A stretch of 64,000 bases of DNA. Source: a virus. Within the stretch, counting starts at the first letter, position 1. Every line of letters starts with the position of its first letter. Shown here one piece after another: positions 1 through 64,000 of the stretch. The notes under the pieces are model-generated. The model did not search any database and was not told where the DNA came from. It was given only the letters and a program-made list of their open reading frames with translations. Both the position numbers and the translations under genes were made by a program. The stretch covers positions 1 through 64,000 of IMG/VR virus record IMGVR_UViG_3300047443_000115; one strand, given 5' to 3'.

Positions 1-44
1 CGGGCCGCCTCCCAGCGTACTCAGGGAGGCGGCCCGGCCGCGTC

Positions 45-284
45 TTACTTCTTGCTGACTTCACCCACGTGGCCCGGCACATACTCCTGCCCGGTCTCCT
101 CGGCGTGGCGCTTCCGCTCGCCCTCTATGGCGAGCACGCAGCCGCGGCAGGCGCGCGCGTCGTACCGGACGCCGGCGGGAGTGTCGATCTGCTTGACGCT
201 GGCCGTGTCGACGCCGGTCTGCGCGCATCGGAAGCAGTCACCTGGCGCCCATTCGTAGAGGGCGAGGAGTTCGGGGTCGTCCAT
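45..284 (-). CDS. Small Cys-rich hypothetical protein
   Basis: MDDPELL... start with AGGAGAGG RBS; CxxC...CxxC motifs. Confidence 0.6.
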   Translation of the reverse strand: MDDPELLALYEWAPGDCFRCAQTGVDTASVKQIDTPAGVRYDARACRGCVLAIEGERKRHAEETGQEYVPGHVGEVSKK

Positions 285-604
285 GGAGCCTCTCCTTGTG
301 GGCGGGCCGGGTGATGGCGGGTGCGCGATCATCATGCTTAACGAGAAGCCCAGGCCAAAGGTCATTCACTCGTTCGAGTGAACATGTGTGCGATTTCAGC
401 GCAGCATCTCAAGCCTCGGGGCGTAACCCCGAGGCGAGACGTGTGTGCGACAGGCGGGACCACCCGAGTGCCCAGCACCGGGCAGATGTATGCACCACGG
501 GTGAACGTTTCCCCTGTCGTTTGTGCCGCAACCTTCGAGTGGGATCACAAAAGGCCGCATGAAAGCTGCTCCCATATGATCATCCGGGTCACAGCGTTTG
601 TCGA

Positions 605-847
605 GTGCCAGATCCTCAACCCGCCTGGGTGCTCGACCACCGGCGGGCCACCGCCGCCCGTATCGTGCAGCTCCGCAAGGCCGCCAAGATCACCCAGCAA
701 GGCCTCATCGACGCCACCGGGCTGCAGCGCAGCACCATCCAGCGCATCGAATACGGAGGCGTCGACCCGCGGCTCAGCACTCTTGCCCGCATCGCGCAGG
801 CCATCGGGGTGCCCGTCGCCGACCTCATCGCCGACCTCCCGGAGTAG
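605..847 (+). CDS. XRE-family HTH transcriptional regulator
   Basis: LRKAAKITQQGLIDATGLQRSTIQRIEYGGVDPRLSTLARIAQAIGV is a typical HTH_3 sequence. Confidence 0.9.
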   Translation: MPDPQPAWVLDHRRATAARIVQLRKAAKITQQGLIDATGLQRSTIQRIEYGGVDPRLSTLARIAQAIGVPVADLIADLPE

Positions 848-1021
848 CTGCCGTGCCGGCGTGGCACGAGCAGCGGCACGACGCAGCCGCCAGCAGCACC
901 CCGTGGGCACCGGGCAGCGGCACATCCTTCGCGCTGCGGCAGTAGCGGTGGAGTTCGGCGGTGTTGCGGTCGGCGGCCATGCTGCACTCGGCGGACAGCG
1001 GCACTGGCGCCGCGGGGGCGG

Positions 1022-1450
1022 TCACGGGCCGGGCCTGTGGAGCGCGGCGGCCGTACCGGGCCGGATCGGCTCCCGGTCGTCGTGGCCGTCCGCTGTGGCT
1101 GTCCAGCCGCCGGCGTCCTTGACTCTGTCGAGGAGCTTGGTGCGGGCTTCGGGGTCGCGGGAGAGCCGGTCCCAGTCATGGATGAGGCACACCCGGCCGC
1201 CGGTGTGGCTGGCGACGGTGTTGCACAGGGCGTCGAGGGCGGGCCTGGACGTGTCGGACAGGGCGTCGTCGTCGGTGTCGACGAACCAGCCGCCTATCGG
1301 CCAGCCCTGCCGTGCGGCGTAGGCCTTCACGCGGGTGAGGCGGTCATCGAGGACCAGGGTGGTTTTGGTGGCGTGCCGGTCGTAGATGAACGCGAGTGGC
1401 GGCGGGCCGGCTGCTGTTCGGGGGCCCGGTACGTCCGTAGCATCGTCCAT
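1022..1450 (-). CDS. Serine-recombinase/resolvase catalytic-domain-only protein (no DNA-binding domain)
   Basis: AFIYDR...RPALDAL...CLIHDWDRLSRD resolvase motifs; the YxRVS serine is replaced (YDRHA). Confidence 0.7.
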   Translation of the reverse strand: MDDATDVPGPRTAAGPPPLAFIYDRHATKTTLVLDDRLTRVKAYAARQGWPIGGWFVDTDDDALSDTSRPALDALCNTVASHTGGRVCLIHDWDRLSRDPEARTKLLDRVKDAGGWTATADGHDDREPIRPGTAAALHRPGP

Positions 1451-1591
1451 GTCGAGGCTCCTCCGAAGCGTCGGCCATGCCCCCGGGGCCGTGTCGCGCG
1501 GTCGCCGGGGGTTTTGCTGGAGTTTGAGCGTAGCGCGCTATAGCTCGCCTGGCGCACTATCGGTCGCCTTAGCAGATCATGGCTGCCTACG

Positions 1592-1852
1592 GTGCGCCGT
1601 ATGGAGATGGAGTTCGCGGGCAATCGCCCCAGGTGGCGGCAGGTCCACGAAGTCATCGAAGGGCGTATCCGGTCGGGGCAGTACCCGTCGGGCGCGCGCG
1701 TGCCGTCACTCGTTCAGATTCAGTCCGAGTTCGGGATCGCCAACGTGACGGCCCAGAAGGTGCTGCGGCAGCTGCGGGCGGACGGCCTCATCTACACGGA
1801 GCAGGGCATGGGCTCGTTCGTCGCGGAGACGCTGCCGCCGGCCGAGGGCTGA
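1592..1852 (+). CDS. GntR-family winged-HTH regulator (wHTH only)
   Basis: IRSGQYPSGARVPSLVQIQSEFGIANVTAQKVLRQLRADGLIYTEQGMGSFV. Confidence 0.9.
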   Translation: MRRMEMEFAGNRPRWRQVHEVIEGRIRSGQYPSGARVPSLVQIQSEFGIANVTAQKVLRQLRADGLIYTEQGMGSFVAETLPPAEG

Positions 1853-1894
1853 CACGTTCACCCCGCTGTCGCTGCCGCGCTCTAAGCTTGATCC

Positions 1895-2092
1895 ATGCCC
1901 CCCACCCCCGCCGCACCCTCTCCTGGCGCGCGCTCGTCCGCCGAGGTCAACGCGCGGATCCGGGCTCTGTTCCGCCCGCGCTGGGGTCGCGGTCTGACCG
2001 CGGAGGAGCGCGGGGAGTACGAGCGGCTACTCGCGGAGTGGAAGGCGGCCGTGCGGGCCGAGGGGCAGGGCGGGTACGGGCGGGCCGCGTAG
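1895..2092 (+). CDS. Hypothetical protein
   Basis: Short ORF (RSSAEVNARIRAL...) in tandem with neighbours. Confidence 0.6.
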   Translation: MPPTPAAPSPGARSSAEVNARIRALFRPRWGRGLTAEERGEYERLLAEWKAAVRAEGQGGYGRAA

Positions 2093-2095
2093 CCT

Positions 2096-2416
2096 GTGGT
2101 CATGGATGAGAAGCCACTCCGGGCCGGGATGATCCGGTGCGTGTTCGTCGGTGGCCCGCTCGATGGTAAGACGACCGATGTGGACGCCTACCTGTCGTGG
2201 CAGACGCCGCCGGAGTCGATTACCGCAGCCCACCCGCTGGAGTCGCCCGGCGTTGAGCACCTGTACGTCAGGGACGGTGAGGTGGAGGACCGACCGGGCG
2301 TTGGCCGTCATCTGCTGATGCGGCACGACGGCGAGCGCCCGAAGCCGCCAGCGGGTAACTCCCACGACCGTGCGGCACGGCGATCAGTTGCAGCCGGGTG
2401 GGGCGTCAGCGGGTAG
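2096..2416 (+). CDS. Hypothetical protein
   Basis: FVGGPLDG motif common in small phage proteins. Confidence 0.55.
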   Translation: MVMDEKPLRAGMIRCVFVGGPLDGKTTDVDAYLSWQTPPESITAAHPLESPGVEHLYVRDGEVEDRPGVGRHLLMRHDGERPKPPAGNSHDRAARRSVAAGWGVSG

Positions 2417-2464
2417 CGACGGTCCCCGACGGTCGCTGTCAGACCCGTCGCCTACGCTCCCGCC

Positions 2465-2725
2465 ATGAGCATCGACATCCCTCCCGCCCTGGCCGACCTG
2501 CAGCGCACCGCGACGGCCGCGTTCGAGGCGATCAGCGCCTACGAGGACCGGGTGGGCAAGCCAGCGTTGGAGTGGTCGGATGAGGAGCGGGCCCACCTCG
2601 GTGAGCTGTGGGTGGTCACGAACGCGGCGGCCGACGCCCTGCGTGACGCGGTGGTGGCGTCCGGGCTGGAGGCGGACAGCTACGCGTTCCGGCGGGCGCT
2701 GCACGAGGCGGCGCGGGACGAGTAG
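2465..2725 (+). CDS. Hypothetical protein
   Basis: Helical ORF with coding-like codon usage. Confidence 0.65.
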   Translation: MSIDIPPALADLQRTATAAFEAISAYEDRVGKPALEWSDEERAHLGELWVVTNAAADALRDAVVASGLEADSYAFRRALHEAARDE

Positions 2726-2726
2726 G

Positions 2727-2993
2727 TCAGCGTTCGGGCTGCGACGCGATGGCAGGCGGCGTCATCGCTACCGCAAGTGACTGCCGCAGTTTGGCCATCG
2801 CCTCGGGCGACGGCGGCGCGAACCGGACACCGGCGAGCGGTGCCACGCTGATCGCACGCATAGCGTCGAGCATGTTGCGCATCACCCACGCCGCGGCTGG
2901 GGGCAGCGTCACCGTAGGGATGGTGTCTGGCTGCTCGTGGCGGTCGAGTTGATGCAGGGCGCGGTCGGCGCGCGGGTACGGGCGGTACGTCAC
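2727..2993 (-). CDS. Hypothetical protein
   Basis: GTG start with GGAGG RBS (VTYRPYPRADRA...). Confidence 0.55.
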   Translation of the reverse strand: MTYRPYPRADRALHQLDRHEQPDTIPTVTLPPAAAWVMRNMLDAMRAISVAPLAGVRFAPPSPEAMAKLRQSLAVAMTPPAIASQPER

Positions 2994-3009
2994 AGCGTCC
3001 TCCGCCCGC

Positions 3010-3180
3010 TCAACGGCTGAACGACTGGAACGCCGCCCGCTCCACGCGCCCGGCACTCGCCGCGTCGGGCATGATGCGCGCCAGGGCGGGTGACGCGGCG
3101 GCGCTGCCCCGGGAGGCCAGTTCCGCGAGGGTGATACGGCGGCGGGTCTGGGGTGCGGCGGCCAGGTGGGTGTGGTCCAT
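3010..3180 (-). CDS. FxSxx-COOH-like small peptide, 56 aa (not in the ORF track)
   Basis: Hand translation: MDHTHLAAAPQTRRRITLAELASRGSAAASPALARIMPDAASAGRVERAAFQSFSR*; GGAGGAG RBS. Confidence 0.65.
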   Translation of the reverse strand: MDHTHLAAAPQTRRRITLAELASRGSAAASPALARIMPDAASAGRVERAAFQSFSR

Positions 3181-3283
3181 GGGGGCTCCTCCGTGGGGGC
3201 GGCCTCGACTCGACGGGGGCGCGAGCCGAGGCCTGAAGTGAGGGTAGCGCGACAGGGGGAAGCCCCCGGCCGAATCGGCGCGG

Positions 3284-3470
3284 GGGCTGCATCCCCGTGG
3301 GTACGGGGCAGAGGTTGCGACCGAGATGTCTCCCGGTCCATCCCCACGTTGGTGGGGAACATCCGGTCTGCTTGCAGTCGATGGCGGTGGTGCCGCTCCG
3401 ACATGAGCCAGTCTCGCTGGCCTGCGAGTCGACCGGTGGTGCGTGCCATCCCCGCCGCAGCGGGGTTGAG
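3284..3470 (-). CRISPR. Three solitary, mutually divergent type I-E CRISPR-repeat-like units (no cas genes)
   Basis: Minus strand: CTCAACCCCGCTGCGGCGGGGATGGCACGC (3441-3470), ATGTTCCCCACCAACGTGGGGATGGACCG (3334-3362), CTCTGCCCCGTACCCACGGGGATGCAGCCC (3284-3313); each has a 6-bp stem, 4-nt loop and ATG tail. Confidence 0.7.
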
Positions 3471-3503
3471 TACCAATGTGCCATACGGGGCCGACATTGG
3501 TGT

Positions 3504-3893
3504 CTAGAACGCGGCGAGTCCAGCGGTCTCGTCTTCCCAGCGCTCTGCGGCGGCCTGGCGGTCCGAGTACAGGCGGCGCCAGCCGCGCTCAACCGCTGGG
3601 GCGCCGGGCACGCCGTCCGGGTGGAGCGATGTGCGTCGGACCTCGTAGACCGTGATGGCGAGGCTGGCGGCGCGCATCTCCCGGAGGCTGAAGGAGAGGC
3701 GCGCGGTGTCGCCGCTTCGAGTGAGGGTCTCTTCGGCCTTGGTGCGCACGAGACCCTGTCGGAGGTCGCCGTGCATGGCGGCTTCCCGGATGGCCTTCTC
3801 GGTGTCGGGGTCAAGGCCCTTGCGGTCGGCGCCGCTAAGCCACTGGGGGATGTCGGCGATGTGAGCAGTGCCGATGGGAACGGCGGGCTGCAT
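3504..3893 (-). CDS. Hypothetical protein (anti-defence candidate)
   Basis: MQPAVPIG start with GAGGAG RBS; between the HTH gene and the repeat mimics. Confidence 0.65.
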   Translation of the reverse strand: MQPAVPIGTAHIADIPQWLSGADRKGLDPDTEKAIREAAMHGDLRQGLVRTKAEETLTRSGDTARLSFSLREMRAASLAITVYEVRRTSLHPDGVPGAPAVERGWRRLYSDRQAAAERWEDETAGLAAF

Positions 3894-3997
3894 GCGGGTC
3901 TCCTCGTGTCGTGCCGGGCGGGTGCGCGGCAGGGTCAGGGGGTGGGGTTGACGATGGCGACGGAGTAGCGGGGGTGGCTCTCCGGCCGCCTGTAAGG

Positions 3998-4360
3998 TCA
4001 GCGCTTGCCGAGCCACCTGCGGACGGCCATCCGGTCGACCCCTGCCTGCTGCGCGAACCCAGCTTCGGTGGCGTCGCCGTTGTTGATCCGGGTGACGCCG
4101 ATCTGTCGCAGGGCGACGAGAGCCTTGCGCTCGGCCGCGCGGGCGTTGACGCGCTCACTGGCGAGTTCGGCGATGAGGTCTTCCGGGGCCTCGACCATGA
4201 GGCGGTAGGCAGCGGTGAGAGCGGCCTCGCGGTCGTCGCGGTCGTCCTCGTCGGGGTACTGCTCTTCGATGTCACCGGCGGTGCGGAGGAGTTCGGCGAT
4301 CTGGTCGTCGTCGAGTCCGTGGTCGTTTCCGAGCCAGGCTTCAAGTTCGTAGAGCTGCAT
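3998..4360 (-). CDS. Small acidic protein with C-terminal HTH (Aca-like candidate)
   Basis: TEAGFAQQAGVDRMAVRRWLGK HTH; operator pair directly upstream. Confidence 0.75.
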   Translation of the reverse strand: MQLYELEAWLGNDHGLDDDQIAELLRTAGDIEEQYPDEDDRDDREAALTAAYRLMVEAPEDLIAELASERVNARAAERKALVALRQIGVTRINNGDATEAGFAQQAGVDRMAVRRWLGKR

Positions 4361-4393
4361 GACGGTCCCTTCCCGAAGCGCCCCTCGCTCCAT

Positions 4394-4434
4394 CTGTAGA
4401 CCAGACTACAGGCGGGGTGTAGTGCTGTCTACAG
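4394..4434 (-). promoter_or_regulatory. Promoter (-35 TAGACA, 17 bp, -10 TAGTCT) overlapped by two TGTAG-N6-CTACA operators
   Basis: TGTAGaccagaCTACA at 4395-4410 and TGTAGtgctgtCTACA at 4418-4433. Confidence 0.65.
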
Positions 4435-4461
4435 GCTTGCGGTAGTCGTACGCTCGAACGC

Positions 4462-4854
4462 GTGAGCGAACAACCACCCCCGCGCGTCACCGTCACCCTC
4501 CCCGACGGCACGGCCCTCGACGGACGACTCCACGCGCGACGACAGCGGCCCGACGGGACCTGGTGGTACGAGGTCACGGTTGAGGTACCTGTTGGGGCCG
4601 TCACGCCGGTCCGCGGGGAGGAGTACGGCGGGGTGCCCACCGAGCGGGAGCAGGTCGAGGTGCGGTACGTGGTCGACAACGGACTGCCACCGGTCGACGG
4701 ACGGCCACGGCTCGAACTCCACATCGCCGGATGCTGGTCCATCAACCAGAGACCCGGAGTCATCGTCACAGCCATCCCAGACGCGCGGGAGGCACGGATG
4801 ATGCTGCGGTTCGAGGACACCGTGGCTTGTGGGGTGTGTAAACCGGAGCCGTAG
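4462..4854 (+). CDS. DUF6233-like protein
   Basis: WWYEV...GEEYGGVPT...LHIAGCW...ACGVCKP pattern. Confidence 0.7.
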   Translation: MSEQPPPRVTVTLPDGTALDGRLHARRQRPDGTWWYEVTVEVPVGAVTPVRGEEYGGVPTEREQVEVRYVVDNGLPPVDGRPRLELHIAGCWSINQRPGVIVTAIPDAREARMMLRFEDTVACGVCKPEP

Positions 4855-4865
4855 GGGCACGTAGT

Positions 4866-4895
4866 ACTACAGAATAATGACCGTTATCCTGTAGT
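4866..4895. other. dif-like tyrosine-recombinase crossover site
   Basis: ACTACAGAATAA-tgaccg-TTATCCTGTAGT: 12-bp arms (one mismatch), 6-bp spacer, ATAA/TTAT inner ends, 1 bp before the recombinase ATG. Confidence 0.65.
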
Positions 4896-4896
4896 C

Positions 4897-5943
4897 ATGA
4901 GTCTGCTTCCGGAACCCGTCACCGCAGCACCCAGTGAGCTTGAGTCCGCACCCGCTGCGGCGGTGAAGCTGCGCGGCACACCTCCCGCCGCGTCACCGGC
5001 CGCGCTCGCCGCCCTGCTCCGTGACGCCGGCGCCGCGCCCGGCATCCTCGAAGCAACTGAGGCGTGGATGAACAAGCGCGAGTCCGAGCACTCCCGCATC
5101 GCCTACGCCAAGGACGCGTCCTGGTGGCTCGCCTGGTGCGCCGCATCCCAGACCGACCCGGCCGCCGCGCGCGCGGTCCACACCGACCAGTACGCCGCCG
5201 CCCTGCGCGAGTCCGGTCTCGCCAAGTCCACCCGGGCCCGCCGCCTCGCCGCCGCCTCATCCTGGTACGCCTACCTGGTGCGCGCCGAGGTCGCAGAGCG
5301 GAACCCATTCGCCGGTATGGACCGTCCGTCGGTGTCCGCCGACGACTCGCCCACCCGGGGCATGACGCCCGCCCAGTTGGCCAAGTTGCTGACCTACGCC
5401 CGCGAACACGAAACCGCGCGCACCTACGCCCTGCTCGTCACCCTCGCCACCACAGCCGGGCGCATCGGCTCAATCCTCGCCGCACCCGTGGCGGCCGTCG
5501 GGCATGACGAGGGGCACCGCGTCATCGACCTGGTGGTGAAGGGCAACCACGCCAAGCGAGTCGTCCTCGTCCCCCTCGCCGTCGCCGCCATCGAGACGTA
5601 CCTCGCTGAGCGCGGCAAGGCCGACCCCGAGGCGCCACTGTTCGCGACGAGCACCGGCCGGCCGATGGATGAGCCCGCCGCGTTCCGTACCGTGCGGCGG
5701 GTGGCGAAGGCCGCGGGTATTCCGCACGCTGACGCCATTTCTCCCCACTCGCTGCGCCACTCCTACGCCACGGCACTGCTCAGCAAGGGCGTGCCGCTCG
5801 CCGACGTACAGGACGCCATGGGACACGCGGACCCGCGGACCACTCGACGCTACGACCGCGCGGCGGGTGCCCTGCACCGATCGCCTTCGTACCGGATGGC
5901 GGAGGAGTTGGCGAAGGCCATGCACGCACCGCCAGGTCCATAG
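4897..5943 (+). CDS. Tyrosine recombinase, XerC/D-like
   Basis: TTAGR, VKG, SPHSLRHSYAT, MGHADPRTTRRY catalytic motifs; N-terminal core-binding domain, no arm-binding domain. Confidence 0.93.
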   Translation: MSLLPEPVTAAPSELESAPAAAVKLRGTPPAASPAALAALLRDAGAAPGILEATEAWMNKRESEHSRIAYAKDASWWLAWCAASQTDPAAARAVHTDQYAAALRESGLAKSTRARRLAAASSWYAYLVRAEVAERNPFAGMDRPSVSADDSPTRGMTPAQLAKLLTYAREHETARTYALLVTLATTAGRIGSILAAPVAAVGHDEGHRVIDLVVKGNHAKRVVLVPLAVAAIETYLAERGKADPEAPLFATSTGRPMDEPAAFRTVRRVAKAAGIPHADAISPHSLRHSYATALLSKGVPLADVQDAMGHADPRTTRRYDRAAGALHRSPSYRMAEELAKAMHAPPGP

Positions 5944-6454
5944 CGCCTACGGGGCGCCCTCGACAGCAGAACGCCCCCACCGAAGCGGGGGCGGACGCGG
6001 GCGGCCACCGTTGGCGCGGCAACCGCGTGGGCACTCAGCCCGAGATGACCCGAGGACAGGGTACCGCCCGCCTACGACAAAACCCCGCCCACGAGGGACG
6101 GGGTGAGTTGGTGCCAGCCCGGGGTTCAACCCCTCCCGGGAGCACGGGTTCGCGCGGGCCAGCGGGGACCATCCGGCGATCAACCGGGCGGTGCTCCATC
6201 CGCATCAGCGTACTGCCGCCACATCCGTGTGGCCCCGCCCGGCTCTCCAGGTGAGGCCACACTCCGCGCTCCCCGTGGGTGGCTGCGCGTTCAGCCGTAT
6301 GGGTAGCGTGGCATGTGGGTCTGACAGTAGGTCTGATGTCTTCGTCGGACCGCCGCGGGGTCACGGGATGGTCACCACCACGGCGCGCGCGGGTGTTAAC
6401 CGGGTTCACAGCTGTACGGTCATGTCTCCATCTACCAGTCCTTGGGGGGACTTA

Positions 6455-7081
6455 ATGACTCAGCCGCCGCAATGGGGACAGCAGCCCGGCCAGCAACCGC
6501 AGTGGGGACAGTCCGCGCCGACCGTGACACTGCCGCCTGGCCCGCCCGGTCAGGGGCCGAGATGGGCGCGGAAGCGCATCGTGATCCCGGTTGCCGTCGG
6601 CCTGTTCTTCTTCGGTGTCATCATCGGCGCGGCAGGCGGCGGCGACAGTACGACCACCGCCAGTGCGAAGCCCGCACCGACCGTCACCGTCACCACGAAC
6701 ACCGTCACCAAAGTCAGCGCCGCGCCGGAGCCCGCGGTCACCGTGACGAAGACCGCCACCGCCAAGCCCGCGGCGAAGAAGACCACTGCGGCGCCTGCCG
6801 GGAAGGCCCTGTTCAAGGTGTGGGGATCGGCGCCGTCCGGGGTGGACACCACCTACGGCAGCGACGGCGAGAACATCGGCAGTCACAGCGTGTCGATGTC
6901 CAAGACCCTCACCGTCAAGGACGACGCCCTCTACTACCAGATCACCGCGCAGCTGCAGGGCGGCGGTGACATTCACTGCTCGGTCACCATCGACGGCAAG
7001 ACCAAGACCGGGCACGCCAGCGGCGGGTACAACATCTGCTCGGCACAGCTGAACGGCGACTTTGATGGCGGGTTCAGCTAG
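6455..7081 (+). CDS. Membrane-anchored surface protein with MmpS-like C-terminal domain (possible superinfection exclusion)
   Basis: P/Q-rich N-terminus, one TM helix, T/P-rich linker, ...GDIHCSVTIDGK...GYNICSAQ disulfide domain. Confidence 0.7.
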   Translation: MTQPPQWGQQPGQQPQWGQSAPTVTLPPGPPGQGPRWARKRIVIPVAVGLFFFGVIIGAAGGGDSTTTASAKPAPTVTVTTNTVTKVSAAPEPAVTVTKTATAKPAAKKTTAAPAGKALFKVWGSAPSGVDTTYGSDGENIGSHSVSMSKTLTVKDDALYYQITAQLQGGGDIHCSVTIDGKTKTGHASGGYNICSAQLNGDFDGGFS

Positions 7082-7096
7082 AGCCGGACATGATGA

Positions 7097-7130
7097 AGCG
7101 CCCCGCCCTCCCGAAGGAGAGCGGGGCGCT
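7097..7130. terminator. Intrinsic terminator between convergent genes
   Basis: AGCGCCCCGC...GCGGGGCGCT stem-loop. Confidence 0.65.
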
Positions 7131-7296
7131 GTTGCGTGCGATCGACTACGCGGTCTCCACGACGTCGTATCCGCTCAGCGGCGGCGCCGGCGGTTCGGGC
7201 GCAGCCACGGGCTGCTCGGGCAGCACGCCGAGGTCGACCATCGTTGTCGTGTCGCCCGCCGTCGGATCCGGGCGCGGGGTGACCGGGCGGGGCGGG

Positions 7297-8022
7297 TTAG
7301 ACGGCACGGTGGGCTCCGATCTTCCGGTAGGCGGCCGTCAGGGAAAGCGCACCCACCCCGAGCAGGCCATGGTTCGGCGACGGAGAATCCGTGGGGGCGG
7401 GGGTGTCGGTCGAGGTGTCCTCGCAGTCATACTGCGGGTCGTCGTCCGGCGAGTCCGCGGTGCGCGTGCACGTCACGTGGTGCGTGACCCCGGTGTCGTC
7501 CGTCCAGGGATAGGACCAGCCCGCCGGCGGGGAGCCGTCGGATCCGTCCCTGCCGTCGACCCCGGCCGGCCCGGGATCACCCTGGGCGCCGGCCGGACCC
7601 GGACTGCCAGCCACGCCGGGGGCCCCAGCATTCCCGGGAGCTCCCGATTCGCCGGGCGACGGGGTGATGGTCGGCGCCGGCTTACCCGAAGCCCCAGTGG
7701 GCCCGGGCGGACCCGGTGGTCCGGGGATCGGCACCGGCACCTCAGCGCGCGCCGACAGGGACGGCACGGCCTGGGTCGGATCGGGTGCGACTGGCGTGCC
7801 ACCCTTCGCCTTGACCTGCTGCCTGAGGGCGCGCACGTCCCCGGCGAGCGTGGAGACGGCGTTGCCGCGCAGGTCAGCTTCGGCGGCAAGGTCATCGGCG
7901 CGCCGGGACTCCGAACTGATCCACAGATAGCTCACGCCGACCGCGCCCGACAGGAACAACAGGACGGCAACCAGGGCGAACGACCGCCAGCGCCGGGCCA
8001 GGATCCGCTGCGTCCGCGTCAC
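7297..8022 (-). CDS. Collagen-like membrane protein (lysis cassette)
   Basis: N-terminal TM, coiled coil, G-X-Y repeats. Confidence 0.85.
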   Translation of the reverse strand: MTRTQRILARRWRSFALVAVLLFLSGAVGVSYLWISSESRRADDLAAEADLRGNAVSTLAGDVRALRQQVKAKGGTPVAPDPTQAVPSLSARAEVPVPIPGPPGPPGPTGASGKPAPTITPSPGESGAPGNAGAPGVAGSPGPAGAQGDPGPAGVDGRDGSDGSPPAGWSYPWTDDTGVTHHVTCTRTADSPDDDPQYDCEDTSTDTPAPTDSPSPNHGLLGVGALSLTAAYRKIGAHRAV

Positions 8023-8285
8023 GGCGCCCCCCTGAGCTGCTGCACCAGCAGCCTGAGGCGCGCGTTCTCCGCCTTCTCCGTGGCCAACTCCAGGCGCAAC
8101 GCGGCCACGTCGGAGCGCAACTCTTTGCGCTCCTCCTGGAGCTGGTCCGTGAGGCTGTTGAAGCCGTTCACCGCATTGCCCTCCCGCTGGGCCTTCCCCG
8201 CGACCTTCGAGCCGTACATGGCTGCCGCGCCGGCCACGGCGGCGCTTCCGAGGACGCCTAGAGTCGTGGCCATCGCGGCGTCCAT
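8019..8285 (-). CDS. Small membrane/coiled-coil lysis-cassette protein
   Basis: TM helix plus coiled coil; 4-bp overlap with the next gene. Confidence 0.75.
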   Translation of the reverse strand: MDAAMATTLGVLGSAAVAGAAAMYGSKVAGKAQREGNAVNGFNSLTDQLQEERKELRSDVAALRLELATEKAENARLRLLVQQLRGAP

Positions 8286-8316
8286 ACGCCCTCCGTGCCG
8301 CTTGCGTGGGGCAGGT

Positions 8317-8574
8317 TCAGACGCCCGAGGCCGTCGAGGCAGAGTTCTTGTCGCCCATCAGGCGGGCCGCGAGGCCCTTCACGAGCGAACCGACTGCGGC
8401 GATCCCGGCGGTGCCGACGGTCTGCCAGAAGCTGGCGTGGAACATGTCGGCGGGACCGGCGGCGAGGGCAACGCCGCCGGATGCGACGACGAACGTCCAG
8501 ACGACGCGCTCGCCGAGGTCCTTGGCGTAGGTCGCGGCGGTCTTGCCTATGGCGGGGAAGTCGGGAGTGGACAT
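8317..8574 (-). CDS. Holin (r1t-like)
   Basis: KDLGERVVWTFV...SLVKGLAA, two TM segments, directly after the endolysin. Confidence 0.85.
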   Translation of the reverse strand: MSTPDFPAIGKTAATYAKDLGERVVWTFVVASGGVALAAGPADMFHASFWQTVGTAGIAAVGSLVKGLAARLMGDKNSASTASGV

Positions 8575-8601
8575 GAGGAGATCCGTTTCTGCTGGGAGAG
8601 G

Positions 8602-9558
8602 TCAGGCGGAGGTGGGGGTGCCGACGCTGACGTCGACCTTGATGACGGCGGCGGCGATGGCCTGCTGGACGGCGGTCACGACGGCCGCAGTGTCGACGCC
8701 CGAGCCGATGAGCCCGACCAGCGCGGTGATGGCGGCGGTCTGTGCGGCCTCGGCGGTCTGGATGGCGCGGGTGTCGCCGTGGATGTGCGCCAGGTAGTAG
8801 CCCGCGCCGTGGAAGATCCGGTTACCCTTGGGGTCCTTCTCCGTCAGCGATCCAATGTTCAGCAGGTTGTCGTGGAGCGCCTTGAGCTGGGCGGCCTGGT
8901 CGGTGGTGAGCGCCATGGGGTCCTCCTCGGTGGTGCCGCCCTTGGCGGCGGTCAGGATTGCGGCCATCGGGAAGGCGCCGGGGTCGCCGTGTACGTTGCC
9001 GCTGGGCACGTGCTGGTGCCCGCAGTGGCCCGAGTACTTGAGCCACGCCGCATTGGGCAGTCGCACGCCGTTGTCGCCGTAGGACCCCGGGTAGGCCTTC
9101 CATGTGACGGCCGAGCTGAGCGGCACGCCGTGCTGGTCGTGCGCCCACTTCGAGAACGCGGCGAGGTCCCGGATCGCCCAGTCGGGCAGTTCCGGCATGT
9201 ACAGGTGCTTGATGCCGGCCTTCGTCCACTTGGCGTGCGTGGTGGGGTCGCAGGTGCCGACGATCTCGACCTGGTCGACGTTGAGGGTGTTCGTCGCGAC
9301 GGCGCCGGCGTGCACGAGGGCGCGGGCGGAGACGTCGAAGTCGAAGTGCTGGAACCACGTCAGCTTCTTGGCCGTGAAGTCGGGCACGGCGGTGAAGTTG
9401 GGGGCCATCGACCCGCCGGAGTACTCCGGCAGGCTCGTGCCTTCGGTGGAGTGCCAGACGATGACGTTGACTTCCATCGCGTCGCCCGGGTACTTCGTCT
9501 GGTACCAGTGGCTGGTGTTGGCGCTGGGGTAGCGCTGGGGTCCCGTTTTGGTACTCAA
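8602..9558 (-). CDS. Endolysin, N-acetylmuramoyl-L-alanine amidase type
   Basis: IVWHSTEG, QVEIVG, HCGHQHVP...HGDPG zinc-amidase motifs; TTG start with GGAGG RBS. Confidence 0.85.
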   Translation of the reverse strand: MSTKTGPQRYPSANTSHWYQTKYPGDAMEVNVIVWHSTEGTSLPEYSGGSMAPNFTAVPDFTAKKLTWFQHFDFDVSARALVHAGAVATNTLNVDQVEIVGTCDPTTHAKWTKAGIKHLYMPELPDWAIRDLAAFSKWAHDQHGVPLSSAVTWKAYPGSYGDNGVRLPNAAWLKYSGHCGHQHVPSGNVHGDPGAFPMAAILTAAKGGTTEEDPMALTTDQAAQLKALHDNLLNIGSLTEKDPKGNRIFHGAGYYLAHIHGDTRAIQTAEAAQTAAITALVGLIGSGVDTAAVVTAVQQAIAAAVIKVDVSVGTPTSA

Positions 9559-9575
9559 GGCGCCCTCCAGGGCAT

Positions 9576-9604
9576 AAAAAACGCCCCGTCGCTGCGGGGC
9601 GTTG
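9576..9604 (-). terminator. Intrinsic terminator/attenuator between tail and lysis genes
   Basis: AACGCCCCG...CGGGGCGTT stem followed by a U-run on the minus strand. Confidence 0.7.
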
Positions 9605-9622
9605 TGTGGTGCTGCGGGCGTT

Positions 9623-11818
9623 TCAGCTTGTGGTGATGACGATGACGATGCCGTCGCCGCCAGCACCGCCAGCACCGGATGCGTTGCCGTTGAGGCTGCC
9701 TGCGCCTCCTCCGCCGCCGGCGCCGTACTTACCGCCCGCGCCGCCCGCGCCCGACGCGGCTGCGGTGGCGGATGCTCCGCCGCCTCCGCCGGTGCCGGTG
9801 AGGGGGTAGCCAGCCGTTACGGTCACGCCGGCGCCACCTGCTCCGCCCGCGGTGCCCGCTGCGCCGCCCGCGTTCGCGCCCGCCGACGAGACGTTGCCGC
9901 CAGCCGCACCGGAGGATGCGGCCGGGGCTGTGGTGACACCGCCACCGCCACCCCCGCCGGGCGCGGAAATCCCGACGCTCGTGCCTGAGCTACCGGCGCC
10001 ACCCGTGCCGGACGAGGCGCCGCCCGCGCCGCCGTTCGATCCACCTCCGCCGCCTGATCCTGCGGCGGCCGCCCCAGTGGATCCGCCACCGCCGCCGGCG
10101 CCCGCATTGGCGACGAGGAATGTGGTGGCCTTGAAGACGGAGTTCGTTCCGATCGAGCCCGCATTGCCGACCGTGCCGTCGGTCGTGATCGACGTCCCCC
10201 CGGCGCCGCCCGCGCCGACGGTCACAGTCTCGGTCGCGCCGAGGAGGGACGCCGGAATGGTCCTGGTGGTGTACGCGCTGCCGCCGCCGCCCGCACCGCC
10301 GCTGGACACGGTGCCGGACGGCTCACGGGCGCCGCTCCCGCCGCCGCCGCCCCCGCCGATGGCCACGACCGTCACCTGTACCGCGCCAGCAGGCTTCGTC
10401 CAGGTGCCCGAGGAGGTGAATGTCTGCACATCACTGAGGGCCTTGGCGGGCACCCATGTTCCACCGCTCCGCACGTACAGCACTAGGTTGGTGGTGTCGA
10501 CGGCGAGGGTGCCGTTCATGGGGACGTGCGTGAAGGCGCCGTCGGTCACCGCCCCGGCGACCTGTGGGACCGGGGAGTTCCCCCACCATTTGCTGGGAAC
10601 AGTGCCGCCGACTTGGGTGCCGGTGCTGCTGTAGCAGTTGACGACCTGGAAGTCGCTCGTGCTTGACGGTTCGAAGTACAGGTGGACGCCGGTGGGTGAG
10701 GCGTTGTAGTTGCCGACGACGTTGCGCGCGACCGCTGTACCGACGCCGGAGAAAAAGTCCAGACCGGAGTTGACAGTCGAAGAGGCGCCTGTCGAGATGA
10801 GGACGTCCTCGATCGCCGAGTTGCCACCCGACCATTGGATGACGTTCTGGGCGGTGCTGTATCCGCTGTAGAAGCCGCCGGAGTACATGTACAGGTGGTT
10901 GGCGAAGACGTGGCGGCACGCGGACGTCACCTGCAGGTGGGGGCCACCCCGGACCTGGCTGGTCTCGAATTTGCTGTCCGAGATGTAGATGCCGTTCGGA
11001 TTGTTCGTCGCGGCCGGGCCCTGCTGGATCCACAAGGCGCCGGTGAAGAAATTCTCGAACCGGCAGCCAATGAGGTGGATCTGGTTGGTGTTGTCGGCGC
11101 TGTACCCGAATCCGCTGGTCGCGGCACTGTTGCGCAGCAGAATGTTGGGCGTTGAGGCATCGGCGGCACCGCCGCAGGACTCGATGACGAGGTTGTAGAA
11201 CCTGCTGTCCCAGAACTCCGCCGTGTCGATGCACGTGTCCAGATTGCTGCTGACGAAAAGGTCGCGGAAATAGTGGTTGTCCGCGTAGTACAGCTGTAGG
11301 ACCAGCCCGGTGTGGCCGTTGCCGTTGAAGCCGAGACTCTCGATCGAGCAGTACTTCCGGTGGGTCCTGCTGCTGGTGTCCGTGCCGGGGCCTGACATCG
11401 ACAGGAGAACGCCATTGGCAGTCTTCTTCAGCGTGGCTGCCTTCGAGCCTGCCCCGACGAGCCGAATGCCGTTGCCCGTCAGCGCCAGGGCCGGGCTGCT
11501 TGTCGGGGTGACCAGGTAGACCCCGGCAGGAAAGTACACGACGCCGCCGCCCGCAGCCGTGCACGCGTCGATGGCGGCCTGAATGGCGGCGGTGTCGTCC
11601 GTGACGCCATCACCGAGCGCACCCTTGTCCTTGACGTTGTGCCAGTCGCGGACGCTTCCAGCGGTACCGGCGACGACGTTTTCAAGATTGAGGTCGCCGA
11701 TCGACGCGTAGGGAAGGCGCTTGGCTGCCCGCAGTTCCCGCATCTCCTGCTCCAGCGCCTGGACCTTGCGTGCCAGAGCGTTGGAGCCGGGGGGGAGCTG
11801 GTCCAGTCGATTGGCCAT
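9623..11818 (-). CDS. Tail fibre/tailspike: pectate-lyase-like beta-helix plus Gly-rich C-terminal domain
   Basis: NVKDKGALGDGVTDDTAAIQAAID...VYFPAGVY; FTSSGTWTKPAG...GGGGGGG; TGATG coupling to the upstream gene. Confidence 0.85.
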   Translation of the reverse strand: MANRLDQLPPGSNALARKVQALEQEMRELRAAKRLPYASIGDLNLENVVAGTAGSVRDWHNVKDKGALGDGVTDDTAAIQAAIDACTAAGGGVVYFPAGVYLVTPTSSPALALTGNGIRLVGAGSKAATLKKTANGVLLSMSGPGTDTSSRTHRKYCSIESLGFNGNGHTGLVLQLYYADNHYFRDLFVSSNLDTCIDTAEFWDSRFYNLVIESCGGAADASTPNILLRNSAATSGFGYSADNTNQIHLIGCRFENFFTGALWIQQGPAATNNPNGIYISDSKFETSQVRGGPHLQVTSACRHVFANHLYMYSGGFYSGYSTAQNVIQWSGGNSAIEDVLISTGASSTVNSGLDFFSGVGTAVARNVVGNYNASPTGVHLYFEPSSTSDFQVVNCYSSTGTQVGGTVPSKWWGNSPVPQVAGAVTDGAFTHVPMNGTLAVDTTNLVLYVRSGGTWVPAKALSDVQTFTSSGTWTKPAGAVQVTVVAIGGGGGGGSGAREPSGTVSSGGAGGGGSAYTTRTIPASLLGATETVTVGAGGAGGTSITTDGTVGNAGSIGTNSVFKATTFLVANAGAGGGGGSTGAAAAGSGGGGGSNGGAGGASSGTGGAGSSGTSVGISAPGGGGGGGVTTAPAASSGAAGGNVSSAGANAGGAAGTAGGAGGAGVTVTAGYPLTGTGGGGGASATAAASGAGGAGGKYGAGGGGGAGSLNGNASGAGGAGGDGIVIVITTS

Positions 11819-12900
11819 CAGATGTCCTCCAGCAGGATCGGGGTGACCTTGTCGGCGCTGGCGTCGAGTTCCCAGGACCAGCAGCGTGCGGCGATGTCTG
11901 CGCCGCTGAAGTGGCGGGGGGATGTTTCGACGGTGAGGCGGACGGTGTCTCCGAGTCCCCAGTCCCGGCCGAGCCGGGGTGCTTGGGAGGCGGTGGCGTT
12001 CAGGGTCCATGCCTGCGCGCCCTGCGCCATGGCGGCAAGAGCCTCGACAGCATGGGCATCGAGAGCGTCGGGGTCGGTGATGCCGGTGGCCGGGGTGTAG
12101 CGGTACTGCCACAGGCACCAGCCGTTGGCGATCAGGTCGGTGGCGATGTGAGCGCTGGAGGTGAGCCGGGAGTCCCCTTCACCCTCACCCCGTGCGATGA
12201 CAGAGTTGGCGCCTTTGCCCTGTTCGTAGGACTTGACCAGGTGGTATTCGGTAACGCTGCCGGGGAAGTCGAAGGTGCCCTCAGGGGTTGCGGTCTGGGT
12301 GCCGACGGCTGCCCGGATCCTTATCGGAAGGATGAACCCGGTGCGGGTGGCGTTCCAGGCGATGTCGACGGTCCACTCGGGGCCGCCCTCCAGCGCCATG
12401 ACCTCCTGGGCGCAGGACAGGATCGTCTTGTCGTCGGAGTCGGCAACCGCGTAGTCCATGGTCACGCCCGTTGTTACGGCGTCGACGACGAAAGGCGGGC
12501 CGTTGGTGAGTGCCGGAGTGAGCAGGGTGCTGAGGACGGTGGCCTGGTCCACTCCGATGAGCGTGTGCCCACCTGGGTAGCGGCTTGCGAAGTAGGTCTC
12601 CAGTGTGGCGGCGCCCAGAGAGACGGTCTGGGAGCTTCCGCCGTCCTGGGTCAGCGTTACGCCCGCCCATAGCGGCAGGTCGGTTGCGGTGTCGACGGCG
12701 ACCAGCATGCTCAAGCCCGGGTCGGTCGCAGCCTCCCAGTCCGCGGTCGCCCCCGGCAGTGCGAGGTCGAACTGTGTGGTGGTGGAATCCCCGAGGCGCC
12801 GGCTGAGAGCCCCGGTCGGCTTCAGGGATGGCAGGTCTTCGATGATGTCGCCGGTTTTGAGGTCGCAGCCGTACCAGGCCAGTACGTAGGGCTCGGTCAC
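11818..12900 (-). CDS. Minor tail protein (baseplate hub/Tal-like)
   Basis: Position in tail module; typical actinophage minor tail sequence. Confidence 0.75.
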   Translation of the reverse strand: MTEPYVLAWYGCDLKTGDIIEDLPSLKPTGALSRRLGDSTTTQFDLALPGATADWEAATDPGLSMLVAVDTATDLPLWAGVTLTQDGGSSQTVSLGAATLETYFASRYPGGHTLIGVDQATVLSTLLTPALTNGPPFVVDAVTTGVTMDYAVADSDDKTILSCAQEVMALEGGPEWTVDIAWNATRTGFILPIRIRAAVGTQTATPEGTFDFPGSVTEYHLVKSYEQGKGANSVIARGEGEGDSRLTSSAHIATDLIANGWCLWQYRYTPATGITDPDALDAHAVEALAAMAQGAQAWTLNATASQAPRLGRDWGLGDTVRLTVETSPRHFSGADIAARCWSWELDASADKVTPILLEDI

Positions 12901-13931
12901 TAGGCGATCTCGTAGGTGACGTCGACCCGCATCTGCTGGTTGGTCGTCCAGGCGTAGGGCGTGTCGCTCCTGGCGGAGAACAGCTGCAGGTCGCCCGCAG
13001 GATCAGGGAAAAAGGGGGCGGTAGTTGTGGCGGTGGGTGATACGACGCACTGCCCGGCGTACCGGCCCACACCGGTGCCCAGTGTCATTGCGGTGCCGAC
13101 TCGGCTCCCGTGCCCGGCCACTGCGGCGAACGGAAGGGCGAAGAACCAGTTGCCGCTGCCGTATGTGGTGGTGCTGCCGGTGATCAGGTCGATGTGGACG
13201 GTGCACGTCTTGCCGACGAGGGAGTAGTAGCCCAGCAGGGTTCCGTTGCCGACGACCGGATCGGTAGTGGACCCCGTCCATGTCGGCGTGTAGGACGTCC
13301 AGGCGCCCGGGGTTTTGACGTAGGTGTCCCAGGTGCTGCCGTTGTAGCGGAGCAGGTTGGTGCCGTCGTCGTAGTACTGGCCGGTGTACGGGCTGGTGGG
13401 CGCGGCGCTGCTGGGCAGGATCCCGCCCGGCGCCACCGTCTTGGGCATCACCGTCTGCGACACCGATGCCGCCCCGCCGCCAGAGGCCGGTACCGAGATG
13501 GTGGCCAGCTGAATGTAGATCTGGGTTCCGGCCGGCGTGGGCGCAACCGGCGAGGATGCGGCGGTACCCGCGAGGTAGACGGCGTCCGCCTTGTTCAGCC
13601 CTGACGCATCGACGGCGTTGTCCCACACCCGCAGGTACACCAGGTCGATGCGGGCCAGGGTGGCGTGGGCGGCGTTCATGGTGAGTGAGGCGCCCGATGT
13701 CAGTGGCACCGCGTACATGCCCTGCCCGGACTGGTAGACCCAGGCGACGCCCGAGCCGACGGTGATGGCGGTGCCCACCACCGACACGGCCAGGCCGCCC
13801 GTGCCCGGCAGGACGCCTGCACGGGCTCCCAGTGCGGTGCCGTTGTGCATCACCGACAGAGTTGCGGCCTGGCGCAACTCGATGCCGTCGTAGGTCAGGC
13901 TGTTAATCCACAGGGGGTCGACTGCTGTCAC
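12900..13931 (-). CDS. Minor tail protein
   Basis: RIDLVYLRVWD, VAPGGI, WTSYTPTWTG motifs. Confidence 0.8.
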   Translation of the reverse strand: MTAVDPLWINSLTYDGIELRQAATLSVMHNGTALGARAGVLPGTGGLAVSVVGTAITVGSGVAWVYQSGQGMYAVPLTSGASLTMNAAHATLARIDLVYLRVWDNAVDASGLNKADAVYLAGTAASSPVAPTPAGTQIYIQLATISVPASGGGAASVSQTVMPKTVAPGGILPSSAAPTSPYTGQYYDDGTNLLRYNGSTWDTYVKTPGAWTSYTPTWTGSTTDPVVGNGTLLGYYSLVGKTCTVHIDLITGSTTTYGSGNWFFALPFAAVAGHGSRVGTAMTLGTGVGRYAGQCVVSPTATTTAPFFPDPAGDLQLFSARSDTPYAWTTNQQMRVDVTYEIA

Positions 13932-13941
13932 GGGGACCTCC

Positions 13942-14811
13942 TCATATCCATGCGGACCGCCAGCGGACGGTGAGCATCGCGGTGGCGTTGTAGGCCGAGG
14001 ACTGGAATTTGAAGCTGACGGTCTGGCCCGCCGGGATGTCCGGCCATCCGTTCGGCAGGGACAGGAAGCGCCGGCGCCCGGTCGTGCCGTTGAGGATCAC
14101 CGAGTGGGCATCGGTGTCGATGACCAACTGTTCGCCGGTCGCCAGATCCTGCGAGTAGTTGAGGAGCTTCACCGACCCGTCCGGCATGGCCGCCAGCACC
14201 TGCGGTGCGACGACCGGGCCGTCGATGACCACGACGGGCCGGGTCGAGAAGGTGCCCGCATTGGTGGCGTCGACCTGCCCGGACACGGTCGTCGCCGAGA
14301 TGGTCAGCGGCGGCGTCAGCGGCGGTGTGAGGCCGCCGGTCGTCGTGGGCAGCATCGTCGTACCGGACTGCAGGGTGGTGCTGTAGCGGCGCGGGTCGGC
14401 CGCGGTCACCATCACCGAAAAGGTGGCGGTGCGGTCCGTCACGTAACTCATGAGCAGCTTGCCGGAGCGGCGCACCATCGCCATCTTCGGCGTGTACTCC
14501 CGCACCGTCAGTTGCGTGTCCGTGAGGGCCGCGGCGACCCGCAGCTGTTCCATGCAACTCTCCAGCCCGGCCCGGTCCGGGGCCTCGATGGTGCCGGTCA
14601 GGGTGATCGGCCGGGACCCGAGGTATGCCGGGGATGCCCACGCGCCGTGGTCGGCTTCCCGGTCGGTGAACTCCGACCGGACGTCCGGTGAGTCCCAGCC
14701 CTCCAGTGTCTGCAGGAACCAGGCGACACCGTCCGTGTCGACGGCGCCGAGTTGCACGTCACCCAGGTCTGCCTGCAGGCCGCCCAGATTCGCGCCCGGG
14801 ATGTACGGCAC
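13942..14811 (-). CDS. Distal tail protein (Dit)
   Basis: Directly after tape measure; ...ADPRRY...WRSAW pattern. Confidence 0.8.
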   Translation of the reverse strand: MPYIPGANLGGLQADLGDVQLGAVDTDGVAWFLQTLEGWDSPDVRSEFTDREADHGAWASPAYLGSRPITLTGTIEAPDRAGLESCMEQLRVAAALTDTQLTVREYTPKMAMVRRSGKLLMSYVTDRTATFSVMVTAADPRRYSTTLQSGTTMLPTTTGGLTPPLTPPLTISATTVSGQVDATNAGTFSTRPVVVIDGPVVAPQVLAAMPDGSVKLLNYSQDLATGEQLVIDTDAHSVILNGTTGRRRFLSLPNGWPDIPAGQTVSFKFQSSAYNATAMLTVRWRSAWI

Positions 14812-14823
14812 CCGCGCCCCCTC

Positions 14824-17800
14824 TCAGCCCACGAAATTCAGGTGGCGGGCAATGTCCTGCGCCTGCTCGGCAGAGGACTGCTTGGCGCCGTACAGGTGGA
14901 TGGTGACCTGCTTGGACACCTCCCGGGCCACGGCCGCCGTTGACACTCCCGCCGATGCGAACCGTCCGGCGGGCACAAGCTGGTAGCCCGCGGCGGCAGC
15001 CGTTGCGGCCATGAGGGACCGGGAGCGGCTGCTGCCGTCCCAGGGGATCCACGACTCCCGCACGCCGGCCTCGCCGCCGAGGACGGCGGTGGGCCGGTTG
15101 AGGATTCCGCCGCGGGCCATGGCGACGCCGCCCTGCTGGACCCACTGCCGCACGAAGGTGTCCTTGTACTCCGCCGGCAGTGCACCGATCTGCTGGGCGA
15201 TCTTCGGCACGAGGGCCTTGATGGTGGCCGTGTCGAGTCCTGCCGCGATGAGCTGGGCGTAGCCGCTGCCGGGTGCTGCCCGCAGGGTGGAGATCAGCGT
15301 GAGGGCGTTGGTGAGGTCGTCGCCCGTCAGCGTGGCTGCGTTCTTCTTGACCGCACTGTTGGCTGTGGCGGCTGCGGTGGATGATCCGGCAGCCTCGTGC
15401 GCGAGAGTCTGAGCGGCGGCATCACCTTGCGCGGCGAGGCTTTGCGCGAGATCGCCGTAGCCTTCGGCGGCGAGTTTCTGCAGGTCAGCCGCAAATTGCG
15501 CGTTGACTTTCGTGCTTGCGTTGATCTGCTTGTTGAAGTCGGCCAGCGTGGCCTTGGCCGTGTCGCCGGTCTTGAGCAGCTTCTTGACGATGTCGTTGAA
15601 CTGCTTTTCGGACGCCCCGGCGAGGCTGTTGACCAGCGCGTAGCCGTCTTCGCCCATCGCCTCCAGGAGCGCCTCGACTTCGGCCCCTCCACGCTTGGCG
15701 ATCTTGCCGAGGCTGCTGCGCCACTTCTCGGTCGCCGCCACGGACTTGCCGAGCTGGTTCTGGTAGGCCTTCAGATCGAAGCCCGCGGGGGCCTTGGCGC
15801 CCTTCTTCAGCCCGAGCGCGGCGTCGACCGCGTTGACGCCGGACCGCGCGGAGGTGACGGCCTTCGTCGCCTTCGTCTCCGCCTCGCGGGCCTTCTTCAG
15901 CTTGTTCTCGGCGGCTTCGAGTTGCGCTTCGGTGTGGTGATGAGACCTCACCTTGTGCAGGTTGGCCTCGGCCTCGGAGGTCGCATCGGCCTTTTTCTTC
16001 GCGTCGGCCATTGCCGCCGCGAGCTTCTTCCACGCCTCCTTGAGCTGCTCGATGAGCTTGTCGTACCGCTGCTTCGCATCACCAGGGCCGCCGAGGACGG
16101 GGGCGCCGCCGGGGGTGTAGGTGAAGCCGCCGGAGGCGTAGTGCCGCAGGCCGCCGTTGGCGTACCAGGCGATGCTGGAGGGGTCTCCGCCGAGGCGGCG
16201 CACGATCTCTTCGGTGATCCTCCGCGAGCGAGGCCGCTTTGACCTCGCGAAAGGCACGTAGCCCTCACCCTGGGTCTCCGGCTCCGCCCACACACGCATC
16301 GCCCCGGCCGGGGCGATCTGCGCGATGTGCCGCTCGCGCATGCCACCGTCGGCGTAGGCGCTGAAGATGTTTCCGTTGGCGCTGCTCTTGGCCTGCTGCT
16401 TGGCCAGGGCGATGGCTTCGGAGTACGTCTTGATGTGGGTGACACGGCTGACCGAGAGCGTGACGGACTTGTCGCGCAGCCCACGGATCGCGGCTGCGAG
16501 GGCATCGACGTTCCTCTTCTGCGTGCCGGTCGGCACGGTGATCGTGACGTTTCTGCCCTTGGTCCGCTTGACCTTGTAGCCGAGGTCTTCCAGGGCCCGC
16601 TGCCCGGCCTGCGTGAGGGCTTTGACCTCGATGGTCTTGCCCTTGGTGCCGCGCACCTTGCCCTGTACGGCGTCCAGATCCTTCAGCGCGGCGGCGGCGT
16701 CGACCCTGACCTGCGTGGCGCTCTTCGGCGAGAGCTTCGCGTAGGCCTTCGTCAGGCTCTTGATCTGGGTCTCGGTGAACCCGGCCTGGCGCATGGTGCG
16801 CTTCAGAGCGTAGATGTCCTGCTCAAGCACCTTATTGCCTGCGGTCACCGAGTTCTTCTGCTCGGACACCGCCTGCGCGTGATCCATCGCCGCCTTGGCG
16901 GCATCCAAGTACGCCGACTTGTTCTTGCGGCCCTTGTCGGTGTGGATGTCCAGGCTGTGACCGTTTTCCTTGACGGAGTCCCGGACGTCGGCGAGGGCCT
17001 GCTGGAACCCGATCTGCGCCTCGGCGACGGAGATGTTGACCCCGTTGAGGGTCTTCAGTGCGTCGGTGAGCTTCTCCGCCTCGGTGCGCTGATCCGCCAG
17101 GGCGTCGGCGGTGGTCTGCGCGGCGTCGGCGAGGGCGCCCTGCTTGTCGCCGGTCAGCTTTGTCTGCGTGTCGACTCCGGCGAGGGCGTCGGTGTACTGC
17201 GGGAGCAGCGTCTTGAGTTTCTCGGTACTGGTCCCCGACGCGTTGGCCTCGGTGGCCATGCGCGCGAAGGCCTGCGCCGCGACGTCGGAGTTACCGGACT
17301 GGACCAGGGATGCCAAGGACTGATCCAGGGCAGTGACCTTGTCGCGGGCTTCCTCCAGGTTGCCCTGGTCGCCCATGAATGGGTGGGTGACCGAGTACAG
17401 CACGTCGTTGACGCGCTTGAGGACGCTCGGGTGCGCGATGCGCGCGACGGCGTCGCCGACGCCGTCCAAGTTGTCGCCGAATGCCTTGGCGGCCTCGCCG
17501 GAGACGGTGCCTTTCTGTGCCAGGTCGACCAGCGAGTTGGTGAGCTTTGCGACGTCCGGGGGGGCGTCCTTCAGGACACTGTTGAGCTTCTCCGAGGCGT
17601 AGGACATCGCGGTCAGGCCGGCCACGACCAGCGAGGCGCGCCCCATCGTCGCCATTGCCGCACTGGTGCGGGCCGACGTCAGCCCCAGTGTCTGCATCTC
17701 GGTGCGTACCGTGCGGATGCGCGGCAGGGTGAGCAGCAGCGAGGTGCCAACCAGGCCGATCGCTCCGGCCAGGCCAGCGATGACGATGGCGGACTGCTGG

Positions 17801-19482
17801 ACCGGGCCTGGCAGTTTGCCGAACCACCTGATGACCGTGGTCAGGGCCTGCACGACGTCGCGGAGCATGCTGGTGGCTCCGGAGCCTCCCTCGATGAATG
17901 CGGTCTCCAGGGCGCTCTTGAGGCGCTGCAGGTCACCGACCAGGTTGTCGGTCTGCGTGGACGCGTACCTGCTGGCATAGCCCTGGTCGTTGGCTGCTTT
18001 GGTCCACGTTTTGATACCCGCCGCACCGGACTTGTAGACGACGGTCGCCGCGCGGGTGGCATCGGATCCGAAGATCGTGGCGAACGCTGCGTTGCGGGCT
18101 TCCGGGGTCAGCTTGGAGAAGGACTGCTGCATGCGGGCCGCGGTCTCGCTGAGGCCCACAAAGTTGCCGCTGCTGTCGTAAGCGGAGAAGCCAAGCCGGT
18201 CCATGAGGTCGGCAGCCTCTTTGGAGGTCGGTGTGAGGCGCATCAGCATCGTCTTGAGCGATGTGCCTGCGTCGCTTCCCACTAGCCCGTTCTGGGCGAA
18301 CAGGGCCAGCGAACCGGCGGTCTGCTCCAGCGTCAGGCCCGTCTGGTGGGCCATGAGCGCCGACTGCGCGAAGGCCAGGCTCATGCCGTGTACGTCGGTG
18401 GCGCTCTTGCCTGCAGCGGCGGCGATGACGTCGGCGATGTGCGCCATATCCGAACCCTGCAGGCCGAAGGAGTTCATGGCCTTGGCCGCCACCACGGCGG
18501 AGTCAGCCACGTCCATCTGGCCGGCCGCCGCCAGGTTCAGGGTGCCCTTGAGGGCGCCGCCGAGAATGTCGGCGGTGGACACGCCAGCCTTGGCGAGCTC
18601 AGTCTCTCCTTCAGCGGCCTGCGTGGCCGAGTACTGGGTGGTCTTGCCCGCCTGGATGGCGGCCTGCCGCAGCTGGTTCAGCTCGCGAGTTCCGGCCCCG
18701 GTGGCGGCCTTGACGCCACTCATGGCCTTCTCGAACTTCGAGCTGGCGTATACGGCGAGACCGAATGCTGCGACGAGGGTGAGGGACGCAGTGCGAGCGC
18801 CTCGGAGGGATTTCTCCGAGCTGGCCGCGCCCACGGTCACGGCTGCGCCCATGGCGCGGGCCCTGGCGCTGACGCGGGCCAGCGACGAAGCGGCGGCGGC
18901 CTGGGACGCCCGCGACGCCTGCGTGGCCTCCGCCAGCGCCAGTCGGCTCGCCAGAGACAGCCGGTTCGTGCCGGTCACCCCGGCCGCCGTCGCCTCGGTC
19001 ATGGCGGCTTGAACCTGAACGACTGACTGGGCGGCGCCCAGCATGGCCTGACGGCTTTGCATGGCCTGGCGCGTCATGCCGCCCATGGTCTGCGTGGACG
19101 CAATCCCGGCCGCGCGGAACGCGGGAGGGATCTCGCCTGCTGCGACTGCAACCTGCCGTGCCGCCCGTGATGCGCCAGCGGCACCCTGTGCCACCGACCG
19201 TTCGGCGAGCCGGGTGGCCTGGCTGGCGGCGCGCGCTGTCTCCTGCGTCATGGCCCGCGTGCCGTTGGCCAGGGCCTGCGACGACTGAAGAGAAGCCCGC
19301 TGCACGCCTGTCAGTGAGGCCTGCGCCTGGCGCCCCACGTTGGAGAACGTGCCGCCCGCCTCCGCGGCGGCGCGCTGCGCGGACCGCGCCATCCGCTGAG
19401 TGCTCTGCTCGGCCTGACGGCTGCCCGCCTGGAAGGCCGTGGCGTCCAGGCGGAGCCGCACATTCACGACGCGATCGGCCAT
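14824..19482 (-). CDS. Tape measure protein
   Basis: 1552 aa, Ala-rich, TP901-type core (YSATQAAEG..ELAKAG; GSDAGTSLKTML). Confidence 0.95.
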   Translation of the reverse strand: MADRVVNVRLRLDATAFQAGSRQAEQSTQRMARSAQRAAAEAGGTFSNVGRQAQASLTGVQRASLQSSQALANGTRAMTQETARAASQATRLAERSVAQGAAGASRAARQVAVAAGEIPPAFRAAGIASTQTMGGMTRQAMQSRQAMLGAAQSVVQVQAAMTEATAAGVTGTNRLSLASRLALAEATQASRASQAAAASSLARVSARARAMGAAVTVGAASSEKSLRGARTASLTLVAAFGLAVYASSKFEKAMSGVKAATGAGTRELNQLRQAAIQAGKTTQYSATQAAEGETELAKAGVSTADILGGALKGTLNLAAAGQMDVADSAVVAAKAMNSFGLQGSDMAHIADVIAAAAGKSATDVHGMSLAFAQSALMAHQTGLTLEQTAGSLALFAQNGLVGSDAGTSLKTMLMRLTPTSKEAADLMDRLGFSAYDSSGNFVGLSETAARMQQSFSKLTPEARNAAFATIFGSDATRAATVVYKSGAAGIKTWTKAANDQGYASRYASTQTDNLVGDLQRLKSALETAFIEGGSGATSMLRDVVQALTTVIRWFGKLPGPVQQSAIVIAGLAGAIGLVGTSLLLTLPRIRTVRTEMQTLGLTSARTSAAMATMGRASLVVAGLTAMSYASEKLNSVLKDAPPDVAKLTNSLVDLAQKGTVSGEAAKAFGDNLDGVGDAVARIAHPSVLKRVNDVLYSVTHPFMGDQGNLEEARDKVTALDQSLASLVQSGNSDVAAQAFARMATEANASGTSTEKLKTLLPQYTDALAGVDTQTKLTGDKQGALADAAQTTADALADQRTEAEKLTDALKTLNGVNISVAEAQIGFQQALADVRDSVKENGHSLDIHTDKGRKNKSAYLDAAKAAMDHAQAVSEQKNSVTAGNKVLEQDIYALKRTMRQAGFTETQIKSLTKAYAKLSPKSATQVRVDAAAALKDLDAVQGKVRGTKGKTIEVKALTQAGQRALEDLGYKVKRTKGRNVTITVPTGTQKRNVDALAAAIRGLRDKSVTLSVSRVTHIKTYSEAIALAKQQAKSSANGNIFSAYADGGMRERHIAQIAPAGAMRVWAEPETQGEGYVPFARSKRPRSRRITEEIVRRLGGDPSSIAWYANGGLRHYASGGFTYTPGGAPVLGGPGDAKQRYDKLIEQLKEAWKKLAAAMADAKKKADATSEAEANLHKVRSHHHTEAQLEAAENKLKKAREAETKATKAVTSARSGVNAVDAALGLKKGAKAPAGFDLKAYQNQLGKSVAATEKWRSSLGKIAKRGGAEVEALLEAMGEDGYALVNSLAGASEKQFNDIVKKLLKTGDTAKATLADFNKQINASTKVNAQFAADLQKLAAEGYGDLAQSLAAQGDAAAQTLAHEAAGSSTAAATANSAVKKNAATLTGDDLTNALTLISTLRAAPGSGYAQLIAAGLDTATIKALVPKIAQQIGALPAEYKDTFVRQWVQQGGVAMARGGILNRPTAVLGGEAGVRESWIPWDGSSRSRSLMAATAAAAGYQLVPAGRFASAGVSTAAVAREVSKQVTIHLYGAKQSSAEQAQDIARHLNFVG

Positions 19483-19485
19483 GGA

Positions 19486-19851
19486 CTACCCCCCGCGCTT
19501 GGTGACGGTGACGTGCAGGCCGCGGCTGTCGCCGCCCCGGTTCTGGTAGGCGGAGACGGCCTTCGTGGCGGTCGTGCACGCGTGGCAGCGAATCAGCTCG
19601 GCCTGGTACTTGAACTCGTTGTCGGGGTCCGTGACCTCGGACCAGGGGTGCCTGCAGTCCGGGCACTTCTCGGCCTCGATCTGCGCCAGGGCCAGCACCC
19701 ATGCCCGGTCTTCCTCAAGCCACAGCGACTCCCCCCGGGCAGGCCACGGGCGGCCCATGAAGACCGATCTGGGGATGCCGTGCGCCCGCGCGACTTCTAC
19801 TTCACGTCGCCAAGGGCCGCGAGGATCGCGGAGGCGCTCACAGAGAAAGGG
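19486..19851 (-). CDS. Tail assembly chaperone, frameshift extension (gpT-like)
   Basis: ORF overlapping the end of the chaperone gene in the -1 frame; CPDC...CHAC motifs. Confidence 0.75.
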   Translation of the reverse strand, partial: PFLCERLRDPRGPWRREVEVARAHGIPRSVFMGRPWPARGESLWLEEDRAWVLALAQIEAEKCPDCRHPWSEVTDPDNEFKYQAELIRCHACTTATKAVSAYQNRGGDSRGLHVTVTKRGG

Positions 19852-20315
19852 ATGGAGGTTGCCTCCGTGTTCACCGAGTAGGCAGCCCTGAACAACTCGC
19901 CGCGCTGCCCCTCGTTCAGCACCTCGTACAGTTGCCCCACCTCGGGCTCGGTCATGACCGGGTCGAGGCAGCACGCCGCGATCAGCGCCTTGGGGAACGT
20001 GGTCGGATCCCAGAGTTCGTCCGGGTTCTTCGCCGGGTGTGCCGCCAGTAGGTCCGACCACACCTTGTCGCCCAGCGCGCGCAGCCGGAACTCCACCGCG
20101 GACTCCTGCATCCGCGTCCGGGCCGCCTGAATCTGCTGGGCCAGATCCTTCGACGGATCGGTCGCGGCCAGCGAATCCGGCGCCCATGTGTCGGCCAGGC
20201 CGGCGAGCTGCCGCTCCAACTGCTCCACCTCGGACGCAGCCGACCCGTCCAGGTAGATGGGCAGGGTTGTCTCGCGCGGCTTGGCCCGGTTGAGGATGTC
20301 GCTGATATCGGGCAT
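19797..20315 (-). CDS. Tail assembly chaperone (gpG-like)
   Basis: MPDISDIL start, between major tail and tape measure genes. Confidence 0.85.
   Translation of the reverse strand: MPDISDILNRAKPRETTLPIYLDGSAASEVEQLERQLAGLADTWAPDSLAATDPSKDLAQQIQAARTRMQESAVEFRLRALGDKVWSDLLAAHPAKNPDELWDPTTFPKALIAACCLDPVMTEPEVGQLYEVLNEGQRGELFRAAYSVNTEATSIPFSVSASAILAALGDVK
19845..19851 (-). other. Programmed -1 ribosomal frameshift site C CCT TTC
   Basis: X XXY YYZ heptamer joins ...TSIPF to the -1 frame ...PFLCERLRD. Confidence 0.75.
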
Positions 20316-20794
20316 CAGGCCACCGTGGCGGCGGTCGCGGGCGGGCTCGTGACCTTCATCGGGCTGACGAACTTCATGACTTCGTTGGCGGCGGGGCTGC
20401 TGTTCTGCGGCTCGCCGCAGGTGATCGGGTAGATCTCGGCTTTCTGTCCAGCAGTCCACGCGGTGGCGTAGGCGACGCCGCGGCGGACGGCCAGGTAGCC
20501 CGAGACGCCGTACTTGAGGGTGGCGTAGGGCAGATCCTCGGGGGTGGTGGTGCCGCGCTTGTAGGTCGTCTCGGTGTCGAATCCGACACGGCCCACGGTC
20601 TTGGTGTCGAACGTGCTGGCCAGCGACGACGTGTCGACGTCGGCGGTGGACGGGTCGATCTTCAGCCCGTCGGGGGTGATGCGGGTCGTGAAGTCCTGAC
20701 CCGCGGTGAGCTCGGCCGCTGTCGGGGCGTTGATGTTGGCGATGCTGGTCACCCAACTCACCTTGGTCATTCCGTCGTTGATCAGGTCGGACAT
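20315..20794 (-). CDS. Major tail (tube) protein
   Basis: IANINAPTAAELTAG motif; position. Confidence 0.85.
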   Translation of the reverse strand: MSDLINDGMTKVSWVTSIANINAPTAAELTAGQDFTTRITPDGLKIDPSTADVDTSSLASTFDTKTVGRVGFDTETTYKRGTTTPEDLPYATLKYGVSGYLAVRRGVAYATAWTAGQKAEIYPITCGEPQNSSPAANEVMKFVSPMKVTSPPATAATVA

Positions 20795-20856
20795 GGACCC
20801 TCCTCAGGGCATGAAAAAAGCCCCGATCAACGGGGCGGGCAGGGCTGGGCGGTGGA

Positions 20857-21189
20857 TCAGATGACGAGGTTGGCGACGGTGACGCTGGTGGTCGACGAGT
20901 AGGTGATCGAGGCACTCACGCCGTCGGCGGCCGAGGCGAATAGGTCGGCGCTGATCGGGCCGATCAGTTTGTCGCCGGTCGTCGCCGGGACCGTGATGAC
21001 CACGTCGGCGACGAGCTGGTTGCGGATCCTGGCGGTCGCCGTGAGCGTGACAGTCATGCTGGAGCCGTTGGTGTTCTTGACATGCAGGAATGACCGCTCG
21101 CCGCACGTCACTGTGGTGGATGCGGCAGCGGCGGAGTAGGTCGGGGTGAGGCCGGTCAGGGCGACGACTTGCTGGGCCAGAAGGGCCAT
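20857..21189 (-). CDS. Small beta-rich virion protein
   Basis: T/S/V-rich ORF in the morphogenesis operon. Confidence 0.7.
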   Translation of the reverse strand: MALLAQQVVALTGLTPTYSAAAASTTVTCGERSFLHVKNTNGSSMTVTLTATARIRNQLVADVVITVPATTGDKLIGPISADLFASAADGVSASITYSSTTSVTVANLVI

Positions 21190-21199
21190 GGAGAACTCC

Positions 21200-21616
21200 T
21201 CAGGATGTGGACTGGAGCCGGTATTGGATCGGCAGGAAAAAGGTGGGCGGCGAGGTGTCGTCGTCGCGTTGCACCGGGGGCCCGCCGAGCTCCTCCGGCC
21301 GCCAGGGCGTGCGGCTAGCGACGGCGAGCGGCAGGTACAGCGCGCCGCGAACCTTGTCGGCGACCCACAGGCACTGCTCCTCCGTCGGCCCCACGCACGT
21401 CACCTGAAACGAGCACGCGAAGTCCGTGCGCAGGTCGGCCAGCGACTCCGGCACGGACTGGCCTGGGTCGAAATACAGCACCGCATACCGTGTCACCGAG
21501 CCATTCGGCGGGGCACCGTCGGGAGCCTTGCCAGCACCCACCGCGCCCGACGGCAACGCCGCAACCAGGGCGGCGAGCACTGCGTCCCGGTGCGGCAGGA
21601 CCGTGGGCGCCGTCAC
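21200..21616 (-). CDS. Tail terminator
   Basis: YAVLY...FQVTCVG...VQRDDD pattern; synteny. Confidence 0.75.
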   Translation of the reverse strand: MTAPTVLPHRDAVLAALVAALPSGAVGAGKAPDGAPPNGSVTRYAVLYFDPGQSVPESLADLRTDFACSFQVTCVGPTEEQCLWVADKVRGALYLPLAVASRTPWRPEELGGPPVQRDDDTSPPTFFLPIQYRLQSTS

Positions 21617-22005
21617 CGCAGCACCGTCAGCCCGAGCGCCTCCACTGCGGCCATGAACCTGGGCTCCTCCGCCAGCAGCGCCCTGCCGCCATCGTTGTGC
21701 GGAGGATTATTGACGGAGCCGTACTCCAGAAGGTTGCCCAGCGCGCCCTGAGGCTTGTCCTTGTCCGGGCCGATGACCGCCTCGACGTAGCCCACACCGG
21801 TGACCACCGGGTCGTAGCCGATGCTGTACGGGTAGATGCGCCCATGCCGCCCCGCCGTCGCGATCGCGTTCGCACGCCAGTCGTTCTTGATGTTCAGCGC
21901 ACCCTTGGTGACGACCGCCTTGGCTTCGCGCTGTACGGCCGCCGAGGCACCCGCCAGGCTGGAGCCCAGGTGCAGCAGTCCGGAAACGTCCGCAAAGCCG
22001 GTCAT
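21613..22005 (-). CDS. Tail completion protein (HK97 gp10-like)
   Basis: ...GALGNLLEYGSVNNPP motif; synteny. Confidence 0.75.
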   Translation of the reverse strand: MTGFADVSGLLHLGSSLAGASAAVQREAKAVVTKGALNIKNDWRANAIATAGRHGRIYPYSIGYDPVVTGVGYVEAVIGPDKDKPQGALGNLLEYGSVNNPPHNDGGRALLAEEPRFMAAVEALGLTVLR

Positions 22006-22415
22006 GACCTGTCCTCCGCACTGATCCGCCACGCCGTTGCCTGCGCGTTCAACTGCTCCGCCGTCACCCACAGAGTCCGACCCGTCAGTCGGCCGTCAGC
22101 GGATGCCGTCACCTGGACCTGATCACCCGGGAGGACCGTCTGCCCCGTGGGCGGCAGCGCCGAGAATGGCAGCGACACCACGTAGTCACGAAGGACTACC
22201 TCGCGCTCGCCCGCCTCAACATCCGAGCTGGCCGACCGGCCGAAGGGCTTCACCCGCGCCTTGCCCGTGTACAACTCCACTGGGGTACCCGGCGTCTCCG
22301 TGCCCGTGGTCCGGTTGAACACGACCGGGCCCGGCCGCCAGATGCGGACCGTGTCGAGCATGATGGCCTCGTGCTCGCGCCGGCCCGACGCCAGGGCTGC
22401 ATCCAGGGCGGTCAC
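22002..22415 (-). CDS. Head closure/stopper protein (DUF6093-like)
   Basis: MLDTVRI...LYTGKARV...QATAWR pattern; synteny. Confidence 0.75.
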   Translation of the reverse strand: MTALDAALASGRREHEAIMLDTVRIWRPGPVVFNRTTGTETPGTPVELYTGKARVKPFGRSASSDVEAGEREVVLRDYVVSLPFSALPPTGQTVLPGDQVQVTASADGRLTGRTLWVTAEQLNAQATAWRISAEDRS

Positions 22416-23047
22416 GAGGCCCTCACGCTGAACGCGGCGACCCGGTAGGGCCGCAGGTCGTCCTTGTGCTGCTTGGTGAGCGCGGCGCCGCCGATGGTCT
22501 CGGAGGCGAAGGTACGGCTGTAGTCGTCGATGGCGACCGACCGCAGGTTCTCCGGATTGCTGAGGGTCATCGTGGCCAAGTCCAGGACCACGTCGAGGAT
22601 GTCGTCCGGGATCACGCTGTAGCCGTGGCTGTAGGTCAGCCGGACTTTCGGCGCCCACGCACCCAACGGCCGGTTGAACGGCCAGCCCATCAGTCGCGAT
22701 GGCGCCTGCCACGGATAGCCCCGGGTCAACTCCGAGCCGAGCCGGGAGTAGTCGCGGTTCTCCAGGGCCACCCATTCGATGCCACTGAAGTCCGCGAGTT
22801 CCACCACGGTCAGCGGATTCGACCCGTCGACCACGAGCGGACGTTGCGGAACCCGCAACACGCGCTCGCCGCCCGGAACTTCGATCGTGTCCCCGGCAAC
22901 GAATGAGATGTCCTGGCGGGTGTACCTGCGGACCCGGCCCGACGCCCGACGCAGCGCCAGCGTCGCCTGAGTGGTATCCAGGCTGCCTGTCGGGCGCTGC
23001 ATCGCCGCCTCAAGGTCGGCCACCGTCGCCAGCAGGGGAAGAGCCAC
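22412..23047 (-). CDS. Head-to-tail adaptor
   Basis: LATVADL...TYSHGY..IPDDI...NPENLRS motifs. Confidence 0.8.
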   Translation of the reverse strand: MALPLLATVADLEAAMQRPTGSLDTTQATLALRRASGRVRRYTRQDISFVAGDTIEVPGGERVLRVPQRPLVVDGSNPLTVVELADFSGIEWVALENRDYSRLGSELTRGYPWQAPSRLMGWPFNRPLGAWAPKVRLTYSHGYSVIPDDILDVVLDLATMTLSNPENLRSVAIDDYSRTFASETIGGAALTKQHKDDLRPYRVAAFSVRAS

Positions 23048-23059
23048 GGCGGCCTCCCC

Positions 23060-23443
23060 TCAGTCCTGCTCGGCGAGCTTTTCGAGCTGCTTCACCAGCG
23101 TGGAGCGCGGCTTGTCCTTCGCCTGCTCCGCCTCCAGCGCCAGCTCGGCGCGCTCCGGGTCGTCGCCGACCCAGGCCAGGATGTCGGCCGCTGTGCCGTC
23201 GGCAGGGAGCGGCTCGTCGTCTGGCTCGGGGGTGGGGTCCTCGGGGTCGTCGTCCTCTTCGGGCTCCAGGTCGTCGTCCTCGGGTTCCGGCTCCGGGTCG
23301 GCTTCGAGTACCTCCACCGACTCGCCAGGGCCGTTGTCGTCCAGGTGCCGGGCGAGGTCACCCACGAACTCCTCGCCCTCAGTGAAGGGCCGGACCTCGT
23401 AGTTCCAGTACGCCGCGAACGGCGTGACGATGCGCACGCGCAT
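23060..23443 (-). CDS. Acidic capsid-associated hypothetical protein
   Basis: D/E/P-rich; ...AEQAKDKPRSTLVKQL C-terminus typical of genes after the major capsid gene. Confidence 0.7.
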   Translation of the reverse strand: MRVRIVTPFAAYWNYEVRPFTEGEEFVGDLARHLDDNGPGESVEVLEADPEPEPEDDDLEPEEDDDPEDPTPEPDDEPLPADGTAADILAWVGDDPERAELALEAEQAKDKPRSTLVKQLEKLAEQD

Positions 23444-23504
23444 GCCTGATCTCCTTACTCGGGGGCCCGTCGGCGCAGGGCTCTCCTGCGCCGACGGGAA
23501 CCAA

Positions 23505-24842
23505 TCAGGCGTGCTCGATAACGACACCGCGCTTGAACAGCGCCGCGTCGCCCGTGCCCGCATCGGAGGGAACGCCGTAGTCGCCGACCCACGACCAGGT
23601 CGTGGAGATGACCTGCTGCAGACGGTCGGTCGGCGGACGCACGATCAGCGAGATGTCCACGCCGGCCGCCGGAGTGATGTTCCGGATCTCCGGCACATCC
23701 TCCACTCCCGAGCCTTCCAGGAGGGTTCCGGTCCGCTCGAACGGGGCGGCGATCAGCGCACCCGCACCGAGGACAACCGGCCGGTGCACCGTAAGCGTTG
23801 TCGCCGAGCCACCCAGGACGGTCGGGACCTCCAGGTTGCGCACCCAGTCAATCCCCGCAAACCGTCCGATGCTCAGGTCGCGGTAGATGGGTGAATCGAC
23901 CCTGCCTTGCAACGCCTGCTTGAAGTCGGAGTCGGCGAACAGCTGGGCCTCAGTGTCCGGGTCGATGTGCGCCACGTAGTAGCCGCCCAGGGTGGGGACC
24001 GCCATCTTCCGCAGGCGAGCGACCGCCGACCGGAAGTTCGCGAAGGTGACCGTGTTGGAGCTGGACAGGTCGAAGGCTGAACTGCCCGTCGCCCGGACCG
24101 AGACCGGAGCGTTCGCCGCGACCACCGAGTCGCCAGCGGTGTCCGCACGGGCCGTACCCAGGGTCAGCGTTCCCGGAGTGCCCGGAGTTACGCCGGTCAC
24201 CGTGTTCGCGACGCCCGCGATCGACACGGTCAGCGGGTTCGACGCCGACACGGCCGTCGGAACGCCGTTGACGAGTACCTTCTCGAAGCCGTTCGTGGAC
24301 TGCACGATGATCGATGAGTCCGAACCGGCCGTGGTGGTGCACCAGGTCCGGCCACCCGCGTAAGCGGTGTACAGCTTGTTCCGGGCGATCTGGTTCAGGG
24401 ACTGGCCGGCGTTGATGCCGAGCGTCTCGCCGTCGGACAGGAACTTGTTCGCCAGCGCCATCGAGCTGGACAGCATGTTGGTGTCCATGCTGTTGCCGTA
24501 CTGGTCCATCGTGACCGAGTACTGCTCAAGGTTGTACGTGGCCGCCGACGGGTCCGAACCCGTGATCGCGGTGGTCGCTGTCGCCAGCAGGCCGCGGCGG
24601 GTGAACGTCTTGGTGTCACCGAGGCCACCGGCCCACGGCTGCGGGTCGGCGATCTGCGGGAACAGGAACTCGGGCACGAGCGCGTCCTGGAAGACGCGGT
24701 CGAGGATGCCGTTCTGCAGCATCGCCCGGATCGCAGCCGGCACGGTGCTGCGCACGTCGTGTCGGTCGAGACGGAACCACGGCCGCGCCGCGCGCCGCTG
24801 GACATTCAGCCGCGGGCGGACCGCGGTCATGGTGGGGCTCAT
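23505..24842 (-). CDS. Major capsid protein
   Basis: 445 aa after scaffold and protease genes; HK97-fold-like segments (QYSVTMDQYG, YVAHIDP). Confidence 0.85.
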   Translation of the reverse strand: MSPTMTAVRPRLNVQRRAARPWFRLDRHDVRSTVPAAIRAMLQNGILDRVFQDALVPEFLFPQIADPQPWAGGLGDTKTFTRRGLLATATTAITGSDPSAATYNLEQYSVTMDQYGNSMDTNMLSSSMALANKFLSDGETLGINAGQSLNQIARNKLYTAYAGGRTWCTTTAGSDSSIIVQSTNGFEKVLVNGVPTAVSASNPLTVSIAGVANTVTGVTPGTPGTLTLGTARADTAGDSVVAANAPVSVRATGSSAFDLSSSNTVTFANFRSAVARLRKMAVPTLGGYYVAHIDPDTEAQLFADSDFKQALQGRVDSPIYRDLSIGRFAGIDWVRNLEVPTVLGGSATTLTVHRPVVLGAGALIAAPFERTGTLLEGSGVEDVPEIRNITPAAGVDISLIVRPPTDRLQQVISTTWSWVGDYGVPSDAGTGDAALFKRGVVIEHA

Positions 24843-24845
24843 TCG

Positions 24846-25034
24846 TCACTCCTGGGTGATTTCTACGGACACGAGGTCCGGGTACTGCCGGGCGTATTCC
24901 TCAAGCCCGAGCAGTGCGGTTTGGGTAATTGCGGTGATCGCCGCACAGACGCGGCCGTCCACGGCGTGGCCCTCGTGACCGGACACCTCAAGGAGCGTGT
25001 GTCCGTCGCCCAACCGGGCGCGGATTTCGATCAC
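24846..25034 (-). CDS. prp: Prp-like (ribosomal-processing cysteine protease/DUF464) miniprotease
   Basis: EVSGH(20)...VC(30)AAITA...LGLEEYARQYPD matches the Prp His-Cys dyad pattern. Confidence 0.8.
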   Translation of the reverse strand: MIEIRARLGDGHTLLEVSGHEGHAVDGRVCAAITAITQTALLGLEEYARQYPDLVSVEITQE

Positions 25035-25783
25035 TAGTAGCGCTGCCGGAAGCCGACCTTCGCCAACTCGGCCGCGACCTCGTCCTTCGGGGCGCTGCGG
25101 AAGTCGGTCGCAGGTGCAGGCAGACGCGGCCCCTGGCCCGGGTCAGGCTTCGGCTGACGTACCGGCTTCTTCTCCGGCTCCGGCGCGACTGGCTCGGGCT
25201 TGGCCCAGTGGGGCTTGCGCTCCAGCAGGTCAGCCAGCGCTGCCTCGATCGCGTCGGTGTCGATCTCGCCGTCCGAGTCGACGTAGTCCTTGACGTCGCG
25301 CATCAGCACGTCCACGGCGTCGCCGACGTCGGCGAACTGGCCGACGGCCAGCACCTTCACCTCGGCCTGCACCGCTCGCGCGGTCGCCTTCGTGGCCTGA
25401 TCGGTGAGCCGCTCAGCCCTCGCCTTCTGACGGTCCAGCTCGGACTTGTCGCGGTCCTCGAAGTCCTGGACCTTCTGGGCGAGGTCGGCGAGCTGCTTCT
25501 TGGCCGTCGCGGCTTCTTTCCTTGCTGCAGCCCTGTCGGCCTTCATGCGCGCAAGGGCCCTCTTGCCCTCGTCGCCGAGCTTGTCAGCGCCCTCCGGCTC
25601 AGGGTCCGGGTCCGTGGGATCGGGATCCGGGTCCGGCTCAGGATCGGCCGGGTCGGGGTCGCCCTGGGGGTCGACAGGATCCGGGTCGGCCGGATCCACC
25701 GGGTCGGGGTCGTCGTGTCGGTCGAGCCGGAACCAGTCCGCGCCCTGGGCAGCGGACAGCCAGCTTTTACGGATGCTGTGCAT
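25034..25783 (-). CDS. Capsid scaffolding protein
   Basis: D/P-rich N-terminus, coiled coil, KPDPGQG C-terminal motif. Confidence 0.85.
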   Translation of the reverse strand: MHSIRKSWLSAAQGADWFRLDRHDDPDPVDPADPDPVDPQGDPDPADPEPDPDPDPTDPDPEPEGADKLGDEGKRALARMKADRAAARKEAATAKKQLADLAQKVQDFEDRDKSELDRQKARAERLTDQATKATARAVQAEVKVLAVGQFADVGDAVDVLMRDVKDYVDSDGEIDTDAIEAALADLLERKPHWAKPEPVAPEPEKKPVRQPKPDPGQGPRLPAPATDFRSAPKDEVAAELAKVGFRQRY

Positions 25784-25843
25784 GGTGGGGTGTCTCCCAT
25801 TGCGGGATTGGTCTCGCACCGTTGCGGCGCAAGAGGTCTGTGA

Positions 25844-26122
25844 TCAGCGGGCCTTTGGCGGTTGCCCAGTCCCGGGATAAACGTCGCCGCCCAGAATCGC
25901 GGCACGTCGGGCAGCGACATGGCTCTGCTCAGCGGGGCGGGTGGTCTGGAGGCGCAGTAGCTCCTCGATCAGTTCCGTCTTCTCGCGCTCCGCCTGCTTG
26001 CATCGCTTTTGCCACTGCCGAGCGCGAGCCCGCCAGTACTCGACCGTCCCCGCCTCAATGTCAGGATCGATTTCGTCGAGCTGGCCATCGGAGGACGTTG
26101 CATCCCCATCGGAAGGCGCCAT
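25844..26122 (-). CDS. Hypothetical protein
   Basis: ORF with GGAG RBS within the head operon. Confidence 0.55.
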   Translation of the reverse strand: MAPSDGDATSSDGQLDEIDPDIEAGTVEYWRARARQWQKRCKQAEREKTELIEELLRLQTTRPAEQSHVAARRAAILGGDVYPGTGQPPKAR

Positions 26123-26177
26123 TGCGGCTCCTTTGGTAGCGGTATCCGAGGTGCCGGAGAACGGCCAAGAGTGAGAC

Positions 26178-28157
26178 TCAGACGCTCCAGCCCAGATAGC
26201 CGTATTGGCGGAGCAAACTGATGGCCTCGTCGCGGCTACCGGCGATGCGATAGATCTGCTCAGGCAGCAGACGCGGCGAGGAAAGTTGGAAACGCCTGGG
26301 GTACCGGGGCGAAGCCGTGCCCGCCCGATAGGCGCGCGACCGCTCCATCTGGAAGTACAGGCCGCGGCGCGTGGTGCCCTCGTAGGTGGCGCGCAGTCGG
26401 CCGCCGTAGCCGTCGGCCGCGGTGTACATGCCGCGGCGGGCGTTGACGACGGAGTTCATGTCTGCGCCGTCCCGGATCGCCTTCGCCCCGGCCTGGGTGA
26501 AGATGCGGTCCTGCTCGGCGCGGGACAGGCCCTTGAAGTAGGCCTGCGGATCGAACGCGCCGGGGATGTGGCGGTCACGAGCGATCAGCTTTGCGGGCAT
26601 ATGCGTACAGTCACAGTTTGATACAATGAGACTGTTCGCAACGTGCCACCCCTCGACCGAAGTGAGGCTGTAAACGTGCCCGCTCCACTCGCTCCGGCGA
26701 AGCTCGACTACGCGATCGAGCTCTACCTGTCCGGAAAGCCGATCCAGGAGATCGCGACCTTGGCGGGCATATCCGTCACGCGTTTCCACCGAGAACGAGT
26801 CTCCCGGGGCATCCCATCGCGGAAGACCCGCGATCTCCCCATCAGTGAAATCGCGTCCGCCTACCTCAATGGAGCCAGCGAGTTCGCGCTCGGCAAGCAG
26901 TACGGGGTGTCCCGAAATGTCATCGCGCGCCGCCTCGCGGAAGCCGGAGTACAGCGGCGTGACGCCAGTGAAGCTGGCGTTGTCAGGGCGGCCAAGTTGA
27001 GCGCTGGCGAGCGCAAGACCCAGGCCGCCGCCGCCAACCGGGCCGCCCGATTGCGTCGCGTCCCACAGATTCAAAAGCATCGACGCGCGCTCGGCATCGA
27101 ACTGGCCGGTCAAGCCCAGTCCTCCGGCGAGGCCGAGTTGCACCAACTTCTTGCCGACCGTGGCCAGATTGCCACTCGCCAGCGCGCGATCGGCGTATAC
27201 AACGTCGACCTCGCCTTGCTGCCCGTCGCCGTGGAAGTCCTCGGTGGCGGTTGGCATGCGGTCAAGACCGTGCACGCTGAGCGCACCCCATACGTCCTCG
27301 ATGAGGGATGGCATCTCGTGATGGTCTGGGACTACGAGGGGCGTAGCGCCCTCGGGGCGGGTGCTGCGGACTACCTCGTCGCCTTCTTGGATGAGGTTCG
27401 CCGGAACCCACCCGCGACTTGTCAGTACCGGGTGATTTCCGGTCAGGGCGAGGTTCTGGCCGCTCGCGGTAGAGAGGACAATGAGTTCCCCTTGGAACCA
27501 CCGCCGCGTGGCCGCCTGTGACCTAGGCCCCGACACCACCACTCCGGCCGGGAAGCAGCGCGGATGCCGTTGGAAGCCGGTATTCCAGCCGTACTCACGT
27601 CCGGCGAGGACGATGCACCGACTGCACGCGGGCGGGTTGACCACCCGGATATAGCCGTTGATCGTGCGGTTCCCCGCGATCGACACCCCGGTGGCCGCCC
27701 TCCCGGCGTCCGTGACCTCCGACGCCGCCATGCGCAGCAACTGCTGCAGGCCCGTCATCATCGCCTCGACCTCATCGACGCCTGCCGCGATGGCCGTCTT
27801 CGACGTGATGAGCGGCAGATCCAGCAGCGTGTCCAGCGACCGACCATCAGCAGCAAGCCCAGCGAAGGCCTCTGGACGGACACGGCCCGCGGGATCCGAA
27901 CTCAGACCCCGTGCCGCGATGATGGACTCGACGTAGGCGTCTGCGGCTGCCGCCGTAGCCAACTGGCCGGCGGTCACCGTGCGGACCACCTCCGGGCCGA
28001 TGTAGATGGCCCACGAACGGCTCAGATCGCGGCGGTCGATCTCCCGCCACAACTGCTGAACCCGGTCCGCCACCCGGCGGGCATGCGACTGCTGAGCCAC
28101 ATAGAAGGCGTTCGCGAGCTCCTCGGCCGACAAATCCCGCACCGACCCCGTGGCCAT
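26178..28157 (-). CDS. MuF/VG15-like minor head protein interrupted by an intein (345 aa after splicing)
   Basis: ACSRCIVLAG...FQRHPR|intein|CDCTHMP; splicing restores the HPxCDC motif. Confidence 0.85.
   Translation of the reverse strand: MATGSVRDLSAEELANAFYVAQQSHARRVADRVQQLWREIDRRDLSRSWAIYIGPEVVRTVTAGQLATAAAADAYVESIIAARGLSSDPAGRVRPEAFAGLAADGRSLDTLLDLPLITSKTAIAAGVDEVEAMMTGLQQLLRMAASEVTDAGRAATGVSIAGNRTINGYIRVVNPPACSRCIVLAGREYGWNTGFQRHPRCFPAGVVVSGPRSQAATRRWFQGELIVLSTASGQNLALTGNHPVLTSRGWVPANLIQEGDEVVRSTRPEGATPLVVPDHHEMPSLIEDVWGALSVHGLDRMPTATEDFHGDGQQGEVDVVYADRALASGNLATVGKKLVQLGLAGGLGLTGQFDAERASMLLNLWDATQSGGPVGGGGLGLALASAQLGRPDNASFTGVTPLYSGFREAARDDISGHPVLLAERELAGSIEVGGRDFTDGEIAGLPRWDAPGDSFSVETRDGYARQGRDLLDRLSGQVELDRVVELRRSEWSGHVYSLTSVEGWHVANSLIVSNCDCTHMPAKLIARDRHIPGAFDPQAYFKGLSRAEQDRIFTQAGAKAIRDGADMNSVVNARRGMYTAADGYGGRLRATYEGTTRRGLYFQMERSRAYRAGTASPRYPRRFQLSSPRLLPEQIYRIAGSRDEAISLLRQYGYLGWSV
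26619..26627 (+). promoter_or_regulatory. Extended -10 promoter TGaTACAAT for the antisense endonuclease gene
   Basis: Antisense of intein codons ATT GTA TCA (I-V-S), which are rare in a ~70% GC genome; ~50 bp upstream of a GTG start with GAGG RBS. Confidence 0.55.
26676..27521 (+). CDS. Antisense-encoded putative homing endonuclease: two HTH repeats plus Vsr/DUF559-like PD-(D/E)XK nuclease
   Basis: AIELYLSGKPIQEIATLAGIS; AYLNGASEFALGKQYGVSRNVIARRL; SSGE...RAIGVYNVDLAL..VAVEVLGGGWH...R...LDEGWHLVMVW. Confidence 0.8.
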   Translation: MPAPLAPAKLDYAIELYLSGKPIQEIATLAGISVTRFHRERVSRGIPSRKTRDLPISEIASAYLNGASEFALGKQYGVSRNVIARRLAEAGVQRRDASEAGVVRAAKLSAGERKTQAAAANRAARLRRVPQIQKHRRALGIELAGQAQSSGEAELHQLLADRGQIATRQRAIGVYNVDLALLPVAVEVLGGGWHAVKTVHAERTPYVLDEGWHLVMVWDYEGRSALGAGAADYLVAFLDEVRRNPPATCQYRVISGQGEVLAARGREDNEFPLEPPPRGRL

Positions 28158-29590
28158 CAGGCCACCTCCGCGGGTTCGGGATCAGCCTCAGGCATGACGG
28201 GATCGGGCGGAGGCTTCGGGCCCGCCTCCAGCGCCGAGAAGTCGCCCGCCATGATGCGCTGCATCGCGTCCTGCGCGGCGGCCTCGTCCTCTTCCTCCAT
28301 GCGCTCGATCTGCGCCTGCGTGTACCGCAGGTCTTCGCGCGTCTGCCGGAGAGGCACGATCTTCGCCTGGAACTTCTTCACCGAAGCGTCCGCGACCTGC
28401 GCCACCGTCGGAGTTGAAGCGTCCCGCCAGATCGTCTCCAGTGACCGGGCCGCCGGATCCCACTCGCCATCCTTCACTCGCAGCACAAGCCGCATGACGC
28501 GCTCCCACGAGCCGCCCCACGCCCGCTGCTTCCGCTCCGCGCGCTTCACCAGGCGGGTCTCGCTACTGCGGATCGCATCCGCCGAGGCCGGGTTCTGGGT
28601 GCTGTAGCCCAGGAACTGCGGAGGTAGACCGGACAGGCTGGAGACCAGCTGCGCGAGCTGATTCAGCGTGCTGTGGAAGTTGCTGAGCGACGCTTCCGGG
28701 AACTGGACGACATCCGCGCCATCCTGCTTGGAGCGCTCCGTCGCCCACATCCGGCCGATGATCCGGCTGAACGCCGACACCCGACGGCCGGACTCATCGA
28801 CGAAGTCCTCCTCGCCGAAGCCGAACGCCACGCGCCGCGGCGTTGCGTGATACTCGGCGCTGACCATCATGTCCGTTGCGATCTTGCAGGCCGCGTCGGA
28901 CAGTGGGATGACGTCCTGGAGCTCCGACACACCGCCCGGACACTTCAGGCGCGGCCGGTTCGGCAGCACCTCGACCAGAACCTCGCCCGTCTCGTGCTCA
29001 TCCCTCGGATACTCCGGATCCTCGACCCAATGACCCGACTCCTTCACCCACCACACCGTGGCGTCCGGCAGGTACAGCGTCGCGTGATCGACCTTCCGGC
29101 CCTCGTCGCCGTCCTCCTGCCAGCGCTTCACCGCAGCCGCCACCCGACGCGTCCGAGGATCGAACTCCGCGAACATGTCCAAGGCGCTCTCGACGGTGAT
29201 CAGCGGCGTCGAGTCGTCATCCTCGTTCGCGCCCACCACGATGTACGAGCGCCGCATCGCCAGGGCATCCAGGTGCCCCATCTGCGACTGCTCGTCCATG
29301 TCATTGGCCTGCCAGATCCGCCAGAGCTCGTCATCGGCGTCCGCCACGCCGGGGAAACGGAAGCCCTCCACGTCCAGGCGCTCCTCGATGCTGTCGACGA
29401 TCAGGCGCGGCCAGTTGATGACGACCTGGCGAACCGTCTCCTGCAACTCCACCTGAAGCTCCGGCGCCATGTACGACAGCGGCTGAGAGCCCTCGTAGTA
29501 GGAGTTCAGGCGCTTGAGCTCGTTCAACTCCTTGTCGTGGCACGAGATCAGGTGAGTCAGCCACTGCAGCTCGGAGCGCTCCACAGGCAC
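28157..29590 (-). CDS. Portal protein (SPP1 gp6-like)
   Basis: YYEGSQPL, NWPRLIVDSIEERL, IWQANDMD, NPASADAI motifs. Confidence 0.92.
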   Translation of the reverse strand: MPVERSELQWLTHLISCHDKELNELKRLNSYYEGSQPLSYMAPELQVELQETVRQVVINWPRLIVDSIEERLDVEGFRFPGVADADDELWRIWQANDMDEQSQMGHLDALAMRRSYIVVGANEDDDSTPLITVESALDMFAEFDPRTRRVAAAVKRWQEDGDEGRKVDHATLYLPDATVWWVKESGHWVEDPEYPRDEHETGEVLVEVLPNRPRLKCPGGVSELQDVIPLSDAACKIATDMMVSAEYHATPRRVAFGFGEEDFVDESGRRVSAFSRIIGRMWATERSKQDGADVVQFPEASLSNFHSTLNQLAQLVSSLSGLPPQFLGYSTQNPASADAIRSSETRLVKRAERKQRAWGGSWERVMRLVLRVKDGEWDPAARSLETIWRDASTPTVAQVADASVKKFQAKIVPLRQTREDLRYTQAQIERMEEEDEAAAQDAMQRIMAGDFSALEAGPKPPPDPVMPEADPEPAEVA

Positions 29591-29594
29591 CCCC

Positions 29595-31214
29595 TCACCG
29601 CATGACGATCATCTTGGACTTCTTCTTGGGACGGGCCAGGCCGGCGGCCGTCGCATCCCCAGCGGCCTCATGGGCGAGGATGCTCGGGATCGCAGCGTCG
29701 ATCTTCTGAGACGGGCTCGCCTTGCCGAGCACATACCGGCCGCCGACACGGGCCGCCTTACGGGCGTTCCGGACGTGCGCGGCCGTGATCACACAGCCGT
29801 CATGCCGGAACACCGACTCCGTCTTCGTGACGTCCGTTAGCAGTCGCTCCGCCGCCGCATGCATCTGCACCGTGCGGTACGTGTACCAGCGCACGACGCG
29901 CTTTTCGCCGTGTCGGTCCGCCCATCCGTCGACCTCCGACTCCCAGTACGGCGGATCGCAGTACATGCGCAGCACGTCGAAACGCGCGAACACCTCGTCG
30001 ACCGCCGCGGCCACTTCAAGGCGAGGCACCTGGCCGCCGTAGTCCGCCGGATTCCAGATTGTCGGCAACTCATCCGGGCCGAATGTCGGCGTGAACTGGT
30101 AGCCGTCCAGCGTCTCCAGGCGGAGCGCTGTCCAGTCATCAACGTCCGAGCCGTCGAAGCCGGCCACGACCGTCGTGCCGTCCGGGACCTCGCGGAACTC
30201 CGCGAGGGTGTCCCAGGCGTCGCCGTTCATCCAAGACCCGGCGCCGTACACGATGCGGTTCCCGAAGAATCGCTCCGCCTGCTCCGGATCCTTCTCCAGT
30301 AGCTCGGCAGCCTCCGCCTCGATCGCATCCAGGTCGACGTGCGTCGAGCCCATGTAGACATGCCGGTGGATCTTCCGCCGGTCCGTCTTGTTCGTGTACT
30401 TCAGCGACGCCGGCGGCACCCGGTGGAACCGGAAGATGTCCTTGACCTTCGCCTCGGACGTGGCCTGCGCGACGCTGTTCTCCGACGGGTTCCACGCATT
30501 CGTGGTCTCCATCGTGCGGCCACCCATACCGGCGGCGCCGCGGCGCTGGGTCGTGGCAACCCGGTCCATCTTGTTCGCCGGAGTCCACAGTTGGGTCTCA
30601 TCCTGAAGGACGAACGTCACCGGGTTACCCAGGCGGGACTGCGCGCTGCTGGTGACGACGTCGATGCGGCCGTCATTCGGAAGGCGAATGAACTGCTCCC
30701 CGACCCGCATCAGCTCACCCAACGGGCCGGTTCGGATCATCGCCTGCAGAGGCCGGTAGACGTTGTCGGTCTGCTCCTCCGAGAACGCCGTGATCTGCAC
30801 CAGCGGCGTCGGCCACGGAATCGCCATCGGCTCTCCCGGTGAGTACTCGTACACCCACCCGCAGCCGCAACCATGATCGCGGCAGTCGTACACCTCGCCG
30901 CCAACCGCCCAGCCGTCAAAGACCGCTGGTCCAACGCCCTCATTCGCACAGACCGCCGCAGTCCACGGACCTTTCCCCGTCTTCTGAGGAGCAACACACT
31001 GGGACCGGCGGTAGAAGAACGCCGGCGCCAACTGGCCCACCGTCGCAGTTGGCTTCACGCGGTAGAAGTTCGCCGTGCACCACAACTGCCAGTCGTACAT
31101 CTGGAACGGCTCACCCTTGCGGAAGCCATCCGGAATGCGGCAATGCTCCTCGATCCAGTCGCAAGCCACCCACAGCGTCGGAAAGTCGACGACGAACTCG
31201 CTACTCTTCTCCAT
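29595..31214 (-). CDS. terL: Terminase large subunit
   Basis: Walker A PQKTGKG, Walker B VLQDE, nuclease GFDGS..DD and KIDAA. Confidence 0.93.
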   Translation of the reverse strand: MEKSSEFVVDFPTLWVACDWIEEHCRIPDGFRKGEPFQMYDWQLWCTANFYRVKPTATVGQLAPAFFYRRSQCVAPQKTGKGPWTAAVCANEGVGPAVFDGWAVGGEVYDCRDHGCGCGWVYEYSPGEPMAIPWPTPLVQITAFSEEQTDNVYRPLQAMIRTGPLGELMRVGEQFIRLPNDGRIDVVTSSAQSRLGNPVTFVLQDETQLWTPANKMDRVATTQRRGAAGMGGRTMETTNAWNPSENSVAQATSEAKVKDIFRFHRVPPASLKYTNKTDRRKIHRHVYMGSTHVDLDAIEAEAAELLEKDPEQAERFFGNRIVYGAGSWMNGDAWDTLAEFREVPDGTTVVAGFDGSDVDDWTALRLETLDGYQFTPTFGPDELPTIWNPADYGGQVPRLEVAAAVDEVFARFDVLRMYCDPPYWESEVDGWADRHGEKRVVRWYTYRTVQMHAAAERLLTDVTKTESVFRHDGCVITAAHVRNARKAARVGGRYVLGKASPSQKIDAAIPSILAHEAAGDATAAGLARPKKKSKMIVMR

Positions 31215-31668
31215 CGCCCGGGACGACCTTCAACCGCGACCGCGCCGACGACCGCACCGGCGCCGAACGGCCAGCAGCAGGCCGGGCCGGGGCCTCCTCC
31301 GCGGTGATGCGCCACCGGTTCGCCCGCATTCCCGGAGTCGTCAGGCCGAGAGAGTCGGCCATCTGCCGCACCAGCGTCGACAAGTTCACCCGGGAATCCA
31401 TCAGCTCAGCCTCCGAGAGCCGGCGCACGTACAGCGCCACCTCGATCTCCTGGCCGAACCGCTCCCACATCAGCGCCTGCGGCATCCGCCACAACCGCTC
31501 CCACAGCTCGTCCTCGCGGACACTCTGGTCTGTCAACGGCCATACGGGCATTGCACCCTGGCGGCCCTCCGCAGGCAGAATCGTCCACTCGCCGGCATCC
31601 CGCTCACGCCGAAGCGCATTCGGATCAGGGGCAGGACCAGAACGTGCGCGTGCTCCACCCTTCGGCAT
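31201..31668 (-). CDS. terS: Terminase small subunit
   Basis: GGARARSGP...LGLTTPGMRANRW; overlaps the terL start. Confidence 0.8.
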   Translation of the reverse strand: MPKGGARARSGPAPDPNALRRERDAGEWTILPAEGRQGAMPVWPLTDQSVREDELWERLWRMPQALMWERFGQEIEVALYVRRLSEAELMDSRVNLSTLVRQMADSLGLTTPGMRANRWRITAEEAPARPAAGRSAPVRSSARSRLKVVPGDGEE

Positions 31669-31722
31669 ATCGCTCTCCTCGGATCGCGCCATTGCGGCGC
31701 AAGCGACGGCCGGGCATTGCGC

Positions 31723-32508
31723 TCAGCCGATCAGGAGCAACTGCTCCCCACCGCCCCGATTCCCCTTGGCGCTGTTGCAGCCCAAGTGAGCGAGGCGGAC
31801 GTTTGAAGGATCGTGCGCTCCGCCTTTCGACAAGGGCACGACGTGATCCAGGCTCGCGCTCCGCACATGGGGCCACGCGATCTTCTTGCCGACCCGGGTT
31901 TTACAGATGTGGCAGCGCCAGTGATCCCGATCAGCTATCCAAGCCAGAATCACAGGCTCGCCAGTAGAGGCGGCCACCTTCTGTGCCCGGCGGCGGTGGT
32001 ACTGGTCGCGGCGGGCATCGGTCCACGGTCCAGGCTTCTGCCGGCCATCAGCGCGGGACTCACGGTTGTACAGCAGCTTGCCGTGCTTCTCCGAGCAGCA
32101 GCGCTGGCGCTCGCTCTTCGGCTGGAACTCCAGGCCGCAGCCGGGGAGGGCGCAGGCGCGAAGCGGAAGAGGGAGCGCACGGATTGCGCCGGAGTTGATC
32201 GCCCAGCACCGCGCAGAGCAAAACTCCGACTTCCGAGGCTCGCACAGATCCACCGAGCACGTTCTACAACTGACGGGGCGCTCGGGGAGTCGATGCCGAT
32301 CGCGGCATTCCACCGAGCAGAACAGCGACTTCAGCGACAGCTGATCAATCTCAACCTGGCAGTACCGGCACCATCGGAAGAGCCTGACGAAGTCATTCGG
32401 GTGCAGCCTGGCGAAGTTCTTGCAACTCCGACTGCACCAGTCGTAGCGCCCGAAGGGGAGTGGGGCTACGCACCCACGGCAAGAAGCTTTGAGGTAGGAA
32501 AGATCCAT
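31723..32508 (-). CDS. HNH endonuclease with repeated Zn-finger modules (probably a selfish element)
   Basis: Repeated CxxC...(W/F)CSxxC; CHIC...SLDHVVPLSKGGAHDPSNVRLAHLGCN. Confidence 0.88.
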   Translation of the reverse strand: MDLSYLKASCRGCVAPLPFGRYDWCSRSCKNFARLHPNDFVRLFRWCRYCQVEIDQLSLKSLFCSVECRDRHRLPERPVSCRTCSVDLCEPRKSEFCSARCWAINSGAIRALPLPLRACALPGCGLEFQPKSERQRCCSEKHGKLLYNRESRADGRQKPGPWTDARRDQYHRRRAQKVAASTGEPVILAWIADRDHWRCHICKTRVGKKIAWPHVRSASLDHVVPLSKGGAHDPSNVRLAHLGCNSAKGNRGGGEQLLLIG

Positions 32509-32727
32509 CAGATCTCCAGATGAGCGAGGCCCCTCGGCGTCTGGAGTCGCCAGCGGGGCCTCTGACCCAAGGGAGCTACCCTCGGGATGGTTACGGATGG
32601 TAGCAGTCTACCGGATCCGCAAGTTGATCATGAAGTTTAGAACCCTCCTGACCTGGCAGCCACCTCCCCGGCGGTCCTTCGGCCGCCGGCCTGCAGGGCA
32701 TAGCCCCGCCCCCTCAGCCGCCCGCCG

Positions 32728-33036
32728 TCACCCTTGGTGACCGTCGGCGCCGCTGTTCGTCTCGGCCGGCGGGAGCTTGAGCTCGACCACCAGCGGCACG
32801 GTCCGCTCTTCGCTCCACGCCTGACCGTCGTGGTCGGGGTCGACGAGCCGGCTGCCATCTTCGGTGGTCTTGTACTGCTGGTATCGGATGACGGTCTGGT
32901 CGTCGTCTCGTTCGATGCTGAGCCAGTGGTCGACGACGTGCTTGGGGTCGACGTCGTTGGCCTGGAGCCAGTCGCAGAGGGCTTCGCGGTGCTGTTCGAT
33001 CTCAGCTTTGCGAATGAGCCGGAGGACGACGGTCAC
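32728..33036 (-). CDS. Hypothetical protein
   Basis: LCDWLQANDVDP... ORF. Confidence 0.6.
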   Translation of the reverse strand: MTVVLRLIRKAEIEQHREALCDWLQANDVDPKHVVDHWLSIERDDDQTVIRYQQYKTTEDGSRLVDPDHDGQAWSEERTVPLVVELKLPPAETNSGADGHQG

Positions 33037-33038
33037 GG

Positions 33039-33269
33039 TCAGCGCCAGACGTAGAGCGCGTCGCCGTCCTGGTGCTGGTGCTCGTGGCCAGCCTCGCCGG
33101 GCTCCAGTTCCTGAGCGTCGAGCTGGCAGGTGACGTGTCCGGCGAGGACGGGCAGGAAGTGCGGTGCGCCGCAGCGCGGGCCTTCGACGACTGTCTGCTC
33201 GTCGGCCTTCGGCTCGGGCTGGGCTGCCTGCTCGTCGACTGCGGGCTCCGGTTTGGCCTTGGCGGTCAT
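33039..33269 (-). CDS. Hypothetical protein
   Basis: Overlap-coupled small ORF. Confidence 0.6.
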   Translation of the reverse strand: MTAKAKPEPAVDEQAAQPEPKADEQTVVEGPRCGAPHFLPVLAGHVTCQLDAQELEPGEAGHEHQHQDGDALYVWR

Positions 33270-33535
33270 GCTGCCTCCTCGGGTGGTGTCCAGCCGAGTG
33301 CGATGAGGGCCTTGGCTGCGTGGTCGTTGACGATGACGCGGGCGGGCTGGAGTTCGGTGGCGTCGAGTTCGTGGATGACCGGGTCGATCGCGAGCGTGGG
33401 TAGTTCACCAGGCGCGATGGTGAGGGTGGCGCCTCTCAGTCCGTGCGATAGGTCCACGCCGTCCACGATGACCTTGTGCCGGGTGTCGTTGCTGTTGATC
33501 TGCACGGCGTGGGTGCGGTGGCCGTCCTTGCTCAT
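33266..33535 (-). CDS. Hypothetical protein
   Basis: MSKDGHRTH...LIALGWTPP. Confidence 0.6.
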   Translation of the reverse strand: MSKDGHRTHAVQINSNDTRHKVIVDGVDLSHGLRGATLTIAPGELPTLAIDPVIHELDATELQPARVIVNDHAAKALIALGWTPPEEAA

Positions 33536-33767
33536 GCGCGAAGGCCTCCGGGCCTGGGTCGATGGTCGGGTCTTCCTCGGCATGAGGCGTTGTGGCGGCC
33601 GAGGAATCGGCAGGCGATGCGGCCGGTGTACGAGTAGGCGGCGTCGCGGGGTTCGGCGAGGATGTAGCGAACGGTGTAGGCGAAGGCCGATCGGCATTCG
33701 CTGCGACTCCGGTAGCGCGGTCGAAGGCGCCGCGTCTTTGCCGCCGCTCGTCGGGGCCGCGTCACGC

Positions 33768-34163
33768 TCATCGCCGGTTCCAGCCGCCGGCTTGTTCCGG
33801 GTTGGCCGCCGTCTCCTTGGAGTGGCAGGGACCGCACAGGCCGCGTCCGTACTGCGGGTCGTGTTCGTCGAGCCCGCGCGCCCGTAGCTCCCGCTTGTCG
33901 AGCGGCCAGTGGTCGGCGTGCTTGCTGGGCTGGCCACACGGCTCCGGGTGTCCGTGGCCTTCCTCGGCGCAGACGCACGTCGGGTCCTTGGCGAGGACGC
34001 CGGGGCGGAAGCGGGTGAGGTGTTGGCCGCCGTACCCGCGCTGCTTGGCGGTGCCGCGTTTGGCTTCGGCTTCGCGCCGGTGGTCTTCGCAGCGCCCACC
34101 CTGATCGGTGAACTCGGGGCAGCCTGGGGTCGAGCAGACTCGCCAGCCTGTTCGTCGGGTCAT
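33768..34163 (-). CDS. Packaging-associated HNH endonuclease (HK97 gp74-like)
   Basis: CSTPGC...RGYG...HADH...GLCGPCHSKET upstream of terminase genes. Confidence 0.85.
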   Translation of the reverse strand: MTRRTGWRVCSTPGCPEFTDQGGRCEDHRREAEAKRGTAKQRGYGGQHLTRFRPGVLAKDPTCVCAEEGHGHPEPCGQPSKHADHWPLDKRELRARGLDEHDPQYGRGLCGPCHSKETAANPEQAGGWNRR

Positions 34164-34360
34164 CGTCGTCGCTCCCGGTGCGTGGCGATCGCTATGGCCG
34201 TGAAGAGCGCCCCGATGAGGCTGAAGGTGATGACGCCGGTCGGGGCCGTGGGATTGCCGCGAGCCCAGTCGATGGCGGCGACGATCGCCGTGGCCCAGGA
34301 GGCGGCGGCCAACAGTGCGATGACCTTGATCTCGCGGCTGTCGTTGCGCTCTCTGGCCAT
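34160..34360 (-). CDS. Small two-TM membrane protein
   Basis: Two hydrophobic helices. Confidence 0.5.
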   Translation of the reverse strand: MARERNDSREIKVIALLAAASWATAIVAAIDWARGNPTAPTGVITFSLIGALFTAIAIATHRERRR

Positions 34361-34409
34361 CGCCTTCCCCTGTCCGTACCGTGTGCCATTCGATGCGAGG
34401 GGGTTGGCT

Positions 34410-34634
34410 ATGCGGAGCGATGCTGCGCTGGGCGTGTTCGTGGTGGGTCTGGCTGTGCTGATGTTCGGCGTGATCACCGAGTTCACGGTCGTCTGGCTGG
34501 TGATCGGCGGCCTGTTGATGCTGGGCGCGGTGGCGGCGACGGCGCGGCAGCGGCGGACGGGGCCGGATCCGGAGGTGACGCTGCGGCCGGGCGGGAAGGA
34601 TCGGCCGTGGCGGCGGGGGGGTGAGGACCGGTAG
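34410..34634 (+). CDS. Small two-TM membrane protein
   Basis: GAGGGG RBS; two TM helices; opposite to the operon direction. Confidence 0.55.
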   Translation: MRSDAALGVFVVGLAVLMFGVITEFTVVWLVIGGLLMLGAVAATARQRRTGPDPEVTLRPGGKDRPWRRGGEDR

Positions 34635-34635
34635 T

Positions 34636-35217
34636 TCAGGCTTGCTGCGCGAGCCACCGTCGGACGGTCTGGTTGTGCTTGGCGTCGGCGAGCGCGTTGT
34701 GCACGCCGTCCATCTGCTGCGGCAGATCGGCCAGGTCGACGCCGAGGCGTTCGATCTCCTGTTGCAGGTCGTGCGTCCACATAGGTACTCCGACCGGGAG
34801 CCGCATCATCGAGCCCCAGAGTTGGCACAGGGCCACGTGGTCGTAGGCGCCGTAGTCGGCCCAGAGTTGCGGCGTGACGGCGTCCGTGGCCTGGATGAAG
34901 TCGCGTACCTCGTTCGCGATCACGAATCGGGGCTTGACCCGGCTGTCGGTGAGATCGGGGCCGAGCAGGTTGAGGGGCGGTCGAGGATGGACGTTCGGGC
35001 TCTTCGCCAGGTACGTGTCCAGGGCCGCTCTGCCCGTGACCGGCAGGTGCGGCACGACGTTGCGCACAAGCCAGTCATTCTCCTTGATGCGGTCCCAGGG
35101 GGCCTCGCTATTGACGGCGTAGTACTCGCGGCCGTCGTCGCACACCATGCCGATCGAGATCACCTCGATCGTGCGGCCGTCCTCCAGGAATTCCAGGTCG
35201 TAGTCGATGGCGGGCAA
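34636..35217 (-). CDS. DEDDh 3'-5' exoribonuclease (RNase AS-like)
   Basis: YDLEFLEDG..ISIG; ADYGAYDHV; HNALADA. Confidence 0.88.
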   Translation of the reverse strand: MPAIDYDLEFLEDGRTIEVISIGMVCDDGREYYAVNSEAPWDRIKENDWLVRNVVPHLPVTGRAALDTYLAKSPNVHPRPPLNLLGPDLTDSRVKPRFVIANEVRDFIQATDAVTPQLWADYGAYDHVALCQLWGSMMRLPVGVPMWTHDLQQEIERLGVDLADLPQQMDGVHNALADAKHNQTVRRWLAQQA

Positions 35218-35475
35218 GGTGCGGGCCCTCCATTCAGATCGCGTCGAGGACGCCTTCGGTGATGAGGATGGCGCGCTACTCCGCAGTCGACTGATCGTCG
35301 TTGGTCCAGGTGGGGTCGTCGCCCATGGCGGGCGACGTGTGGACGAGGTGGTCGCCTTGGTGGCGGCCGTTGGGGTCGTCGCTCCAGTGGACGCAGCGGA
35401 GTTCGAGCAGCTCTTCGTCGATGGTGACGGTGGTGGTGGCGGGGCAGCGGTTCATGGGCGGGACCTCCTCCGGTC

Positions 35476-37149
35476 TCATACGGCGACCCAGCCCCAGGCG
35501 GACCCGTCGAACATCGCTTCCAGGCGCAGTATCCCGCCGGAGGCCACATTCACGCTGGTGGCTCCGGGCAGCGCCGCCACGGTGATGGTCTGCGCCGTGC
35601 CGGTCGCGACGGCCAGCACGTTGGCGCCCATGTTGTGGAAGACGTACCGCACCGGGTTGAAGTCGGCGGCGGGCAGCGTGGCGGTGAATCCTGCGCTGGT
35701 CGTGTCGCAGATCAGGGTTCGGTCGATCGGGGACGCAGTGAACGCCCCGGTCTTTCGCTTGATGGCCCGGGGCACCTGGCCGTTGCGCAGTTCGATCCCG
35801 CAGGGTCCGGATGTGCTCACCCCTGCCTCGGTGAACAGGCCAGTCAGGACGGCGTATCCCAGGGCGAACTTCACCGCGTTGGCGGAGTTACCGTCGATGT
35901 TCGGGGTGCTGGACTCCGTTGACAGCTGGTCCACGTGGATGGTCGGGCCCACGCCTTCCGACCCGGCACCGATGATGTACAGCTCATGGACGCATGCCTC
36001 CACCGAGGCGGAGATCACCTTCATTGCGTGTACGGAGCCGACGCTGCCGAAGTAGGTGCCCACGGCGCAGATGGCTGCCCAGCAGTACAGCACCATGAGC
36101 CGGAGCATCACCCCGTGCTCAGTGAAGGCGATCGCGTAGGTGTAGCCGCCTCCGCACGAGATGTCCTCGGCGATGGAGTGGTCGTTGTTCCCCGGCGCCG
36201 GCATCAGTGCGCCGAAGCTCAGTCCGGTGCCGAACAGTCCTGGGGAGGTGTAGTCGGTGGACGGGGATGCCACGGTGCCCGCTGTGCCATATCCGACGTG
36301 GGCGACGCGGGCGTTGGCGATCCCGTAGAAGTTGAACGCCCCGTAGGTGAGGCCGAAGGAGGAGTGCGTGGTGAGGATCGCCAGGTTCTCCAGCACGGCC
36401 ATGGTGTTGCTGTAGGCGGCGGCCACGCCGTACCCGCTGCCCTCGTTGGGCCCGCAGATCACGCCGGGGTTCCCGGCTGCGTTGATGCTCGTAATCTGTG
36501 CGGCGGTGGACGCGTACACGCCGAAGCTGATGATGCAGGACCCGGCGAACTGGGGCACCACCTGCTGCCAGTGGCGGACGGCGGCCGCGCCGCTGCTCTG
36601 GCCCCGGAATTCCAGGATGCGCTTCACGCCCGTGGTGGCCTGGGGCCCGAAGACGATCTGCCCGTTGCCGGATTTGCTCGCGTTCAGTGCTCCGGCGACG
36701 ATGAACGGCCGCGGGGGGAAGTAGACCTGCGCGTAGGTGTGGCCGGCGGCCAGGTAGGCCTCGGCGGCGTCGACCGCGGCCTGAATCGCGGCCTGGTCGT
36801 TGGTGCCCCAGATGACGACGGCATTGGACACGGCGCCGGCGGAGGCGTTCACCGCGTTGAGCGTGATCTGCGTGGAGCTCTGCCGGCTCGCGACGGTCGT
36901 GACGAGCGTGGTGACGCCGTTCGCTGCGGCGCCTTTCACCGAGATGGACTTGCCGACGATGTTCGTGGGCCAGTTGGCGGTTGCGCTGGTGAGGACCGCG
37001 ACGCCGGACGACATTGCTCCGTCGCCGACGACTTGGGCGTCACCGACTGCCCCGTATGCCGGGGCGGTGACGTCGAACACCCAGGGCGTGCTCCGGCTGC
37101 CGCTGCTTCCGCCGCCGAGGAAGACCCGCTGCTGGGTCGCGGCCGTCAC
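35476..37149 (-). CDS. Second beta-helix, tailspike-like protein
   Basis: FDVT..AYGAVGD...NDQAAIQAAVD...VYFPP pectin-lyase-like N-terminus; G/A/S/T-rich. Confidence 0.7.
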   Translation of the reverse strand: MTAATQQRVFLGGGSSGSRSTPWVFDVTAPAYGAVGDAQVVGDGAMSSGVAVLTSATANWPTNIVGKSISVKGAAANGVTTLVTTVASRQSSTQITLNAVNASAGAVSNAVVIWGTNDQAAIQAAVDAAEAYLAAGHTYAQVYFPPRPFIVAGALNASKSGNGQIVFGPQATTGVKRILEFRGQSSGAAAVRHWQQVVPQFAGSCIISFGVYASTAAQITSINAAGNPGVICGPNEGSGYGVAAAYSNTMAVLENLAILTTHSSFGLTYGAFNFYGIANARVAHVGYGTAGTVASPSTDYTSPGLFGTGLSFGALMPAPGNNDHSIAEDISCGGGYTYAIAFTEHGVMLRLMVLYCWAAICAVGTYFGSVGSVHAMKVISASVEACVHELYIIGAGSEGVGPTIHVDQLSTESSTPNIDGNSANAVKFALGYAVLTGLFTEAGVSTSGPCGIELRNGQVPRAIKRKTGAFTASPIDRTLICDTTSAGFTATLPAADFNPVRYVFHNMGANVLAVATGTAQTITVAALPGATSVNVASGGILRLEAMFDGSAWGWVAV

Positions 37150-37442
37150 AGCAGGCCCTTGACGGTGTAGGCGGGGGTCCCGGCGCTGATGAGTTTGATG
37201 CTGGTGGGCGAGCCGTAGCCGCTGGCGTTGACGATGAGCGAACTCATGCCCGCGGGGAGGACGTCGCAGCCTGCGCCGCCGACGGTGGGGGTGATGCCGC
37301 TGTCGACGGTGGCGTAGATCTCTGCCGCCCCGTCACGGTTGACGATCTCGACGTAGGTGTAGTCGGCGTCGAAGGTGACCGTGTCGACGGTGGAGGCGGT
37401 GAGGGTCTGGTGCTGGATACGGCTGCCGGTATAGGTCGCCAT
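37146..37442 (-). CDS. Small beta-rich, virion-like protein
   Basis: Coupled to the downstream gene; T/V-rich. Confidence 0.65.
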   Translation of the reverse strand: MATYTGSRIQHQTLTASTVDTVTFDADYTYVEIVNRDGAAEIYATVDSGITPTVGGAGCDVLPAGMSSLIVNASGYGSPTSIKLISAGTPAYTVKGLL

Positions 37443-37492
37443 GCCGGATCACCTCCGTGTGAGGGTTGCGGTCCGGCTGGGGCTGTGGGGCG

Positions 37493-37747
37493 TCAGCCGC
37501 TGGGCGGCCCGGAGACGATGCCGGCGGAGTCGCTCGGGTCCGGGGCGTCGCTCGTGGACGGACTGGGCGCGCTCGGCGACGGGCTTGAAGACCTGCTCGG
37601 GCTGGTGCTGCGGCTGGGGCTGACGGTCGGCCACACTGTGGTCGGCGTCCCGGAAGGTCCCGGCTCGGGGTGCTTGTCACCGCAGCCAGCGAGGCCGCCG
37701 AGGGCGAGCACGGTCACGGCTGCGGCGGTGAGGGCGCGGATGCGCAC
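37493..37747 (-). CDS. Lipoprotein
   Basis: Signal peptide with LAGC lipobox; P/S-rich tail. Confidence 0.65.
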   Translation of the reverse strand: MRIRALTAAAVTVLALGGLAGCGDKHPEPGPSGTPTTVWPTVSPSRSTSPSRSSSPSPSAPSPSTSDAPDPSDSAGIVSGPPSG

Positions 37748-37760
37748 TGGGTCTCCAGGG

Positions 37761-37919
37761 TCAGAGGTGCTGGCCGGCGTGGACCAGGAACGGGAGCACG
37801 AATGCGGCGAGTCCGGCGTAGGCGATGCGGTCGCGGTACGGGACGGCCTGCGGTAGGAGCGTGGCGAGCAGCAGCAGGATGAACGCGAGGAGGTAGCAGA
37901 CGAGTTCGAGCACGGTCAC
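37761..37919 (-). CDS. Small membrane protein
   Basis: Two TM helices. Confidence 0.55.
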   Translation of the reverse strand: MTVLELVCYLLAFILLLLATLLPQAVPYRDRIAYAGLAAFVLPFLVHAGQHL

Positions 37920-38098
37920 TCCCGTTCGGCGACGGTGCGGGCGATGGCGATCCATGAGTCGGCGAGGCGTTCGAGGCGTTCCATCAGCGCGAGGTCGGTG
38001 ATCATCTTGGCGTTCTGGAGGAGTCTCGCCGCATTACCGATGGCGCCGTCGACGGTGACCGGTGCTGTGGTTGCGGCGATGGGCATCTCGTCGTCCAT
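37916..38098 (-). CDS. Hypothetical protein
   Basis: GGAGG RBS, overlap-coupled. Confidence 0.6.
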   Translation of the reverse strand: MDDEMPIAATTAPVTVDGAIGNAARLLQNAKMITDLALMERLERLADSWIAIARTVAERE

Positions 38099-38260
38099 GC
38101 CACCTCCCGCCTAGCGTGGGGGCCCGCTGCCCGGCGGGCGTAGTGATGACCGGGCAGCGGGGTTCCGGCGCGCCCTTGGGGGGATGCGAGCGCCGGGGTT
38201 GTGTCCTCGCGGCCGGGAGCGCCCCGCAAGCGCTCAACCGGACCGCGAGGAGTGCAGGGG

Positions 38261-38500
38261 TTACGCGGCCTGTAAGGCGACGCGTTCGCGGCCCTTGACG
38301 GGCGGCGCGGGGGTTGCGGTGACGACGCGCCCGTCCTCATCGCGCACGGCCGGGTCGATCTCCATGAGGTCGTATCGGGCCTGCTTGCCGTGGCCGTAGA
38401 CGGTGATGCGGCCTTCGGATGCCCAGCGCCAGATGGTGCCGACGGGGCGCCCCGTCCAGTAGGCGACGTCGGAGGCTGTGGCGAGCGCGGTGGAGGGCAT
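38261..38500 (-). CDS. Small MerR-like HTH DNA-binding protein
   Basis: DVAYWTGRPVGTIWRWASEGRI. Confidence 0.75.
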   Translation of the reverse strand: MPSTALATASDVAYWTGRPVGTIWRWASEGRITVYGHGKQARYDLMEIDPAVRDEDGRVVTATPAPPVKGRERVALQAA

Positions 38501-38621
38501 GGTCACCTCCGGGTACGACAAAGGCCACCCAGCGTGGGTGGCCTTAGCGCGGACGAACTGCGATCTAAGCAGATGATCGCTTCGCTCTTGGCCGTTTGTC
38601 AAGTGACTGATGTGCCGGTTG

Positions 38622-39263
38622 TCAAGACCCTGGAGCCCACTCCGCCTTGTAGCCGGGCCAGTCGGCGAACGGCGCGGCGATGAGCCGGAGCGTTGGACAC
38701 GGATACTCGTCGCCGCACTGCGCGCACTCGAAGCCCGCTTGGTCTGGGCGGTCCCAGTCTGGCGCTCGGCGCCGATAGTGGCGCTTGACGATCGCTCGCT
38801 TGGCCTCGACTTCGACGAGAACACGGGAGGGATTGTGCCGGGCGATGTGGGTGGCGGTCGCACGTAGCTGGCGGTTGCTGAGCGCGAATGCCTCGGCCAC
38901 GGTGATGTCGTCCACGGCCAGGACTTCGTCGGCTTCGGCGTTCAGGCGCCACGGGCCAGGGCTTGCCGCCAACGCGGCTTCTTCGTCTTCAAGGAGTCGG
39001 GCGTCAATGAATCGACGGAACGCCATGGTCACCTGCGGGTCGATGGGGTCAGCGAGTGGCGCCCAGTGCTGCTGGCTCGGGCCCGACTCGCCGCCGTCGA
39101 ATGTCAGCACGATCTTCGGGTCGGTGGGCTCGAACACCGGGAGCCGGTTCCATTCCAGGAGTCCGGCATTGAACCCGTCCACCCACGCCTGAACATCGTC
39201 AGGCAAGGGCTTCGTGGACTGATCTGCCCACCGGGCAGACACCTTCGCGCTGGACATTGTCAA
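38622..39263 (-). CDS. DUF6221-like protein
   Basis: HIARHNPSRVLVEVEAKRAI...PCPTLR..A.PFAD.PGY..EW. Confidence 0.75.
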   Translation of the reverse strand: MTMSSAKVSARWADQSTKPLPDDVQAWVDGFNAGLLEWNRLPVFEPTDPKIVLTFDGGESGPSQQHWAPLADPIDPQVTMAFRRFIDARLLEDEEAALAASPGPWRLNAEADEVLAVDDITVAEAFALSNRQLRATATHIARHNPSRVLVEVEAKRAIVKRHYRRRAPDWDRPDQAGFECAQCGDEYPCPTLRLIAAPFADWPGYKAEWAPGS

Positions 39264-39553
39264 CTCTCCTTGCTGGCCATGTAGTCCGGGGGTGACGCGT
39301 CTTCGGGCTGCTTGCGGTGCGGGTGGTCTTCGCCCAGCAGCAGCGCGGCGGCGAGGTCCATGACGCCTCGGTAGTCCGGGTACGTGCGCAGCATCTCAGC
39401 GCCAGCCCGCAGAATGTCCATACGCGCCTCTTCGGCGAGCTGCCGGTTGTCGGCCTTGCAGGCGGCCAGACCTGGCTCGCAGTAGACAGTGGCGCAGTGA
39501 GTGTCGGCACGGCGGATCAGTTGCTCCATTGCGGTCTCGGCCGGGCCGGTCAC
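39260..39553 (-). CDS. Hypothetical protein
   Basis: Overlap-coupled ORF. Confidence 0.55.
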   Translation of the reverse strand: MTGPAETAMEQLIRRADTHCATVYCEPGLAACKADNRQLAEEARMDILRAGAEMLRTYPDYRGVMDLAAALLLGEDHPHRKQPEDASPPDYMASKES

Positions 39554-39882
39554 GCCCCACTCCTCGGGTCCGGGTCCCGCTCGGGCTGACCATTCTCGCC
39601 TCGGTACTCAGCGAGGGCTTCCCGGACGCCGTCCTCGCTGCCGTCGTTGGAGTCCCACCACTCGACGGCCTCCCAGACGTCGGTGAGCCGCTGCATGCGG
39701 ACCTGCGCCCGGGTCTGCCACTGCTGGAGCATGACCAGCAGCTCCTCGGTCTCGGCTGCTGCGTCTTGCGCGTACCCGAGTCCGGCGAGGCGGTCGGCCA
39801 TCTCCCGGAGGGCGCCGCGCTTGCCGTTGATCTCTTCGAGGTCTTCCGCCCAGCACAGGTAGTTGTAGCTGCCGCCGCTCAT
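39550..39882 (-). CDS. Hypothetical protein
   Basis: MSGGSYNYL start common in actinophage proteins. Confidence 0.65.
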   Translation of the reverse strand: MSGGSYNYLCWAEDLEEINGKRGALREMADRLAGLGYAQDAAAETEELLVMLQQWQTRAQVRMQRLTDVWEAVEWWDSNDGSEDGVREALAEYRGENGQPERDPDPRSGA

Positions 39883-40574
39883 GCCGCCATCACCCCCTCG
39901 GCCGCTTCCTGCGCCCGCCGCAACTCCCGCCACGCCCCGAGGTCGGGCCATTCGGTGAGGCACTTCGGGCAGCGGACCTTGTGATTGGCGGTGGTCGCGG
40001 TGAGCTGGGCCGCGCACCGTCCGGAGTCGAACACGACGGGGCACAGGCCGATACGGACCCGCCCCGGCTTCGAGTCCGGTGACAGCGCGCCTGTGCACTC
40101 CGCGTGCAGCCGTCGCACCTCCTCAATGTCCTGCCCGACTTCTTCGTACCGCTCGCACGCCCAGCCGAGGTTGTTGGTCAGAAACTCGATCTGCTTGGGC
40201 AGGGATTGGCCGGCGTTGCCGCGCCACGGGGTGACCGTCCAGCCGAGGGTCTGCCGCCACGCGTCCTCGATGACCTGCAGGCGGGTTGCGACTCCTCCGG
40301 CTGCGGCGAGGTTGAGGACTTCGGCGTTGGCGGGGATCGGCGGGACCCGTGACCCGGTGGGCATGCCGGTGCCGCGCCGGGAGCCGCGCACGAGGGCGGC
40401 AGTGGAGTTCACGCGGGCGAACAGGCCGGGGAGTTCGGCGAGCCGTTTCCCCGTCCGGTCCTGACAGGGCCTGCACGCCCAACGGTTCGTCTCGTCGGCC
40501 CACAGGTCTTTGCTGCAGGCCACGCAGCGCGGCCACTCGTAGCTCTGGTCTTCGGCGGTAGCAAGGTCATGCAC
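39879..40574 (-). CDS. Zn-binding phage protein (possible late regulator)
   Basis: Several CxxC pairs; lies upstream of the late region. Confidence 0.6.
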   Translation of the reverse strand: MHDLATAEDQSYEWPRCVACSKDLWADETNRWACRPCQDRTGKRLAELPGLFARVNSTAALVRGSRRGTGMPTGSRVPPIPANAEVLNLAAAGGVATRLQVIEDAWRQTLGWTVTPWRGNAGQSLPKQIEFLTNNLGWACERYEEVGQDIEEVRRLHAECTGALSPDSKPGRVRIGLCPVVFDSGRCAAQLTATTANHKVRCPKCLTEWPDLGAWRELRRAQEAAEGVMAA

Positions 40575-40605
40575 GGCGGGTCTCCTTGCGGGCGGGGCGG
40601 GCGGC

Positions 40606-40944
40606 TCAGTGGCTGATGTAGATGGTCGCCTTGGTGTGGGCGGCGCAGGCATCACGGAGGCGACGCAGATAGTCGAGGGCGCCGTCGTAGTCACCCCAGC
40701 CGTTGGCGGGGTTCATGGCCTCGCACTTGACCGGGTTGGCTTCCATATCCGCAACGGCGCGGATGAGGTCGTCGACGTAGTCGCCGGCCGTCTCGTCCTT
40801 CAACTCGGCAAGCCGGTAGCCGAGAGCTTCGGCCCACATGCCGGAGACGTTGGCGGTGTAGTTGCCGATGTCGGCAGGGCAGAACTCGTGGGGCTCGGGG
40901 CCGCCCGTATCGACTGTGACGTAGAGGGCGATGTCGTAGCTCAC
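40606..40944 (-). CDS. Hypothetical protein
   Basis: GNYTANVSGMW...NPANGWGDYDGA pattern. Confidence 0.65.
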   Translation of the reverse strand: MSYDIALYVTVDTGGPEPHEFCPADIGNYTANVSGMWAEALGYRLAELKDETAGDYVDDLIRAVADMEANPVKCEAMNPANGWGDYDGALDYLRRLRDACAAHTKATIYISH

Positions 40945-41180
40945 GGGCGGGTTTTCCCTGCGATGGCGTCGTCGATCCGGTCGGCGTAGTCGACGGCGAT
41001 GCCGTAGGGCGAACACCAGGTCCGCATGTCGATGGCGAGAGCCTGGACGCGTTCGACAGCGTCCTGCGCCTTCTGCGTTGCGGTCTCGTTGCTAGCGCAG
41101 ATTTCGGCGATGGTCAGCTCGTCGAAGTTCTCCATGTACCAGCGGGCGCGATCGCTGAGCTCGTCGTAAGGGTTGGCCAC
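40941..41180 (-). CDS. Hypothetical protein
   Basis: GAGGAG RBS, coupled ORF. Confidence 0.6.
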   Translation of the reverse strand: MANPYDELSDRARWYMENFDELTIAEICASNETATQKAQDAVERVQALAIDMRTWCSPYGIAVDYADRIDDAIAGKTRP

Positions 41181-41496
41181 AGGCGGGTGCTCCTCGGGTG
41201 CGGGCGGTACGAGGTGCTCAGTCTCTGACTGTAATCATGCACACCCTGGGTGACATCCGGGCCAACGACTGCGCAGATTGCACAATCTCCCCACCGTGCG
41301 CCGGTTCAGCCCGCCACACTCAACTCCATGGCGGTCGCGTTGTGGGCGTTGGGTGATGACGAGGCGGAGTTGGCCGAGTGGCTGGCTGCTCACGACATGC
41401 TGCCGGTGGGGCAGCCGGTGCACGGGGTCACGGCGCGGGCCCGGCTGATGCAGCGCTGCGAGCCGCGGGGCGTCGAGGCTGAGCCCGAGCACGGCT

Positions 41497-41523
41497 GAGG
41501 CCCCCGCTTTCGGCGGGGGCCTC
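41497..41523. terminator. Terminator at the end of the transfer operon
   Basis: GAGGCCCCCGC...GCGGGGGCCTC perfect stem. Confidence 0.65.
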
Positions 41524-41543
41524 GTGGGGCGGGGTGGCGGTCA

Positions 41544-42002
41544 TCACCCTCGGATGTTGGTCCGGTTGTCGATGCGGACGTTGACGTTGACCTTGCCGGA
41601 TCCTCCCCCGCCGCCCATGCGCATCAGGTAGACGATGGCGAGGCACACGCCGGTGCCGACGATCGCGCCGGTGGCTTCGGCCATGGCGTGGAACATCAGG
41701 CCGGCGCCCCCTCCGACTCCCACCGCGCAGATACCTCCGGCGACGAGGCGCTTGGGCCACGGGTCGGGCTGGAAGGTAGCGGGGATGGCGGGTGGTGAGG
41801 CTGCGGTCTGTGCCGGCGGGTGGGCGTACAGGCCGACGGGCCCGTTCGGTGTGTCCATGAACGCGTCCGGCGCCGGGCCGGGCATGAGGCGCCCGTCGGC
41901 GGTGCGGGGCGGCGACCAGGCGGGGCGGATGAACGGGCCTTCGGCTTCGTCGATGGTGGGCCACCCGGCAGGCGGGGACGGCGTGGGCTGCTGTCGGTAC
42001 AT
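41544..42002 (-). CDS. Spd-like membrane protein (Pro-rich, two TM helices)
   Basis: Architecture resembles Streptomyces plasmid spread proteins. Confidence 0.6.
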   Translation of the reverse strand: MYRQQPTPSPPAGWPTIDEAEGPFIRPAWSPPRTADGRLMPGPAPDAFMDTPNGPVGLYAHPPAQTAASPPAIPATFQPDPWPKRLVAGGICAVGVGGGAGLMFHAMAEATGAIVGTGVCLAIVYLMRMGGGGGSGKVNVNVRIDNRTNIRG

Positions 42003-42022
42003 GGCGGGCTCCTTGGGTGGGG

Positions 42023-44026
42023 TTAGGCGACGGCTTCTGCGGGGGTCTTGGCGGTAGCCCAGCTACCGCGCTTGATGTTCTGGACGAGGCCTTCTTCGGC
42101 AAGGCGAGCGAGCGTGGTGGACGCGGTGGACAGGGGCGCGTCGACGGCGAGAGCGATGGCACCGGTGTAGGCGTATTCGACGGTGTCGAGGTGAGCGAGG
42201 ATCGCCGCCTTGTATGTGGTGCGTGCGGCCTTGGCGGCGGCGGGGGTCTGCGCCGGCATCTTCTGGGGGCTGAAGGTCCTGGCGACGACCTGCTGCGGGG
42301 TTCGGGCGCCGTCCTTGAGGATCGCCGCCCACTTGGCGTAAGACAGTTCAGCGACCGCGCGGTCTTCGGGGCCGAGGTGCCAGGTCTCGCCCTTGGTGGC
42401 CCACCCGAACACGTCATCGATCAGCGAGGTTCGCATCACTGACGGGCGGGCCTGAGGACCGAGCGCGTAGCCGAGACCAGAGGTCGTGGTCTTGTCCGGC
42501 CACAGCCGCGGCAACTTGTTCGGCGAAACGTCGAACGACGACTGGAACGCAACCTGCCCGGACAGACCCGAGCTGGTACGCAGCACGATGACATTGCCCG
42601 ACGCGACCGAGTCCCGCAGCGGACTGGAGTTGCCGAGCTGGGACAGCAGTGGCATCTGCGTGACCAGGCGCAATTTGCAGCCGCACTTGCGGCCCATGAG
42701 TGCAATGTCCTCGGCGGCTTCGACGGCTAGCGGGTGGCAGGAGAACACGTCGTGGGCTTCGTCGATGGTCAGGGAGTACAGCGGGTCCCTGCCGTCAGCG
42801 ACACGGCCGGGCTCGAAGGACCCCTTGCCCTTGCGGGTACGCCCCAGGTGATCGGTCCAGATCATTGAGGCGTACCGCTCGTTGCGGCCCAGCATCACGT
42901 CGCGCATCACCAGCAGTTCGATGACGCCCTCGGTGGCCGAGTCGGCGAAGTGGTCGACGTTGTCCTGCCAGTCGGGCAGGGACTGGCCGCGCTGCGGGTC
43001 GACGACGCGCGACACGATGAGGCCGTCGGCGTGCCGTTCGGTGGCCAGTAGTTCGTCAAGGAGCCGGGACTTGCCGGAGTCGGAGCTTCCGGAGATGAGG
43101 CTATGAACGGCGCCGGAGCCTGGCTTGTAGTGCTGGTACTCGACCGGGATGGCGTCGGCGTAGACGCCGATCATCGAGATCCCCGTCTCGGGGTTGAATG
43201 CGGACGGGCCGGGCCAGTAGTTGAGCTGCTGCAGCGGATTCCGGGGGTACACCGACAGGTGGGCGCGGCGTTCGGAGCCGGTCTCGGTGCGCTCGATCAC
43301 AACCGATGAGAGCGGCACGTCGTAGGCGCCCGCGATCTTCACGGCGGCAGAAATCGCGTCGTCGACCGTGAGTAGGCCCGGGGGGAGGTCGATCAGTGCC
43401 TTCCATGCCCCAGGGACGCCCTCGATGCCCTCAGGTGCGATGAGCGCGGAGTCGGGAAGCCGGCGGCCCGGAGCGGCGATGCTCTCGCGCCAGATCCGCA
43501 CCCACTCGTCTTCGGTTTCCGCCTCCGTCTCGGCGATGGGGCGGATGCGGTGGTGCCACCACCACGGGCCGCCGAGGACGGCGAGGAACCACAGGAAAGT
43601 GAAGCCGGGAACGGGCGGCGCCCACGGGCCCACCAGCGTCATCGTCATCAGCAGCGCTAGAGCGGCACCGGTGTTGACGAGGGCGTAGAACAGCTCGCGG
43701 CGCGACAGGCCACGGCCGTTGCGGGTGCGGCGGCGAATCCACCAGGCCAGCGCGATGGCCGCGGCCACGTCGGCGGTCGCGGCGCTGCGTACACCGCCAG
43801 GCGCCAGGTGCATGGCACCCCCGGCGATGTCGACGAGAGCCGCGGCGTAGGCGGGGGCGAGACGCCGACGGTGCTTGATGCCAAACCGGGCAGCGCGGTG
43901 CAGGCCCTGAACGGTCCGCACGGTGCGCTCCAGCCGGATGCGGCGCGCCCTGAAGGGCACGACGGACACCGGGAGCGTCGGAACCTTACGGACTCCGGTG
44001 AGCAGCTGGGGTGTGGTGTGGTCCAT
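42023..44026 (-). CDS. traB: TraB-like FtsK/SpoIIIE conjugative DNA translocase
   Basis: N-terminal TMs, Walker A HSLISGSSDSGKS, Walker B LTIDEAH, MGRK, C-terminal winged helix. Confidence 0.82.
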   Translation of the reverse strand: MDHTTPQLLTGVRKVPTLPVSVVPFRARRIRLERTVRTVQGLHRAARFGIKHRRRLAPAYAAALVDIAGGAMHLAPGGVRSAATADVAAAIALAWWIRRRTRNGRGLSRRELFYALVNTGAALALLMTMTLVGPWAPPVPGFTFLWFLAVLGGPWWWHHRIRPIAETEAETEDEWVRIWRESIAAPGRRLPDSALIAPEGIEGVPGAWKALIDLPPGLLTVDDAISAAVKIAGAYDVPLSSVVIERTETGSERRAHLSVYPRNPLQQLNYWPGPSAFNPETGISMIGVYADAIPVEYQHYKPGSGAVHSLISGSSDSGKSRLLDELLATERHADGLIVSRVVDPQRGQSLPDWQDNVDHFADSATEGVIELLVMRDVMLGRNERYASMIWTDHLGRTRKGKGSFEPGRVADGRDPLYSLTIDEAHDVFSCHPLAVEAAEDIALMGRKCGCKLRLVTQMPLLSQLGNSSPLRDSVASGNVIVLRTSSGLSGQVAFQSSFDVSPNKLPRLWPDKTTTSGLGYALGPQARPSVMRTSLIDDVFGWATKGETWHLGPEDRAVAELSYAKWAAILKDGARTPQQVVARTFSPQKMPAQTPAAAKAARTTYKAAILAHLDTVEYAYTGAIALAVDAPLSTASTTLARLAEEGLVQNIKRGSWATAKTPAEAVA

Positions 44027-44094
44027 CGGTTCGGGTCTCCTCGCGGTGATTGGCGGCCCGGCCGCAGATGGTGCGGCCGGGCCGGGGCGGGCTG

Positions 44095-45225
44095 CTAGTC
44101 GCCGGTGTAGAAAGCCTTCTCGGCGGCCTGCGGGGTGGAGTCGTGGGCTTCCTTCATCAGGCTGTGCTTGCGGATCACCAGCTCGCGGGCGTGGCCGGCC
44201 TGGCCGCGCAGGAATTCGGCGGCCTGCAGGCGGGTCCGGGCGGCGTCGGAGCGGGACTTGAACGGCTCGATGAGGGAGTTGATGGCGCCGAGGGATTCGC
44301 CGTCCAGGCCGAGGGAGGCGAGGTTCGAGACGAGGCTCTCGATGTTGGCAACTTCGGCTTCGGAGCGCTGCACGTCGGCGGTGGCGTCGTCGATGTTCGC
44401 GGTCGCTTCGACGGCGATTGCTTCGAGTCCAGCAATGACGCCGGTGAAGTTCGCAGCGTCGGCGGTGGTGGTGGTGATAGGCACGGTCAGGGGGGTCCTT
44501 CCGTTTTTGACGGCCGGGATGGCCGTCCTTTTGTGGGATGCGATGTCGAGAACCGGGGCGAGTCCCGGCTCGGTGCTGTCGGGGCTTGGTTTGTCGTCGC
44601 GGGTGGCGGCCGGGCACAGGGGTGTGCCGTCGGCGTGAGAGAACGGGGCTTCCATCGCCGTGGAGCCGGCGCCGGGTACGACTCGGGTGGGCTTCTTCTT
44701 CACGACGGACTTGTTGCACACCGAGCAGGCGAAGTCGGGCGCCGGGTCTTCGCCGACGGTGATGACGGGGATGGCCTTCTTGACGAAGTCCGGCACGTCA
44801 AGGTCGTCTTTCAGGGGCGCTGCGGCGTTCTTGTTGTCGAGGGCGGTGATGACGACCTCGACTGTGGCTGCAGGCGCCGGGGCGTCCTCGACCTTGGGGG
44901 TCTTGGTCGCATCAACCTTGGGGTCGTCGACCGGGCGGCCGAGCTTCTTCGACGTCCAGTCCCACCCGCGGCTCCAACCGGCCTTGGTGCCGCGGCCGAA
45001 ACCGCGGGTTGCCGTCCCCAGACTGCGAGCGGTAACGACACCGACGGCCGCACTGGTGGCGCCGAACCCGATCCCGGCGATCTCGCTGCCGGACCGCTCC
45101 CGCGCTTCTTCCTCCTTTCGGGTCTTCAGTTCCTGGTAGTGGGCATAGGGGGCGATGGCGGCACTCTTGGCGCCTTGGTAGGCGCCGGTGAAGAACGCCA
45201 CGAGGATGATCAGTAGGAGTTCCAT
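44095..45225 (-). CDS. Membrane-anchored coiled-coil transfer-region protein
   Basis: MELLLIILVAFF start; helical C-terminus; upstream of traB. Confidence 0.65.
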   Translation of the reverse strand: MELLLIILVAFFTGAYQGAKSAAIAPYAHYQELKTRKEEEARERSGSEIAGIGFGATSAAVGVVTARSLGTATRGFGRGTKAGWSRGWDWTSKKLGRPVDDPKVDATKTPKVEDAPAPAATVEVVITALDNKNAAAPLKDDLDVPDFVKKAIPVITVGEDPAPDFACSVCNKSVVKKKPTRVVPGAGSTAMEAPFSHADGTPLCPAATRDDKPSPDSTEPGLAPVLDIASHKRTAIPAVKNGRTPLTVPITTTTADAANFTGVIAGLEAIAVEATANIDDATADVQRSEAEVANIESLVSNLASLGLDGESLGAINSLIEPFKSRSDAARTRLQAAEFLRGQAGHARELVIRKHSLMKEAHDSTPQAAEKAFYTGD

Positions 45226-45226
45226 G

Positions 45227-45751
45227 TCAGCGCGCCCCAAACATCCACGCGAGGGGCCAGCTGATGATGCTGGCCCAGATGGCGCAGACGCCCATGACGA
45301 TGGCCCCGGCGGTGCCCGGGATCGTGGCGCCGGCGAGAGGGGTGGCGGCGGCGTAGGCCAGGGTGCGGTTAGTGACCTTGTGGCCGTGACCGCCTCCGCC
45401 ATTACCGCGTCCGGCGCCCTTTGCGCCTGCGCCCTTGGTGCCTGCGGATGCGCCGCCCTTGTGGGGCCACAGGTCGGCGATGAGTACGGCGACGACGACC
45501 AGGCCGGTGATGCCGAGCACGACGGTGCCGGTCCACTGGCCGATGAATCCGCCGAGCCACCCGTCGGCCGTTGAAATCATGGCTCGCACGGATCGGCCGA
45601 GCGGCGTCCCGATGATCGCCGTGACTCCGGCGATCACCAGGCCCACTGTGAGTCGCGGCCACGCCTTGCGGCCGACCGTGCGGAGCAGAGCAGCGATAAC
45701 GAGGGCGATCACGCCTACGCCGACGCTGATCCCTGCATGGAGCAGGTTCAT
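45227..45751 (-). CDS. Multi-TM membrane protein (transfer/spread)
   Basis: About four TM helices; AAAGGAGG RBS. Confidence 0.7.
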   Translation of the reverse strand: MNLLHAGISVGVGVIALVIAALLRTVGRKAWPRLTVGLVIAGVTAIIGTPLGRSVRAMISTADGWLGGFIGQWTGTVVLGITGLVVVAVLIADLWPHKGGASAGTKGAGAKGAGRGNGGGGHGHKVTNRTLAYAAATPLAGATIPGTAGAIVMGVCAIWASIISWPLAWMFGAR

Positions 45752-45881
45752 GAGCGTCCTCCTTTGGATGTTGTTGCAGTTACGGACAGTTGCGGTATCC
45801 TCGCGCGCGCCCGCAGGCGCGTCGCCTGACGCGTAGGAACTGGGGACTTCACTTCCGGCAGCGAATGTGAATTGTGAAGAG

Positions 45882-46490
45882 TCACGGAGAGCCACCATTC
45901 GACGGGCCCGCAACCGCCCACAAGCCGGGGCCGATCCTCGCTACGGCCCCCCTGTTCGCGAGCCGGTTCAAGACCGTGGAGACCGACGACTTGTTCAGAC
46001 GAAGGGCATCCGCCAGTGCGGTGGTCGTCTCGGGAGACGGTGCTTGAGCGAGGTGGGCCAGAACCGATGCCGTGACCGCAGGCCTGGCGGGGGGCGTCAC
46101 GCAGGCGGCTGCGCTGATCACCTTCGCTTGCGTTCGCATCTTCGGCGGCGGCGTGGCCCTGACCAGGCGTTTCGGCGTCGATCGCGCCGGGAGTGGCCAC
46201 TGCAGGTGACCGGCCCGAACGACTTCGCGCTCGACGATCTCCACAGCGTCTCGATCGCCGAAGTCGAACCACTCGCCGCGGGTTCGGAATCGGCGCAGAA
46301 TGCTATGGAGCTTCTGCTCCAGATCCCTTCCGCCTGCGGTTTTCCACATCACGCACAGAGGGACGGGGCAGCCGCCCTGAAGGGATACGAGTCGGCGATC
46401 GATCTTCGTCGTTGTTCCGATCTTCACATACCGGAAGTCCGGAGACCCAATGACGTAGACCACCGAGCCCGCTTGCCCTGCCCCGGTCAC
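45882..46490 (-). CDS. GIY-YIG (T5orf172/Mug113-like) nuclease-domain protein with C-terminal wHTH
   Basis: VYVIG...VKIGTT...RRL..LQ...LEQKLH...RGEWF. Confidence 0.8.
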   Translation of the reverse strand: MTGAGQAGSVVYVIGSPDFRYVKIGTTTKIDRRLVSLQGGCPVPLCVMWKTAGGRDLEQKLHSILRRFRTRGEWFDFGDRDAVEIVEREVVRAGHLQWPLPARSTPKRLVRATPPPKMRTQAKVISAAACVTPPARPAVTASVLAHLAQAPSPETTTALADALRLNKSSVSTVLNRLANRGAVARIGPGLWAVAGPSNGGSP

Positions 46491-46738
46491 AGCCCGTCCT
46501 CCCTGCTCACGGCGCCCTGCAGTCCGACCAGCGTGGTTGCCAACTGCATCCACGCCTCGCCCTGCTGCTGGGGCGGGAGGTCGTTGATGATGCGGCGCAG
46601 GTGATCCCAGGAGGCAATGGCCTTCTCTTCCGGCGTGATGGCCGCGTCGTACTTGGCCTGCCAGAACACGGTGAGGTTGTCTCGCCGGCGCTGGGCTCGG
46701 GTCTTCTTGCCCGCGCGAGTCGTCTTGATCATTTCCAT
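46487..46738 (-). CDS. Hypothetical plasmid-type protein
   Basis: Coupled ORF in the transfer operon. Confidence 0.6.
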   Translation of the reverse strand: MEMIKTTRAGKKTRAQRRRDNLTVFWQAKYDAAITPEEKAIASWDHLRRIINDLPPQQQGEAWMQLATTLVGLQGAVSREDGL

Positions 46739-46746
46739 GTCTCCCG

Positions 46747-47865
46747 TCAGCTACCGGTGATGGAGCGGACGTTGGGCGATCCGAGCGCGGCGAGCTCGGG
46801 GTGGTCGGCTTCGATGGCGTCGCGGATCCGCTGGCACGACGAGCGGGAGATCGTCTTGTCGGCGAGCTTCCCGGCGACAAGCGCGTCCCGGATCTCGGTC
46901 CACTCCGGGCGCTTGCCAAGATCGGCGTACAGGGCGCGGACGCGCTCACGGCGCCGGTCGGCGACCGACTTCACGGCGCTCTTCTTGGGCTTGCCCTGAG
47001 CGCGCTCGCGGCGCTCGGTCGCGGGCTTCGGCGGGCGCCCATCCTGGGCGCGCTCAACGCGCTCGGGTTGAGCGCTCACCGGGCGCTCGATCTGGGCGCG
47101 CTCAACCACGGCTTCGGTGAGCGCCGGGCGCTCGGGTTCGGCGCTCACGATCGGGCGCTCAACCTCGACGACTGTGGGCGCATGGACGGGCGCCTCGGCG
47201 GTCGTCGCAACACGCTCGCGCCGCCGCGCCTTCTGCTCTCGCGGCGGCGCGATCATGAGGTGCATTCGCCACAGGATGAGAGACGCGATCGACGCCACCA
47301 CCGCGATCAACCACCACTGCGGCTTACCGCCCGCCGTGAGACCGAACAGGCCCACCGCAGCCAGGTGATAGATCACGTTCGCGGCGATGGTGAGACCGAT
47401 CGCCTGCAGGATGTCGCGGTGCCGGCGGAACGCCTGGATGACGTACACGTCGATGACGAGCGGCAGCAGCCACGCCACGCCGCCGCCGAAGCCGACCATC
47501 CTCGCGAGCGAGTACTCACCCGACGCGGTGAGACCGACGGCGCCGGCGATGACGACACGGGCGGCCCATACGTCGAGCTGGGCGGCGGTCTTCTTCTTCT
47601 GATCCGTCTCGGCGGCGGCCTCGTCCCGGATCCGCTGGGCTTCGGCACGCGCCCGGTCGAGCTCCGCCTTGGCGGTGTCGCGGACCCGGTCGGCATCCTT
47701 GCCGGCCTTCTCGTGCATCTCGTTGGCCTTGGCGAGCAGGGCCGCGGCATCGGCGCGGTCTGCTTCGGCTTGCGGGTCGGGCTGGGGCGGCGTGACGGGC
47801 CATACTTCGCCGAACACGGGCATGGCAAGCGGCTTGGGGGTGCCGTTCACCTGGTTGGCGGTCAC
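46747..47865 (-). CDS. SpdB2/DUF2637-like spread membrane protein
   Basis: Coiled coil, four TMs (GEYSLARMVGF...AWLLPLVIDVY), repetitive linker, C-terminal HTH-like segment. Confidence 0.7.
   Translation of the reverse strand: MTANQVNGTPKPLAMPVFGEVWPVTPPQPDPQAEADRADAAALLAKANEMHEKAGKDADRVRDTAKAELDRARAEAQRIRDEAAAETDQKKKTAAQLDVWAARVVIAGAVGLTASGEYSLARMVGFGGGVAWLLPLVIDVYVIQAFRRHRDILQAIGLTIAANVIYHLAAVGLFGLTAGGKPQWWLIAVVASIASLILWRMHLMIAPPREQKARRRERVATTAEAPVHAPTVVEVERPIVSAEPERPALTEAVVERAQIERPVSAQPERVERAQDGRPPKPATERRERAQGKPKKSAVKSVADRRRERVRALYADLGKRPEWTEIRDALVAGKLADKTISRSSCQRIRDAIEADHPELAALGSPNVRSITGS
46942..47163. repeat. Cluster of about 12 GCGCTC direct repeats (candidate clt/TraB-binding sites)
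   Basis: GCGCTC at about 46942, 46976, 47002, 47011, 47050, 47059, 47072, 47083, 47098, 47128, 47141, 47155, read in more than one codon phase. Confidence 0.5.
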
Positions 47866-47900
47866 GTCGTTCTCCTTCATGGGGTGGGGGTGTGGGTGGG

Positions 47901-48131
47901 TCAGTGCTCGGCGCTCTGGTCCTCGGCGACGGTGAACTTCGCCTGCCGCCAGGCGCCCCAAAAGTAGGCGAGGCTGTTGAAGACACCGAGGAAGGCGGAC
48001 CCCACCGCGAACACACCCACGGCGAACGGCAGGTGGTGGATGTACAGCTCGCGGGCGAGGAGCAGGGCGAAGACGAGAGCGATGGCGGCGAAGATCCCGT
48101 AGGCGATGGCGGGCTTGTCGGTGGCGGTCAC
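47901..48131 (-). CDS. Small two-TM membrane protein
   Basis: Two TM helices. Confidence 0.65.
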   Translation of the reverse strand: MTATDKPAIAYGIFAAIALVFALLLARELYIHHLPFAVGVFAVGSAFLGVFNSLAYFWGAWRQAKFTVAEDQSAEH

Positions 48132-48220
48132 GGGGTTCCTTCCGGGATTCGGGTCGGGTTCGGGGTCGCTGGCCGTTCTCCTTGGTGCTCACCCCGGGGG
48201 TTGAGCACCGCGGTCAGCAG

Positions 48221-48451
48221 TCAGCGGGTGCGGACTCGCCGCGAGTCGGTGATGGAGTCGGCAAGGAGTCGGGTGGCGTCGATACCGCGCGGCACCTCGA
48301 AGTCGTGGCGGCGGGGGCACCGGAGACGGGCCTTGCCGCCAGCGCGGCCGTAGACAGTGAGGCCCGTGCGGGCCCTGCATGACGGGCAGACGGCAGCGAC
48401 GCCGCCACCGGTGATCTCTCCTGCGTATGTGGTCTCGTACTGCTCGGCCAT
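48221..48451 (-). CDS. Small Zn-ribbon protein
   Basis: CPSC...CPRRH. Confidence 0.55.
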   Translation of the reverse strand: MAEQYETTYAGEITGGGVAAVCPSCRARTGLTVYGRAGGKARLRCPRRHDFEVPRGIDATRLLADSITDSRRVRTR

Positions 48452-48475
48452 GGGGTTCCTTCCGGATGGAGTGAG

Positions 48476-48931
48476 TCAGCGGTTGTGGATGTGCCGGGCC
48501 CCGGTTTCCCGGAGTGCGGTGTGTGCCTGCCGGGCGTGCAGTCCGGCGGTGTCGAGGTGGTCGGGGGTGGCGTCGCCGAGAGCCATGGCCGCATCGACGG
48601 CGCTCTGCGCGAGGGCGATGAGCCGGGTGTCGTCGGTGGCCATGTGGAGGGTGTCCATGGCGCTGGTGACGGCGGACCGGGCCGCGTACCGGGCGGTGCG
48701 GGCCTCGGCGGTGTCGGGCTGCTGCTCCCGGCGGGCGACGTGCTTCAGGTACTGCTGCTCCCGATGCCGGACCAGTGCGGCCAGCAGTGCGGGGATCGCG
48801 TCGGCCACGGCCTGACGGCGCCGCTCGGCCTTCGCCGCCTCGGTGGTGCGGGTGGAGGTGAGGTGCTGCAGTCCGCCGGCCACGACGCCACCCAGCAGGG
48901 TGCCGATGACGGCAACGATCGTGGCGAGCAT
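48476..48931 (-). CDS. kilB: KilB-like protein (Streptomyces plasmid kil function)
   Basis: MLATIVAVIGTLLGG...QH...ALVRHR...RYAARSAVT resembles pIJ101-type KilB. Confidence 0.6.
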   Translation of the reverse strand: MLATIVAVIGTLLGGVVAGGLQHLTSTRTTEAAKAERRRQAVADAIPALLAALVRHREQQYLKHVARREQQPDTAEARTARYAARSAVTSAMDTLHMATDDTRLIALAQSAVDAAMALGDATPDHLDTAGLHARQAHTALRETGARHIHNR

Positions 48932-49071
48932 GTGGGGCTCCTTTCGGGTTCGATTGCGGGTCGGGTCGTGCACCGGGGTCCTGGGCCGGGGGGAGCGTTC
49001 ACCCAGGACCCCGGCGGTCTTTGCCGGGCTTGGCAGGTCGTCGGAGCGGTGGTCCGTGCAAGCCCGGCGGA

Positions 49072-49260
49072 TCAAGGGGTGCGGCGGGTGATGCGGAACC
49101 CGGTGCCGTCCTCGGTCGTGTTGCCTCGGACTTCGCGCACCGTGTGGCCGTCCAGGCCGTCGTAGGCGTTCTGGAAGCCGGGCAGCACGATCGAGGTGGA
49201 TCCGTCCGGGCGGGTGAGCTCGTAGGCGGTCACTTCGTGGGACTGGCGGTCGGCGGGCAT
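49072..49260 (-). CDS. Hypothetical protein
   Basis: Small ORF in the operon. Confidence 0.5.
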   Translation of the reverse strand: MPADRQSHEVTAYELTRPDGSTSIVLPGFQNAYDGLDGHTVREVRGNTTEDGTGFRITRRTP

Positions 49261-49264
49261 GGGG

Positions 49265-49429
49265 TCAGTCGCCGTAGTTCTCGGGGAGTCCGTGGCGTCG
49301 GAGCCACTCGCTCTCCATGGAGTTGGAGCCCTGTGAGTCGTAGTAGGCGCGGGCGTCGTTGACCTCGTCGTCGGTCATCTCGCCGGAGGTCTTCGGGTAC
49401 CAGGACTGCTGGGTGTGGTCGGTGCTCAT
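49265..49429 (-). CDS. Hypothetical 54-aa protein (not in the ORF track)
   Basis: MSTDHTQQSWYPKTSGEMTDDEVN...; GAGGA RBS. Confidence 0.5.
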   Translation of the reverse strand: MSTDHTQQSWYPKTSGEMTDDEVNDARAYYDSQGSNSMESEWLRRHGLPENYGD

Positions 49430-49465
49430 GGGGTTCCTCTCGGGTGTGGCGGATGGTCGGACTGG

Positions 49466-49768
49466 TCAGACGAGCTGCAGGTCTTCGTTGGCGTCGTACA
49501 GCAGCCGGTCCGCCTGGGTGAGCAGCCGCTTCCGGGTCTTGGTGTCCTTCGGCCCGAGGTGCTGCACGGCGCGGAGGACGTCGGCGGCCTGGGTAAGGCA
49601 TTCGCGTTCGTAGCCGAGCGGGCTGAGCCGGTTGAGGACCGCGTCGAGGAAGCCGGTGAACCCGGCCTCGGTGCAGTCGGCGGCGTCGAGGGTGATACCG
49701 ACGGCGTCGGCGATGGTTACGGCGTAGTCGGTGATCAGGGAGTCGACGGTGATGGGCTTGGTCTTCAC
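49466..49768 (-). CDS. Hypothetical protein
   Basis: GTG start with GAGAGGA RBS. Confidence 0.6.
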   Translation of the reverse strand: MKTKPITVDSLITDYAVTIADAVGITLDAADCTEAGFTGFLDAVLNRLSPLGYERECLTQAADVLRAVQHLGPKDTKTRKRLLTQADRLLYDANEDLQLV

Positions 49769-49784
49769 GGGGGTCCTCTCGGGA

Positions 49785-50009
49785 TCAGTAGGCGGGGCCG
49801 TCGACCTGGCGGACGTACAGCCGCACGCCGGGGTGTTCGGCCTGGGTGCGCAGTACGTCCTGGACGATGCTGTTGAGCGATCCCGGGCCGCCGACACCGC
49901 CGAAGCTGAGGAGCTCGCCGGTGGCGTCGTTGTAGACCCGGTAGTTCATGTCGACGTCGGAGGTGTCCTTGCGGTCCGGGAGGGGCTTGCCGTTCCAGTG
50001 GTCGCTCAT
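49785..50009 (-). CDS. Hypothetical protein
   Basis: GGAGGG RBS. Confidence 0.6.
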   Translation of the reverse strand: MSDHWNGKPLPDRKDTSDVDMNYRVYNDATGELLSFGGVGGPGSLNSIVQDVLRTQAEHPGVRLYVRQVDGPAY

Positions 50010-50835
50010 CGTCCGGTCCCTCCCCGGCGCTCTCGGGTGGGTGCGATGAGCGGCTTGCCGGGAATGCAGGGGCGTCCGGCGAGGTCGTCACGGGCGCGTT
50101 CGGCATCCGCCTTGTCGTGGGCCGTTCCGAGTTCGATGAGACCGTCCTTCGTCCACGTGTAGACCGACCACGCCATCACTGGCCTCCCTGCTGGCGTCGG
50201 GCTTCGTCGATCTTGCGCTGGGCCTCGGCGATCGCGGCCTGACGCTGCCGGACCTGCTCGGCCAGCGCGCGGGCAGCGGCGCCCTGATCGGATGCGGTGG
50301 ACATGGTCACCACCGCCACTGCTGGATCGCCCGGCGACGCGCGGCGGAGCGCCTCGTCAGCCTGCGAGAGCTGGCCACCACCCGGGCGGGGCAGCGGAGG
50401 CAGGGCGGGGACGTCGTCGCGGTGGTCGGCGGCGCTCACGACTGCCCCCTCAGCGTCTCGCGCAGGCTGACGTTCGCCCGGTGGGTCTCCGCCAGCTCGT
50501 ACCGGCGGTCGAAGGGCAGGTGCGTGGTGGCCAGCAGGTGCCCCGTCTCGCGGACCGCCTCGTCGGCGGCGGCAAACGTCGTGGCCGTGGACGGCTGCGG
50601 GAGGTCGATGCGGGCGCTCATCGCACACCCCGCTTCGGCTTCCGTCGGCACCCGGCGGCGTGCTCCTCAGCGTCCCGGCGGGCGAACGGCAGACCCGCAT
50701 AGGCAGCTGGGCTGTCGCTGCGGTGACCGGCACTGCACTCCCACCGGTACGGGCTGTACGCGCGCTGCTCCGCCAGCACCTGGGCCGTGGCGCCGGAGCG
50801 CGTCGGGTAGGCCATGCCGTCGATCGGGGTCGCGG

Positions 50836-51183
50836 TCACAGGTCGGCCCCCACAAGCTCCAGCTCGGCCTCGACACGCAGGTGCTCGTCGGCCTCCCACT
50901 TGGCGAGGGCCGCTTCGGCGTCGTCCATCGCGGCGGCGAGCACCGGCGTCGGGATGCGGCGGGCGGTCAGCGCGAACGACTCGTACACCTCGAAGTCAGC
51001 GGCCTGCCAGTCGGCGACCGGAACCTCGGCGGTCAGTACGCCGGCGTCGGCAGTGTGGAACACGATCGGCGCGAACACCTGCGCGGACGGCTTCGGCGGG
51101 TTCGAGGCACCGGGAGTGCGCTTCGGGAGCGGCGCGGCGGACATGGCGGGGGCGGTCGGGCGGAGGGCGGTGGCGGTGGTCAT
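50836..51183 (-). CDS. Hypothetical protein
   Basis: Coupled to the xis-like gene. Confidence 0.6.
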   Translation of the reverse strand: MTTATALRPTAPAMSAAPLPKRTPGASNPPKPSAQVFAPIVFHTADAGVLTAEVPVADWQAADFEVYESFALTARRIPTPVLAAAMDDAEAALAKWEADEHLRVEAELELVGADL

Positions 51184-51422
51184 GATGCGAGCTCCTCTAC
51201 GGCGGCGGGGACACCCAGGAATTCGAGGACTGCGGAGGGCGGGATCTTCGTCAGGGTCTGGCGAACCTGACCGCTGCCACGACTGGTGGAGCGCAGGCGG
51301 CCGGACTTGACGGCCCGGTAGACCGTGGCCTGGTGGACGCCGATCAACTCGGCGACCTCGGGAACGGTGAGGGAATCCCTCAGCTCGGCGAGCACTGCGT
51401 CGAGTGCGGCTCGGCCAGTCAT
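51180..51422 (-). CDS. Excisionase-family HTH protein
   Basis: LTVPEVAELIGVHQATVYRAVKSGRL (HTH_17 pattern). Confidence 0.8.
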   Translation of the reverse strand: MTGRAALDAVLAELRDSLTVPEVAELIGVHQATVYRAVKSGRLRSTSRGSGQVRQTLTKIPPSAVLEFLGVPAAVEELAS

Positions 51423-51481
51423 GCGCAGTCCTCCAGATGGGTGCGGAAAGGTGAAGCTGCAGGTGAAGACCACCTGTGCAG

Positions 51482-51540
51482 CTTGGGTATCCAAGTGCGA
51501 TAGGACGACCATAGAGCGCCCGCCTTGGGTATGCAAGTAT
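51482..51540 (-). promoter_or_regulatory. Leftward promoter (TTGCAT-17-TATGGT) with two CTTG-N2-TA-N2-CAAG operators
   Basis: CTTGGGTATCCAAG at 51482-51495 and CTTGGGTATGCAAG at 51524-51537. Confidence 0.7.
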
Positions 51541-51671
51541 TGCGAGTGGGTCACCTTGGAGCGACCTCAAGTCATTGGCGAGGAGGTGTGGCCTGAGGGG
51601 CAGGGAAGGACGTTCGTAGTTCGTCTAGTCGCGTTTGACTTGACCTGTCTACCGAACTTAGACTTAGACTC

Positions 51672-51887
51672 ATGAAGTACCGGGATCTGATCAGCAAGAT
51701 CAGGAAAGCCGCGAAGCAGCTAGACATCCCCTTCGTCAAACAGCGACAGAAGGGGAGCCATCAGGTGTGGCTTTGCGGCACGACGCCCGTCGTCATCCCG
51801 AAGCACGGCGGTGAGATCAACGAGATCACTGCGATCAGCATCTGCAAGACCCTGGAAGAACCGCTCGGAGAGGGGTGGTGGAAGTGA
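51672..51887 (+). CDS. hicA: HicA toxin
   Basis: QKGSHQVW...VIPKHGGEI...I motif. Confidence 0.88.
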   Translation: MKYRDLISKIRKAAKQLDIPFVKQRQKGSHQVWLCGTTPVVIPKHGGEINEITAISICKTLEEPLGEGWWK

Positions 51888-52279
51888 AGACCTACCGCGT
51901 CAAGGCCCGCCGTGTCGGCAATTGGTGGGCACTCGAAGTGCCCGACCTGCCTGGCGTCTTCAGCCAGACGAAGCGGCTTGATCGGGCCGACAAGGAAGCG
52001 CGCGAGGCCATCGCGGTCATGCTCAACGTTGAACCGGACACGATCGGCGTCGACATCGATGTAGACCTTCCAAGGGAAGCGCGGGACGTCTTGCTGATGG
52101 CCCGACGCGCCCGCCAGGCCGCAAAGGAAGCCGCCGACGCGGAGCGGAAGGCGATGCAGGAAGCCGCCGCAGTTCTCACGCGCGATCTCAGCCAGCGCGA
52201 TGCGGGGCGCGTCATGGGCGTCTCGTTCCAGCGCATCTCGCAGCTGCTCAACCCGATGCATGGCAAGCACGCCGGCTAG
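51884..52279 (+). CDS. hicB: HicB antitoxin with C-terminal HTH
   Basis: WALEVPDLPGVFSQ...AREAIA; LSQRDAGRVMGVSFQRISQL. Confidence 0.88.
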   Translation: MKTYRVKARRVGNWWALEVPDLPGVFSQTKRLDRADKEAREAIAVMLNVEPDTIGVDIDVDLPREARDVLLMARRARQAAKEAADAERKAMQEAAAVLTRDLSQRDAGRVMGVSFQRISQLLNPMHGKHAG

Positions 52280-52288
52280 CCACTACAC

Positions 52289-52330
52289 GCACTGAAGGCC
52301 CCCGCTCGCTTGAGCGGGGGCCTTCAGTGC
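52289..52330. terminator. Bidirectional terminator
   Basis: GCACTGAAGGCCCCCGCTC-gctt-GAGCGGGGGCCTTCAGTGC perfect 19-bp stem. Confidence 0.8.
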
Positions 52331-52345
52331 GTTCGGAGAGTGGGG

Positions 52346-53119
52346 CTATACGTCGATCACGTATCGAAAGACATGGCGGTCAGTCGGCACGCGGGAGTCG
52401 AGCACCTCCAACGGCTTGCCGCTGGAGTCGTAGGCCGTCCGCAGGATCCGCGCGATGGGAACGCCGGCCGGGATGTCCAACTGCTCGGTCTCAAAGGGCT
52501 GGGGCATGCGGATGTCGAGGTCTTCGACGAACTGGACGATACGGCGGCCGATCGGGCCGTCGGGGTTCTCTATTACCGCATTGACGCCGCCCTTGATCGG
52601 GCGAGGCTCTGCGATCGGAGTCCCGGCCACGAGGTCGCGATCGTAGTAGCCGTCCACCAGTTGCATGGGGCTGTCGTCCACAGCGAAGAGGCGGCGGCGA
52701 ACCAGGACGGGCGTGCCGGTCTCGACGCCAAGCCTGCTGGCGATCTCCTCCGGGGCCGGAACCTCGGACACTTCCGTAATGGTCTGCTTGGCCCGCTGGC
52801 CCTGCGCTGCAGCCTCGGCGTTGTAGTTCGAGACGCCGGTGGCTCTGCGCTCGCGGTAGATACTGCCGACCTGGAGCATGCTGACGTGCGGTCGTTCGCG
52901 GACGAACGCGCCCTTGCCTTGGTGCGTGGTCACGAGCCCCTCCATTCGGAGGAGGGCAATGCCCTTGCGTACCGTCGCCCGGGTCACACCGAAGCGTTCC
53001 GCCAGTTGGTGCTCCGAAGTGAGCTTGTCCCCGGGGGCCAGATCGCCCCGAAGGATCTCCGCACGCAGCTCGTTGGCGACCCGCTTGAACGGGTGCTCCT
53101 GGTTCGGGTTGGGTGACAT
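52346..53119 (-). CDS. GntR/HutC regulator with UTRA domain (KorA/TraR-like)
   Basis: SEHQLAERFGVTRATVRKG...GKGAFV; C-terminal UTRA domain. Confidence 0.9.
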   Translation of the reverse strand: MSPNPNQEHPFKRVANELRAEILRGDLAPGDKLTSEHQLAERFGVTRATVRKGIALLRMEGLVTTHQGKGAFVRERPHVSMLQVGSIYRERRATGVSNYNAEAAAQGQRAKQTITEVSEVPAPEEIASRLGVETGTPVLVRRRLFAVDDSPMQLVDGYYDRDLVAGTPIAEPRPIKGGVNAVIENPDGPIGRRIVQFVEDLDIRMPQPFETEQLDIPAGVPIARILRTAYDSSGKPLEVLDSRVPTDRHVFRYVIDV

Positions 53120-53177
53120 CGCGCTCCTGATGGCCTGGATATACAAGCCAGAGTAGCCGCATCGGGAGCGAATGGGA

Positions 53178-53597
53178 CTACTCCTGTGCGGCGCACCATC
53201 CTGACCAGCGGGTTACCGTGATTTCAATGACGGGGCCGCTCGGTCGAGTCTCGCGATATTGCTCGTACTTGTATATCAAAGCGCTGACAAGTTCAGCCGC
53301 ATCCTCATTCGCCAGCACGCGTGCGTGGCCATCGGCGCGCACCCACCACAGCCGATCCCAGTCGTCCTTGTAGCGGTCCACTAGGAGAGCCACGGCAGGG
53401 TTCTCCTCAATGTTCCGGAGGCGCTTCAGATCCGTGTGGCGCTTCGGCTTGTGGTCGACAGCGATGGTGACCGTGTCGCCGTCGACAGCGAAGGTCGCGG
53501 GGACGAGGTGAGGCCGGCCAGCCGCGTCGACGGTGGCCAAGCGGAGGACTCGCGCGTCGGCAAAGCGGGCTCTGCACTGCTCCTCGGTCATCTGCAT
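53178..53597 (-). CDS. PPOX-class putative F420-dependent enzyme
   Basis: LATVDAAGRPHLVP...VDHKPK...RLRNIEENP...DDWDRLWWVRADG. Confidence 0.85.
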   Translation of the reverse strand: MQMTEEQCRARFADARVLRLATVDAAGRPHLVPATFAVDGDTVTIAVDHKPKRHTDLKRLRNIEENPAVALLVDRYKDDWDRLWWVRADGHARVLANEDAAELVSALIYKYEQYRETRPSGPVIEITVTRWSGWCAAQE

Positions 53598-53640
53598 ACC
53601 GAGACGGTACCCAGCCGCCCGGATTGCTTCATTCGCAGTA

Positions 53641-53695
53641 CTTGCATACCCATGCTGCGCAGGCTACGGTCATCGAGTCAGCTTGGGTATCCAAG
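53641..53695 (+). promoter_or_regulatory. Rightward promoter (TTGCAT-17-TACGGT) with the same operator pair
   Basis: CTTGCATACCCATG at 53641-53654 and CTTGGGTATCCAAG at 53682-53695. Confidence 0.7.
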
Positions 53696-53815
53696 TGATT
53701 CCCGGCGCTAGGCATGCAAAAGGCCGGACGGTTGCCACCGTCCGGCCGAAGATCAAGGCGGGGTGCAACCCGCCGATCAGTTGAGGTCCAACCTGCCTGG
53801 AAGGAGCGCTCTTCT

Positions 53816-54145
53816 GTGAGCGTACAACAGAGCACGTCCGTTCGACCCACCGAAACCTCTGAGGCCTCCGTCACCCCTCCCGCCGTCACGCTTCTGGCGA
53901 AGCTGTGGCAGTCGGCACCCCTCTCCCTGCTCCTCGAAGCGGCGAACGCCCGCGTCCTGGACTCGGAGATCGACGACGACTACTTCTTCGGCAGTGCGGT
54001 GCAGCGCAAGGACGGGCGTCTGTTCCTCGTCATGCCGACCGGCCGGCCCGAGGCGGAGCGGGACACGATCGTCCGCGACCTCATGGCGCGGATGCTCCGC
54101 GTACCGCTGCCGGGCATGACGCCGACCAGGCGAGTGGCCGCATGA
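53816..54145 (+). CDS. Hypothetical protein
   Basis: GTG start with AAGGAG RBS. Confidence 0.65.
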   Translation: MSVQQSTSVRPTETSEASVTPPAVTLLAKLWQSAPLSLLLEAANARVLDSEIDDDYFFGSAVQRKDGRLFLVMPTGRPEAERDTIVRDLMARMLRVPLPGMTPTRRVAA

Positions 54146-54477
54146 CCGACGGCAACATCCCCGACTACTACATGGAGCGCGCGCGCTTCCTCGCCACCGT
54201 CAAGGACATTGGCGAGGGGACCGAGGTGGCCGACGCGGCGCTCGACCTGATGATCAGGCTGGAGAGTTCCATCCAGTCACCCTGGGCAGTCACAGACCCG
54301 TTCGCCGCCGAGCGCTACCTCGTGGCACGCGGAGCCGACCCGGACGTCGCATCCGAGGAGGGTGTCGTCTTTGAGATCCAGATGCGCGCCCTCGTCAGCA
54401 TCGGCCTCGGACGCCCCGTCCAGTCGTTCAGCGAGATCGCCGGCTGGATCGCCGAACACGTCGACACCACCCCGTAG
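54142..54477 (+). CDS. Hypothetical protein
   Basis: ATGA-coupled ORF. Confidence 0.65.
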   Translation: MTDGNIPDYYMERARFLATVKDIGEGTEVADAALDLMIRLESSIQSPWAVTDPFAAERYLVARGADPDVASEEGVVFEIQMRALVSIGLGRPVQSFSEIAGWIAEHVDTTP

Positions 54478-54569
54478 TTGTCCGTCCCTGCCCGTACAGT
54501 CGCATGACCGCCCCCGACTGGATTCACGTCCAATCGGGGGCGGTTCGCGGACCGGTAAGGAGTCCACGC

Positions 54570-55649
54570 ATGACAACCGCATCGCGGCGGTCAGTTCGTT
54601 CGCTTGCCTGTGAGGCTGAGTTTCGGGCCCGCGTAGAAGAACTGGGGGGCTGCGTCCTCGAACCTGAATGGCTTGGGGTGCTGAATCGCCATCGCATCCG
54701 GTGCGCCCAAGGCCATGAATATGCACCGAGACCACGGTACGTCCTTCAAGGCGGCGGCATCTGTCGCACTTGCTCCGGCCTTGACCCGCGCGCAGTTGAG
54801 GCCGCCTTCCGGGCCCGCATAGCAGGGCTCGGCGGCACCATCCTGGAACCCAAATGGCTCGGGGCTGATCGGCCTCACCGCGTCCTTTGTGTCGCTGGAC
54901 ACGAGAGCGCGCCTCGCCCGAGCGATGTCCGCCAGGGGGATGGGATATGCAAGACGTGCGCAGGAACGGACCCACGTGCGGCCGAAGCTGCGTTCCGAGC
55001 CCGCGTCGAGGAGCTAGGCGGCACTGTCCTTGAGCCCGTATGGCTTGGGGCGCAGAAGCCTCACCGCATCCGGTGTGCCGCTGGGCACGAAGTAATGCAG
55101 CGGCCCAACAGCATTCAGCAAGGGAGAGGCCTTTGCCGCACTTGCGCCGGGAATGATCCGAAGGTTGCCGAGGCGGAATTCCGGGCGCGCGTGGAAGAGT
55201 TGGGAGGCGTTGTTCTCGAACCCGTGTGGCTTGGAGTCAAGACGCCTCATCGAATCAGATGCTCCGCCGGGCACGAAAGCACGCCGCGACCGTCAGCTGT
55301 GCAGCAGGGTGGAGGTATCTGCAGGCTCTGTATGGGACAGGTCTGGGATGCGTTCTACGTCCTCCTCGACGAGGAGGAGCAGATGGTGAAGTTCGGGATC
55401 ACATCTGGTAACGCTCGGCCCCGCCTTGCCGGCCATGCACGGGACGGATACTGCACCCGCGTGCGGCTCATGACGGACCTGCCACTGGGTGCCGCACGGG
55501 GGCTAGAGAAGACAGTGCTCGCCACCCTGGACCTCGCCGGCGTTGAGCCGGTCCGTGGTCGCGAGTATTTCCATGTGTCGGCACTGCCCGTCATCCTTGA
55601 TATCGCCGACAACTACCCGATCCCGGCGTCTAAGCCCCGACCCGCCTGA
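54570..55649 (+). CDS. Putative homing endonuclease: four ~60-aa Zn-ribbon repeats plus C-terminal GIY-YIG-like domain
   Basis: 4x AEAxFRARVEELGGxVLEPxWLG...HRIRCxxGH...GxCxxC; FYVL...VKFGIT...RL..H...LE. Confidence 0.7.
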   Translation: MTTASRRSVRSLACEAEFRARVEELGGCVLEPEWLGVLNRHRIRCAQGHEYAPRPRYVLQGGGICRTCSGLDPRAVEAAFRARIAGLGGTILEPKWLGADRPHRVLCVAGHESAPRPSDVRQGDGICKTCAGTDPRAAEAAFRARVEELGGTVLEPVWLGAQKPHRIRCAAGHEVMQRPNSIQQGRGLCRTCAGNDPKVAEAEFRARVEELGGVVLEPVWLGVKTPHRIRCSAGHESTPRPSAVQQGGGICRLCMGQVWDAFYVLLDEEEQMVKFGITSGNARPRLAGHARDGYCTRVRLMTDLPLGAARGLEKTVLATLDLAGVEPVRGREYFHVSALPVILDIADNYPIPASKPRPA

Positions 55650-55881
55650 ACATGAGCAGCCACACGTCCCGGATCGGCGAGTCCTGCCCGGCTGGCCGTG
55701 CCCATTCCAACCGCCAGCCGTAGTGCTCGACCGCTTCGATGGTGTCGGCGAGGTCGGTCAGTTCGGGTCTCTGGGTGGCTTTTACGAGCGCCCGCCACAC
55801 GAACACGGTCCCGCCGGCCTCGGCTCGGTCGCGGGCGGCGGTGGCGTAGGGCATCTTCGACTGCTTGTCGCTGATCGTCAT
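55630..55881 (-). CDS. Hypothetical protein
   Basis: Small ORF, ...IEAVEHYGWRLE. Confidence 0.55.
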   Translation of the reverse strand: MTISDKQSKMPYATAARDRAEAGGTVFVWRALVKATQRPELTDLADTIEAVEHYGWRLEWARPAGQDSPIRDVWLLMFRRVGA

Positions 55882-56021
55882 CGCGGCAGCCTAGTGGCCC
55901 CGCCCCGAACACCCGCGCGCGTGACCGCTATCACCCGGTCGACCTGCACCGATGCCGTCAACAGGGGTGCGGTCGCGGGCGGTTCGCGGGATACTGGAAG
56001 TACCACAAACCTGGAGAAATC

Positions 56022-56588
56022 ATGAGGAAGATTCCAACGCTCTTCAAGCGGGACCCGGACGACCGCCGTCATGTGCTGCCGGAGGTGAACGAGGGCTGTG
56101 AGTGGGTCCTCGCTGGCGAGGGTGTCGCGACCCGCAAGTTCGATGGCACGTGCGTCATGCTCCGCGAGGACGGCTCGTGGTGGGCGCGCCGCGAGGTGAA
56201 GCCGGGGAAGACGCCGCCGCCCAACTTCGTGCCGCTGTCCACCGACGAGGTGACGGGGAAGACGGTGGGCTGGGAGCCAGTCGAGCAGTCCGGGTTCGCG
56301 AAGTGGCACGCCGAGGCGGTCGAGAACTGCGGGCCCCCCGAGGGCGCTACGGGCACGTTCGAGCTGATCGGGCCAAAGGTCAACGGGAACCCGGAGCAGA
56401 GCCCGATGCACCTGCTCGTCGAGCACGCGCACGCCGTCAATGTCGAGGTGCCGGTGCTGACGTTCGAGGGTATCCGGAAGACCGTACTGGCCCTGGCTGA
56501 GTCCGACGACTGCGAGGGCATCGTGTGGCACCACAAGGGCGGCCGCATGGTGAAGATCAAGGCACGCGACTTCCCGAAGGGAGTCTGA
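56022..56588 (+). CDS. ATP-dependent RNA-ligase-like nucleotidyltransferase
   Basis: Motif I ATRKFDGT, FELIG, EGIVW, MVKIK. Confidence 0.8.
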   Translation: MRKIPTLFKRDPDDRRHVLPEVNEGCEWVLAGEGVATRKFDGTCVMLREDGSWWARREVKPGKTPPPNFVPLSTDEVTGKTVGWEPVEQSGFAKWHAEAVENCGPPEGATGTFELIGPKVNGNPEQSPMHLLVEHAHAVNVEVPVLTFEGIRKTVLALAESDDCEGIVWHHKGGRMVKIKARDFPKGV

Positions 56589-56590
56589 CC

Positions 56591-56998
56591 ATGACGCTTG
56601 AGGAGCTGATCACCGCTCTCGAAGTCGAGGACCCGGCGAAGGTTGTCCGTCACGGCTTCACCAACCCGCACTCCTACCGGGGCTACTACGTTGAGCTCGC
56701 CTTCGAGCCGGCCAGCAACGTCACGGTTGGCGCGATGCTGGCCGATGCCCGGTCGGCCCTCGGTGCGGTCTACCAGGGCTGGAAGGGCGGAGACTTCGAG
56801 ATGAACGGCCACACGGACTGCTGGCTGTCGCTGGAGGGCTGCGCGTCCGGGGAGACGATCGGCCCGACGCTGCTGCGGCTGATGCTCGCCGACGCGGTCC
56901 CGGCCGCCGAGGTGACGCCCGACCGGCAGAAGCGCCCACCCATGGACCCCGTGCACATCCTCGGCATCGGAGCCCCCGCCGCCGTGGCGACGACGTGA
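56591..56998 (+). CDS. Hypothetical phage protein
   Basis: PHSYRGYYVELAFEP...GWKGGDF pattern. Confidence 0.7.
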   Translation: MTLEELITALEVEDPAKVVRHGFTNPHSYRGYYVELAFEPASNVTVGAMLADARSALGAVYQGWKGGDFEMNGHTDCWLSLEGCASGETIGPTLLRLMLADAVPAAEVTPDRQKRPPMDPVHILGIGAPAAVATT

Positions 56999-57390
56999 CT
57001 GCCGCCCTGCATCTCGCGCACGTCCACCAGCCCCCGCCGGGCCCGAAGCGCAAGCGGAAGCGGGGCGGCCCAGGTGACGGCGACGGCCCGTTCCTGATCG
57101 TCCCGCGCGACGCCTGCGAGGCCTGCCTGGCCCACTGGCACCACAAATGCTGGGGCGCCGACCTGCTGCTGCCTGACGACGAGCGCCCCGACTGCCCGTG
57201 CCCGTGCGGTGATCCCGCCGACCCGACGGGTGAGCGGATGAGCGCTGCGGCGTGGGCGGATCTGGCGCAGCACTGCCCCGCGGCCGTGTGGCGGGCGGTT
57301 GAGGGGCAGCGGATCCGGGACGGAGTTGGCGTCCACCTGTGCGTGGCGGGCGAGGATGACCGGCATCAGGCATTCAAGGAGCGGCGATGA
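56995..57390 (+). CDS. Cys-rich hypothetical protein
   Basis: Coupled ORF. Confidence 0.55.
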   Translation: MTAALHLAHVHQPPPGPKRKRKRGGPGDGDGPFLIVPRDACEACLAHWHHKCWGADLLLPDDERPDCPCPCGDPADPTGERMSAAAWADLAQHCPAAVWRAVEGQRIRDGVGVHLCVAGEDDRHQAFKERR

Positions 57391-57947
57391 CCACCACCGT
57401 CCTGCCCCACGCCCCGCAGGTCCGCTCAGCCTCCCTGCTGGTGGCCGTGGACCCGGTGGAGGATGCCCGCCGTCGCACGGCCGGACTGGGCGCCGTGACG
57501 GACATGGCCGCGCTGGAGCTGCTGCTCACCCTCCCGGAGGGTTTCCCGGTCCCCGTGGCGTCCCTCCCGGACCGCGACCGCCGGGCTCTCAAGCGGCTTC
57601 CTGCGGGCGTGGTGGAGGCGTCCGGGGGTGAGGTGGTCCGGCTGGCCGTGAAGCCGCTGCGGGCGGTCCTGGCGACCGTGCGGGGTACTTGCTCCGAGAC
57701 GGCCCTCGGGAAGGCGTCGAGCTTCGCCCCGTTCTGCGCCCGCCGCGTCCTCACCCGCGTCCGGCCGGAGTTCCCGGAGACCCTCATCGAGTTCGGCTTC
57801 TACGGTGTTGGCGTCACCTACCGCGCGGCCGATGGCGCTGAGGAGACGCTCGTCGAGCCACGACCGTGGCGGCCGATGCGGCACACGCCGGCTGGCTGGC
57901 GGTTCATCGAGCAGGCATACGAGCAGTACCGCCAGGAAGCGCCGTGA
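57387..57947 (+). CDS. Hypothetical protein
   Basis: Coupled ORF with coding-like codon usage. Confidence 0.65.
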   Translation: MTTTVLPHAPQVRSASLLVAVDPVEDARRRTAGLGAVTDMAALELLLTLPEGFPVPVASLPDRDRRALKRLPAGVVEASGGEVVRLAVKPLRAVLATVRGTCSETALGKASSFAPFCARRVLTRVRPEFPETLIEFGFYGVGVTYRAADGAEETLVEPRPWRPMRHTPAGWRFIEQAYEQYRQEAP

Positions 57948-58189
57948 CCCCCGACCACACCCCCACTCCCCGCCTCCTCTCGTCCCGCGTCGCCGAGGCC
58001 CTGTACCTGGCGACGGTCGGCCCGCTGACGGCCATCGCGAGCGCCCTCGCCTGCGCGGCAACGGGCGGCCACCTGGCCGCGTACTTCGGCACACTGGTGG
58101 TGCTTGCGTTCGCGGCCGGCTGGTGGCATGAGCGGCCCGTCGCCTGGATCCAGCGGTGGCTCGCGCGGAAGCCGACGCCTGGCGAGTAG
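57944..58189 (+). CDS. Small membrane protein
   Basis: Two TM helices. Confidence 0.55.
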   Translation: MTPDHTPTPRLLSSRVAEALYLATVGPLTAIASALACAATGGHLAAYFGTLVVLAFAAGWWHERPVAWIQRWLARKPTPGE

Positions 58190-58234
58190 CCGCGCGCAGC
58201 AATCAGCCCCCGGTCCGTGGACTCGGGGGTTGTG

Positions 58235-58441
58235 TCACGTCTCGGGCAGCGTCTCCTGCGGCACCTCGAACCGCCCGACGCCCGGCCCGACCCTGATCCC
58301 GAGCTTCTGCCGGCACCGCGGCCCAAGCCTGTACAGCCGCGAGATGCGGTCGTGCAACTCCTCGTCGCACTCGTCGCACGGAACGACGACGCGCCCCGTC
58401 GCCAGCTCGTTGGAGCGGGCGAGGAGCGCGTCAGGGGTCAT
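58235..58441 (-). CDS. DUF6011-like Zn-finger protein
   Basis: CDEC..EL.D..SR...LGPRC. Confidence 0.65.
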   Translation of the reverse strand: MTPDALLARSNELATGRVVVPCDECDEELHDRISRLYRLGPRCRQKLGIRVGPGVGRFEVPQETLPET

Positions 58442-58456
58442 GGGTCCAGTGTGCGG

Positions 58457-59806
58457 CTACGCGGCACTCTCGCGGCCGGGGAGGCGCATCTCCAGCGTAT
58501 GGCCGCCGTCGACGTCCAGGAGCTTCACCAGCGGCACCGTGACGGCCTCGTGGCGCGGGATGGGCAGGGTCGGCGCCTGCTGCGGAATGCGCCCGGTAGT
58601 GGCCTGCCTCGTCCCCCACCCATTGCGCCGCAGTGTCGCCAGCGCGTACAGGCGGAGCGGGATGAGGAGCGTCAGGTTCATCAGCGCGTACAGCGGCGCC
58701 GCGGCGAACGTGAGGATCCGGTCGGTACGCGGCACCTGGCCGGCCGAACGCAGGTAGTGCAGCGACCGGAACCATGCGGCGGCCGAGACGTACACGGCGT
58801 ACCAGGCGAACACGGTCCAGGCGTGCGGGTTGCTGGCGAACACCGCGAGGGCGACCAGCAGGGCCGAGGTGAACGCGATCCACGTGGCGAGCTCGACGAG
58901 GTTCAGCCACCAGTAGGCGCGGCCCATGGAACGGACCCTGAGCGCCAGGAGGACGCCCTCGCGGATGAAGGACTTGGTCCAACGGGTCTGCTGGCGCAGG
59001 TAGCCAGAAAGCCGGTGCGGCACGTCGGTCCAGGCGACCGCGGTGGGCACGATCAGCGACTGGCCCTCCAGCAGGCAGTAGTAGGTGAGCCTGCGGTCGT
59101 CGCCGAACGTGCACTCCTTGCCGAGGAAGCGCTGCCCGAGGAAGTCGTCCAGGTACTTCCGGACGGTTGTGCCGCGGTAGAGGGCGAGCGATCCGCAGGC
59201 GCACAGGACGGAGCCGAGGCGGGAGTAGGCGACGCGTTCGCCCAGGAAGGCGTTCTGGTAGCGCATGTCGATCAGGCGGGTCAGCAGATTCCGGCTACGG
59301 TTCGCAGCCAGGACGAGGCCTGTCACGGCGTGGACGCGGCGGCGGGCGAACGGCCGGGCGGCCTCCTCGACGGCGTGCGCGTCCAGCACGGTGTCGGAGT
59401 CGACGCACAGGTAGATGGCGGCGTCCTGGCGGGCGTTGAACCCCGTGGCGAGCCCGTGGCGCTTGCCTCTGTTGACGGGGAACCGGATGAAGTCCAGACG
59501 GATCCCCGCGGCAGCGAACGCCGGGCGCAGATGGTCGATGACTCCAGCGGCCGAGCGGTCCTTCGAGCAGTCGTCGATGACCGTCAGACTGTCGGGCCGG
59601 CGAGTCTGATCGAGGATCGACTCCAGGCAGCGGCGGAGCGCGGCAGGGTCCTCGTTGAAGGTCGTGACAACTCCGTGGATGACGTGGCCGGTCGGCCCTG
59701 CCGGCTGCTGCGCGGTGGGTCTGCGGCGCCGCTTCAGCGACGCGAGGAGCTTGATGGCGAGCAGGCTGCCCACGGCTATGCCGTACCAGCCCAGGTGATT
59801 GTGCAC
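58457..59806 (-). CDS. Processive GT2 glycosyltransferase, hyaluronan-synthase/NodC-like
   Basis: DDCS, GKR, CVDSD, CACGSLALYR, GDDRRLT, QQTRW(TKS) motifs; C-terminal TMs ending WGTR. Confidence 0.88.
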   Translation of the reverse strand: MHNHLGWYGIAVGSLLAIKLLASLKRRRRPTAQQPAGPTGHVIHGVVTTFNEDPAALRRCLESILDQTRRPDSLTVIDDCSKDRSAAGVIDHLRPAFAAAGIRLDFIRFPVNRGKRHGLATGFNARQDAAIYLCVDSDTVLDAHAVEEAARPFARRRVHAVTGLVLAANRSRNLLTRLIDMRYQNAFLGERVAYSRLGSVLCACGSLALYRGTTVRKYLDDFLGQRFLGKECTFGDDRRLTYYCLLEGQSLIVPTAVAWTDVPHRLSGYLRQQTRWTKSFIREGVLLALRVRSMGRAYWWLNLVELATWIAFTSALLVALAVFASNPHAWTVFAWYAVYVSAAAWFRSLHYLRSAGQVPRTDRILTFAAAPLYALMNLTLLIPLRLYALATLRRNGWGTRQATTGRIPQQAPTLPIPRHEAVTVPLVKLLDVDGGHTLEMRLPGRESAA

Positions 59807-59843
59807 AGGGGTCCCCCGTGAGTGTGGGTCGAGTGGTGGTTGG

Positions 59844-60056
59844 TCAGCCGCGGCGGGTCTTGGCGACGACAACGTCTACGCACGCCGCGGGCAGGTCCAC
59901 GACGCCGTTGAGGTCCCCGAGCCCAATCCCGTGCTGGGCTGCGACGGCAAGCAGGTCCCGGAGTAGCTCCAACGCCGAGGCCCGCACCTCCGGGCTGATG
60001 GCGGGCCCGTGGCGGTGGACGGCGGCGATGGCCTCGGCCGGGGTGCGGGCGGTCAC
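59844..60056 (-). CDS. Hypothetical protein
   Basis: Coupled ORF. Confidence 0.55.
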   Translation of the reverse strand: MTARTPAEAIAAVHRHGPAISPEVRASALELLRDLLAVAAQHGIGLGDLNGVVDLPAACVDVVVAKTRRG

Positions 60057-60240
60057 TGCTCAGCCTCCACGTCGAGTCGCGAAGCGGCCCACTCCACACC
60101 CTCGGCGAACCCGGGGCCGCGGTCGGGGTGGGTGTCCCGGAGCCGCTGCCCGAGGCTCCGCAGGTAGTTCGCGAGCAGCGGCTCCATGACCTCGTCGAGG
60201 TGAGCGTCGCCGGCGAGGTTGATGATGTCGTTGCGGGTGG

Positions 60241-60648
60241 TCATCGGGTTGCTCCGTTCGGGTTCGGGTGGCAGTCGGCCCCGCCGTCGTGCCCGCAGTC
60301 GCACGGGCTGCCGGTCGGGCCGTGGACGGGGCAGGCGTCGGCGGGGGTGTCGAGGCCCTCGGTGGGGCCGAACCGGACGCGCGACCCGGTGGGCCACCCC
60401 GCGACCACGTCGGCGAAGAAGTGCCCAGCCTGCCGGGCACGGTCGTCGCCGTCGGGGAAGTTCGCGGCCTCCCGCAACCGGGCCTCGTAGCGGGCCTCTA
60501 CGGCGGCCGCGAGGGCGTCGGCTCGGCGCTCGGCTCCCGCGAAGCCAGACTCGTTCGGCAGGGCGACGAGGGCGAACCCGATCAGCTCGTCTCGCGCCTC
60601 GGTGACGGCCTGCTCGGCACGGGACAGGGGGGTGGTCGGGTCGGTCAT
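60241..60648 (-). CDS. Hypothetical protein
   Basis: Coupled ORF. Confidence 0.55.
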   Translation of the reverse strand: MTDPTTPLSRAEQAVTEARDELIGFALVALPNESGFAGAERRADALAAAVEARYEARLREAANFPDGDDRARQAGHFFADVVAGWPTGSRVRFGPTEGLDTPADACPVHGPTGSPCDCGHDGGADCHPNPNGATR

Positions 60649-61052
60649 CAGAACCGCCACCACGAGTCGTAGCCCTCAGGGGGCGCCGGGTACGCGGCGA
60701 GCATCGGCCGCAGGATGGCCAGGTGCCCGGCCTGGACGTCGAGGTCTTCGGCGCCCCAGTAGCCGGTGCCGTCCCAGCGGCCGTGGCAGGTGCCGCCGTA
60801 GCGGCCGTCCAGGTCGGCGGACAGAACCGCGTTCGGGTCGTCGAGGTCCAGACGCTCCGGCAGGTAGTGGCTGAACAGCATCAGCGTTCCGATGCAGGCC
60901 CGGGTGACGCCGTTCTGGCGGCGGTACCAGACGGCGTTGGCTCTGCCGCTGAAGGCGATCAGGTTGCCGCGCTCGTGTTGGTCGCCGGTGACGGTGGTGA
61001 GGTCGATGGCGAAGGGCTTGCGGGAGATCAGGAACCGGTCCTCGCGGATCAC
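60648..61052 (-). CDS. Hypothetical protein
   Basis: GAAGGAGG RBS, coupled ORF. Confidence 0.6.
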   Translation of the reverse strand: MIREDRFLISRKPFAIDLTTVTGDQHERGNLIAFSGRANAVWYRRQNGVTRACIGTLMLFSHYLPERLDLDDPNAVLSADLDGRYGGTCHGRWDGTGYWGAEDLDVQAGHLAILRPMLAAYPAPPEGYDSWWRF

Positions 61053-61681
61053 GCGGGGCCTCCTTCGGTGAAAGCGCCGGTTACGCGGTCGGCGCGGATC
61101 ATGCGCCAGGCGGCCTGGCGGCCCTGCTCGCGCATCAGCGCCAGGTTCGCGGCGGCCAGCACCTGGACCTCGGCCAGCGCCTGGTCGTCACCGGCCAGGG
61201 CACGGTCGCACAGGTCCAGGAGTTGACGGATCTCGCGGCGCATCGCGGCGCCCTGGGCGGGAGTCACGACGGGTCCTTCCGCAGCCATACGGGCTCGCCG
61301 TCGACAGCCGCGCCGATCAGGTCGCCGGAGCGGAGGAAGTGGCTGACGCGGCGGAACTTGATGCCGAGGCCGGCCAGCCTCAGGCGTGCCCAGATCGGCA
61401 ACTCCTCGGGCGGCTGGCCCATCGCGGTTGCGGTTGCGGTTGCGGTCATGTCGCGCTCCGACCGGCGGGCGTGGCCCACTCCAGCAGCCGGTGCAGGGTG
61501 TCACCGGCCACGCTGATGTCGCCGCCCCAGATGCCGCCCAGATCCTTGCGGACGGCGGAGGCTTCGGCGGCGGTCATACGGACGGTGATCGCGCCGTCCG
61601 GCTCGATACGGATGGATTCCACGTGCGGGCCCTCCTCGGGCTGTCGTCGGCGCCCGTCCTTCGCGGCCGGGCAGGGGGGCG

Positions 61682-61975
61682 CTAGTGGGCGGCGTCGCCG
61701 TGGAAGTTGAGGGCGTCCCGGGTGGCATTGGGCGCGCCGCAAGTCGGGCAGGTGAACGCCTCGGTGAGGGCTGTGCGGAGGTCGCGGAGGTCGCGCATGA
61801 GGAGGCCGGTGCGGACGCCATCGCCGTAGATGCCGTCGGTGGCCTTGACGACCAGGGTGAGGTCGGGCTGGTCCGCGAATACGGCCAGCACGTGGTCCAG
61901 TGCCTCGATCGCATTGGCCGGGGCGTCGCCGTACTGCTCGATGGTCTCGCGGCGGATGCGGTCCATGCTGCTCAT
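61682..61975 (-). CDS. Hypothetical protein with C-terminal C2H2-like motif
   Basis: GGGGAG RBS; CPTC...H...H. Confidence 0.6.
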   Translation of the reverse strand: MSSMDRIRRETIEQYGDAPANAIEALDHVLAVFADQPDLTLVVKATDGIYGDGVRTGLLMRDLRDLRTALTEAFTCPTCGAPNATRDALNFHGDAAH

Positions 61976-62002
61976 TGCGGGCTCCCCTGCGGTTAGTTCC
62001 GG

Positions 62003-62088
62003 TGTCTATCTCGTAGACAAGTTCCACTGTGTCAGAGCTTCGCCGTCGCGTCTAGCCGGTAGACACGATTCATGGCTAGCAATTAGAC
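62003..62088. promoter_or_regulatory. Three GTCTA-N5-TAGAC operators in a divergent promoter region
   Basis: 62004-62018, 62050-62064 and 62074-62088 (the last with one mismatch). Confidence 0.65.
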
Positions 62089-62112
62089 GGTGATCATGGG
62101 ACGATGGGCGGC

Positions 62113-62337
62113 ATGACCGACTGGGAGAAGCAACTCCGCCGCCGAGTAGCGGTCGACAAGAGGCGTGCCCGCGAGCTGAAGCAGGACATTGCCGCCGCAC
62201 GCCTGGCCGGTCACACCTTCCGCAAGATCGGTGAGTGGGCAGAGGTCAACCACGAGACCGTGCGCAACATCTGCATGGAGATCAGCGGGCACACCCGCAC
62301 CCAAGCCGAACTCGACGCCGCCCCTGCTGACGCCTGA
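62113..62337 (+). CDS. Small HTH regulator
   Basis: GHTFRKIGEWAEVNHETVRNIC. Confidence 0.7.
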   Translation: MTDWEKQLRRRVAVDKRRARELKQDIAAARLAGHTFRKIGEWAEVNHETVRNICMEISGHTRTQAELDAAPADA

Positions 62338-62339
62338 CC

Positions 62340-62798
62340 TCACCGCCCGCCTCCCTGGTGGCAGGCGCAGATGCAACTCACCATGTCCTGCTTGCGAGTC
62401 CGGCGGCACGACGCGTGCATGCGCTGCGCCCACCCGTCCAGTTCACCCGCGGGGTCGCCGTCGCGGCTGATGGCGCGGTAGATCGCGTGGGCCGTCTCGC
62501 ACCCGGTGGACAGGTAGACGTCGATCCAGGGTGTGATCGCGGCCAGCACGTGATCCGGCAGCTTGTCGCGGCCGGATCCGGGCGGCGGGGGCACATACCG
62601 GGACTGGATGGCGGCGAGTGCGATGTCGGCGATGGCGCCCACTTCGCCGTCGATGTGTGTGCGTCCGCCGGCCATGCCGGACCAGACAATCGGGTGGGCT
62701 TCGTAGCAGCCGGCATCGGTCAGGCCACAGATGCCGTCGCAGCGGGTCGCGGCTGCTGTGAGGGCTTCGGCGATGGCGGTTCGCAGGTCGTCGGTCAT
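62340..62798 (-). CDS. Hypothetical protein
   Basis: YLSTGC...CICACH pattern. Confidence 0.6.
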   Translation of the reverse strand: MTDDLRTAIAEALTAAATRCDGICGLTDAGCYEAHPIVWSGMAGGRTHIDGEVGAIADIALAAIQSRYVPPPPGSGRDKLPDHVLAAITPWIDVYLSTGCETAHAIYRAISRDGDPAGELDGWAQRMHASCRRTRKQDMVSCICACHQGGGR

Positions 62799-63646
62799 CG
62801 GCCGGCCTCCTCAGGCTGGTCGGTCCACGTGTGCCACACGTCCGTGCCGGGGATCCGACCGCGGTGGGCGCCGTTGGGGCGGTGCTGGGTGCAGCGGATG
62901 AGGGTGTCGGCCAGGTGGTGGGTGGCGGGGCAGGCGGAGGGCGCTTCGGCCGGCGGGGTGGTGTCGGCCGGGCCGTCGAGGGCGCGCACGGTGGCGCAGG
63001 GGTGGGCGGTGAGCAGCCCGAGGTAGTGGTGTCCGTTCCAGCCGGAGCAGGTGCGGCAGATGACCAGGCCGTTGTGGGTGGTGGGTTGGTGGAGGGCGCG
63101 GACGGCGGTGAGCTTGGCCTCGGCGGTCTCGGCGCGGCGAATAGCAGCAACGCGGTCGGTCTCGTTGTCGGCAAGTTCGTCATGCCACCGGTCGCGGTCT
63201 GCTTCGGCGTCCAGGGCGCGGGCGGTGACGGTTCGGCACCAGTCTCCGAGGCGCTCCACTTCGGCGGCGAGTTGCTGCATGCGGCGGTCGCGGACGGCCA
63301 TCACCGCGTCGGCGTTGTCGAGGTAGGAGCCTTGGGTCTCCGTGCAGAGGGTGTTCCAGGGGTGGCCGTCGTCAGCGGCGATGGCCGCCGCGTACTGGTC
63401 GCGTAGTCCGCTGTCCGGCTCCTTGTTGCTGGCCGCCGGGTTGTCCGGGGTTGTCCGGGCGGCACCGGTGAGCATGGCGGCCAGCACCGGGGCGTCCTCG
63501 CGGAACACCCAGACCGACCCGGTTTCGATGCCGTCCACGTCGAGCCAGGGGATGCGGATCGTGCGCCCGCCGTCGGCGCTGTCGATGGTTTGGGCCCACG
63601 GGTACGAGTACTCGTCGATGGCGCGGGGCTCGGGCTGGTCGGTCAC
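62795..63646 (-). CDS. Hypothetical mosaic phage protein
   Basis: Coiled coil plus VRALH...C..C...PCATVRALD module. Confidence 0.6.
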   Translation of the reverse strand: MTDQPEPRAIDEYSYPWAQTIDSADGGRTIRIPWLDVDGIETGSVWVFREDAPVLAAMLTGAARTTPDNPAASNKEPDSGLRDQYAAAIAADDGHPWNTLCTETQGSYLDNADAVMAVRDRRMQQLAAEVERLGDWCRTVTARALDAEADRDRWHDELADNETDRVAAIRRAETAEAKLTAVRALHQPTTHNGLVICRTCSGWNGHHYLGLLTAHPCATVRALDGPADTTPPAEAPSACPATHHLADTLIRCTQHRPNGAHRGRIPGTDVWHTWTDQPEEAGR

Positions 63647-63999
63647 TGGCCGTTCCTGTCGTGGATGCCGAGGGCGAGGCGTGGCCCGTCGAAGCGGTCG
63701 TTGGCGAGGGTCGCGCACTGGATCTGGAAGTCGACCGGGAGCCCGGTGCGCTGCCGGGCGAGTTCGGAGATGGCGGCGCAGAGCAGGCCCCAGCGGCCGT
63801 CATGCCGGGACGGGTAGGTGTGGTCCGGGAACAGGGCGTCGAACTCGGGGTCGGGCAGGATGAGGCGCACGTCCACGTCCCGCCACTGCTTGCCGACTGC
63901 GGCTGAGCCGACGAGGTACGGGAGGTGTCCGAACGCGTCGTTGATCTCGCGGCCGAACGCTTCGAGGTGGAGGGCGGCGGGCATGCCGACGCCGAACAT
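63643..63999 (-). CDS. Minimal nucleotidyltransferase-like protein (5' end may extend beyond the window)
   Basis: PYLVGS...RDVDVRL...VDFQIQ pol-beta motif. Confidence 0.7.
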   Translation of the reverse strand: MFGVGMPAALHLEAFGREINDAFGHLPYLVGSAAVGKQWRDVDVRLILPDPEFDALFPDHTYPSRHDGRWGLLCAAISELARQRTGLPVDFQIQCATLANDRFDGPRLALGIHDRNGQ

Positions 64000-64000
64000 G

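Follow-up and report, generated by a model that had tools for sequence, protein, structure and literature searches.

A cas-less, Streptomyces-type phage carries type I-E CRISPR repeat mimics in a candidate anti-CRISPR RNA locus

The window analysed here, meaning the whole stretch of 64,000 nt, is the first 64 kb of the IMG/VR virus record IMGVR_UViG_3300047443_000115 (91,588 bp), which is linear, has a GC content of about 69% and is 97% complete by the CheckV estimate. The large terminase is nearest to those of Streptomyces phages, with 62% identity to phage Kromp, and the phage is a temperate one of the Streptomyces type. A cluster of three hairpins lies on the minus strand of a 323-nt gap (3181-3503), in and around which the following features are found, listed from right to left:

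3998..4393, minus strand: gene for an HTH DNA-binding protein, first of the leftward unit (phrog_2311, E 1e-13).
3504..3893, minus strand: upstream orphan gene, 129 aa counted from an internal ATG.
3472..3501, minus strand: inverted repeat ACCAATGT-N14-ACATTGGT, the only copy in the 91.6-kb record, located after the stop codon of the orphan gene and before U1.
3442..3470, minus strand: U1, I-E repeat-like unit with stem CCCCGC/GCGGGG, loop TGCG and a partly degenerate handle (ATGGCACG).
3363..3441, minus strand: segment between U1 and U2, 79 nt, with a closed multi-branch fold (-34.6 kcal/mol, z -3.6; none of 200 shuffles reached this stability).
3334..3362, minus strand: U2 (psiR1), intact as an I-E repeat; its stem of 6 bp is CCCCAC/GTGGGG, its loop has 4 nt, and the 8-nt 5′ handle ATGGACCG is complete.
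3314..3333, minus strand: pseudo-spacer (psiS), 20 nt, 12 nt short of a canonical I-E spacer.
3285..3313, minus strand: U3 (psiR2), I-E hairpin CCCCGT/ACGGGG retained, handle degenerate (ATGCAGCC).
3261..3288, minus strand: terminator-like GC-rich hairpin that starts inside the U3 handle, with no U-run, UU only (z -4.1 for 3250-3300).
3010..3180, minus strand: 56-aa ORF, downstream, past the terminator-like hairpin and preceded by GGAGGAG.

The gap can be taken as non-coding, since its GC content is flat across the codon positions (0.65-0.73), as opposed to a GC3 of 0.82-0.88 in the flanking genes, and as RNA it is unusually structured (fold z -4.7). No Rfam family was found between 2800 and 3900 at permissive thresholds, and no sigma-70-type promoter was called between 2900 and 4100. 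The inverted repeat at 3472-3501 may serve as an operator, bound by the HTH protein of the leftward unit, or as a promoter element. Homologues of the HTH gene occur on Streptomyces linear plasmids, and the two plasmid loci that carry them (L001 and L002) are without the hairpin cluster. The 129-aa orphan protein has a single homologue cluster (95% identity), and searches of Pfam, PHROG, PDB sequences and the Atlas gave no match; as none of them provided a lead, the protein was dropped as a candidate anti-CRISPR protein (Acr). No relatives of it were found among viral contigs, nor did a metagenome scan using the 95%-identical homologue find anything. The 56-aa ORF, which ends in AAFQSFSR, has a weak, below-cut-off match to FxSxx-COOH cyclophane RiPP precursor families (E 3e-4).

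Genes for recombination lie near both ends of the record: a XerC/D-like tyrosine recombinase gene near the left end (4897-5943, plus strand), and near the right end one for a classical phage integrase (plus strand, record 89814-91124, which is L263:5814-7124), accompanied by an HTH_17 excisionase-like gene. Between the two ends there are no convincing att repeats, and a scan of the window for a tRNA, as a test for an att-site remnant, found none. The left 4.4 kb may lie outside the phage proper, with a second integrase at the right end and no att repeats found. Were the contig a permuted circle, the hairpin locus would lie about 4 kb from the right-end integrase, in a typical accessory region. 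The first-pass annotation had reported no cas genes in the window, and this holds for the whole 91.6-kb record, across which the Cas6e, Cas7e and Cse1 families were searched for and not found.

The hairpins begin at 3465, 3357 and 3308, and each consists of a 6-bp stem and a 4-nt loop followed by ATG, with the sequences CCCCGC-TGCG-GCGGGG-ATG (U1), CCCCAC-CAAC-GTGGGG-ATG (U2) and CCCCGT-ACCC-ACGGGG-ATG (U3). At stem positions 5 and 6, two double, pair-preserving changes distinguish the units (G-C to A-U in U2 and C-G to U-A in U3), and no pair is broken. Taken in their 29-nt repeat frames (U1 3442-3470, U2 3334-3362, U3 3285-3313), the units are 79 nt (U1-U2) and 20 nt (U2-U3) apart, with hairpin-to-hairpin periods of 108 and 49 nt. 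A search for CCCC-NN-loop(3-6)-N'N'-GGGG on both strands of the whole 91,588-bp record returned just three copies, which are U1-U3 and lie within 172 nt, and in 300 first-order Markov simulations of the genome the motif with ATG occurred in a mean of 0.013 copies (maximum 1). The sequence and this whole-record search confirm the three minus-strand hairpins, with their ATG tails and compensatory changes, as described at first pass, and the irregular gaps, given there as about 78 and 20 nt, are 79 and 20 nt as measured.

The resemblance to type I-E repeats was assessed with a covariance model of 38 distinct natural I-E repeats, with which both strands of the 64-kb window were scanned unfiltered. 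Its top three matches lie on the minus strand: U2 (34.9 bits, E 9e-9), U3 (22.5 bits, E 8e-5) and U1 (3446-3465, 13.5 bits, E 0.055), and everything ranked below U1 has an E value of 0.24 or worse. The training repeats had been gathered by a pattern that fixes the handle, so that the model favours U2-like handles and is biased against U1 and U3, not for them. When one genome per prokaryote species was searched with the generic pattern and the U2 handle, many real arrays with a 61-bp period were found (Nocardiopsis, Thermus, Marinactinospora and several MAGs), whose repeats equal U2 in the whole stem and all 8 handle bases and are identical to it at 24-25 of the 29 positions. An unbiased BLAST search of U2-spacer-U3 against 72,556 plasmids returned only the I-E CRISPR arrays of Thermus, Deinococcus and Nocardiopsis. 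Streptomyces arrays have the stem CCCCGC/GCGGGG, as in U1, and the handle ATGGACC followed by C. All three stem variants are present in natural arrays, the type of U3 in the array locus L024.

In summary, a type I-E repeat is marked by a length of about 29 nt, a C/G-clamped stem of 6 bp, a loop of 4 nt and 8 nt on the 3′ side that become the crRNA 5′ handle. The units share these features to differing degrees, and there is good support for mimicry of such repeats on a mobile element that has no cas genes. The model, the array alignment and the plasmid BLAST make it strong for U2, clear for U3 and weak for U1, and the earlier view of U2 as a nearly canonical I-E repeat stands, on both the model score and the agreement of stem and 8-nt handle with natural repeats. 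The units do not make up a canonical I-E array, which has a 61-bp period (814 of 893 intervals in chromosomal arrays), spacers of 32-33 nt and near-identical repeats; here the periods are 108 and 49 nt and the units have diverged from each other.

U2 and U3 form a two-repeat unit with a 49-nt period, a 20-nt pseudo-spacer and a terminator-like hairpin after U3. The full handle is retained by U2 alone and U3 retains only the hairpin, which fits the requirement of one mature crRNA-like RNA. The pseudo-spacer and the end of the handle are partly self-complementary and are predicted to form an 8-bp hairpin; such pairing would be unusual in a guide and seems more in keeping with a non-guiding decoy. 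The hairpin at 3261-3288 looks, as folded in silico, like a Streptomyces-type terminator. It was not called by a consensus terminator scan, and a hairpin occupies the equivalent position at the viral loci L150 and L155. The 3′ arm of U3 (GGGGA) could pair with a UCCCC run past the terminator hairpin (3250-3300, minus strand), extending the terminator and competing with the U3 stem; in the fold of the whole gap, the U3 hairpin prevails. On the other side of U2, the U1 hairpin folds at -15.5 kcal/mol (z -3.3), and the 79-nt interval fits no known spacer length and has no significant BLAST match in phages or plasmids. A fourth, very degenerate unit within this interval (a hairpin near 3405-3422) was considered and rejected, as the covariance model has no match inside the segment.

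A scan of IMG/VR for the generic unit gave 76 loci, many of them with solitary or paired I-E-like units in high-GC contigs. Pairs with the exact 49-nt period occur in three unrelated contigs (L140, L150 and L158), and 7 of the 105 intervals at viral loci measure 44-55 nt, as opposed to 2 of 893 in chromosomal arrays (Fisher p 4e-6). A final unit with its hairpin retained and its handle lost is seen in L150, L155, L132, L134 and L198, and the same asymmetry is found in the host locus L228 (see below). The two- and three-unit I-E-like arrays with pseudo-spacers of 15-24 nt are located as follows, on the minus strand and counted on the reverse-complemented locus:

L140:939-1020, minus strand: array with the 49-nt period.
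L150:10968-11050, minus strand: array with the 49-nt period.
L158:5957-6040, minus strand: array with the 49-nt period.
L155:170-330, minus strand: three-unit array with 24- and 21-nt intervals (periods 53 and 50 nt).
L132:3438-3580, minus strand: array with intervals of 15 and 32 nt.

Directly upstream of the L140 array is a TTGACA-17-TATGAT promoter, and both pseudo-spacers of L155 start with TAACGGT. In a 58%-GC viral contig (L198:6214-6310, minus strand), one unit equals U2 in the prefix ATGTT, the loop CAAC and the handle, with one pair-preserving double change in the stem (G-C for A-U); this unit heads a mini-array with a normal 32-nt spacer. No flanking proteins are common to the hairpin locus and the other viral I-E-like loci and there is no conserved synteny; hence, the layout arose or spread without regard to the surrounding genes.

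Of 401 Streptomyces genomes, 166 (about 40%) contain a Cse1 match; one of these, in G134, an unpublished genome on which nothing else here depends, is weak. Together with the affinity of the terminase, the tally fits the presumed host range of a locus directed against I-E. Many of the Streptomyces Cse1 matches (e.g., L203, L204 and L207) lie in open frames of about 1,450-1,800 aa, a length that would fit frequent Cas3-Cse1 gene fusions at the I-E loci of Streptomyces. We examined 34 cse1 loci with 1.5-kb flanks, and in one of them (L228:790-1190, minus strand; contig C334 of the Streptomyces genome G225), two degenerate I-E repeats with a 49-nt period lie about 650 nt from cse1. Next to an AAC, and directly ahead of a hydrophobic ORF of 72 aa, there is a site to which the 20-nt pseudo-spacer of L228 matches at positions 1-5, 7-11 and 13-14; seed matches of at least 9 arose in only 16 of 500 shuffles. 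This match is the every-sixth-base pattern expected of I-E pairing, and the unit looks like a CreTA-type guard, with the 72-aa ORF as a candidate CRISPR-guarded toxin. Hence, this unit suggests that short-spacer crRNA-like regulators exist in the Streptomyces clade. Weak model matches in two other cse1 loci (L201 and L227) lie inside coding sequence and were discarded.

Two kinds of RNA-based counter-defence are relevant to such a locus. In Racrs, viral solitary repeat units (SRUs; Faure et al. 2019, as cited in PMC10651486) act as RNA anti-CRISPRs that tie up Cas proteins (Camara-Wilpert et al. 2023, PMC10651486), and 2,103 solitary repeat units have been catalogued on viral sequences (PMC10651486). 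Cracrs are viral mimics of CreA/CreR, the host crRNA-like regulators of type I systems, and are often stacked in arrays (bioRxiv 10.1101/2024.10.29.618823). According to the same preprint, the pseudo-spacers of I-E Cracrs measure 21 and 24 nt and their final repeat is degenerate, I-F pseudo-spacers are mostly 17-21 nt long, the 49-nt product of CracrIF2 gives complexes with fewer backbone subunits, and Cracrs are expected to work alongside Acrs or Racrs (10.1101/2024.10.29.618823).

As is the case for a Racr, the locus places repeat mimics in a non-coding intergenic gap of a virus record that is without Cas6e, Cas7e and Cse1. In SRUFinder, a unit counts as solitary when no full or partial repeat lies within 100 bp (PMC10651486), and the distances of 20 nt (U2-U3) and 79 nt (U1-U2) mean that it would discard the present units or class them as an array or mini-array. 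The first-pass annotation had called the units solitary repeat mimics, and while the mimicry stands, "solitary" describes them poorly. The layout psiR-psiS-psiR with a shortened pseudo-spacer on a mobile element, which is that of a Cracr, is present as U2, 20 nt and U3, followed by the terminator-like hairpin.

Taking together the mimicry in sequence and structure, the layout and its recurrence elsewhere, all directly observed, we infer transcription, processing, Cascade loading and an anti-CRISPR effect, and we judge that 3285-3470 is probably, though far from certainly, an anti-CRISPR RNA locus, with a Cracr-like, crRNA-like core, whose spacer is two Cas7 steps short, and an extra decoy unit. 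The gap at 3285-3470 would encode a cas-less mimic RNA of a type I-E CRISPR transcript, directed against the I-E system of the host. Transcription would run leftward, either by read-through from the unit of the HTH and orphan genes or from an unrecognised promoter at the inverted repeat, and would end at the hairpin 3261-3288. Cas6e cleaves I-E repeats after the hairpin, and the host enzyme would do so here at the end of each hairpin's GGGG. The product from U2 to U3 would be a 49-nt crRNA-like RNA, composed of the 8-nt canonical handle AUGGACCG, the 20-nt pseudo-spacer and the 21-nt U3 hairpin end with Cas6e bound. As the spacer is two Cas7 steps short, this RNA would be expected to assemble a shortened Cascade, which could occupy Cas proteins. 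Should the pseudo-spacer have a partly matching target, such as the promoter of cas or of a CRISPR-guarded toxin, the complex may bind there without licensing Cas3, which is the Cracr mechanism. U1 and the folded 79-nt segment would act as a further Cas6e-binding decoy, as in Racrs. That the three stem variants serve as decoys for several Cas6e variants, as proposed at first pass, is possible, given that all three stem types are present in natural arrays.

We looked for a target of the pseudo-spacer in several collections. The handle plus seed had no match in 401 Streptomyces genomes, seed-type scoring against shuffles in the 34 cse1 loci and the phage itself gave nothing above the shuffle level, and pattern scans of viral and metagenome contigs found nothing. 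With at most one mismatch, a 17-mer of the pseudo-spacer had about 105 near-matches in 151 genomes, far more than the reversed control; these are codon-like, none is near cse1, and they look like codon artefacts. The authors of the Cracr study take at least 9 PAM-proximal matches to a host CreR/CreA counterpart as their criterion (10.1101/2024.10.29.618823), and in the Streptomyces sample (401 genomes, 34 cse1 loci and 151 genomes) neither a counterpart with that degree of agreement nor a matching cas or creT promoter turned up; the host may lie outside this sample.

The lack of a target found for the pseudo-spacer, together with its self-complementarity to the handle, is what might be expected if the 20-nt interval held no guide information and the three hairpins were pure decoys, each independently sequestering Cas6e (and Cas7) in aberrant complexes of the Racr type. 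The occurrence of all three stem variants in natural arrays and the Racr precedent (PMC10651486) also speak for such decoys. However, this would leave unaccounted for the exact 49-nt period that recurs in other viruses and in a host cas locus, the handle is kept solely where a crRNA-like product needs one, and the units fail the solitary rule of SRUFinder, so that we regard an action purely as decoys as unlikely.

A locus that had lost its function would show some of the same features. In a collapsed and drifted mini-array or Cracr array, the hairpins would persist as stable RNA or terminator structures without an anti-CRISPR function, and the degenerate handles of U1 and U3, the irregular spacing (108 and 49 nt) and the failure to find a target or relatives are in line with such decay. 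Decay is harder to reconcile with three 6-bp stems that are all perfect, including two pair-preserving double changes, with a fully canonical U2, and with a layout that, terminator included, equals that of independent viral loci, and we consider a decayed remnant rather improbable, although decay and pure decoys remain the chief competitors of the preferred reading.

The preferred reading of a Cracr-like core with an extra decoy can also be extended to a composite weapon, in which one transcript would hold the U1 decoy, the folded 79-nt segment as the "spacer" of an oversized crRNA-like species and the guide that is two Cas7 steps short. The guide would then have its target outside the known CreR/CreA sites and cas promoters, e.g., in another Streptomyces defence or toxin gene, and the locus would lie in the integrase-proximal accessory region of a conjugative phage-plasmid. 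We put this forward as a speculative elaboration with little chance of being right in full.

The first-pass annotation had also raised the possibility of a mini-array aimed at competing elements. A genuine mini-CRISPR array would borrow the Cascade and Cas3 of the host against competing phages or plasmids, or for superinfection exclusion; virus-borne mini-arrays do exist (PMC10651486; PMC11656645), and similar units flank 32-33-nt spacers in the IMG/VR contigs L134, L164 and L198. At the present locus, however, the spacers are 20 and 79 nt instead of 32-33 nt, and the BLAST comparison of the intervening segments, the pseudo-spacer unit included, that had been proposed as a check found no protospacer and no significant match in 50,697 phage records or 72,556 plasmids, which makes a functional mini-array very unlikely. 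Least probable of all is a chance likeness to I-E repeats in GC-rich DNA, in which the hairpins would be terminators in a cluster, a REP-like element or palindromes bound by protein. The GC-rich genome, the highly structured gap (z -4.7) and the absence of Rfam matches might suggest as much, but the chance expectation is 0.013 per genome, U2 reaches an E value of 9e-9 that includes 8 unpaired handle bases needless for a terminator, and the compensated variation of the stems argues against a protein site in duplex DNA.

RNA-based counter-defence of this type has been described between 2023 and 2026, and the locus is a good new example that leaves the principle unchanged. In the literature consulted, we found no examination of RNA-based anti-CRISPRs in Streptomyces phages, although about 40% of the sampled Streptomyces genomes carry type I-E. 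The candidate is compact: its single putative transcript would bring together three stem variants, one handle of canonical sequence and a pseudo-spacer that falls two Cas7 steps short. It opens the questions of how far the Streptomyces Cas6e tolerates stem variants and of whether a shortened Cascade acts as a repressor in Streptomyces. Together with the CreTA-like unit of L228, it suggests that the contest between host regulators and phage mimics, described in Proteobacteria, also takes place in actinomycetes.

Compared with known systems, the locus resembles virus-borne mini-CRISPR arrays in that viral repeats without cas genes would rely on the Cas proteins of the host, whereas those arrays have spacers of canonical length that match related viruses, as opposed to the 20 and 79 nt and the lack of protospacers here. 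With CreA/CreR and the L228 unit, it shares two degenerate repeats, a short pseudo-spacer, the 49-nt period and a handle on the first unit only; those regulators lie in cas loci and match a neighbouring promoter, whereas the phage locus belongs to a mobile element, and the search for a matching promoter gave none. Its units are 20 and 79 nt apart and not solitary, unlike those of Racrs, and no nearby acr gene was recognised, but as with Racrs, intergenic I-E repeat mimics are found on a cas-less virus, for a subtype common in the presumed host genus, and the small operon around them, which includes an HTH gene and one for an orphan small protein, recalls acr-aca loci. From Cracrs, it differs in the failure to find either a host counterpart (CreR/CreA) or a target in a cas or creT promoter for the pseudo-spacer, in its folded first interval of 79 nt, and in its presumed host, Streptomyces, which is not mentioned in the Cracr preprint. 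Like Cracrs, it is borne by a phage, lies outside a cas locus and has degenerate I-E repeats around a short pseudo-spacer (20 nt here, 21 and 24 nt in CracrIE), with a degenerate last repeat, a stacked multi-unit layout and a putative decoy-type unit alongside. Hence, in our analysis, the unit of U2, 20 nt, U3 and terminator fits the Cracr layout, and U1 fits a co-encoded decoy.

Follow-up and report, generated by a model that had tools for sequence, protein, structure and literature searches.

The Prp protease of Staphylococcus aureus (SaPrp, YsxB; PF04327; MEROPS C108) acts on L27 and on the scaffold and capsid proteins of phage 80alpha (PMC9405229, PMC5744158). According to the account in PMC9405229, the enzyme has a catalytic dyad of H22 and C34 with G21 ahead of the His, the residue S38 on helix 1 is essential, Asp31 binds the Gln at position P3 of the substrate (a D31A mutant is inactive), and the beta3-beta4 region contacts Gly21 via Gly65. 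As to the phage itself, PMC5744158 describes the Prp cleavage as dispensable and the scaffold leader as required. A second precedent is provided by the pneumococcal phage Cp-1, whose orf13 is listed in MEROPS C108 and strips the first 48 residues from the capsid protein (PMC12445089, citing Martin et al. 1998). The weak match that we obtained between orf13 and the Prp profile, together with that listing, agrees with the view that Cp-1 encodes its own Prp.

We have analyzed a stretch of 64,000 nucleotides of DNA from a Streptomyces-type phage (positions 1 to 64,000 of the IMG/VR record IMGVR_UViG_3300047443_000115, which counts 91,588 bases), hereafter called the window. An earlier note on this DNA, made from the letters alone, had proposed that it holds a self-contained maturation system, in which a Prp-like protein of 62 residues is encoded between the scaffold and major capsid genes and acts on an octapeptide common to both neighbours.

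Organization of the locus

The gene was found between the two neighbours as proposed (Table 1). On the minus strand the order is scaffold, 62-residue Prp-like gene (here named mini-Prp) and major capsid gene. The GTG start of the mini-Prp ORF shares 1 nt with the stop codon of the scaffold gene, and the capsid ORF begins 4 nt beyond the end of the mini-Prp ORF. In the scaffold ORF, a GTG at 25819 forms an alternative start to the ATG.

Table 1. Features of the head module, in window coordinates
Feature	Position	Strand	Basis or remark
Scaffolding protein gene, 249 aa from ATG	25034..25783	(-)	phrog_4708 E 6.9e-21; Pfam Phage_scaffold E 4e-5
Mini-Prp gene, 62 aa: one beta-hairpin, Gly-His loop, Cys-bearing helix, C-terminal strand	24846..25034	(-)	
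Active-site stretch G19-H20 ... G27-R28-V29-C30, predicted catalytic His/Cys dyad	24945..24980	(-)	Residue roles after SaPrp (PMC9405229)
Major capsid protein gene, 445 aa, HK97/N4-gp56-like	23505..24842	(-)	phrog_1357 E 1.7e-26; TIGR04387 E 4e-14
Scaffold leader aa 1-23, ends WFRLDRH; predicted cut after H23	25715..25783	(-)	
Capsid leader aa 1-28, ends WFRLDRH; predicted mature N-terminus D29	24759..24842	(-)	
VG15/phrog_1522 protein gene, intein-interrupted	26178..28157	(-)	Database label 'head maturation protease'
SPP1-type portal protein gene	28157..29590	(-)	PF05133 E 5.9e-59

A tag shared by scaffold and capsid

The octapeptide WFRLDRHD occupies residues 22-29 of the capsid protein (nt 24756-24779) and residues 17-24 of the scaffold protein (nt 25712-25735), exactly where the earlier note had located it. 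No further copy exists in any of the six frames of the record (91,588 bases), and the relaxed pattern WF.[LIVM].RH recovers just the same two sites. A BLASTP comparison of the two proteins returned the motif as the sole similarity (7/7, E 0.005), in line with the claim that they have nothing else obvious in common.

Every relative surveyed around its Prp gene (82 Prp-centred loci) shows the arrangement again. Wherever the respective flank is present, the tag, in the form W(x)FxLxR[H/F], stands on the scaffold (74/74) and on the capsid (81/81), a conservation that excludes a chance origin. A mini-Prp gene is present in 73 of the 74 capsid-centred loci. The sole capsid relative without the gene (locus L364) also lacks the leader, and its Met1 aligns with D29 of the window capsid. 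Although this protease-free relative is one locus, the alignment of its first residue supports a cut after capsid His28. The proposal that motif and protease go together across related phages was thus borne out, and a protease-free relative that keeps the motif, which would have spoken against it, was not encountered among these loci.

The tag also has variant forms. In the Nonomuraea/Microbispora subclade both substrates have a W-x-F insertion, and the scaffold P1 is Phe in 5/6 loci (LARF↓DE; arrows mark known or predicted cuts). In lower-GC phages we found a second mini-Prp clade, with W-x-F-x-[LIM]-Q-R-F↓N/S tags on scaffold and capsid. This clade with its W-x-F-x-L-Q-R-F tags is new here.

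Family membership of mini-Prp

A match to the Pfam Prp profile PF04327, the absence of which would have argued against the proposal, was obtained for mini-Prp with 28.0 bits (cut-off 27 bits, E 2.7e-6); it covers positions 1-57 of the 90 in the profile. In the genome scan the score was 25.7 bits and under the cut-off, and the match is thus marginal. Most relatives of mini-Prp have a precomputed PF04327 match. The NCBIfam ribosomal-processing Prp equivalogs, for which the cut-off is 133 bits, gave 20.6 bits at best.

The residues G19-H20 and V29-C30 were read correctly in the earlier note. Alignments A1 and A3 show no substitution of G19, H20 or C30; in alignment A2 the same holds for H20 and C30, and G19 is kept in at least 90% of the sequences. 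The position of SaPrp S38, four residues past the Cys, is taken by T34 in the window protein and by S or T in nearly all relatives. The Asp three residues before the Cys (SaPrp D31) is missing from the actinophage clade, which reads G-R-V-C with a two-residue gap relative to G-K-D-I-V-C, whereas the lower-GC mini-Prps retain its equivalent.

The small size of the protein, earlier estimated at about 40 residues less than canonical Prp, can be traced to a single internal deletion. Alignment A3 shows one internal gap of 40-44 columns, flanked by two helix segments that resemble each other, T-A-x-LGL and T-M-x-LGL, and both ends of mini-Prp correspond to the genuine termini of canonical Prp. The profile of the mini-Prp family in turn retrieves canonical Prps of 100-115 aa in two stretches, one N-terminal and one C-terminal. 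The full two-unit Prp fold (beta1-beta2-alpha1-beta3-beta4-alpha2-beta5, about 95-115 aa) is not contained in the shorter protein. Mini-Prp thus probably belongs to the Prp cysteine-protease family (MEROPS C108), as a phage-borne form with an internal deletion.

The ORF is a real gene. Its relatives constitute more than 345 clusters at 90% identity, with a length of 61-66 aa (almost all 62-64), and they are under purifying selection (median dN/dS 0.21). On account of this length, kept in hundreds of clusters, and of the dN/dS value, a pseudogene reading was rejected. In a family tree, built on 64 columns and poorly resolved, the minis cluster, with 5 changes versus 14.7 expected from shuffles. 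They may form a broad phage-borne clade, possibly of single origin, across actinobacterial and lower-GC hosts. Streptomyces phage Kromp (MH744420) was the only match among 50,697 GenBank phage records, and literature searches on Prp/YsxB and phage turned up no publication that deals with a shortened phage Prp or with tags of actinophage Prps.

The AF2 model of mini-Prp (pLDDT 94) consists of one hairpin, one helix and a tail. In a comparison with 48,161 chains the best four were the four solved Prps (2idl, 2g0i, 1s12 and 4peo), yet with Z only 4.1-4.9, and the model was placed on their C-terminal half with an rmsd of 2.4 A. Foldseek returned no PDB match with E < 1 for the model. A single-sequence search of the PDB gave just spurious ankyrin-repeat matches and a weak match to 1s12, and a profile search gave a single weak Prp match (E 0.025). 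Canonical Prps are endopeptidases that pair as homodimers, the groove for the substrate lying between the two chains.

Hosts and other candidate proteases

In three Streptomyces-type host genomes no cellular Prp was found, the sole Prp match being a prophage gene. The L27 of these hosts starts with MAHKKGASS and has no leader, which accords with the remark in the earlier note that Actinobacteria generally lack the L27 extension. Since the hosts' L27 is leaderless, the equivalog score is not reached and the only Prp match in these genomes is a prophage gene, 'ribosomal-processing' is a misnomer here, and NCBI misleadingly calls the copies in prophages 'ribosomal-processing cysteine protease'. 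The idea that mini-Prp is a decoy or inhibitor of host Prp was rejected, as the hosts have none.

The classical prohead proteases (HK97 S78, ClpP S14 and S49) gave no PF04586, PF00574 or PF01343 match at E <= 0.1 in the 91.6-kb record. Sequence searches of Pfam, NCBIfam and the PDB brought up no protease domain in the protein encoded by the VG15/phrog_1522 gene. This gene occupies the site of the minor head protein gene in related head modules, and the protein carries a CxxC...HPxCxC motif, a feature common in minor head proteins of the MuF-like type. It is probably mislabelled as a 'capsid maturation protease'.

A model for head maturation and its alternatives

The sequence data point to mini-Prp as the probable prohead-maturation protease of this phage group, cutting the leader tag that scaffold and capsid share. 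It would recognise W-(x)-F-x-L-x-R-H at the end of both N-terminal leaders and cut after the His (P1), removing 23 residues from the scaffold and 28 from the capsid, and the mature proteins would begin at D24 and D29, respectively. The enzyme would form an oligomer, probably of identical chains that together restore the two-unit Prp fold. Support comes from the gene order, the conservation, the purifying selection, the retention of the catalytic residues, the strict co-occurrence of enzyme and tag, a record without another known prohead protease and hosts without Prp. Catalysis, the exact scissile bond and the oligomeric state are what we infer.

The tag itself is in line with such a role. Phe at P6, Leu at P4 and an aromatic residue at P1 all have counterparts in the SaPrp substrate LNLQFF↓A. 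Moreover, enzyme and tag covary: the actinophage enzymes lack two residues that include the Asp31 equivalent, and their tags lack the Gln at P3. A new specificity had been proposed for this system, and P1 His and P3 indeed differ; P6 Phe, P4 Leu and P2 Arg, however, are common to other phage Prp tags, and the site is therefore a modest derivative of the canonical one.

The points against a protease role are that mini-Prp has neither the beta3-beta4 region nor the Asp31 equivalent, that the Pfam score is barely above the cut-off and that the structural Z is below 5. The first of these, given the importance of both elements in SaPrp, would suit a protein without catalysis, a chaperone or assembly factor that binds the leaders at their shared tag and coordinates the folding or co-assembly of scaffold and capsid, with leaders that stay uncut or are cut otherwise. 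The 80alpha scaffold leader, needed for assembly while its cleavage is not, also fits such a factor, and for the same reason the tag may serve beyond being cut. Nevertheless, Gly-His, Cys and Ser/Thr are kept in divergent mini-Prps that outside the clade of the window protein have about 31-58% identity to it, and a mere binder would not need them. In addition, the leaderless L364 homologue begins exactly at the predicted P1' residue, and the interchange of H and F is confined to one position, which corresponds to the aromatic P1 of known Prp sites. A purely binding role is for these reasons unlikely.

We regard it as quite improbable that the leaders are removed by another protease, either the upstream VG15/phrog_1522 protein or a host enzyme, and that the role of mini-Prp is unrelated. 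The PHROG and GenBank labels (Kromp gp4) do say protease, but against them stand the missing protease domain, the location of the VG15 gene, with the portal on one side and the remaining head module on the other, as for minor-head-protein-like genes in Firmicute-type Prp loci, the resemblance of the tag to Prp sites and to no other known site, and the hosts without Prp. Finally, a nucleotide-level element (regulatory or a result of gene conversion) beside a decaying remnant of a full-size Prp can practically be dismissed: the two 24-nt copies in the window are 23/24 identical as DNA, but across loci the Leu and Arg codons of the tag vary synonymously while the residues are fixed, on which ground the element was rejected, and a remnant would hardly keep its length in hundreds of clusters at a dN/dS of about 0.2 with both ends at the true Prp termini.

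The maturation model for mini-Prp can be extended to the proposal that a Prp of 62 residues and a single beta-beta-alpha unit is an autonomous active endopeptidase, with the two-unit fold rebuilt as a homo-oligomer, a P1-His/non-Gln-P3 specificity that co-evolved with the loss of the loop residues that include Asp31, and a distribution over a broad, possibly single-origin phage clade. This proposal is tentative, and we would rate its chances at somewhat below even. To our knowledge, an active Prp of this size would rank among the smallest natural proteases. Being half the size of an enzyme that is itself small, it would represent a minimal protease scaffold whose recognition tag is short, well defined and portable, and it might serve as a compact tool for tag removal. 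It also raises the question whether Prp arose by duplication of a unit or the mini form by deletion between internal repeats.

Relation to known systems

Compared with the S. aureus system, the Gly-His...Cys...Ser signature is common to both enzymes. Both 80alpha and the phage analyzed here have short N-terminal leaders on scaffold and capsid, and both tags are of the form hydrophobic-x-Leu-x-x-aromatic with the cut, here predicted, directly after the tag. S. aureus Prp counts about 106 aa and has Asp31, whereas the 62-aa protein is phage-encoded, lacks the equivalent of that residue and has the beta3-beta4 region and the helix junction deleted. The predicted site has His instead of Phe at P1, no Gln at P3 and mostly Asp instead of Ala/Ser at P1', and the Streptomyces-type hosts have neither a Prp nor an L27 leader.

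Orf13 of Cp-1 is likewise a phage-encoded Prp-family protease that removes the N-terminal leader of the major head protein. Unlike mini-Prp, it is full-size (104 aa) and its gene does not adjoin the scaffold and capsid genes. Residue 48 of the Cp-1 head protein is a His and, with numbering from Met1, would be the final residue of the piece cut off; the presumed site RINH↓A has just this residue in common with the tag described here.

In Firmicute-type phage contigs the phage Prp gene is also found inside the head module, adjoining scaffold genes that encode tags such as KLNLQLF↓G and FDLQRF↓A. These Prps differ from mini-Prp in their length of 95-110 aa and their canonical Q-x-F site; we found no paper on such full-size phage-encoded Prps with L27-like leaders. 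With the present locus, head maturation of the Prp type would reach beyond Firmicute phages and include actinophages of Prp-free hosts.

The same system, with 67% nucleotide identity, is present in gp5-gp6-gp7 of Streptomyces phage Kromp: the scaffold carries WFQLTRHD, the capsid WFRLDRHD, and the 62-aa gp6 is annotated 'protease'. Apart from this annotation label, no description of tag, truncation or cleavage was found for Kromp. The model predicts that in this cultured phage the first residue of mature capsid and scaffold is the one that follows R-H in the tag. What was already known is the label of the gene, 'protease' in Kromp and 'Prp' as given by NCBI in prophages. The system as a whole is best regarded as a putative variant of known Prp maturation, for which 80alpha and Cp-1 are the precedents.

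Organization of the head module

The window covers the first 64 kb of an IMG/VR virus record that is 91.6 kb long. Its minus strand carries a head-morphogenesis module in the order portal, VG15, small ORF, scaffold, mini-Prp (the 62-aa Prp-like protein), capsid and head-tail adaptor. The scaffold stop codon and the mini-Prp GTG overlap by 1 base, and 4 nt separate the mini-Prp stop from the capsid ATG. The small ORF gave no Pfam or PHROGs family match.

Features of the head-morphogenesis module and of its interrupted VG15 gene
Feature	Position	Strand
Portal gene, SPP1-type	28157-29590	-
VG15/phrog_1522 protein gene, intein-interrupted	26178-28157	-
Intein within the VG15 gene (~318 aa)	about 26600-27554	-
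ORF of 292 aa, antisense to the VG15 gene	26643-27521	+
Small ORF, 92 aa	25844-26122	-
Scaffolding protein gene (from ATG)	25034-25783	-
Mini-Prp ORF, 62 codons	24846-25034	-
Major capsid protein gene	23505-24842	-
Head-tail adaptor gene, last listed in the module		-

The VG15 intein starts with CFPAG, finishes with IVSN followed by Cys, and is inserted at the slash within the motif CxxC...HPR/CDC; the orthologue gp4 of Streptomyces phage Kromp is intein-free. The antisense ORF lies entirely within the intein-coding stretch. It matches phrog_664 'DNA binding protein' (E 6.8e-6) and, weakly, HTH profiles. Perhaps it is a gene nested in antisense orientation, conceivably one that serves homing, or else an artefact of the high GC content.

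Mini-Prp as a shortened Prp

Sequence comparisons indicate that mini-Prp is related to Prp and that its gene is genuine. The half-size Prp recognized in the earlier note matches Pfam Peptidase_Prp with 28.0 bits (cut-off 27; profile positions 1-57 of 90), as well as phrog_4478 'peptidase'. Among 5.8 billion proteins searched, relatives form at least 345 clusters, nearly all of 62-64 aa. Their sources are Streptomyces, Nonomuraea, Streptosporangium, Embleya and metagenomes, and NCBI calls many of them 'ribosomal-processing cysteine protease Prp'. G19, H20 and C30 are invariant in the alignments, T/S34 is retained, and the median pairwise dN/dS against 35 relatives is 0.21.

A search of 1.84 billion representatives with the mini-Prp family profile returned 708 relatives, and about 40 of the best 150 measure 58-83 aa. 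Canonical Prps (100-115 aa) align to this profile in two separate stretches, N-terminal and C-terminal. When both types are aligned together, mini-Prp differs by a single internal gap of 40-44 columns, in agreement with the shortening of about 40 aa proposed earlier. The gap is flanked by two similar segments, T-A-x-L-G-L in helix 1 and T-M-x-L-G-L in helix 2. Mini-Prp therefore retains beta1-beta2, the Gly-His loop and the Cys with helix 1 up to its middle, followed by the final part of helix 2 and the last strand. The AlphaFold2 model (pLDDT 94) comprises a hairpin (3-18), a loop (19-27), a helix (28-50) and an extended tail. A Foldseek search with this model gave no significant match; in a comparison with 48,161 chains the top four were the solved Prps 2idl, 2g0i, 1s12 and 4peo (Z 4.1-4.9, which is low; rmsd 2.4 A), superposing via their own C-terminal beta-beta-alpha-beta half. 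With the caution that such Z-scores impose, we read the Prp fold as two similar units, of which mini-Prp would represent one. In a tree built from the 64 columns in common the mini-Prps cluster, which is compatible with one or more origins.

The shared tag and its association with the enzyme

The octapeptide WFRLDRHD occupies residues 17-24 of the scaffold and 22-29 of the capsid protein, exactly as the earlier note had it, and BLASTP finds no similarity between the two proteins beyond it. In six frames of the whole 91.6-kb record the pattern WF.[LIVM].RH occurs only at these two places. Kromp, the only GenBank phage carrying a mini-Prp gene, encodes a scaffold with WFQLTRHD (gp5), a 62-aa 'protease' (gp6) and a capsid protein with WFRLDRHD (gp7). 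Our set of 82 loci comprises the window, Kromp, 36 contigs from IMG/VR and 44 prophages from Streptomyces, Nonomuraea, Kitasatospora, Microbispora, Kribbella, Glycomyces, Phytomonospora and Jiangellaceae. In every one of them the mini-Prp gene lies between the scaffold and capsid genes, as described for the window, and where the flank was covered all scaffolds (74/74) and all capsids (81/81) bear the tag W(x)FxLxR[H/F], the covariation of motif and protease that had been suggested as a check. The Leu and Arg codons of the tag vary synonymously, and selection thus acts on the peptide.

Collected around the capsid gene (52-93% identity), 73 of 74 loci have mini-Prp upstream; 69 of these carry standard tags and four variant ones, one highly divergent. 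The exception, L364 (IMG/VR 3300036652_000041, ORFs 31-687 and 720-1976; 52% capsid identity), has its capsid gene immediately after the scaffold gene, without space for a leader, and capsid Met1 aligns ungapped to D29 of the window capsid. Retention of the motif in relatives lacking the protease, which would have spoken against the proposal, was thus not seen in this single case. The L364 scaffold starts with MKMNRNWLESGFTLFF/NADAG (the slash marks a presumed cut here and below). This resembles a site of the canonical Prp type, at which a host Prp might act.

Two further leaders were observed. In a Streptomyces sp. T028 prophage the capsid leader (L056:3217-3330) has tandem tags, WFRLDRHD and, 27 residues on, WFDLGRHD. 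In IMG/VR 2839578446_000003 (L199/L362) a divergent 74-aa mini-Prp (GHQGSGDGGDGKVC) lies upstream of a capsid with the leader GWLRVPFQRAAVASH/D, which may be a further tag variant.

Hosts and alternative explanations

Three host genomes contain no Prp besides the prophage gene and their L27 is leaderless, as had been stated for Actinobacteria in general, and no S78, ClpP or S49 protease was found in the 91.6-kb record. Together these observations argue for the self-contained actinophage system put forward earlier, and they make the product name 'ribosomal-processing' a misnomer, since the hosts' L27 has no leader and Prp occurs only in the prophage.

Mini-Prp may instead bind leaders without cleaving them, given that in staphylococcal phage 80alpha the scaffold leader is needed for assembly and its cleavage is not (PMC5744158). 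However, the whole catalytic signature is conserved, and catalysis is therefore favoured over mere leader binding. The upstream VG15/phrog_1522 protein, labelled 'capsid maturation protease' in Kromp and PHROGs, may be a rival protease, but Pfam, NCBIfam and PDB sequence searches reveal no protease domain, its gene takes the position of minor-head-protein-like genes in other Prp-bearing modules, and it carries a CxxC...HPxCxC motif that we take to be typical of MuF-like minor head proteins. The proposed head maturation by mini-Prp is well supported by these comparisons. Literature searches returned no paper on truncated phage Prp or WFxLxR[H/F]-type tags; the present analysis contributes the deletion anatomy, a second mini-Prp clade, the covariation of Asp31 with P3 and the leaderless-homologue control.

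Predicted cleavage and comparison with known Prp systems

Many Firmicute-type viral contigs encode a full-size Prp (95-110 aa) beside scaffolds with L27-like N-terminal tags (KLNLQLF/G, FDLQRF/A). In two of them (L227:1145-1300, L245:991-1100) the tags KLNLQFF/AS and MNLQLF/AQ head further ORFs, one of ~500 aa and minor-head-protein-like, and Prp tags are thus not limited to scaffold and capsid. A second mini-Prp clade (loci L200-L217; 63-77 aa) comes from contigs with 45-54% GC; there the mini-Prp gene follows that of the minor head protein and precedes those of scaffold and capsid, in this order. In nearly all loci of L200-L216 the two head proteins have tags of the forms W-x-F-x-[LIM]-Q-R-F/[N/S] and F-x-[LI]-Q-[RK]-F/[N/A], and the enzymes of this clade retain G-K-D-I-V-C.

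In Staphylococcus aureus Prp (SaPrp) Asp31 binds the substrate P3 Gln, and the D31A mutant is inactive (PMC9405229), whereas the actinophage mini-Prps lack two loop residues including the Asp31 equivalent. Tags of Asp-bearing enzymes have Gln at P3; in those of the Asp-less actinophage enzymes P3 varies, P2 is always Arg and P1 is His. As far as the sequences of two clades can tell, this covariation speaks for a direct relation between enzyme and substrate.

Five lines of evidence indicate that the cut probably falls at R-H/D. The tag is constant at W, F, L, R and H, and the first variable residue (D, A, N, E or G) directly follows His. The leaderless L364 capsid starts at that same residue. 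In a Nonomuraea/Microbispora subclade, where W-x-F replaces W-F in both substrates, Phe replaces His in five of the six scaffolds (LARF/DE), and Phe is the canonical Prp P1, stacking on the catalytic His (PMC9405229). With His as P1, the tag Phe and Leu become P6 and P4, matching the pair of leucines with which the SaPrp substrate sits in the dimer interface (PMC9405229). Finally, the protease of pneumococcal phage Cp-1, a C108 member, is reported to take off the first 48 residues of its own head protein (PMC12445089). Residue 48 is His, so that in Cp-1, if counted from Met1, a phage protease would remove a head-protein leader that ends in His, as predicted for the window tag.

What the first reader, a model, noticed from the sequence alone, without database searches (positions are those of the whole stretch)
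26616..27557. Intein whose homing endonuclease is encoded on the antisense strand
Seen: the MuF/VG15-like head protein carries a 314-aa intein (CFPAG...TGNHP...VYSL...IVSN|C); removing it restores HPR-CDC. The middle of the intein shows no LAGLIDADG or HNH motif. Instead the opposite strand holds a 281-aa ORF (26676-27521) entirely inside the intein, with two HTH repeats and a Vsr/DUF559-like nuclease (YNVDLAL..VAVEVLGGGWH...EGWHLVMVW). The two frames are codon-aligned, and the nuclease C-terminus overlaps about 50 codons of the N-terminal splicing domain including block B, so that DNA is dual-coding. Established: intein homing endonucleases are normally in-frame domains of the intein polypeptide. 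Inference: a nuclease gene invaded a mini-intein in reverse orientation, which was tolerated because the codon-aligned antisense frame of GC-rich genes is often stop-free. The result would be a two-strand selfish element whose splicing domain protects the host gene while a separately expressed nuclease drives homing, uncoupled from late-gene timing. I know of no description of this architecture but cannot check the literature here.
Basis: partly seen in the sequence, partly recalled or inferred. Interest (0 to 1): 0.95.

Follow-up and report, generated by a model that had tools for sequence, protein, structure and literature searches.

The report
Intein with antisense-encoded homing endonuclease
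A self-splicing protein insert (intein) in a phage head-assembly gene carries its DNA-cutting "homing" enzyme as a separate gene on the opposite DNA strand; it is real, under selection and recently mobile, but a 2025 preprint already described the layout.

Summary
The MuF/VG15-like head gene (26178-28157, minus) holds a 314-aa class-1 intein (26616-27557). A 281-aa ORF (26676-27521, plus) lies inside it in exact codon register.

- **Fold:** the antisense protein folds confidently (pLDDT 85) as two HTH units plus a Vsr-like nuclease (Z 9.5 to Vsr, 8.7 to I-Bth0305I). The sense frame folds only as a HINT splicing domain at its two ends; its middle is unstructured.
- **Conservation:** in all 111 related loci (GC 0.38-0.73, many phyla) the host frame stays open across the nuclease gene, codon-aligned. 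Low-GC relatives should show 5-15 antisense stops by chance and show none.
- **Selection:** substitution patterns switch from the sense to the antisense frame in the intein middle.
- **Mobility:** the intein is 99.5% identical between alleles whose exteins are only 93-96% identical, and precise intein-free alleles (HPR|CDC) coexist.
- **Expression signals:** the nuclease start codon, a GAGG and a TGnTACAAT box are the reverse complement of intein blocks F and G, backed by strong codon-choice bias.

The architecture is not new. Gosselin, Arsenault and Gogarten (bioRxiv 2025) reported anti-sense VSR-like endonucleases in actinophage minor-capsid inteins. This scan has also met it before on other DNA (116 notes). 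No expression or cleavage data could be obtained.

The parts
26178..28157 (-). Host gene: MuF/VG15-like head-morphogenesis (minor capsid) protein, 659 aa including the intein
   Evidence: ORF. phrog_1522 at 1.8e-87 in three stretches around the intein, and Pfam VG15. It lies between the portal-like gene (28157-29590) and the scaffold and capsid genes.
27558..28157 (-). N-extein, residues 1-200, ending in the conserved ...FQRHPR
   Evidence: It is 97% identical to the intein-free protein P0121.
26616..27557 (-). Class-1 intein, 314 aa (Cys201..Asn514), followed by Cys515
   Evidence: Junctions. HINT fold with Z 11.6 to the Mtu RecA mini-intein. Invariant C1, T39, N41, H42, H294, N314 in alignment A2.
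26178..26615 (-). C-extein, residues 515-659 (CDCTHMP...) plus the stop codon
26676..27521 (+). Antisense homing-endonuclease gene, 281 aa, codon-aligned with the intein frame (nuclease residue r lies opposite intein residue 295-r)
   Evidence: - More than 120 homologues of 38-89% identity, several named very-short-patch-repair endonuclease by JGI.
- AF2 model with mean pLDDT 85.
- Antisense-frame purifying selection.
26676..26954 (+). Two helix-turn-helix DNA-binding units of the nuclease (residues 1-47 and 50-93)
   Evidence: - Z 5-6 to Hin, resolvase, paired and Tc3 HTH domains.
- Profile hit to 2lvs at E 3e-4.
- HTH_7 and HTH_23 Pfam hits in 14-16 of 32 members.
27114..27470 (+). Vsr-like nuclease domain of the antisense protein (residues 147-265), with invariant N176, D178, E187, H194
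   Evidence: - Z 9.5 to 1cw0 (Vsr), 8.7 to 3r3p (I-Bth0305I), 8.5 to 3hrl (DUF559).
- Profile hit to 3hrl at E 1e-3.
- MTES_1575 in 20 of 32 members and DUF559 in 5 of 32.
- Invariant residues.
26826..27272 (-). Sense-frame middle of the intein (intein residues 96-244), which acts only as a read-through linker
   Evidence: pLDDT about 30 in the sense-frame model. It is unalignable in the sense frame apart from the mirror image of the nuclease active site. Substitutions concentrate at sense codon position 1.
27420..27443 (-). Intein block B (TGNHPVLT). Its reverse complement encodes CQYRVISG in a C-terminal beta-hairpin of the nuclease
   Evidence: Alignments A1 and A2. Strands 250-255 and 260-265 of the nuclease model align to the C-terminus of Vsr. 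All three codon positions are constrained here.
26664..26681 (-). Intein block F (GHVYSL). Its reverse complement supplies GAGG (26664-26667), an 8-nt spacer and the GTG start (26676-26678, opposite His494)
   Evidence: -.
- The nuclease frame opens at the antisense of the block-F His in 83 of 83 distinct loci, and an SD-like motif lies 8 nt upstream in 67 of 83.
- Codon bias: His CAT 0.56 vs 0.21, Leu CTC/CTT 0.82 vs 0.35.
26616..26630 (-). Intein block G (LIVSN) written in rare AT-rich codons. Its reverse complement reads TGATACAAT (26619-26627, + strand), an extended -10-like box 48 nt before the start
   Evidence: -.
- Val GTA/GTT 0.86 vs 0.09 (p 5e-25); Ile ATT/ATA 0.71 vs 0.12 (p 2e-11).
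- TAnnnT lies 45 or 48 nt upstream of the start in 60 of 80 sequences.
- Promoter function is inferred, not shown.

Best explanation
This is a mobile intein built on both DNA strands.

**Host strand.** The MuF-type head gene is translated straight through 942 nt of insert. The two ends of that insert (about residues 1-95 and 245-314) fold into a HINT domain. This domain splices the insert out at HPR|CDC and restores the conserved HPxC-xC motif. The middle 150 residues are only a stop-free linker.

**Opposite strand.** In the same codon register, a 281-aa protein is made from its own start codon. It consists of two HTH units and a Vsr-like nuclease. It most likely recognises and cuts the intein-free HPR|CDC allele of a co-infecting or resident phage, so that recombinational repair copies the whole element in (homing).

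**Expression signals.** The nuclease start codon is the reverse complement of the block-F histidine codon. Its ribosome-binding site is the reverse complement of the following Asn/Ser-Leu codons. A likely extended -10 box is the reverse complement of the block-G Ile-Val-Ser codons. The element would therefore carry its expression signals inside its own splicing motifs.

**What is shown and what is inferred.**
- Shown here by computation: the anatomy, both folds, selection on both frames, conservation across phyla, and recent horizontal spread with coexisting empty alleles.
- Inferred: protein splicing, transcription and translation of the antisense gene, and cleavage of the empty site.
For: 1. 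**The antisense protein is real.**
   - More than 120 homologues of 38-89% identity have been called as stand-alone ~281-aa proteins.
   - The AF2 model has mean pLDDT 85.
   - Residues 147-265 match Vsr (Z 9.5), I-Bth0305I (Z 8.7) and DUF559 (Z 8.5). HTH units sit at residues 1-47 and 50-93.
   - Profile hits to 3hrl and 2lvs.
2. **The sense frame is only a splicing domain.**
   - pLDDT is high at residues 1-68, 81-95 and 245-314, and about 30 in between.
   - All of the top 50 structural hits are inteins, Hedgehog or BIL domains, with about 106 residues aligned.
3. **The arrangement is conserved.**
   - In 111 of 111 loci the opposite strand is open across the nuclease match and codon-aligned, at GC 0.38-0.73.
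   - Every sense ORF carries the intein in the HPxC|xC motif of a MuF-type protein.
   - Four annotated phages (Aaphi23, BPS11Q3, Malisha, a Pseudomonas phage) have the match antisense to the head gene.
   - Low-GC loci should show 5-15 antisense stops and show none. Of 109 loci, 106 have none.
4. **Selection switches frame.**
   - In exteins and the terminal blocks, d3 > d1.
   - At residues 291-450, d1 > d3, and antisense amino-acid identity (0.37-0.72) exceeds sense identity (0.21-0.54).
   - At residues 251-290 all three positions are constrained.
5. **The element is mobile.**
   - The intein shows 5-6 differences in 942 nt against L116-L119, while the exteins are 92.5-95.7% identical.
   - Extein third positions differ at 0.13-0.17, against 0 of 149 nuclease-frame third positions in the intein middle (p 3e-8 to 3e-10).
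   - Intein-free alleles L112-L115 occur in the same metagenome series.
6. **Expression signals.** See, as detailed under parts.
Against: - There is no transcript, protein, splicing or cleavage evidence.
- A generic two-hexamer sigma-70 scan finds no promoter in 26400-27700, so any promoter would lack a recognisable -35.
- The window's own nuclease falls below curated Pfam and NCBIfam cut-offs for DUF559.
- The nuclease profile does not reach Vsr or I-Bth0305I by sequence. Assignment to the Vsr-like group rests on predicted structure and on relatives.
- The position that is Asp in the DUF559 'E-x-D-G' motif is Leu189 here (alignment), so the active-site chemistry may differ.
- Low divergence of the intein could also come from ordinary recombination between co-infecting phages rather than nuclease-driven homing.
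- The loci were retrieved with peptide patterns, one of which mirrors intein block B. The claim that no free-standing member exists is therefore biased.
Confidence: 0.85

Rival explanations
1. The antisense ORF is a non-functional mirror image. Only the sense-frame intein polypeptide matters, and the antisense 'homology' merely reflects conservation of the sense protein in a register where GC-rich DNA lacks stops.
For: - In this window the codon-aligned antisense frame is also open over the N-extein (347-aa ORF 27564-28607).
- The exteins contain no TTA, CTA or TCA codons.
- GC by codon position inside the intein is ambiguous.
Against: - Substitutions in the intein middle fall at sense position 1, and antisense identity exceeds sense identity, even though the alignment was made in the sense frame.
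- The antisense protein folds at pLDDT 85 into known DNA-binding and nuclease folds. The sense middle has pLDDT about 30.
- The frame is open in relatives of 38-50% GC, where P(0 stops) is 1e-3 to 2e-7 per locus.
Confidence: 0.03
2. The antisense protein is real but is no longer (or never was) a homing nuclease. It could be a DNA-binding regulator or a nicking or repair-type enzyme retained for another role. In that case the intein spreads only by general recombination and vertical descent.
For: - Leu replaces the Asp of the DUF559 E-x-D-G motif.
- There is no sequence-level match to I-Bth0305I or Vsr.
- The preprint notes that most VSR-like cases look vertically inherited.
- Among 31 distant relatives, synonymous divergence of the splicing blocks resembles that of the exteins.
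Against: - N176, D178, E187, W193 and H194 are invariant or nearly invariant across 32 proteins down to 38% identity.
- The intein is about 10-30 times less diverged than its flanks in the local population, and precise empty alleles coexist. This is the pattern expected for active homing.
- The protein always accompanies the intein, in 111 of 111 loci.
Confidence: 0.1
3. The nuclease is expressed, but not from signals inside blocks F and G. It would be read from a promoter in the C-extein or the downstream gene, or only as read-through antisense RNA. The codon bias in blocks F and G would then have another cause, for example RNA structure or recognition of the intein-plus allele.
For: - No -35 element, and no hit in the generic promoter scan.
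- 15 of 80 sequences lack a TAnnnT at the expected distance, and 16 of 83 lack an SD-like motif.
- Promoter consensus in actinobacteria is loose.
Against: - The bias is site-specific, with internal controls showing none: Asn and Tyr of block F.
- Subfamilies with a different block G (IITHN) form TGTTATAAT in another codon register at a similar distance.
- The spacings are fixed: 8 nt from SD to start, and 45 or 48 nt from the hexamer to the start.
Confidence: 0.3

Closest known systems
Inteins with an anti-sense VSR-like homing endonuclease in actinobacteriophage minor capsid (MuF-like) proteins (Gosselin, Arsenault and Gogarten, bioRxiv 10.1101/2025.01.02.630785)
   Same: - Full (not split) intein in a minor capsid protein.
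- Nuclease in a separate ORF on the antisense strand.
- Predicted Vsr-like core: their Z 10.6 to 1CW0 over residues 144-267, mine Z 9.5 over 147-265.
- A long helical N-terminal part.
- A sense-frame middle without recognisable structure.
   Different: Their survey covers PhagesDB actinophages only. [quoted passage not shown] Here:
- The ORF overlaps about 110 confidently folded codons of the splicing domain.
- The family extends to phages and prophages of Proteobacteria, Chloroflexi, Bacteroidota, CPR and others.
- Frame-specific selection and local spread are quantified.
Inteins with an antisense LAGLIDADG endonuclease ORF (Synechocystis DnaX, Chloroflexus SpoVR-like; cited in the preprint as Gorbalenya 1998 and Gogarten 2002)
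   Same: An endonuclease gene on the strand opposite the intein reading frame, with the host frame kept open through it.
   Different: A different nuclease fold (LAGLIDADG) and different host genes. I know these cases only through the preprint's citation and did not examine them here.
'Fractured genes': split inteins with a free-standing Vsr-like endonuclease gene between the halves (Dassa et al. 2009, PMC2677866)
   Same: A Vsr-like nuclease that is physically associated with an intein but translated as a separate protein.
   Different: There the host gene and intein are broken into two genes and splice in trans. Here the sense ORF is continuous and the nuclease is antisense and overlapping. 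That paper mentions no opposite-strand arrangement.
I-Bth0305I, prototype of the EDxHD homing-endonuclease family (Taylor et al. 2011, PMC3239194; PDB 3r3p)
   Same: A modular enzyme with an N-terminal DNA-binding region and a C-terminal Vsr-like catalytic domain. Structural match Z 8.7 over 91 residues.
   Different: It is encoded in a group I intron on the sense strand. There is no HMMER-level sequence match to my profile. Its N-terminal modules are described as NUMOD-like, whereas here they are Hin/resolvase-type HTH units.
Canonical bifunctional inteins with an in-frame LAGLIDADG or HNH domain (for example PI-PfuI 1dq3, TliVMA 7qss)
   Same: The same HINT splicing fold (Z 9.3-10.6) and the same presumed homing life cycle.
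   Different: In those inteins the nuclease is a domain of the intein polypeptide. Here the in-frame middle is unstructured and the nuclease is a separate antisense product.

Membership tests
Intein (HINT domain, class 1) | N-terminal Cys/Ser nucleophile and a block B TxxH motif | tested here: met
   Cys201 comes first. T39, N41 and H42 are invariant in 33 sequences.
Intein (HINT domain, class 1) | C-terminal Asn followed by a Cys/Ser/Thr +1 residue, with block F and G motifs | tested here: met
   ...GHVYSL...LIVSN|C. H294 and N314 are invariant. The penultimate residue is Ser here and His or Lys in relatives.
Intein (HINT domain, class 1) | HINT fold | tested here: met
   Z 11.6, rmsd 1.9, 106 residues aligned to the Mtu RecA mini-intein. 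The top 50 hits are all inteins, Hedgehog or BIL domains.
Intein (HINT domain, class 1) | Precise in-frame insertion: homologues without it have an uninterrupted host motif | tested here: met
   P0121 and L112-L115 are exactly 314 aa shorter, 97% identical, with junction HPR|CDC or HPK|CDC.
Intein (HINT domain, class 1) | Protein-splicing activity | not testable with these tools
   Needs expression of the 659-aa precursor.
Anti-sense VSR-like HEN inteins (Gosselin et al. 2025) | Complete nuclease ORF on the strand opposite a full intein | tested here: met
   ORF 26676-27521 (+) lies inside intein 26616-27557 (-). The same holds in 111 of 111 related loci.
Anti-sense VSR-like HEN inteins (Gosselin et al. 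2025) | Vsr-like catalytic core in the predicted structure of the antisense product | tested here: met
   Z 9.5 to 1cw0_A over residues 147-265.
Anti-sense VSR-like HEN inteins (Gosselin et al. 2025) | Host protein is a MuF-like minor capsid protein | tested here: met
   phrog_1522 and VG15 hits. Gordonia phage relatives are annotated as MuF-like minor capsid protein.
EDxHD / Vsr-like homing endonucleases (I-Bth0305I) | Vsr-like nuclease fold | tested here: met
   Z 8.7, rmsd 2.7, 91 residues aligned to 3r3p_A.
EDxHD / Vsr-like homing endonucleases (I-Bth0305I) | Composite E-D-x-H-D catalytic motif | tested here: inconclusive
   D178, E187 and H194 are invariant. No residue-by-residue superposition on Vsr or I-Bth0305I was made, and the profile gives no sequence hit to 3r3p or 1vsr.
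EDxHD / Vsr-like homing endonucleases (I-Bth0305I) | Cleaves the insert-free allele of its host gene | not testable with these tools
   A candidate substrate exists (the L113-type HPR|CDC allele). This needs a biochemical assay.
DUF559 / REase_MTES_1575 (PD-(D/E)XK-like) | Significant match to the Pfam models | tested here: inconclusive
   - MTES_1575 in 20 of 32 family members and DUF559 in 5 of 32.
- The profile hits the DUF559 structure 3hrl at E 1e-3.
- The window's own protein gives only NF007294 at E 0.044 and no Pfam nuclease hit.
Canonical bifunctional intein | Endonuclease domain in frame within the intein polypeptide | tested here: not met
   The sense middle has pLDDT about 30, with no LAGLIDADG or HNH hit.
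Split intein / fractured gene | Host gene and intein broken into two separately translated halves | tested here: not met
   The sense ORF is continuous in the window and in all 111 loci.

The most novel reading that the evidence does not exclude
The element is one ancient, obligately two-stranded mobile unit rather than a chance invasion. Across many bacterial phyla the same nuclease family sits in the same codon register in the same MuF HPxC|xC site. More than 100 codons specify folded parts of two proteins at once. The intein's block F and G codons double as the -10 box, ribosome-binding site and start codon of the antisense nuclease, so neither half can drift without damaging the other. The published description does not cover this breadth, the frame-specific selection or the embedded expression signals.
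Probability: 0.5. Interest if true: 0.55.

Novelty: new member of a known kind. Interest (0 to 1): 0.4.

Why it matters
- **Annotation.** Gene finders call only one strand, so this element is annotated either as a long 'head morphogenesis protein' or as a stray 'very-short-patch-repair endonuclease' (for example in Micromonospora carbonacea). Recognising it corrects the annotation of a common phage structural gene.
- **Dual coding.** It is a clean natural case of long sense/antisense dual coding with two folded products. That makes it useful for studying how overlapping genes evolve.
- **Intein origins.** It bears on the 'splicing domain first, nuclease later' view of intein origins.
- **A testable system.** The local population here contains intein-plus and intein-minus alleles of near-identical phages. 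This offers a ready experimental system for testing homing by a trans-acting, antisense-encoded nuclease.

Tried and rejected
- **GC by codon position** inside the intein was ambiguous (GC1 about equal to GC3, about 0.75) and could not decide the coding strand.
- **Megablast** of the gene against the phage collection found nothing.
- **Single-sequence phmmer against the PDB** gave only a marginal HTH hit.
- **Foldseek E-values** for the multi-domain nuclease model were all above 1e-3, so VIA-align Z-scores were used instead.
- **The generic sigma-70 two-hexamer scan** found no promoter in 26400-27700.
- **A search for longer (fused or in-frame) relatives** of the nuclease found none. The tool itself calls this weak evidence.
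DNA of the empty allele was obtained from IMG/VR instead.
- **Literature searches** for 'opposite strand' and 'antisense strand' together with 'intein' gave nothing relevant. The search on 'Vsr' found the preprint.
- **Chance-ORF reading rejected.** I considered that the antisense ORF is a chance open frame of GC-rich DNA and rejected it (see rivals).
Full report
**What is there.** The minus-strand ORF 26178-28157 (659 aa) lies between a portal-like gene and the scaffold and capsid genes. It is a MuF/VG15-type head-morphogenesis protein: phrog_1522 at 1.8e-87, matched in three stretches around an insert, and Pfam VG15. The insert is a 314-aa intein, Cys201 to Asn514, window 26616-27557, followed by Cys515. 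The plus strand holds an ORF at 26676-27521 (281 aa, or 292 aa from an upstream GTG). It lies wholly inside the intein and is in exact codon register with it.

**Is the open antisense frame meaningful?** In this window alone it is not. The genome is 67% GC, and the exteins contain no TTA, CTA or TCA codons. A 347-aa codon-aligned antisense ORF also covers the N-extein. GC by codon position inside the intein is ambiguous. The case therefore rests on other evidence.

**The antisense product is a real protein.**
- It has more than 120 homologues of 38-89% identity that gene callers predicted as ~281-aa proteins. JGI names several 'very-short-patch-repair endonuclease'.
- With an alignment of 32 of them (A1), AlphaFold2 gives mean pLDDT 85.
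- Residues 147-265 match Vsr (1cw0, Z 9.5, 110 aligned), the I-Bth0305I catalytic domain (3r3p, Z 8.7) and a DUF559 protein (3hrl, Z 8.5, 27% identity).
- Residues 1-47 and 50-93 are Hin/resolvase/paired-type HTH units.
- The sequence profile hits 3hrl (E 1e-3) and the tandem-HTH protein 2lvs (E 3e-4).
- Of the 32 family members, 20 match Pfam MTES_1575 and 5 match DUF559.
- N176, D178, E187 and H194 are invariant.

**The sense frame is only a splicing domain.** With an alignment of 33 sense-frame inteins (A2), the model is confident at residues 1-68, 81-95 and 245-314. It has pLDDT of about 30 across 96-114 and 124-243. Its structural neighbours are all inteins, Hedgehog or BIL domains (Z 11.6 to the Mtu RecA mini-intein, about 106 residues aligned). 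The only conserved sense motif in the middle, EDFHGDG..VDVV, is the mirror image of the nuclease's YNVD...VAVEVLGG core.

**Conservation of the arrangement.**
- tblastn of the antisense protein against 50,697 phage records hit 129 records. In every listed row the match lies under a head-morphogenesis, MuF-like or unnamed gene.
- In Aaphi23, Salmonella phage BPS11Q3, Gordonia phage Malisha and a Pseudomonas phage, the match is on the strand opposite the annotated gene. The antisense ORF is intact: 338 aa in Aaphi23 at 43% GC, and 316 aa in BPS11Q3.
- I fetched 107 further loci from GTDB genomes and IMG/VR. In all 111 loci the opposite strand is open across the whole nuclease match and is codon-aligned. 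GC ranges from 0.38 to 0.73. The hosts include Actinomycetota, Chloroflexota, Bacteroidota, Proteobacteria, Saccharibacteria and Omnitrophota.
- Every sense ORF shows the intein inserted in the HPxC|xC motif of a MuF-type protein.
- In low-GC loci the extein frequency of TTA, CTA and TCA predicts 5-15 antisense stops across the nuclease region, and none is seen. P per locus ranges from 1e-3 to 2e-7. Of 109 loci with enough extein to score, 106 have none.
- Caveat: one of the retrieval patterns mirrors intein block B, so the absence of free-standing members is a biased observation. A search among longer proteins found no fused form, which is weak evidence.

**Which frame is selected?** I made a codon alignment of 31 relatives in the sense frame, which is conservative for this test.
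- In the exteins and terminal splicing blocks, substitutions concentrate at sense position 3, and sense identity exceeds antisense identity.
- Between residues 291 and 450 they concentrate at sense position 1, which is position 3 of the nuclease frame. There, antisense amino-acid identity (0.37-0.72) exceeds sense identity (0.21-0.54).
- Between residues 251 and 290 all three positions are constrained.

Nuclease residue r lies opposite intein residue 295-r. The Vsr-like domain (147-265) therefore overlaps intein residues 30-148, and the first HTH overlaps residues 248-294. About 66 plus 47 codons are confidently folded in both predicted structures. Block B (TGNHPVLT) is opposite CQYRVISG, a beta-hairpin that aligns with the C-terminus of Vsr.

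**Evidence of recent movement.**
- A 345-aa protein (P0121) is 97% identical to both exteins and lacks exactly the 314 residues of the intein.
- IMG/VR holds four such intein-free loci (L112-L115, junction HPR|CDC or HPK|CDC). It also holds four intein-bearing ones (L116-L119) from the same series of metagenomes.
- Between the window and L116-L119 the intein differs at 5-6 of 942 nt (99.4-99.5% identity). The exteins of the same genes are only 92.5-95.7% identical.
- To control for dual coding, I compared effectively synonymous sites only. Extein third positions differ at 0.13-0.17. Nuclease-frame third positions in the unconstrained intein middle show 0 differences in 149 (p 3e-8 to 3e-10).
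- The intein is therefore much younger than the alleles that carry it, as expected for homing. Ordinary recombination is not excluded.

**Expression signals.**
- The GTG at 26676 is the reverse complement of the block-F His494 codon. GAGG at 26664-26667 lies 8 nt upstream and mirrors the Ser-Leu codons of block F.
- In 83 of 83 distinct loci with a recognisable block F, the nuclease frame opens at the antisense of that His codon (ATG in 57, GTG in 26). In 67 of 83, a GGAGG/GAGG-type motif lies 8-9 nt upstream (8 nt in nearly all).
- In the high-GC subset, codon choice at these sites departs sharply from the exteins of the same genes:

| Site | Codons | At the site | Extein background | p |
|---|---|---|---|---|
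| Block-F His | CAT | 0.56 | 0.21 | 2e-6 |
| Block-F Leu | CTC/CTT | 0.82 | 0.35 | 1e-11 |
| Block-G Val | GTA/GTT | 0.86 | 0.09 | 5e-25 |
| Block-G Ile | ATT/ATA | 0.71 | 0.12 | 2e-11 |
| Block-G Ser | TCA | 0.27 | 0.04 | 8e-5 |
| Block-F Asn and Tyr (controls) | AAC, TAT | no bias | – | – |

- The block-G codons read TGATACAAT on the plus strand (26619-26627), 48 nt before the start.
- A TAnnnT hexamer ends 45 or 48 nt upstream of the start in 60 of 80 distinct sequences. In the high-GC subset it is present in 48 of 56, against 2.4% of comparable windows elsewhere.
- A two-hexamer promoter scan finds nothing, and no RNA data could be obtained. Promoter function therefore remains an inference.

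**What is known.**
[quoted passage not shown] They give a predicted Vsr match (Z 10.6 to 1CW0, residues 144-267) and an unstructured sense middle.
- They cite earlier antisense LAGLIDADG cases.
- They do not discuss promoter, RBS or start codon. [quoted passage not shown]
- Vsr-like homing endonucleases were described in fractured genes (PMC2677866) and characterised as I-Bth0305I (PMC3239194).
- This scan has also met the element often: 116 notes in at least 95 genomes. Other notes, including one on this same window, already proposed the block F/G expression-signal idea. My statistics were made before I read those notes, and they agree.

**Verdict.** The claim that it is undescribed is wrong. 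The 'GC-rich tolerance' explanation is unnecessary. This is a new member of a known kind. This window adds frame-specific selection, cross-phylum conservation, an intein-plus/intein-minus population with a young intein, and quantified codon-level evidence for embedded expression signals.

Noticed in passing
window 27558-27560 (codon 200), compared with L112-L119 around locus position 3098-3100: All five intein-bearing alleles have CGC as the last N-extein codon. All four intein-free alleles differ at the nucleotide next to the insertion point (CGG in three, AAG = Lys in one). This could be a target-site variant that resists cleavage, or a co-conversion mark. The sample is small.
   Followed up: partly
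L092, L094, L101, L110 (sense ORFs opposite the nuclease match): In a subgroup the intein appears to begin with Ala instead of Cys (...HPNGR|AELPNN......HHNGL|AEVEGN...). This suggests an Ala-1 or class-3-like splicing variant of the same element.
   Followed up: no
L029 2204-2851 and L018 3001-3786: Two relatives have a stop in the nuclease frame while the host frame stays open. These are probably decaying nucleases on the way to mini-inteins.
   Followed up: no
window 27564-28607 (+): A 347-aa ORF, codon-aligned and antisense to the N-extein and part of the portal gene. It shows that long open antisense frames occur by composition alone in this genome. I did not search it against any library.
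   Followed up: no
window 24756-24779 and 25712-25735 (-), and ORF 24846-25034 (-): The major capsid and scaffold proteins share the octapeptide WFRLDRHD near their N-termini. A 62-aa ORF lies between the two genes. This may be a shared processing site with a small protease. Another note of the scan has also flagged it.
   Followed up: no
P0089 / L008 (Micromonospora carbonacea NZ_FMCT01000011.1): In this RefSeq genome the antisense nuclease is annotated as 'Very-short-patch-repair endonuclease'. This shows how the element gets misnamed as a repair gene.
   Followed up: no
Gordonia phages Affeca, Angelicage, Fosterous, Vivi2 (hits H2-H8): Their MuF-like minor capsid genes hold an antisense match to this Vsr-like nuclease (34% identity, 91% coverage). 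The preprint names Affeca and 'Angelicase' as examples of endonuclease VII-like inteins (cluster 47). Whether that is the same gene or another gene in these phages was not checked.
   Followed up: no
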